Shown in pieces: positions 1 through 18,269 of a DNA stretch of 18,269 bases. The notes beneath the pieces were generated by a model. That model made no database searches, had not been told where the DNA came from, and saw only the letters and a program-made list of their open reading frames with translations. The DNA lies in the NCBI GenBank assembly GCA_030526225.1, contig JAUNDF010000043.1, forward strand, positions 1 through 18,269, given 5' to 3'. Source of the DNA: Clostridia bacterium. GTDB lineage: Bacteria; Bacillota; Clostridia; Christensenellales; Aristaeellaceae. Position numbers and translations under genes: made by a program. How positions within the stretch are numbered: position 1 is the first letter of the stretch; every line of letters begins with the position of its first letter.

Positions 1-97
1 TTGATGTTGCACTTGATTGACAATCTAGCGTGCCCCGAAGGGGCGGAAGAGGTCTTGTGAGGCTGTAAATCGTATTCTTTCACAGCCCTTTCTTATA

Positions 98-132
98 TGC
101 AAAACCGCGCACCCACACAGGGTACGCGGTTT
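98..132 (-). terminator. Rho-independent terminator downstream of the aminotransferase gene
   Basis: On the minus strand, the stem AAACCGCG (plus 125-132) pairs with CGCGGTTT (plus 102-109). An inner ACCC/GGGT pairing lies at 111-114/120-123. A TTTT run follows (plus 98-101). It sits 15 nt after the TAA stop at 147-149. Confidence 0.55.
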
Positions 133-146
133 CATTTCATATTAAA

Positions 147-1346
147 TTATTCCAGCCCCTGGATGAACTCCTCAATCCGGTCAAGGCCCTTCATGATGTT
201 CTCCATGGAGGAGGCGTAGGACAGGCGGCAGTAGCCCTCGGCCTCGAAGGCCACACCGGGCACCAGGGCCACCTGCTTTTCGGCCAGCAGCAGCTCGGCA
301 AAGTCCATGCTGCCCTCCAGCACACGGCCGTTGTAGCTGCGGCCCAGCAGCTCCTTGATGTTGAGCATGATGTAGAACGCGCCCTGGGGCTTCTTGCAGG
401 AAACACCCTCGATGCTGTTGATGCGCTCGCACATGGCGTTGCGGCGGCGTTCAAACTCAGCCACCATTTCATTCACACAGCTCTGGTCGCCGCTGATGGC
501 CTTCAGCGCCGCATACTGGGCGATGGAGTTGGCGTTGGAGCTGGCGTGGGACTGGTAGTTGGTCATGGCCTTGATAACGTTTCTGGGGCCGGCCACATAG
601 CCGATACGCCAGCCGGTCATGGCATAGGACTTGCTGACACCGTTGACGATAAAGGTCTGGGCCTTGATTTCCTCGCCCAGATTGGCGATGGACAGGTGCT
701 TCTGTCCGTCGTAAATCAGCTTCTCATAAATCTCGTCACTGATGACATAGAAGGGATGGGTGATGGCCAGCTCGGCCACAAACTCCAGCTGTTCCCGGCT
801 CCACACGCTGCCGTTGGGGTTGGAGGGACTGGTGATGATGATGGCCTTGGTACGGCGGGTTACGCGGCTGGCAATATCACGGTTGGTGGGGATGAAGTTG
901 TTTTCCTCGGTGGAAGGCACATACACGGGCACACCGCCGGCCATGCGCACCATTTCAGGATAGGAAATCCAGCAGGGGGTGGGAATCAGCACCTCATCGC
1001 CGGGATCGAGGATGGCCTGCATCAGGGTGAACAGGCTGTGCTTGGCGCCGTTGGATACGATAATATCGCCGTAGGAGTAGGTCATATCGTTTTCCACCCG
1101 CAGCTTTTCGCAGATGGCCTTGCGCAGCTCCTTGGTGCCTGCGGCGGGGGTATAACGGGTCAGGCCCATGTCGATGGCTTCCTTGGCAGCCTCACGGATG
1201 TGGGCGGGGGTGGGGAAATCCGGCTCGCCTGCGCCAAAGCTGACCACATCCAGCCCGCGGGCCTTCATCTCCTTGGCGTTGGCGTCAATCTTCAGGGTCA
1301 GGGACGGAGCGATACTCTGGCAGCGATGGGAAATGGTCAGGGACAT
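147..1346 (-). CDS. Class I pyridoxal-phosphate aminotransferase, aspartate aminotransferase-like
   Basis: Intact 399-aa ORF. Family motifs: GAGEPDFPTP, SPSNPNGS, and the PLP-lysine motif SKSYAMTGWRIGY. AGGAGG lies 9 nt upstream of the ATG. Stop is TAA. Confidence 0.85.
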   Translation of the reverse strand: MSLTISHRCQSIAPSLTLKIDANAKEMKARGLDVVSFGAGEPDFPTPAHIREAAKEAIDMGLTRYTPAAGTKELRKAICEKLRVENDMTYSYGDIIVSNGAKHSLFTLMQAILDPGDEVLIPTPCWISYPEMVRMAGGVPVYVPSTEENNFIPTNRDIASRVTRRTKAIIITSPSNPNGSVWSREQLEFVAELAITHPFYVISDEIYEKLIYDGQKHLSIANLGEEIKAQTFIVNGVSKSYAMTGWRIGYVAGPRNVIKAMTNYQSHASSNANSIAQYAALKAISGDQSCVNEMVAEFERRRNAMCERINSIEGVSCKKPQGAFYIMLNIKELLGRSYNGRVLEGSMDFAELLLAEKQVALVPGVAFEAEGYCRLSYASSMENIMKGLDRIEEFIQGLE

Positions 1347-1390
1347 AGAGCAAAGCCTCCTAAAATGCTTGTTGCATAATCATCCGAACA

Positions 1391-1423
1391 TAAAAACAGA
1401 CTGCCCCTTTTCAGGAGCAGTCC
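1391..1423 (-). terminator. Terminator-like hairpin in the intergenic region between the DUF975 and aminotransferase genes
   Basis: On the minus strand, GACTGC (plus 1417-1422) pairs with GCAGTC (plus 1399-1404), with two extra GC pairs. TGTTTTTA follows. It lies about 150 nt downstream of the DUF975 stop and abuts the putative -10 of the aminotransferase promoter. Confidence 0.3.
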
Positions 1424-1424
1424 T

Positions 1425-1453
1425 ATTATATGCTTTTTTCTCCGGACTGGCAA
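1425..1453 (-). promoter_or_regulatory. Putative sigma-70 type promoter for the aminotransferase gene
   Basis: Minus strand TTGCCA (plus 1448-1453), 17 nt spacer, TATAAT (plus 1425-1430). Confidence 0.4.
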
Positions 1454-1573
1454 GAGCAAATTCAAGAAAAATGCATTATTTTATTGTTAAAATTGCAAAT
1501 TTCCTGTTTTTCTCTTGCATTTTTCAGGGAATATAGTGGTATCGGATGTTTTGTTATTCTTTTTTGAGAATTT

Positions 1574-2476
1574 TTACAGCTCCGGTATTTCCTGCTGTCC
1601 ATCCGCGGGAGCAGCATTCTCCGCATCGGAGCAATCCAGATAGAAGGCACCGTACACGGCGGTGATGTATACGGTAATCATCAGCTGAACCATCAGCGCC
1701 AATGTCTGGGCAATGACAAAGCCGAAAATGCCGGAGACCAGATTGGCCAGCATGTTCGCGGCCATGTTCAGCAGAAGGTAGGTCACCACGAGGCCGAAAT
1801 ACTTGCCCTTGCGGTTTTTCATCAGCTGCTTGCTGCGGCGGATGGCGGCAAGCACGCCGGTTTCAGGAGCATCTGCCACCACAAAGGTGGACATGGCGTA
1901 GCGGCACCATGCCATCACCGCAGGCACCACCATCAGCGCAAAGCACAGGTAGTAGCCGGACAGGAGCAGCTCCACGCTGCCGTTGCCGCTGGTCAACATC
2001 GCGGCGATGAACACCACCAGCGCGATGATGCCGGGGATGCTCCACAGGGCGATTTTGATGACGATCACAATCTGCAGCAGCAATGCCTTGAAGAAGCGGC
2101 CAAGCAGGGCAAAGGCTTCGTTGATGCTGCCCTCCTGCCCCCGCTGGATGTTCAGCAGATGGCGGTTCATGCCCAGCACCAGCACAGGGGTCAGCACCAT
2201 ACCCAGCAGCGTCAGCAGGGAATTGAGCATGGCCGTGTTCCGGGGCACAGCGCTGATAAAGGCGTTGAGGACCCGCTCCGGGAACTGCAGGTCATTCATG
2301 GTCAGCGTGGCCAGAATGTTGTACAGCCGGTCAGTCAAGGTGGCGTGGGTCACAATGCCCATCACCTGCGCAATCAGATTGGGGGCGGAGGCAATCAGCC
2401 CCACCAGCAAAGCCGTTTGCCATTTGCCCTGCAGGGCAGCGGCGGCACGGCGGCGAAGTTCAGCGTTCGGCACCAT
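1574..2476 (-). CDS. DUF975-family integral membrane protein
   Basis: 300-aa ORF. The N-terminus ...RRRAAAALQGKWQTALLVGLIA... is typical of DUF975, followed by several hydrophobic helices. Stop is TAA. Family assignment is from memory of the family signature and was not searched. Confidence 0.6.
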   Translation of the reverse strand: MVPNAELRRRAAAALQGKWQTALLVGLIASAPNLIAQVMGIVTHATLTDRLYNILATLTMNDLQFPERVLNAFISAVPRNTAMLNSLLTLLGMVLTPVLVLGMNRHLLNIQRGQEGSINEAFALLGRFFKALLLQIVIVIKIALWSIPGIIALVVFIAAMLTSGNGSVELLLSGYYLCFALMVVPAVMAWCRYAMSTFVVADAPETGVLAAIRRSKQLMKNRKGKYFGLVVTYLLLNMAANMLANLVSGIFGFVIAQTLALMVQLMITVYITAVYGAFYLDCSDAENAAPADGQQEIPEL

Positions 2477-2506
2477 AAAAACCCTTCTTTTCTATAGAAT
2501 GAACCC

Positions 2507-2535
2507 ATTGTAGCACGATGTACCGCCCCTTGCAA
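2507..2535 (-). promoter_or_regulatory. Putative promoter for the DUF975 gene
   Basis: Minus strand TTGCAA (2530-2535), 17 nt spacer, TACAAT (plus 2507-2512). It lies about 30 nt upstream of the ATG. Confidence 0.45.
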
Positions 2536-2545
2536 CCCCGCAGCC

Positions 2546-2574
2546 TTGCCACTGCCCGTGATTGCTGGTATAAT
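2546..2574 (+). promoter_or_regulatory. Putative promoter, with extended -10, for the membrane-protein / acyltransferase pair
   Basis: TTGCCA (2546-2551), 17 nt spacer, TGgTATAAT (TG at 2566-2567, TATAAT at 2569-2574). It is divergent from the DUF975 promoter. Confidence 0.5.
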
Positions 2575-2606
2575 GTTGAAAGATACCCGTTCAAGGAGGC
2601 TCCGAA

Positions 2607-3854
2607 TTGATGAAGCAGCTTTTCTCCCGCAAAAACGCCCCCGGCCTTGTGCTGTTCGCAGCGTTTTGGCTGATTTATACCCTTGCCGCCTTCCGGCTGT
2701 TTTATGCCCAGTGCACCGCCGTGCTGGACGGCACCCGCACCGCCGCATACAACTCCGACATGTGGGCCTACATCCCGGAAATGCTGGGGCAGAAGGCCGC
2801 GCCCACGCCCTTCCCCTACCCCATTCTGTTTCTGCTGGGGCGGCTGTTCCATCTGGTGATGGGTCCCGCCGCCGCCATGGCCTGTGCCACCACACTGCTG
2901 GTATCCCTGTCTGTGGCCGCGGTGTTTGCGGGCCTTGCCTGCACCCTGCTGCCCCGGCTGAAGAGCATCCGTGACGGATACGCCCCGGCTATCCTCACCG
3001 CACTGGCCGCCATGGCGGTGTTCCTGTCCGCCATGCTGATGCTCCCCGGAGAGGGTCATCTCCCCGGCCTGAAGTATGATTATGTGGGCGTGGGCACCCC
3101 CAGCCCCTGGCACAACGCCACCTATCTGGCCGCCCGTCCCTTTGCCGTGGCTGCGTTCTTCCTGCTGTGCCGCCTGCTGGAGGTATACGAAACGGAGGGC
3201 TTTGCCAGCCACAAGGGGCTGTACATCGGCTTTGCCGCCGCGCTGGTGCTGACCACCCTGGCCAAGCCCAGCTACACCCTGCTGGTGTGCATCACTGCCG
3301 CCTGCGTGATGCTTTACCGCCTGTTCCGCACCCGCTGGCGCACCTTCGGCAAGGCATTCGCCCTTGGGCTTGCCTTTGTGCCCACCGCCGCGGTGATGCT
3401 GTGGCAGTTCTTCATCCGCTTCACCCCCGGTGCCGAGCCCGGCGGCGGCATCACCTTTGGCTTGGGTGATGCATGGCTGCTGTATGTGGATTCCATCCCG
3501 CTGGCGGTGCTGTACGCCATCGCCTTCCCGCTGGTGACGCTGCTGACCCATCTGCCCCGGCTGAAGACAAACACGCACTTCCGCTTTGCATGGCTGCAGT
3601 ATCTCGTTGCCCTCCTCATGGCCTATTTCCTGAAGGAGGGCGGCTCCGGTCTGCGGGACTTCAATTTCTTCTGGGGCTACATGTGCGGTCTGCTGTTCCT
3701 GTTTGTCGTATCCGCCGAAGCACTGGCGGAGGATATCGCCCGGTGGCCCCAAAGAAAGGCCGCCGTCATCGCCCAGAGCATCATGCTGTTGTGCCACATC
3801 GCCGGCGGCGTGTGCTACTATGTCGCTCTGATGCAGGGGAAGATGTACTTCTGA
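2607..3854 (+). CDS. Polytopic integral membrane protein of unknown function, roughly 10-12 predicted helices
   Basis: 415-aa ORF. AGGAGG at 2594-2599. Start is TTG 2607 or the adjacent ATG 2610. The sequence is strongly hydrophobic throughout. Stop is TGA. I recognise no family. Confidence 0.6.
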   Translation: MMKQLFSRKNAPGLVLFAAFWLIYTLAAFRLFYAQCTAVLDGTRTAAYNSDMWAYIPEMLGQKAAPTPFPYPILFLLGRLFHLVMGPAAAMACATTLLVSLSVAAVFAGLACTLLPRLKSIRDGYAPAILTALAAMAVFLSAMLMLPGEGHLPGLKYDYVGVGTPSPWHNATYLAARPFAVAAFFLLCRLLEVYETEGFASHKGLYIGFAAALVLTTLAKPSYTLLVCITAACVMLYRLFRTRWRTFGKAFALGLAFVPTAAVMLWQFFIRFTPGAEPGGGITFGLGDAWLLYVDSIPLAVLYAIAFPLVTLLTHLPRLKTNTHFRFAWLQYLVALLMAYFLKEGGSGLRDFNFFWGYMCGLLFLFVVSAEALAEDIARWPQRKAAVIAQSIMLLCHIAGGVCYYVALMQGKMYF

Positions 3855-3898
3855 TGCAGTAGCCCGCCCCCCATTCGCCCCACCGACCTGACAATGGA

Positions 3899-5016
3899 GT
3901 GCAATTGCCCGTGACGACCCAGACCAAGCTGCAGCCCGCCCGGAAGCGGGATGCCAACATCGAGCTGATGCGGCTGTTTGCCTGCTTCAGCGTGCTGCTG
4001 ATGCACTGCCCCAACCGGATTCTGGAGGCTGAGGTCCTCGGCTCCTGCGGTGTGGCGCTGTTTTCTCCATCACCGGCTGTTTCTGGTTCCGCAGCCAGAA
4101 AAGCTATCTTTCCGTCATCCGCAGCTTTGCCCTGCACGTGCTGCTGCCGGTGCTGCTGCTGGAGGTGTTCGCCCAGGCCATTGCGCCGTGGTTTACAGCC
4201 CCCGGTCTGTCCCTGTCAGCAGACCAGCTGGTGATGCCTGATTTTGTCGGCATTCTGCGGGGCGTATGGCAGCTGAATTTCCGGGCATGGACCGGGCTTG
4301 GCGGCCACACCTGGTACATCACCGAATTGATGCGGTGCCTGCTGTACTTCATCCCCATGAAGCTGGTGGCCACCCATCCCGACAAAAGGGTCTGCCGGGG
4401 CGTTGCCGCCTTTGTGCTGGTGATGACCTGCATCAGCTCCGTCCGCACCGCTTATCCGGCTACCACGCTGTGCCTGCCCCCTTCCCAGCTGATTTTCCCC
4501 TGCTATTTCGTGATGCTGATGGTGGGGCAGGAAATGTATGCTGCCCGGGAAAGGCTGCGCAGCGGCCGCGTATTCTGCGCGGGTCTTGCCGGCTTTGTGC
4601 TGCTGACAGCGGGAAAATATCTGCTCAACCGCACGGGGCTGCTGGGGTATGATCTGTGCTTTTCCGCAGACAGCCCGTTCACCTTCCTGTCCCTGCCGTT
4701 TCTCTACATGATGTTCCTGCCCATCCGCCTGCCGGAGCGCGCGGCGGATGTCATTCGCCGGCTGGCAAAGAAAACCTTCTATGTCTACCTGCTGCATCCG
4801 CTGATTAACGACAAGCTCCGCGCATTGGGCGTATTCGACCGCACCTTCGCCTTTTTCATCGGCAAAACGCCCATCCTGATGCTGGATTATCTGCTGATGT
4901 GCCTGTGCAACATCCTCATTGACTTTACCATAGCGGTGCTTCTGACCCTGCCCTTCACCGCCCTGCATAAGGCCATCATGCTGCTCCGAAGCCAAAAAAA
5001 GGCGGCAAACCCTTGA
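3899..5016 (+). pseudogene. Acyltransferase family 3 (OafA/YrhL-like O-acyltransferase) membrane protein, disrupted by a 1-nt frameshift
   Basis: The N-terminal piece (3899 or GTG 3911, to about 4064) reads ...RDANIELMRLFACFSVLLMHC...GVALF, typical of acyltransferase_3. The rest continues in another frame (open from 4033, track ORF 4138..5016). Adding one T to the TTTT run at 4061-4064 restores ...GVALFFSITGCFWFRSQKSYLSVIRSFALHVLLPVLL... Confidence 0.7.
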
Positions 5017-5087
5017 AATAAGCCATTTTGAATGGGGTTTATTGGGCTTTCCTATCGGTTTTTTGCTTTTTGCAGCCGTCAATGCTC

Positions 5088-5116
5088 TTGTATTTTCATT
5101 TATGCCGTTGTATAAT
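5088..5116 (+). promoter_or_regulatory. Putative promoter for the HPr-like gene
   Basis: TTGTAT (5088-5093), 17 nt spacer, TATAAT (5111-5116). GGAGGA at 5135-5140 lies 8 nt before ATG 5149. Confidence 0.5.
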
Positions 5117-5148
5117 ATGGTGTACTAACGGAATGGAGGAGATTTGGT

Positions 5149-5376
5149 ATGAAGCAGATCAACGTTCGTCTTTCCCTGGCTGAAAACGTAAAGAATTTCG
5201 TCAACCTGGTCAATCGTTATCCCTATGACATGGATCTTCGTGCCGGTCGCCATGTTGTTGATGCAAAGTCCATCCTGGGCATTTTCTCCCTGGACCTGAG
5301 CAAGCCCATCTCTCTGGAGGTTTACTCCGACGATTGCGAAGACCTGATGAAGGACCTGGAATCTTTCCTGATCTGA
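5149..5376 (+). CDS. HPr-like small protein (PTS HPr fold) lacking the His15 phosphorylation site
   Basis: 75 aa. It aligns by eye along its length with Bacillus HPr. GRHVVDAKSILGIFSLDL matches GKTVNLKSIMGVMSLGI (Ser46 region). The His15 segment GIHARPA is replaced by LAENVKN. Good RBS. Stop is TGA. Confidence 0.55.
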   Translation: MKQINVRLSLAENVKNFVNLVNRYPYDMDLRAGRHVVDAKSILGIFSLDLSKPISLEVYSDDCEDLMKDLESFLI

Positions 5377-5402
5377 TTGGGTCTGAACCGTGCGCAATTA
5401 TT

Positions 5403-5433
5403 CCCTCCAAGTAACTGCTTGGAGGGTTTCTTT
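5403..5433 (+). terminator. Rho-independent terminator after the HPr-like gene
   Basis: CCCTCCAAG (5403-5411), loop taactg, CTTGGAGGG (5418-5426), then TTTCTTT. Confidence 0.6.
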
Positions 5434-5453
5434 ATGGAGCGGAGGAATGGCAA

Positions 5454-6203
5454 GTGCTTGAACGGCGGTACATCCCCGAAACAGAAAACCGGCTGGTGAT
5501 TCTTCATGCGCTGGAAAAGCTGGGGCCGATTACGGAAATGCAGCTGCTGCGCTTTCTCACCGAGCTGGACCTGATGAACTACTTCGACATGAAGCTGAAC
5601 CTGTGCGATATGCTCGACCGCGGCAAGCTGGCCGAGGAGCCGCATCCGCTGGGGGCGCTGCTGTGCATCACCGCGGAGGGCCGTCAGCTGCTGACGGACT
5701 TTGAAAAGCGCATCCCCGCCAGCCGCCGGGAGATGATTGACCAGTCCACCACCGTATGGCGCGCCGCCTTCCGGCGGGAGCAGCAGACGCTGGCCGATGT
5801 ATTCCCCCTGTCCGACGGCAGCAGCTGCATCCGCCTGCGGCTGCTGGAAAACCGCTCTGCCATCCTTGACGCGATGATTACCGTGCAGGAGGCAAAGCCC
5901 CAGCATCAGATTCAGCAGAAGTGGCTGCAGTGCTCCGGCGATTTGTATTCCGCCATCACCGACAGCCTTGCCCAGGGCTTTCTGGGCGAAATGCCCCAGG
6001 AGGACCTGCCCCCCAACACCGCCGTGCAGCAGATGGAGAACACCGACTGGCTGCTGTCCATGGCCGATGAGCCTGCCCATCCCCGGATGACGCTGATGAT
6101 GGCCCTCCCCGACGAGGCCATGGCCCGCCACTACGCCCTGCGCTGGCCGGCGCAGTGTCAGGCAATCGGGAAGGTCATCTGCGAGGCGCTGGAGGAATCA
6201 TAA
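5454..6203 (+). CDS. DUF4364-family protein (winged-helix / PadR-like N-terminus)
   Basis: 249-aa ORF. GTG start, 8 nt after GGAGG (5441-5445). The N-terminus ...ENRLVILHALEKLGPITEMQLLRFLTELDLMNYFDMKLNLCDML... resembles DUF4364. Family recalled from memory, not searched. Stop is TAA. Confidence 0.5.
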   Translation: MLERRYIPETENRLVILHALEKLGPITEMQLLRFLTELDLMNYFDMKLNLCDMLDRGKLAEEPHPLGALLCITAEGRQLLTDFEKRIPASRREMIDQSTTVWRAAFRREQQTLADVFPLSDGSSCIRLRLLENRSAILDAMITVQEAKPQHQIQQKWLQCSGDLYSAITDSLAQGFLGEMPQEDLPPNTAVQQMENTDWLLSMADEPAHPRMTLMMALPDEAMARHYALRWPAQCQAIGKVICEALEES

Positions 6204-6213
6204 ATGATTATGG

Positions 6214-6245
6214 GACTGTGAAAAGCTTTTTTCACAGTCTTTTTT
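6214..6245 (+). terminator. Strong rho-independent terminator after the DUF4364 gene
   Basis: Perfect 11-bp stem GACTGTGAAAA (6214-6224) / TTTTCACAGTC (6229-6239), followed by TTTTTT (6240-6245). Confidence 0.8.
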
Positions 6246-6349
6246 CTCCCCCTCTGGCGCATATTCCACCACCCTGTCCATCCCTTTGTTAAAACCATCG
6301 CAAACCCGCGATTTATCTGGGGTTTCGGCGATTTTCTGCGCGGAAAATC

Positions 6350-6379
6350 TTGACAATATCCCCCCGGAATCGCTATTAT
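6350..6379 (+). promoter_or_regulatory. Putative promoter for prfC
   Basis: TTGACA (6350-6355), 18 nt spacer, TATTAT (6374-6379), about 37 nt upstream of the ATG. Confidence 0.5.
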
Positions 6380-6415
6380 ATATAGTTGGAAAATCCCAAA
6401 TTGCAGGAGGAAAAC

Positions 6416-8032
6416 ATGCTGCCCGCAACCGATACACAGGAGTTCAAGGAGCTGCTGCACCAGCAGGTGGACAAGCGGCGAACCTTTGCCATTATTTCTC
6501 ACCCCGACGCCGGTAAAACGACCCTGACGGAAAAGCTGCTGCTCTACAGCGGAGCCATCCGCAGCGCAGGCAGCGTGAAGGCCCGCAAGAGTGACAAGCA
6601 CGCCACCTCCGACTGGATGGACATCGAAAAGCAGCGCGGCATTTCCGTGACCAGCTCCGCCATGCAGTTTGAGTATGACGGCTACCACATCAACATTCTG
6701 GATACCCCCGGTCACCAGGACTTCTCCGAGGATACCTACCGCGTGCTGGTGGCTGCCGATGCCGCTGTGATGCTCATTGACGCCGCCAAGGGCGTGGAGG
6801 CCCAGACCATCAAGCTGTTCAAGGTCTGCCGCATGCGCAACATCCCCATCTTCACCTTCGTCAACAAGATGGACCGCGCCGCCCGCGATCCCTTTGAACT
6901 GATGCAGGAGCTGGAGGATGTGCTGGGCATCCGGTCCTGCCCCATCAACTGGCCCATCGGCGTGGACGGTGACTTCCAGGGTGTGTATCACCGCGACACG
7001 AAGATGGTGGAGCTGTATGAAAACGGCGACCACGGCAAAAAGAAGCTGGACAAGCTGGACATTGCCCTGGATGATCCCGCCATCCACGATGTGCTGGCCC
7101 AGCATTATATCGACCGCCTGAATGAGGAAATCGAGCTGCTGGACATCGGCGAGGAATTCGATCCGGAGCGCGTGCGCAAGGGCGAGCTGACCCCCATGTT
7201 CTTCGGCTCCGCCGTTACCAACTTCGGCGTGGAGCCCTTCCTGGAGCGGTTCCTCAAGTTCACCCCGCCGCCCCTGTCCCGCCTGAGCGATGCGGGCGAA
7301 ATCGGCCCCGAGGAGCCCTACTTCTCCGGCTTTGTGTTTAAAATTCAGGCCAACATGAACCCCGCCCACCGCGACCGTCTGGCCTTTATGCGCATTGTAT
7401 CCGGTGCCTATCAGAAGGGCATGGAGGTATGGCACAGCGGCACGGGCAAGCAGGTGACCCTGAAGCAGCCCCAGCAGTTTATGGCTGACGAGCGCGAGGC
7501 TGTGGAGGAAGCCTGGGCCGGTGACATCATCGGTCTGTTCGACCCCGGCATCTATCAGCTGGGCGATACGCTGTCCTCCGGCCCCAAGATTCATTACGAA
7601 AACATCCCGGTGTTCGCCCCCGAGTTCTTCAACCGCGTCCGCCCCGAGGACAGCATGAAGCGCAAGCAGTTCCAGAAGGGCATCAGCCAGCTGGCTGAAG
7701 AGGGCGCCATCCAGACCTTTATCCGCACCGAAACCGGCCGTGAGGAATTCATGGTGGGCGTTGTCGGTGTGCTGCAGTTTGAGGTGCTGGAGCATCGGCT
7801 GAAGACCGAGTACCAGACCAAGATTGTGATGGAGGGCATGCCCTTCCGCCACGTGCGCTGGGTGGTCAAGAGCCCCAAGCCCATCGAGGACCTGAAGCTC
7901 ACCTCCACCTCCGGCCGCGCCAAGGATTCCCGCGGACGCGACGTGCTGCTGTTCGAAAACGAATGGAGCATCCGTCTGGCCTGCGAGAACAACGAAGGTC
8001 TTGAGCTGGCCGAAACCGCCAACAGACTGTAA
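6416..8032 (+). CDS. prfC: Peptide chain release factor 3 (translational GTPase)
   Basis: 538 aa from ATG 6416, with AGGAGG at 6405-6410. The track ORF starts earlier at 6386 in the same frame. RF3 hallmarks: RRTFAIISHPDAGKTTLTEKLL, DWMDIEKQRGISV, LDTPGHQDF, NKMDR. Stop is TAA. Confidence 0.93.
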   Translation: MLPATDTQEFKELLHQQVDKRRTFAIISHPDAGKTTLTEKLLLYSGAIRSAGSVKARKSDKHATSDWMDIEKQRGISVTSSAMQFEYDGYHINILDTPGHQDFSEDTYRVLVAADAAVMLIDAAKGVEAQTIKLFKVCRMRNIPIFTFVNKMDRAARDPFELMQELEDVLGIRSCPINWPIGVDGDFQGVYHRDTKMVELYENGDHGKKKLDKLDIALDDPAIHDVLAQHYIDRLNEEIELLDIGEEFDPERVRKGELTPMFFGSAVTNFGVEPFLERFLKFTPPPLSRLSDAGEIGPEEPYFSGFVFKIQANMNPAHRDRLAFMRIVSGAYQKGMEVWHSGTGKQVTLKQPQQFMADEREAVEEAWAGDIIGLFDPGIYQLGDTLSSGPKIHYENIPVFAPEFFNRVRPEDSMKRKQFQKGISQLAEEGAIQTFIRTETGREEFMVGVVGVLQFEVLEHRLKTEYQTKIVMEGMPFRHVRWVVKSPKPIEDLKLTSTSGRAKDSRGRDVLLFENEWSIRLACENNEGLELAETANRL

Positions 8033-8037
8033 CCGAA

Positions 8038-8201
8038 GCCCTCTCACCGCCTGCGGGCGGAGCTCCCCCGGAGGGGGAGCCAAAGGGGCTGTGCAGCTTT
8101 GCTGTCTGGATGCACCCAAGCTGCTGAGCCGCATAATAAGCTTGCAGTAATCAGCCTTGGCTCTCCCTTTGGGAGAGCTGTCGCGAAGCGACTGAGAGGG
8201 C
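8038..8201. repeat. Composite inverted-repeat (REP/MITE-like) structured intergenic element between prfC and typA
   Basis: Arm A (8038-8086) and the reverse complement of arm B (8155-8201) are related copies of about 46-49 nt. The termini are perfect: GCCCTCTCA (8038-8046) / TGAGAGGGC (8193-8201). Each arm has two nested GC hairpins. Arm A: CCGCC/GGCGG 8047-8060 and GCTCCCC/GGGGAGC 8062-8080. Arm B: GCTCTCCC/GGGAGAGC 8160-8178 and GTCGC/GCGAC 8180-8192. Confidence 0.6.
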
Positions 8202-8254
8202 GTTCCTGCTTTTTCCCCATTCCTAACCCTATTTCTTTAGGAGGAATACAATTT

Positions 8255-10078
8255 ATGATTCGCGAAGATATCCGCAACATTGCCATTATTGCCCACGTTG
8301 ACCACGGCAAGACCACCCTGGTGGACCAGATGCTCAAGCAGGGCGGCGTGTACCGTGCCAATCAGCAGACCGTTGACCGCGTAATGGACTCCAACGATCT
8401 GGAGCGCGAGCGCGGCATCACCATCCTGAGCAAGAACACCGCCGTCAGCTATGGCGGCCACAAAATCAACATCGTTGACACCCCCGGCCACGCTGACTTC
8501 GGCGGCGAGGTGGAGCGCGTGCTGAAGATGGTTGACGGCGTGCTGCTGCTGGTGGACAGCTTTGAAGGCCCCATGCCCCAGACCCGCTTCGTGCTGCAGA
8601 AGGCCCTGGCCCTGAAGCTGAAGGTGCTGATTGTCATCAACAAGATTGACCGCCCCGATGCCCGCTGCGAAGAGGTGGTCAACGAAATCATGGACCTGCT
8701 CATCGACCTGGAGGCCGACGAGAGCATCCTGGACAATCCCATCCTGTATGTCAGCGCCCGCAAGGGTACTGCCACCCTGGATCTGGACACCCCCGGTGAA
8801 AACCTGCAGCCCCTGTTCGAGACCATCCTCCAGTGCATCCCCGCCCCCGAAGGCGATCCCGAAGGCCCTGCACAGGTGCTGATTTCCACCATCGACTACA
8901 GCGAGTATGTGGGCCGTATTGGCGTGGGCCGCGTGGTGCGCGGTACCTTCCGCAGCGGCCAGATGGTGGTGCACACCAACATCGAAACCGGTGCTGTCAG
9001 CCAGCCCTGGCGTTTGGCCGGCCTGTTCCAGTATGACGGCCTGAAGCGCAACGCCGCCGAGGAAGTGGGCATGGGTGATATCGTGGCCCTGTGCGGCAAC
9101 GAAAACGTCTCCATCGGCGATACCGTGTGCGACCCCTCCTGCGTGGAGGCGCTGCCCTTTGTGAAAATCAGCGAGCCCACCGTGTCCATGACCTTCCAGG
9201 TCAATGACAGCCCCTTCGCAGGCCGCGAGGGCAGCTTTGTCACCAGCCGTCACCTGCGTGCCCGCCTGATGCGCGAGCTGCAGACCGACGTATCCCTGCG
9301 GGTGAACGACACCGCCACCACCGATGCCTTTGAGGTATGCGGCCGCGGCGAGCTGCACCTGTCCATCCTGATTGAAAACATGCGCCGTCAGGGCTACGAA
9401 TTCGCCGTATCCAAGCCTCAGGTTATTTACAAGGTGATTGACGGCGTAAAGTGCGAGCCCATCGAGCGTCTGGTGGTTGATACGCCCCAGGCCAGCGCCG
9501 GTGCCGTCATCGAAAAGATCGGCCGCCGCCGCGGTACGCTGGAGAGCATGAGCGGTCTGGATCGTGTCCGCATGGAGTTCCTGGTTCCCTCCCGCGGCCT
9601 GTTCGGCTACCGCAGCGAATTTATGACCGACACCCGCGGTGAAGGCATCATGTCCAGCGTGTTCGAGCGCTACGAGCCCGTGAAGGGTGACATCCCCCAC
9701 CGCAATGTGGGCGCTCTGGTTGCCCATGAAAGCGGCGAGTCCACCTCCTACGGCCTGTTCTACGCTCAGGAGCGCGGCACCCTGTTCATCGGCGCACAGC
9801 TGCCCGTGTATGAGGGCATGATTGTGGGCCAGAACGCCCGCCCCGGCGATCTGGTGGTGAATGTGTGCAAGCAGAAGCACGTGACCAACATGCGCAACGC
9901 CTCCGCTTCCGAGGATGCCATGCGCCTGATTTCCGTGCATCCCCTGACGCTGGAGGAATGCATGGAGTTCATCGATGACGATGAGCTGCTGGAAATCACC
10001 CCCAAGACCCTGCGCATGCGCAAAAAGGTTCTCAACGCCGGCGACCGTGCCCGCGCCTGGAGAAACCAGAACAACTGA
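8255..10078 (+). CDS. typA: Translational GTPase TypA/BipA
   Basis: 607 aa from ATG 8255, with AGGAGG at 8239-8244. [46 protein letters not shown]. Length matches BipA. The track ORF start at 8099 reads through the repeat element and is rejected. Stop is TGA. Confidence 0.93.
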
Positions 10079-10094
10079 TAATTGATACAATGTT

Positions 10095-10128
10095 CCCCTG
10101 CCGGAAAGGTTCGGCAGGGGAATTTTTT
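10095..10128 (+). terminator. Rho-independent terminator after typA
   Basis: CCCCTGCCG (10095-10103), 8-nt loop, CGGCAGGGG (10112-10120), then AATTTTTT. Confidence 0.8.
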
Positions 10129-10131
10129 GTA

Positions 10132-10169
10132 TTGTAAAAGGGACTGTGAAAAACGCTTTCACAGCCCCC
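10132..10169 (-). terminator. Rho-independent terminator closing the minus-strand methionine operon
   Basis: Minus strand GGGGCTGTGAAA ... TTTCACAGTCCC (plus 10140-10168, one mismatch), followed by TTTTAC. It lies 12 nt after the TAA of the small ORF. Confidence 0.6.
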
Positions 10170-10180
10170 AAACACATTTC

Positions 10181-10468
10181 TTACTTCTTATACGGTCCGA
10201 ACTTGTCCCAGCCTTCCTTGCTGAGGGTATCCAGGAAGGTGCCGGTGCCGAAAATCATGTTGTCGATGAATTCCTCCACCACGCCTGTGGTCAGGTCGGT
10301 GGTGCCCATCAAATCGCCGTCGCAGGCGAAGGTGTAGTCATCCATCACAAAAGCCTTGGGATAGCGATAGTCCAGATTGAACTTGTTGACGGTGGCCAAA
10401 GCCTTGTTGTAATCAGAGGCCTTGATGGCAAAGCTGTCGGCGGTGAAGCAGAAACGGTCGTTCGTCAA
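10181..10468 (-). CDS. Small hypothetical protein (up to 95 aa), last ORF of the methionine operon
   Basis: Strong host-like C/G-ending codon usage across the ORF. The only start at the 5' end is TTG 10468, immediately preceded by an in-frame TGA. It overlaps the tail of the upstream gene by 56 nt. No family recognised. Confidence 0.35.
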   Translation of the reverse strand: MTNDRFCFTADSFAIKASDYNKALATVNKFNLDYRYPKAFVMDDYTFACDGDLMGTTDLTTGVVEEFIDNMIFGTGTFLDTLSKEGWDKFGPYKK

Positions 10469-11309
10469 TCATTCTGCGCCGCGATTGTATCCGCAAGACC
10501 TTCTGCGCGAAGGCCTCGGCGATTCTTTCCATCAGCCCCATGCGGCGGAAGGGCACGGTGACATAAAAGCCGTCGGCATAGGGCGCGGCCTGACGGGCAA
10601 GGTCCAGCGTGACGGACAAGGCAATCTCCTCGGCCTCTTCCCGGGATTTATCACGATAGCGCAGGGCGATGTCTTCATCGATGCGCATGCCGCTGACCTC
10701 GTTTTGCAAAAAGCAGGCATTGCGGTAGCTGACGATGGGATAAAGCCCCGCCAGAATGAAGCTGCCCTGCAGCTCCTCCCGGGCTTTGCGCAGGTTTTCC
10801 ATCGCCTTTGCGGACAGCACCGGCTGGGTCAGGAAGCCTTCCACACCGGCGGCCACCTTTTCCCTGGCCAGACGAAGCTGCACATCAAAATTGACCGCGT
10901 TCACATTCAGCGCGCCGAACAGATGCATGGGCTGCTTCAGTGCCGTACCCTGCAGGCTTGTGACATAGGCGGCCAGCTTGCGGCTGTTGAAGTTGAACAC
11001 GCTCTTCACGCTGTCCCGGTCTTCGCCGGGGATGGGGTCGCCGGTGACCAGCAGTACATTGTCCACGCCCTCCATGGAAAGGCCCAGCAGCAGTGCCTTG
11101 GTGGCGTTGAGGTTGCGGTCGCGGCAGGTGAGATGCGGCAGAACATTCACCTTCAGCTCCCGGTGCAGCTTGCAGGCCAGCAGGCTGCTGTCTGCGCGGG
11201 GGCGGCCGATGGGGCAATCGGCGATGGTGATGGCATCCACGCCCATGTCCTTCAGCCGCCGGGCATCGGCAAGGAAGTTCTCCGCGCTGTCATCCGCAGG
11301 GGGATCCAG
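10413..11309 (-). CDS. yitJ: Methylenetetrahydrofolate reductase (MTHFR) domain: C-terminal part of a YitJ-like bifunctional gene, downstream of in-frame TAG 11310-11312
   Basis: Same frame as ORF 11310..12269. Reads (TAG)LDPPADDSAENFLADARRLKDMGVDAITIADCP...LPHLTCRDRN...LLVTGDP..., which aligns with E. coli MetF SFEFFPP...HLTCID. The track ORF begins at internal ATG 11246. Stop is TGA. Confidence 0.8.
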   Translation of the reverse strand: MDPPADDSAENFLADARRLKDMGVDAITIADCPIGRPRADSSLLACKLHRELKVNVLPHLTCRDRNLNATKALLLGLSMEGVDNVLLVTGDPIPGEDRDSVKSVFNFNSRKLAAYVTSLQGTALKQPMHLFGALNVNAVNFDVQLRLAREKVAAGVEGFLTQPVLSAKAMENLRKAREELQGSFILAGLYPIVSYRNACFLQNEVSGMRIDEDIALRYRDKSREEAEEIALSVTLDLARQAAPYADGFYVTVPFRRMGLMERIAEAFAQKVLRIQSRRRMIDERPFLLHRRQLCHQGL

Positions 11310-12269
11310 CTATACGGCAATCACCCGCCGCCCCTGCTTCAATCGGGTCAGCAGGCTGTCACCGGTGCGCTCCCTTGCGGCGGCAGATGCCTTTTGCGCA
11401 GCGGCATGGGGAATGTACTGCACATGGTTTTTCGCAATCAGCGCCCCTGCGGCTCGGATGTGCTCCGGCGTGGTGCCGCAGCAGCCGCCCACAATGGCGG
11501 CACCCGCCCCAGCCAGCTGACCCAGCAGATCGGCAAAGTAATCCGGCGTACCCTGAAACACGGCTCTGCGGCCGATGACCGCAGGATAGCCGGCATTGGG
11601 CATCACGGACAGGGGCTTGCCCAAATCGGGCAGCTGCTGCACCAGCTTCAGCATATGACCGGGGCCGGAAACGCAGTTCATGCCCACAGCATCCACCTGA
11701 GGCATGGCGGCTGTATCCCGAAGAAGTCTTACACCGGATTCGCCGCCGCGGGTGACACCCGCGGGGTCCACGGCGTAGGAGACAATCAGGTATGCTTCGG
11801 GGCAGCGCGCCTTCAGCCATGCGGCGGCTTCGGCAACACCATGGCTTGCGGGCAGTGTTTCCATCAAAAAGCAGGTGATGCCCTCGGACAGGAAGGTCTC
11901 CATCTGGCGGATGTAAAGCAGGGCGCTGTCCTTTGCGCCGCAGTCATCCGGTGCTGGACCGATATCGCCGAAGAGGTACGCCTTGCCCTCCGCCGCCTCC
12001 TTGATGAGACCGCAGGCGGCACGGAGCAGCACATCCGCTTCCATGCCCCGGGCCAGCATGCCCGACAGACCGAAGGTGTTGGTCTTCAGGCACTGGGCTC
12101 CGGCAGTCAGATAATCCCGATGAATGGCCAGAATGGTCTCCGGCTCCTGCAGGCAGGCCTGCTCACAGCTTTGCTCCCCCAGCCGGCTGCGCTGGGCATA
12201 CAAGGTGCCCATGCCGCCGTCAAACAGCAGGGGCGCAGGCTGCTTCATTCTGTCGCGAAGGTTCATCAT
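11310..12269 (-). CDS. yitJ: Homocysteine S-methyltransferase domain: N-terminal part of the YitJ-like bifunctional gene, ending at in-frame TAG
   Basis: 319 aa: LLFDGGMGT, KTNTFG, GMNCVSGP, VGGCCGTTPEHI (Zn/Hcy site). AGGAGG lies 8 nt upstream. ATGA overlap with the metH stop. It terminates at TAG 11310-11312, within the first MTHFR motif. Confidence 0.8.
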   Translation of the reverse strand: MMNLRDRMKQPAPLLFDGGMGTLYAQRSRLGEQSCEQACLQEPETILAIHRDYLTAGAQCLKTNTFGLSGMLARGMEADVLLRAACGLIKEAAEGKAYLFGDIGPAPDDCGAKDSALLYIRQMETFLSEGITCFLMETLPASHGVAEAAAWLKARCPEAYLIVSYAVDPAGVTRGGESGVRLLRDTAAMPQVDAVGMNCVSGPGHMLKLVQQLPDLGKPLSVMPNAGYPAVIGRRAVFQGTPDYFADLLGQLAGAGAAIVGGCCGTTPEHIRAAGALIAKNHVQYIPHAAAQKASAAARERTGDSLLTRLKQGRRVIAV

Positions 12270-14299
12270 CCCAGCACCCTCCTGGCAATCTCCACCGCCT
12301 GACGGGCATCCCTGGCGTAATCATCTGCGCCCATCTTTTCGGCCCAGTCGGCGGTCACCACGGCACCGCCCACAAACACCCGGGGCGGATGGGGCAGCTG
12401 CTTGAGTCGGCGCACCGTCTCCTCCATGGCGGGGAGGGTGGTGGTCATCAGCGCGGAAAGCCCCACCAGCGCCAGGTTTTCCTTTTCGGCGCAGTCGCAG
12501 ATGATTTCCGGCGCCACATCCTTGCCAAGGTCGATGACCTCATAGCCGTAATTCTCCAGCACCGTGCGGACGATGTTTTTGCCGATGTCGTGGATATCGC
12601 CCTGCACGGTGGCAATGGCCAGCCGACCCTTGCGGATGCGCTCACCGCCGTTTTTCGCCAGCGAATCCTTGATGACCCCGAACACGCCCTCTGCCGCCTG
12701 GGCAGCACCCAGCAGCTGGGGCAGGAAGGCGCGGCCGGCCTCATAATCCTGACCCACCTTATCCAGCGCGGGAATCAGCTGATCCTCCACCAGCGCCAGC
12801 TCCTGTCCCGGCACCAGCGCGGCCTTGGCGGCCCTGACCGCCTCGGCACAAAGCCCGCGGGAGACGGCCTCCTGCAGGCCCATGGCGGATGATGCGCCGG
12901 GCTTTAAGGGGGCGGCAGGCTGTGCATCGGCAAAGCGGGCGATGTAGTCGCGGCTGCCCTCATCCTCGCCGGAAAGCACCCGGAAGGCCGCCACCGCATC
13001 CATCATTTCCTTTTGATTGGGGTTGATGATGGGCAGATTCAGCCCCTTGTCCATGGCCCGGACAAGGAAGGTCTGGGTCATCAGCGGGCGCATGGGCAGG
13101 CCGAAGGAAATGTTGCTGACCCCCAGCACCGTGCTCAGGCCCAGCTCATCGTGCACCAGCTGCACGGCGCGAAGGGTCTCCTCGGCCTGCTGCTGCTGGG
13201 CGGATACGGTGAGGGTCAGGCAGTCAATCCACACATCGGCCCTGCGGATGCCCTGTGCCAGCGCCGCATCCAGTATCCGGCGGGCGATGGCCAGCCGCTG
13301 CTGTGCCGTATCGGGGATGCCGTTTTCATCCAGCGTCAAGCCCACCACGGCGGCGCCATATTTCTTCACCGACGGCAGAATGGCACGAAGCACCTCCTCC
13401 TTGCCGTTGACGGAGTTCACCGCGGCCTTGCCGTTGTACACCCGAAGCCCTGCGGCCAGCGCCTCGGGGTTGGAGGAATCCAGCTGAAGGGGCAGCGGCA
13501 CCGCGGCCTGCAGTGCCTTCACCACACGGGGCAGCATGGCGACCTCGTCCACGCCGGGGTAGCCCACGTTCACATCCAGAATGTCGGCCCCGGCATCCAT
13601 TTCCTGCACGGCCACATCCACAATGTAGTCCAGATCGTTTTCCAGCAATGCCTGCTGGAAGCGCTTTTTGCCCGTGGGGTTGATGCGCTCGCCAATGACC
13701 CGCACACCGTCTGTATGCACGGTGCGGGTGGGGGTGCAGACACAGCCGTCCCCGGCTCTTTCACCGTGGGGGACAACCGCCGCGTCCTTAGCCATTTCTG
13801 CCAGCGCACGGATGTAATCGGGCTTGGTGCCGCAGCAGCCGCCGATGATGGCCGCGCCGTTTTCAAGGCACAGCCGCATATCCTGCGCAAATTCCTCGGG
13901 AGATACATCATACGCGCCGGTCACCGGATCGGGCAGACCTGCGTTGGGCTTAACGATGACAGGCAGCGCGGTGCAGGCGGCAATCTCCTTCACCAGCGGC
14001 GCCAGCTGACGGGGACCCAGAGAGCAGTTGAGGCCCACCGCATCCACGCCCAGACCCTCCAGCGTGCGCACGGCGGCCTCTGCGGTGCAGCCGGTAAAGG
14101 TGCGGCCATCCGCCTCAAAGGACATGGTGGCGAACACGGGCAGACTGGTGTTCTCTTTGGCGGCCAGCACGGCAGCCTTGGCCTCATAAAGGTCGGTCAT
14201 GGTTTCCACCACAATCAGGTCGGCACCGGCCTTGTCACCGGCAATCACCATCTCCCGGAACAGCTCATAGGCCTGCTCGAAGGTCAACGTGCCCATGGG
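12266..14299 (-). CDS. metH: Cobalamin-dependent methionine synthase (rest of Hcy-binding, pterin-binding and B12-binding modules; no C-terminal AdoMet activation module): part downstream of in-frame TAG 14300-14302
   Basis: GLNCSLGP, IGGCCGTKPDYI, VIGERINPTGKK, LDVNVG, GVSNISFGLP, and the B12 motifs GDIHDIGKN / GLSALMTTT / VGGA. It is in frame with ORF 14300..14635. Stop is TGA. Confidence 0.9.
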   Translation of the reverse strand, partial: PMGTLTFEQAYELFREMVIAGDKAGADLIVVETMTDLYEAKAAVLAAKENTSLPVFATMSFEADGRTFTGCTAEAAVRTLEGLGVDAVGLNCSLGPRQLAPLVKEIAACTALPVIVKPNAGLPDPVTGAYDVSPEEFAQDMRLCLENGAAIIGGCCGTKPDYIRALAEMAKDAAVVPHGERAGDGCVCTPTRTVHTDGVRVIGERINPTGKKRFQQALLENDLDYIVDVAVQEMDAGADILDVNVGYPGVDEVAMLPRVVKALQAAVPLPLQLDSSNPEALAAGLRVYNGKAAVNSVNGKEEVLRAILPSVKKYGAAVVGLTLDENGIPDTAQQRLAIARRILDAALAQGIRRADVWIDCLTLTVSAQQQQAEETLRAVQLVHDELGLSTVLGVSNISFGLPMRPLMTQTFLVRAMDKGLNLPIINPNQKEMMDAVAAFRVLSGEDEGSRDYIARFADAQPAAPLKPGASSAMGLQEAVSRGLCAEAVRAAKAALVPGQELALVEDQLIPALDKVGQDYEAGRAFLPQLLGAAQAAEGVFGVIKDSLAKNGGERIRKGRLAIATVQGDIHDIGKNIVRTVLENYGYEVIDLGKDVAPEIICDCAEKENLALVGLSALMTTTLPAMEETVRRLKQLPHPPRVFVGGAVVTADWAEKMGADDYARDARQAVEIARRVLG

Positions 14300-14635
14300 C
14301 TAAAGCAGCTCGCCGATGGGGCCCACATCCAGTGCGATGGCCATGTCGGTCCGTCCGGCCTCCTGCGCCGCCTGTCTTGCCAGCGCAACGCCCGCCAGAA
14401 TCACCTCCTGCACGGTGTGGCCGCTGCCCTGCAGCTTGTGTCCGTTTGCCCCGAAGGTATTGGCGTACAGCACCTGACTGCCGGCCTCGGCATACTGGCG
14501 CTGAATATCGCGGATGATGTCACCGCTGGTGATATTCATCAGCTCCGGCAGGTCGCCCAGCTTCATGCCGGCGGCCATGAGCATGGTGCCCATGCCGCCA
14601 TCCAGCAGCAGGGGTTTATTTTGATTCCATTCCAC
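14300..14635 (-). CDS. metH: N-terminal 111 codons of the same methionine synthase (start of Hcy-binding module), ending at in-frame TAG
   Basis: GTG start 14635, 8 nt after AGGAGG. PLLLDGGMGTML, YANTFGAN, ...DVGPIGELL, then TAG, then PMGTLTFEQAYELF in the same frame. Confidence 0.85.
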   Translation of the reverse strand: MEWNQNKPLLLDGGMGTMLMAAGMKLGDLPELMNITSGDIIRDIQRQYAEAGSQVLYANTFGANGHKLQGSGHTVQEVILAGVALARQAAQEAGRTDMAIALDVGPIGELL

Positions 14636-15275
14636 AGGTTCGTCCTCCTTTGCGGATGGTGCAGTGTTCTTTCATTTCACAATACGCGCAGCCGCGGATT
14701 CTTGCCCGCTGGGGCGCATCAGACAGTCCGATAAAGGCCGTGACCGATTTTTGCGGATTCATCAGCCCCGACGGCGTCAGATGGATGCCCGTTTTCCGCT
14801 GTGCATCCAGCAGGTGGATGATGGGGAACTGCAGCTGCAATGGCAAATCCCCGTAGCCGGGGCTGAAGCGGTCCGTGCCGTGGGAATACGGCACCGCCTG
14901 CAGGATTTCCTGCTGAAGAGCATCGCAGACCTCCTCAATCAAGGCACTGCCGCAGCAGTCCATCAGCAGTGCATCCGCCATGCTCCGGGCCTGCACCGTG
15001 CGCACCAGCCGGTCGAAATCCGCCCCAAGGGTACAGGCAAAGACCGCCACCGCCTGACAATCCTTCAGCATCAGCCGGGCAGATGCGCCCTCAAGCAGCA
15101 ATTCACCCGCCTGCTCGCCCGCATCGGTATGATTCAGGGGCAGCATGCGCCACACGGATTTGGGGTGCAGCGATCTGCGGAGCAGCATCAGCGTTTCCCG
15201 GGCGCGGGTCAGGGTGGCTTCATCCTATGGCGGACAGCCCATGTAGCGCAGTGCCTCGTATGCGGTATCTGCCAC
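14616..15275 (-). CDS. Stand-alone vitamin-B12-dependent methionine synthase activation-domain protein (Met_synt_B12), with in-frame TAG at codon 17
   Basis: Probable start is GTG 15275, preceded by GGAAGGGGG. It reads MADTAYEALRYMGCPP-TAG-DEATLTRARETLMLLRR... The (E)ALRY(L/M)G N-terminus and RFSPGYGDLPL are typical of this family. The track ORF 14616..15188 starts at the next ATG, which has no SD. Stop is TAA. It overlaps the metH start by 20 nt. Confidence 0.7.
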
Positions 15276-15353
15276 GGCAGCAGCCCCCTTCCATCAGACT
15301 TGTTGTATCCAAAGATACCATATTTTTCTTCAGATGTACAGAGGAAAGCCCGG

Positions 15354-15383
15354 TTGCACTTTCCATGTCAAATGTGGTATACT
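15354..15383 (+). promoter_or_regulatory. Putative promoter, with extended -10, for trkAH
   Basis: TTGCAC (15354-15359), 18 nt spacer, TGgTATACT (TG at 15375-15376, TATACT at 15378-15383). Confidence 0.45.
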
Positions 15384-15447
15384 ATATTGTAAATATCCTT
15401 TTTTAACGATGCTTCCGCGTTTCATGCGGAGTGAAGGAGGTCTTCCC

Positions 15448-16806
15448 TTGAAGATTATCATCGCCGGTGACGGCAAGGTTGGCGCAGAGCTGACAAAACA
15501 GCTGGCACGGGCAGGACATGATATCACCATCATCGACAACAACCAGCACGTGCTGGATGCCAGCATCGAGCGGTACGATGTATCCGCCCTGCACGGCAAC
15601 TGTGCCTCCATGGATGTGCTGCGGGAGGCGGATACGGCCCACACCGATCTGCTGATTGCCGCCACCAGCGCAGACGAAATCAACCTGCTGTGCTGCATCA
15701 CCGCCCATACCCTCAACCCCAAGCTGCACACCATTGCCCGGGTCCGCAACCCCGAGTATGCCGAGCAGATTTTCCACATGCGGGATGTGTTCGGCCTGTC
15801 CCTGTCCGTCAACCCCGAAAAGCAGGCGGCCAGAGAAATCGAGCAGCTGCTGCAGTTCCCCGGCACCCTCAAGCGGGATACCTTTGCCAAGGGCCGCGTG
15901 GAAATCGTGGAAATCCGCGTGGAAAAGGGCAGCTGTCTGGAAAACGTGGCCCTGAAGGACTTCAGCGATGTGGTGCGCACCAAGGTGCTGGTCTGCTCGG
16001 TTGTCCGCGGCGGCCAGTCCATCATCCCCGACGGTAATTTTGAATTGAAGGCAAACGACCGCGTGTTCATCACCGCCCCCACGGAGAACCTTGTCAAGCT
16101 CCTGTCTGCACTGGGCATTGTGCAGGGCAAGCTGAAGCGGGTGGTGCTGTGCGGCGGCGGCCGCCTGTCCATCTATCTGGCCCACCGGCTGCTGTCCATC
16201 GGCACGAATGTGGAAATCATCGAAATCGACCGTGAACGCTGTGATTTGCTGGCAGAGCTGCTGCCCAACGCCACCATCGTCCACGGCGATGCCTCCGACA
16301 CCACCCTGCTGGATGAGGAGGGCATCAGCGAGGCCGATGCCGTGGTCACCATGACGGGCATGGACGAGCTGAACATCATCATCTCCCTGTACTGCAAAAA
16401 CATGGGCGTAAAGCAGGTGGTGACCAAGCTGGGCCACGTATCCAACCACATCCTGCTGGAGCATCTGCCCCTGGACAGCATCATCTCCCCCAAGGAGCTG
16501 TGCTGCAACACCATCGTGCGCTATGTCCGCGCGCTGGAAAATCAGGTGGGCGCCGCGGTGGCCATGCACACCATCTCCGACGGCCATGCCGAGGCGCTGG
16601 AGTTCCGCGTGGATGAAACCACCCGCAACTGCGGCATCCCCCTGAAGGATATCCGCCTGAAGAAGGGCGTGCTGCTCAGCTGCATCACCCACAAGGGCAC
16701 CATTGAAATCCCCTCCGGTCTGTCGAAGTATGTGGCCGGCGATACCATCATCGTTGTCACCGACAAGAACACGGGCATCAACACGCTCAACGACATCTTT
16801 GCCTGA
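15448..16806 (+). CDS. trkA: Trk potassium uptake system, NAD-binding peripheral subunit TrkA (two RCK units)
   Basis: 452 aa from TTG 15448, 7 nt after GAAGGAGG. LKIIIAGDGKVGAELTKQL (GxGxxG) and a second unit VVLCGGGRLSIYLA. The track ORF start at 15334 lacks an RBS. Stop is TGA. Confidence 0.88.
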   Translation: MKIIIAGDGKVGAELTKQLARAGHDITIIDNNQHVLDASIERYDVSALHGNCASMDVLREADTAHTDLLIAATSADEINLLCCITAHTLNPKLHTIARVRNPEYAEQIFHMRDVFGLSLSVNPEKQAAREIEQLLQFPGTLKRDTFAKGRVEIVEIRVEKGSCLENVALKDFSDVVRTKVLVCSVVRGGQSIIPDGNFELKANDRVFITAPTENLVKLLSALGIVQGKLKRVVLCGGGRLSIYLAHRLLSIGTNVEIIEIDRERCDLLAELLPNATIVHGDASDTTLLDEEGISEADAVVTMTGMDELNIIISLYCKNMGVKQVVTKLGHVSNHILLEHLPLDSIISPKELCCNTIVRYVRALENQVGAAVAMHTISDGHAEALEFRVDETTRNCGIPLKDIRLKKGVLLSCITHKGTIEIPSGLSKYVAGDTIIVVTDKNTGINTLNDIFA

Positions 16807-16817
16807 GGGGTGGATAC

Positions 16818-18269
16818 ATGAATTACAAAATGGTTGGCCGGTTTATCGCGCAAATTCTGGCCATCGAAACCGTGTTTATGATCCCGCCCATGCTGATTGC
16901 CTTCTGGGATCACACGATTCTTTCCGCCAAGGGCTTCGGCTGCTCCATGACGCTGATGATCATCCTTGCGGCCATCCTGTTCTTTTTCTGCCGGGGCGCG
17001 AAAAGCCGCTTCGGTGCCAAGGACGGTCTGGTGTGCGTGGGCATTTCATGGATTGTGCTGAGTATCTTCGGCTGCCTGCCCTTTGTCATCTCCGGCGAAA
17101 TCCCGGATTTCATCGACGCACTGTTTGAAATTGTATCCGGCTTTACCACCACCGGTGCCTCCATCCTCCCCGAGGTGGAAAGCCACAGCCGCGCCATCCT
17201 GTACTGGCGCAGCTTCAGCCACTGGCTGGGCGGCATGGGTGTGCTGGTGTTCCTGCTGGCCGTATCCGGCGGGGAAAAGGGCAGCGGCTTTACCATGCAC
17301 CTGCTCCGCGCAGAAAGCCCCGGCCCCAGCGTGGGCAAGCTGGTTTCCAAGATGAAGCAGACCGCCTCCATCCTGTATGTGCTGTACATGGTGCTGACGG
17401 TGCTGGACATCATCTTCCTGCTCTTTGGCGGCATGGACCTGTTCGAGGCCTGCTGCACCGCCTTCGGCACCGCGGGCACCGGCGGCTTTGGCATCAAGAA
17501 CGATTCCATCGCCAGCTATTCCCCCTATATCCAGAATGTGTGCACGGTGTTTATGCTGCTCTTCGGCGTAAACTTTACCTGCTACTATCTGCTGCTGCTG
17601 CGCCAGTTCAAGGCCGTGTTCAAGGATGAGGAGCTTCGCACCTACATCCTGCTTGTGGTGGCCTCCATTGCCATCATTGCCCTGAACATCCGCGGCCTGT
17701 ACCCCACCCTGGAGGAGACCGTGCGCCATGCCGCCTTCCAGGTGGCCACCATCGTCACCACCACCGGCTATGCCACGGCTGATTTCGACCTGTGGCCGGG
17801 GCTGAGCAAAGCCATTTTGCTGTGCCTGATGTTCTGCGGTGCTTGCGCCGGCTCCACCGGCGGCGGCTTTAAGGTGGGCCGCCTGATGCTGATGGTAAAG
17901 AACCTGCGCCGCAACATCCACAAGGTGCTGCACCCCAACAAAATTCAGAAGGTGCGCAACAACGGCACGGTTGTCAGCGAGAACGTGCTGGAATCCACCA
18001 ACGATTATATGGCCGCCTATGTGATTATCATCTTCTTCTCCTTCCTGGTGGTGGCCATTGACGGCCATTCCCTGATGACCAGCTTCTCCGCCGTGGTTGC
18101 CTGCTTCAACAACATCGGCCCCGGCTTTGAGATGGTCGGCCCCACCTGCAACTACGGCTTCTTCTCCCCCCTGTCCAAGCTGGTGCTGATTGCCGACATG
18201 CTGGCCGGCCGTCTGGAGATTTTCCCCATCCTGATTCTTGCCTCCAGAAGCACCTGGACGAGAAAATAA
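16818..18269 (+). CDS. trkH: Trk/Ktr-family potassium transporter membrane subunit TrkH
   Basis: 483-aa polytopic ORF starting 11 nt after trkA. Four pore-loop glycine motifs: SGFTTTGAS, GTAGTGGFG, TTTGYATADF, GSTGGGFK. The stop TAA falls at the window end. Confidence 0.88.
   Translation: MNYKMVGRFIAQILAIETVFMIPPMLIAFWDHTILSAKGFGCSMTLMIILAAILFFFCRGAKSRFGAKDGLVCVGISWIVLSIFGCLPFVISGEIPDFIDALFEIVSGFTTTGASILPEVESHSRAILYWRSFSHWLGGMGVLVFLLAVSGGEKGSGFTMHLLRAESPGPSVGKLVSKMKQTASILYVLYMVLTVLDIIFLLFGGMDLFEACCTAFGTAGTGGFGIKNDSIASYSPYIQNVCTVFMLLFGVNFTCYYLLLLRQFKAVFKDEELRTYILLVVASIAIIALNIRGLYPTLEETVRHAAFQVATIVTTTGYATADFDLWPGLSKAILLCLMFCGACAGSTGGGFKVGRLMLMVKNLRRNIHKVLHPNKIQKVRNNGTVVSENVLESTNDYMAAYVIIIFFSFLVVAIDGHSLMTSFSAVVACFNNIGPGFEMVGPTCNYGFFSPLSKLVLIADMLAGRLEIFPILILASRSTWTRK

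Follow-up and report, generated by a model that had tools for sequence, protein, structure and literature searches.

The window analysed here, an 18,269-nt stretch of DNA from a Clostridia bacterium (GenBank assembly GCA_030526225.1, contig JAUNDF010000043.1), carries genes for an aminotransferase, a DUF975 protein, a membrane ORF, an acyltransferase (Acyl_transf_3), a DUF4364 protein, prfC, bipA, a 95-aa ORF, yitJ, metH, an activation-domain gene, trkA and trkH. A 415-aa hydrophobic ORF on the plus strand (window 2607-3854) has a coding-type GC3 of 0.82 and no Pfam match. The G+C fraction is 0.64-0.65 in the methionine operon (window 11001-14000) and 0.58-0.62 in the prfC-bipA region, against 0.51-0.55 in the closest bipA relatives.

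The activation-domain gene (act), metH and yitJ form a methionine operon on the minus strand. Its features, and those of the adjoining remnant gene, are as follows.

14616..15188, minus strand: methionine-synthase activation-domain-like gene, intact, gene 1 of the operon (PF02965 match)
12266..14635, minus strand: metH, with Hcy-binding, pterin-binding and B12-binding domains, intact apart from a TAG (Pfam; read-through translation)
14300..14302, minus strand: second in-frame TAG, in metH (GPIGELL*PMG; read-through translation, orthologue alignment)
11313..12269, minus strand: 5' part of yitJ, encoding a complete Hcy S-methyltransferase domain, a linker and MTHFR strand beta-1 (PF02574, 170 bits, residues 14-274)
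11310..11312, minus strand: in-frame amber codon at the MTHFR catalytic Glu column (sequence, translation and alignments; identical in Logan contig L001)
10413..11309, minus strand: 3' part of yitJ, encoding the remainder of the MTHFR domain in frame with the 5' part and ending in TGA (PF02219, 72.6 bits, profile 21-257)
10416..10499, minus strand: aberrant 28-residue C-terminal tail of YitJ with no orthologue counterpart (alignment columns 601-628, frame analysis)
10181..10468, minus strand: 95-aa remnant of a gene whose homologues have 171-177 aa, the N-terminal ~80 residues being absent (homologues match via residues 82-177 only)

An amber codon at the catalytic glutamate column of YitJ

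Plus-strand positions 11310-11312 read CTA; on the minus strand this is a TAG, and it closes an ORF of 319 aa (11310-12269) that starts with ATG. Past this stop, another 298 codons follow in the same frame before a TGA at 10413-10415, with the translation ...GRRVIAV*LDPPADDS..., and the TAG is codon 320 of the resulting fusion. An N-terminal PF02574 domain and a C-terminal PF02219 domain in one frame give the window gene the likeness of a YitJ-type HcyMT-MTHFR fusion, the name that NCBI gives to the database proteins P0003 and P0094. B. subtilis YitJ is the prototype of this bifunctional Hcy S-methyltransferase/MTHFR. The PF02574 match covers profile positions 1-279 of 283, all upstream of the TAG, and so agrees with the preliminary description, which had stated that termination here leaves a whole Hcy-methyltransferase domain and no reductase. 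The same description had placed the codon at the junction of the two domains. This is imprecise: the TAG itself lies ~45 codons past the methyltransferase match, inside the MTHFR domain, ~20 positions from the start of its profile and beyond strand beta-1.

The fusion is otherwise well preserved. Both Cys motifs, NCVSGP and GGCCGT, are kept, with C199, C263 and C264 in invariant columns, and 207 of 221 orthologue-invariant columns (93.7%) are retained across the whole fusion, the departures being mostly conservative. The best 120 database hits to YitJ (55-59% identity) are all uninterrupted fusions of 581-603 aa, a pattern that the window copy breaks at the TAG; split genes with a natural stop at this point, which the orthologues might have revealed, are not the norm. 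Fusions of this length from Gemmiger and Ruminococcaceae MAGs are 58-59% identical to the window YitJ. The window copy differs from these fusions in the TAG that stands for the invariant Glu codon and in its aberrant 28-aa tail. For the methyltransferase half, a 5.8-billion-protein collection contains no relative above ~58-59% identity. A scan of GTDB genome contigs with patterns from the YitJ alignment, which proved too general, gave 50% identity as the best among the matches listed.

Glu occupies the TAG column in all 12 aligned orthologues (IAVELDPP) and in 118 of the best 120 database hits, the other two having Gly and Val. In human and Thermus MTHFR its counterpart is the Glu of FSLEFFPP and of FSFEFFPP, respectively, and in E. 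coli MetF, for which the aligned sequence was identical to PDB 1ZP3, it is Glu28. Together these alignments confirm the assignment to the Glu28 column that had been made from the window alone. The codon at this column in 82 loci is GAG in 48, GAA in 29, CAG in four and TAG in one, the last being the Logan copy of the window. As GAG is the commonest of these, a single G-to-T change is enough to produce the TAG, as had been proposed.

The general-acid Glu of MTHFR (E. coli Glu28) is therefore absent from the window yitJ, where its codon is TAG. PMC11094777, in the passage that cites Trimmer et al. 2001, gives Glu28 as the proposed general acid of E. coli MetF and puts the activity of the E28Q variant at no more than 0.01% of wild type. 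This figure, as quoted there, upholds the earlier statement that an active enzyme would need Glu at the TAG site. E28Q and the window copy are alike in that the same column is affected, and the loss of Glu abolishes catalysis in the variant as that passage presents it; they differ in that the window codon is a stop, so that the entire downstream barrel is lost.

The two exceptions among the best 120 orthologues are P0067 (Gly) and P0119 (Val); P0067 has several X-to-Gly changes close to the catalytic column and looks error-ridden. Gln (CAG, SVQLDPP) occurs naturally at the column in four distant YitJ-type fusions, L029, L037, L056 (Gaiellaceae) and L081 (Thermoanaerobaculia), and these raise the question of reductase activity, given the near-inactive E28Q variant of E. 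coli MetF.

The stop could in principle be a selected functional split or a site of regulated read-through, so that the cell would make mostly a stand-alone Hcy methyltransferase and the fusion occasionally. Such a role would suit an upstream product with a complete PF02574 domain and a TAG followed by C, a weak-termination or leaky context. It would also suit the Gln found at the catalytic column in four distant lineages, Gln being the usual near-cognate insertion at UAG. Yet none of the best 120 orthologues is split at this site, and the E28Q enzyme of E. coli is essentially inactive, as cited in PMC11094777. The next in-frame ATG (11244-11246) follows 63 nt after the TAG, and the Shine-Dalgarno-like AAGGA stands only 1-2 nt before it. 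A further stop in metH, inside the Hcy-binding barrel, has no split rationale at all. We regard a functional split as extremely improbable.

A second amber codon in metH

The genes of the operon are tightly packed. The activation-domain gene overlaps the start of metH, and the yitJ ATG overlaps the metH stop (ATGA), so that metH is translationally coupled upstream of yitJ. The order act-metH-yitJ is also found in L003 and L004, where near full-length activation-domain homologues lie directly upstream of metH. Rfam models matched no riboswitch and no RNA of another kind ahead of the operon. In the closest bipA relatives (86-89% protein identity) bipA is followed by cinA and not by the methionine operon, which may have been acquired or relocated.

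The TAG in metH falls inside the Hcy-binding barrel. The metH products of the three closest orthologues (L003, L041 and L004; 50-57% identity) have Glu at this column, whereas more distant orthologues have Tyr, Gln, Ser, Val or Ala, with Tyr in T. maritima MetH; the column is not universally conserved. Because an ATG follows two codons after this TAG, gene callers split metH into products of 111 and 676 aa.

Further lesions in the window

The 95-aa ORF next to yitJ has a weak YbjN match (profile 54-114). Its homologues begin with a hydrophobic, signal-peptide-like N-terminus, and the N-terminal half of the family is found nowhere in the window. The aberrant tail of YitJ overlaps this remnant by 56 nt. 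The remnant and the overlapping tail together suggest a deletion scar beside yitJ, as judged from frame and alignment.

A lesion of another kind affects the unrelated Acyl_transf_3 gene (window 3899-5016, plus strand), in which a -1 frameshift of 1 nt lies at the T run 4057-4063 (CTGTTTTCTCC). With this frameshift repaired, the PF01757 match, at first limited to profile 112-289 (26 bits), extends over profile 2-289 (54 bits).

Agreement between assemblies

The yitJ TAG recurs in a second assembly. Over its 3683 bp, Logan contig L001 (run SRR24915835) matches window 9877-13559 at 100% identity; the TAG lies in mid-contig, and the junction of yitJ and the remnant is identical there as well. The 319-aa product is also present in NCBI, on an 18,361-bp contig. 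Two assemblers thus agree on the yitJ TAG, possibly from the same reads. Beyond TAGC, the surroundings of the two TAGs share no motif that points to systematic base-calling error, and GAGC is unchanged nearby.

These data bear on whether the base is real. An error at the template level or in sequencing would mean that the real codon is GAG and the fusion intact; we include here a G-to-T change through oxidative damage or through single-cell or low-input amplification, and a minority variant taken as consensus. In favour of an error, both stops show one kind of change, G-to-T at a codon of GAG type, in genes that are otherwise intact, and the frameshift in a homopolymer at another place in the window could be a sign of imperfect sequence. 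Public assemblies, too, show aberrant residues at the catalytic column, namely the Gly of P0067 and the Val of P0119, as well as the stops in the error-rich contig ends of L082 and L088 described below. However, a different assembler recovers the same TAG from SRR24915835, albeit from reads that may be shared, and the truncated neighbour gene is a structural lesion common to both assemblies. By a rough estimate, no more than a few percent of G-to-T errors at random sites would make stops, so that two stops imply many more errors, and these are not suggested by the high conservation of YitJ. Taken together, we judge an error to be unlikely.

Standard code or recoding

An in-frame TAG at a conserved Glu column also invites a reading in which the codon is translated as Glu, either by an amber-suppressor tRNA-Glu(CUA) or through partial or complete reassignment, with YitJ and MetH both full-length and active. 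Both in-frame TAGs occur at columns where orthologues have Glu, one of them the catalytic Glu, and the rest of both genes is conserved. C follows both TAGs, and TAG ends none of the 13 normal genes of the window. This last count says little, since TAG is rare as a stop in the relatives: it makes up 6 of 80 gene-end stops in their loci, and 0 of 13 then has P ~0.36 under the standard code. We therefore set aside TAG avoidance at gene ends as uninformative.

Several further observations argue against translation of the codon. Only two in-frame TAGs occur in ~5460 codons of this 18-kb sample, both in metH and yitJ, and none in prfC, bipA, trkA, trkH or the aminotransferase gene. Both thus sit in one presumably dispensable operon; yitJ and metH hold 27% of the Glu codons of the window, and the chance that both TAGs would fall there is ~7%. 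The truncation and the frameshift beside and near these genes are not predicted by a recoding model, and the closest bipA relatives (86-89% protein identity) end genes in TAG. The 18 kb of the window contain no tRNA, no pyl genes and no MttB-type genes, and they do not extend to prfA (RF1). JGI metagenome contigs, scanned with the pattern [V/I]-x-A-V-TAG-L-D-P-P-x-x-D, gave three chance matches and no YitJ gene. A 2026 genome-wide screen lists no bacterial TAG reassignment among known cases and largely puts stop-to-sense calls down to contamination (10.64898/2026.04.02.715157).

Known amber recoding systems offer a partial likeness. Pyrrolysine systems, the TAG-to-Gln codes of phages and the UAR-to-Glu codes of peritrich ciliates and Blastocrithidia all have an in-frame TAG where an amino acid is expected; at both TAG sites of the window the residue expected is Glu. 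The pyrrolysine system (pylTSBCD) differs in that the affected columns here are Glu sites and not Pyl sites. From amber recoding systems in general, the window differs in having no pyl gene or tRNA, in having only two TAGs in one operon, in the TAG stops of its relatives and in the accompanying lesions.

That TAG is decoded, as the preliminary description had considered, is not supported: the metH TAG, the truncated neighbour, the YitJ tail, the acyltransferase frameshift, the window without tRNA and the TAG stops in the nearest relatives, taken together, suit decay of the genes better than recoding. We hold translation as Glu to be very unlikely. Its more specific form, that the lineage carries an amber-suppressing tRNA-Glu(CUA) in an incipient TAG-to-Glu reassignment, with both TAGs read as Glu and both enzymes active, appears highly improbable. 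Bacterial TAG-to-Glu codes are not known, and this one, if true, would be the first. The finding would gain much in importance only if the complete genome revealed that TAG is read as Glu, which is unlikely on present evidence.

Probable decay of the methionine operon

The TAG is probably a real nonsense mutation, a recent change of GAG to TAG, in an operon for methionine synthesis that this uncultured Clostridia bacterium is losing. Translation would end at the yitJ TAG and give a 319-aa methyltransferase-only product, and the reductase would not be made. A restart at the ATG 21 codons downstream would yield a product that is without strand beta-1 and the general-acid Glu and is predicted to be inactive. 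The yitJ TAG would then be one of several lesions in act-metH-yitJ, together with the GAG-type-to-TAG nonsense codon of metH and the deletion scar at the 3' end of yitJ. As several lesions lie in this operon, cobalamin-dependent methionine synthesis appears to have been recently inactivated and to be decaying, and methionine is presumably available from the environment. Once a nonsense codon arises in one gene of a pathway, lesions in its partner genes become neutral, so stops would be expected to cluster in one operon.

The window shows a pseudogene pattern, with a premature TAG where orthologues are intact and further independent lesions in linked genes. It resembles the biosynthetic-pathway pseudogenes of host-associated bacteria that evolve auxotrophy, in which independent lesions cluster in linked, dispensable and otherwise well-preserved genes; for the window organism, we infer that methionine synthesis is dispensable. 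The retention of 93.7% of invariant columns would fit only a very recent inactivation.

On this reading, it is a coincidence that the stop lies on the catalytic codon. yitJ has 21 codons of GAG type, of which this is one, and the reductase would equally be lost through a stop at nearly any codon before or near it. Among the one-step nonsense routes in yitJ and metH, GAG-to-TAG is the most frequent (17%), and 62% of these routes lead to TAG; with all of them weighted equally, the chance that both stops are TAG at Glu columns is ~3%. This low chance counts against decay of the operon, as do genes that otherwise look fully functional, the 0 of 13 gene ends with TAG and the C after both TAGs. The likelihoods of the sequence are roughly even between decay and recoding, and the prior strongly favours ordinary inactivation. 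Inactivation is here read from 18 kb of genome, for which there is no close operon-bearing relative for comparison.

If the operon is indeed decaying, it is another case of a biosynthetic gene inactivated in a genome from a metagenome. The practical value of the finding then lies in annotation, where the products of 319 and 277 aa should be marked as two pieces of a single disrupted yitJ. The organism would also be predicted to lack methionine synthesis by way of MetH.

Apparent second cases in public assemblies

The yitJ TAG was not found in any diverged relative, given that none above 59% identity exists, that the JGI scan gave no YitJ gene and that the one apparent case, L082, is an error. 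This contig, whose protein P0159 is 48% identical to the methyltransferase half of the window gene, has a TAG at the same column and another ten codons later. It was found by picking proteins that end near the TAG position and is thus a biased find. We rejected it because its 98%-identical twin, L088, has GAG at the column. L088 also has TCG at the second TAG of L082, and a TAG of its own where L082 has TAT. Of 44 mismatches between the two, 17 are crowded into the ends of both contigs, within the final ~160 nt. The matching stretches (L082 2750-2923 and L088 2070-2232) come from different ENA assemblies, and both contigs end inside yitJ with ~10% mismatch over the last 160 nt and three different spurious TAGs. 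The TAGs of L082 and L088 are contig-end errors.

Five short hits that appear to consist of the Hcy methyltransferase only (P0141, P0149, P0157, P0170 and P0208) were likewise rejected, as they end in out-of-frame sequence. P0141 and P0149 stand in long-read assemblies in which other genes are split too, and do not represent stops at the catalytic column. In L083 (ERZ1761042 contig_669) and L084 (ERZ27273242 contig_1405_polypolish), both from long-read assemblies, frameshifts split yitJ along with other genes (hflX, S1, lytB). Database proteins of this methyltransferase-only kind from frameshift-split long-read assemblies are artefacts.
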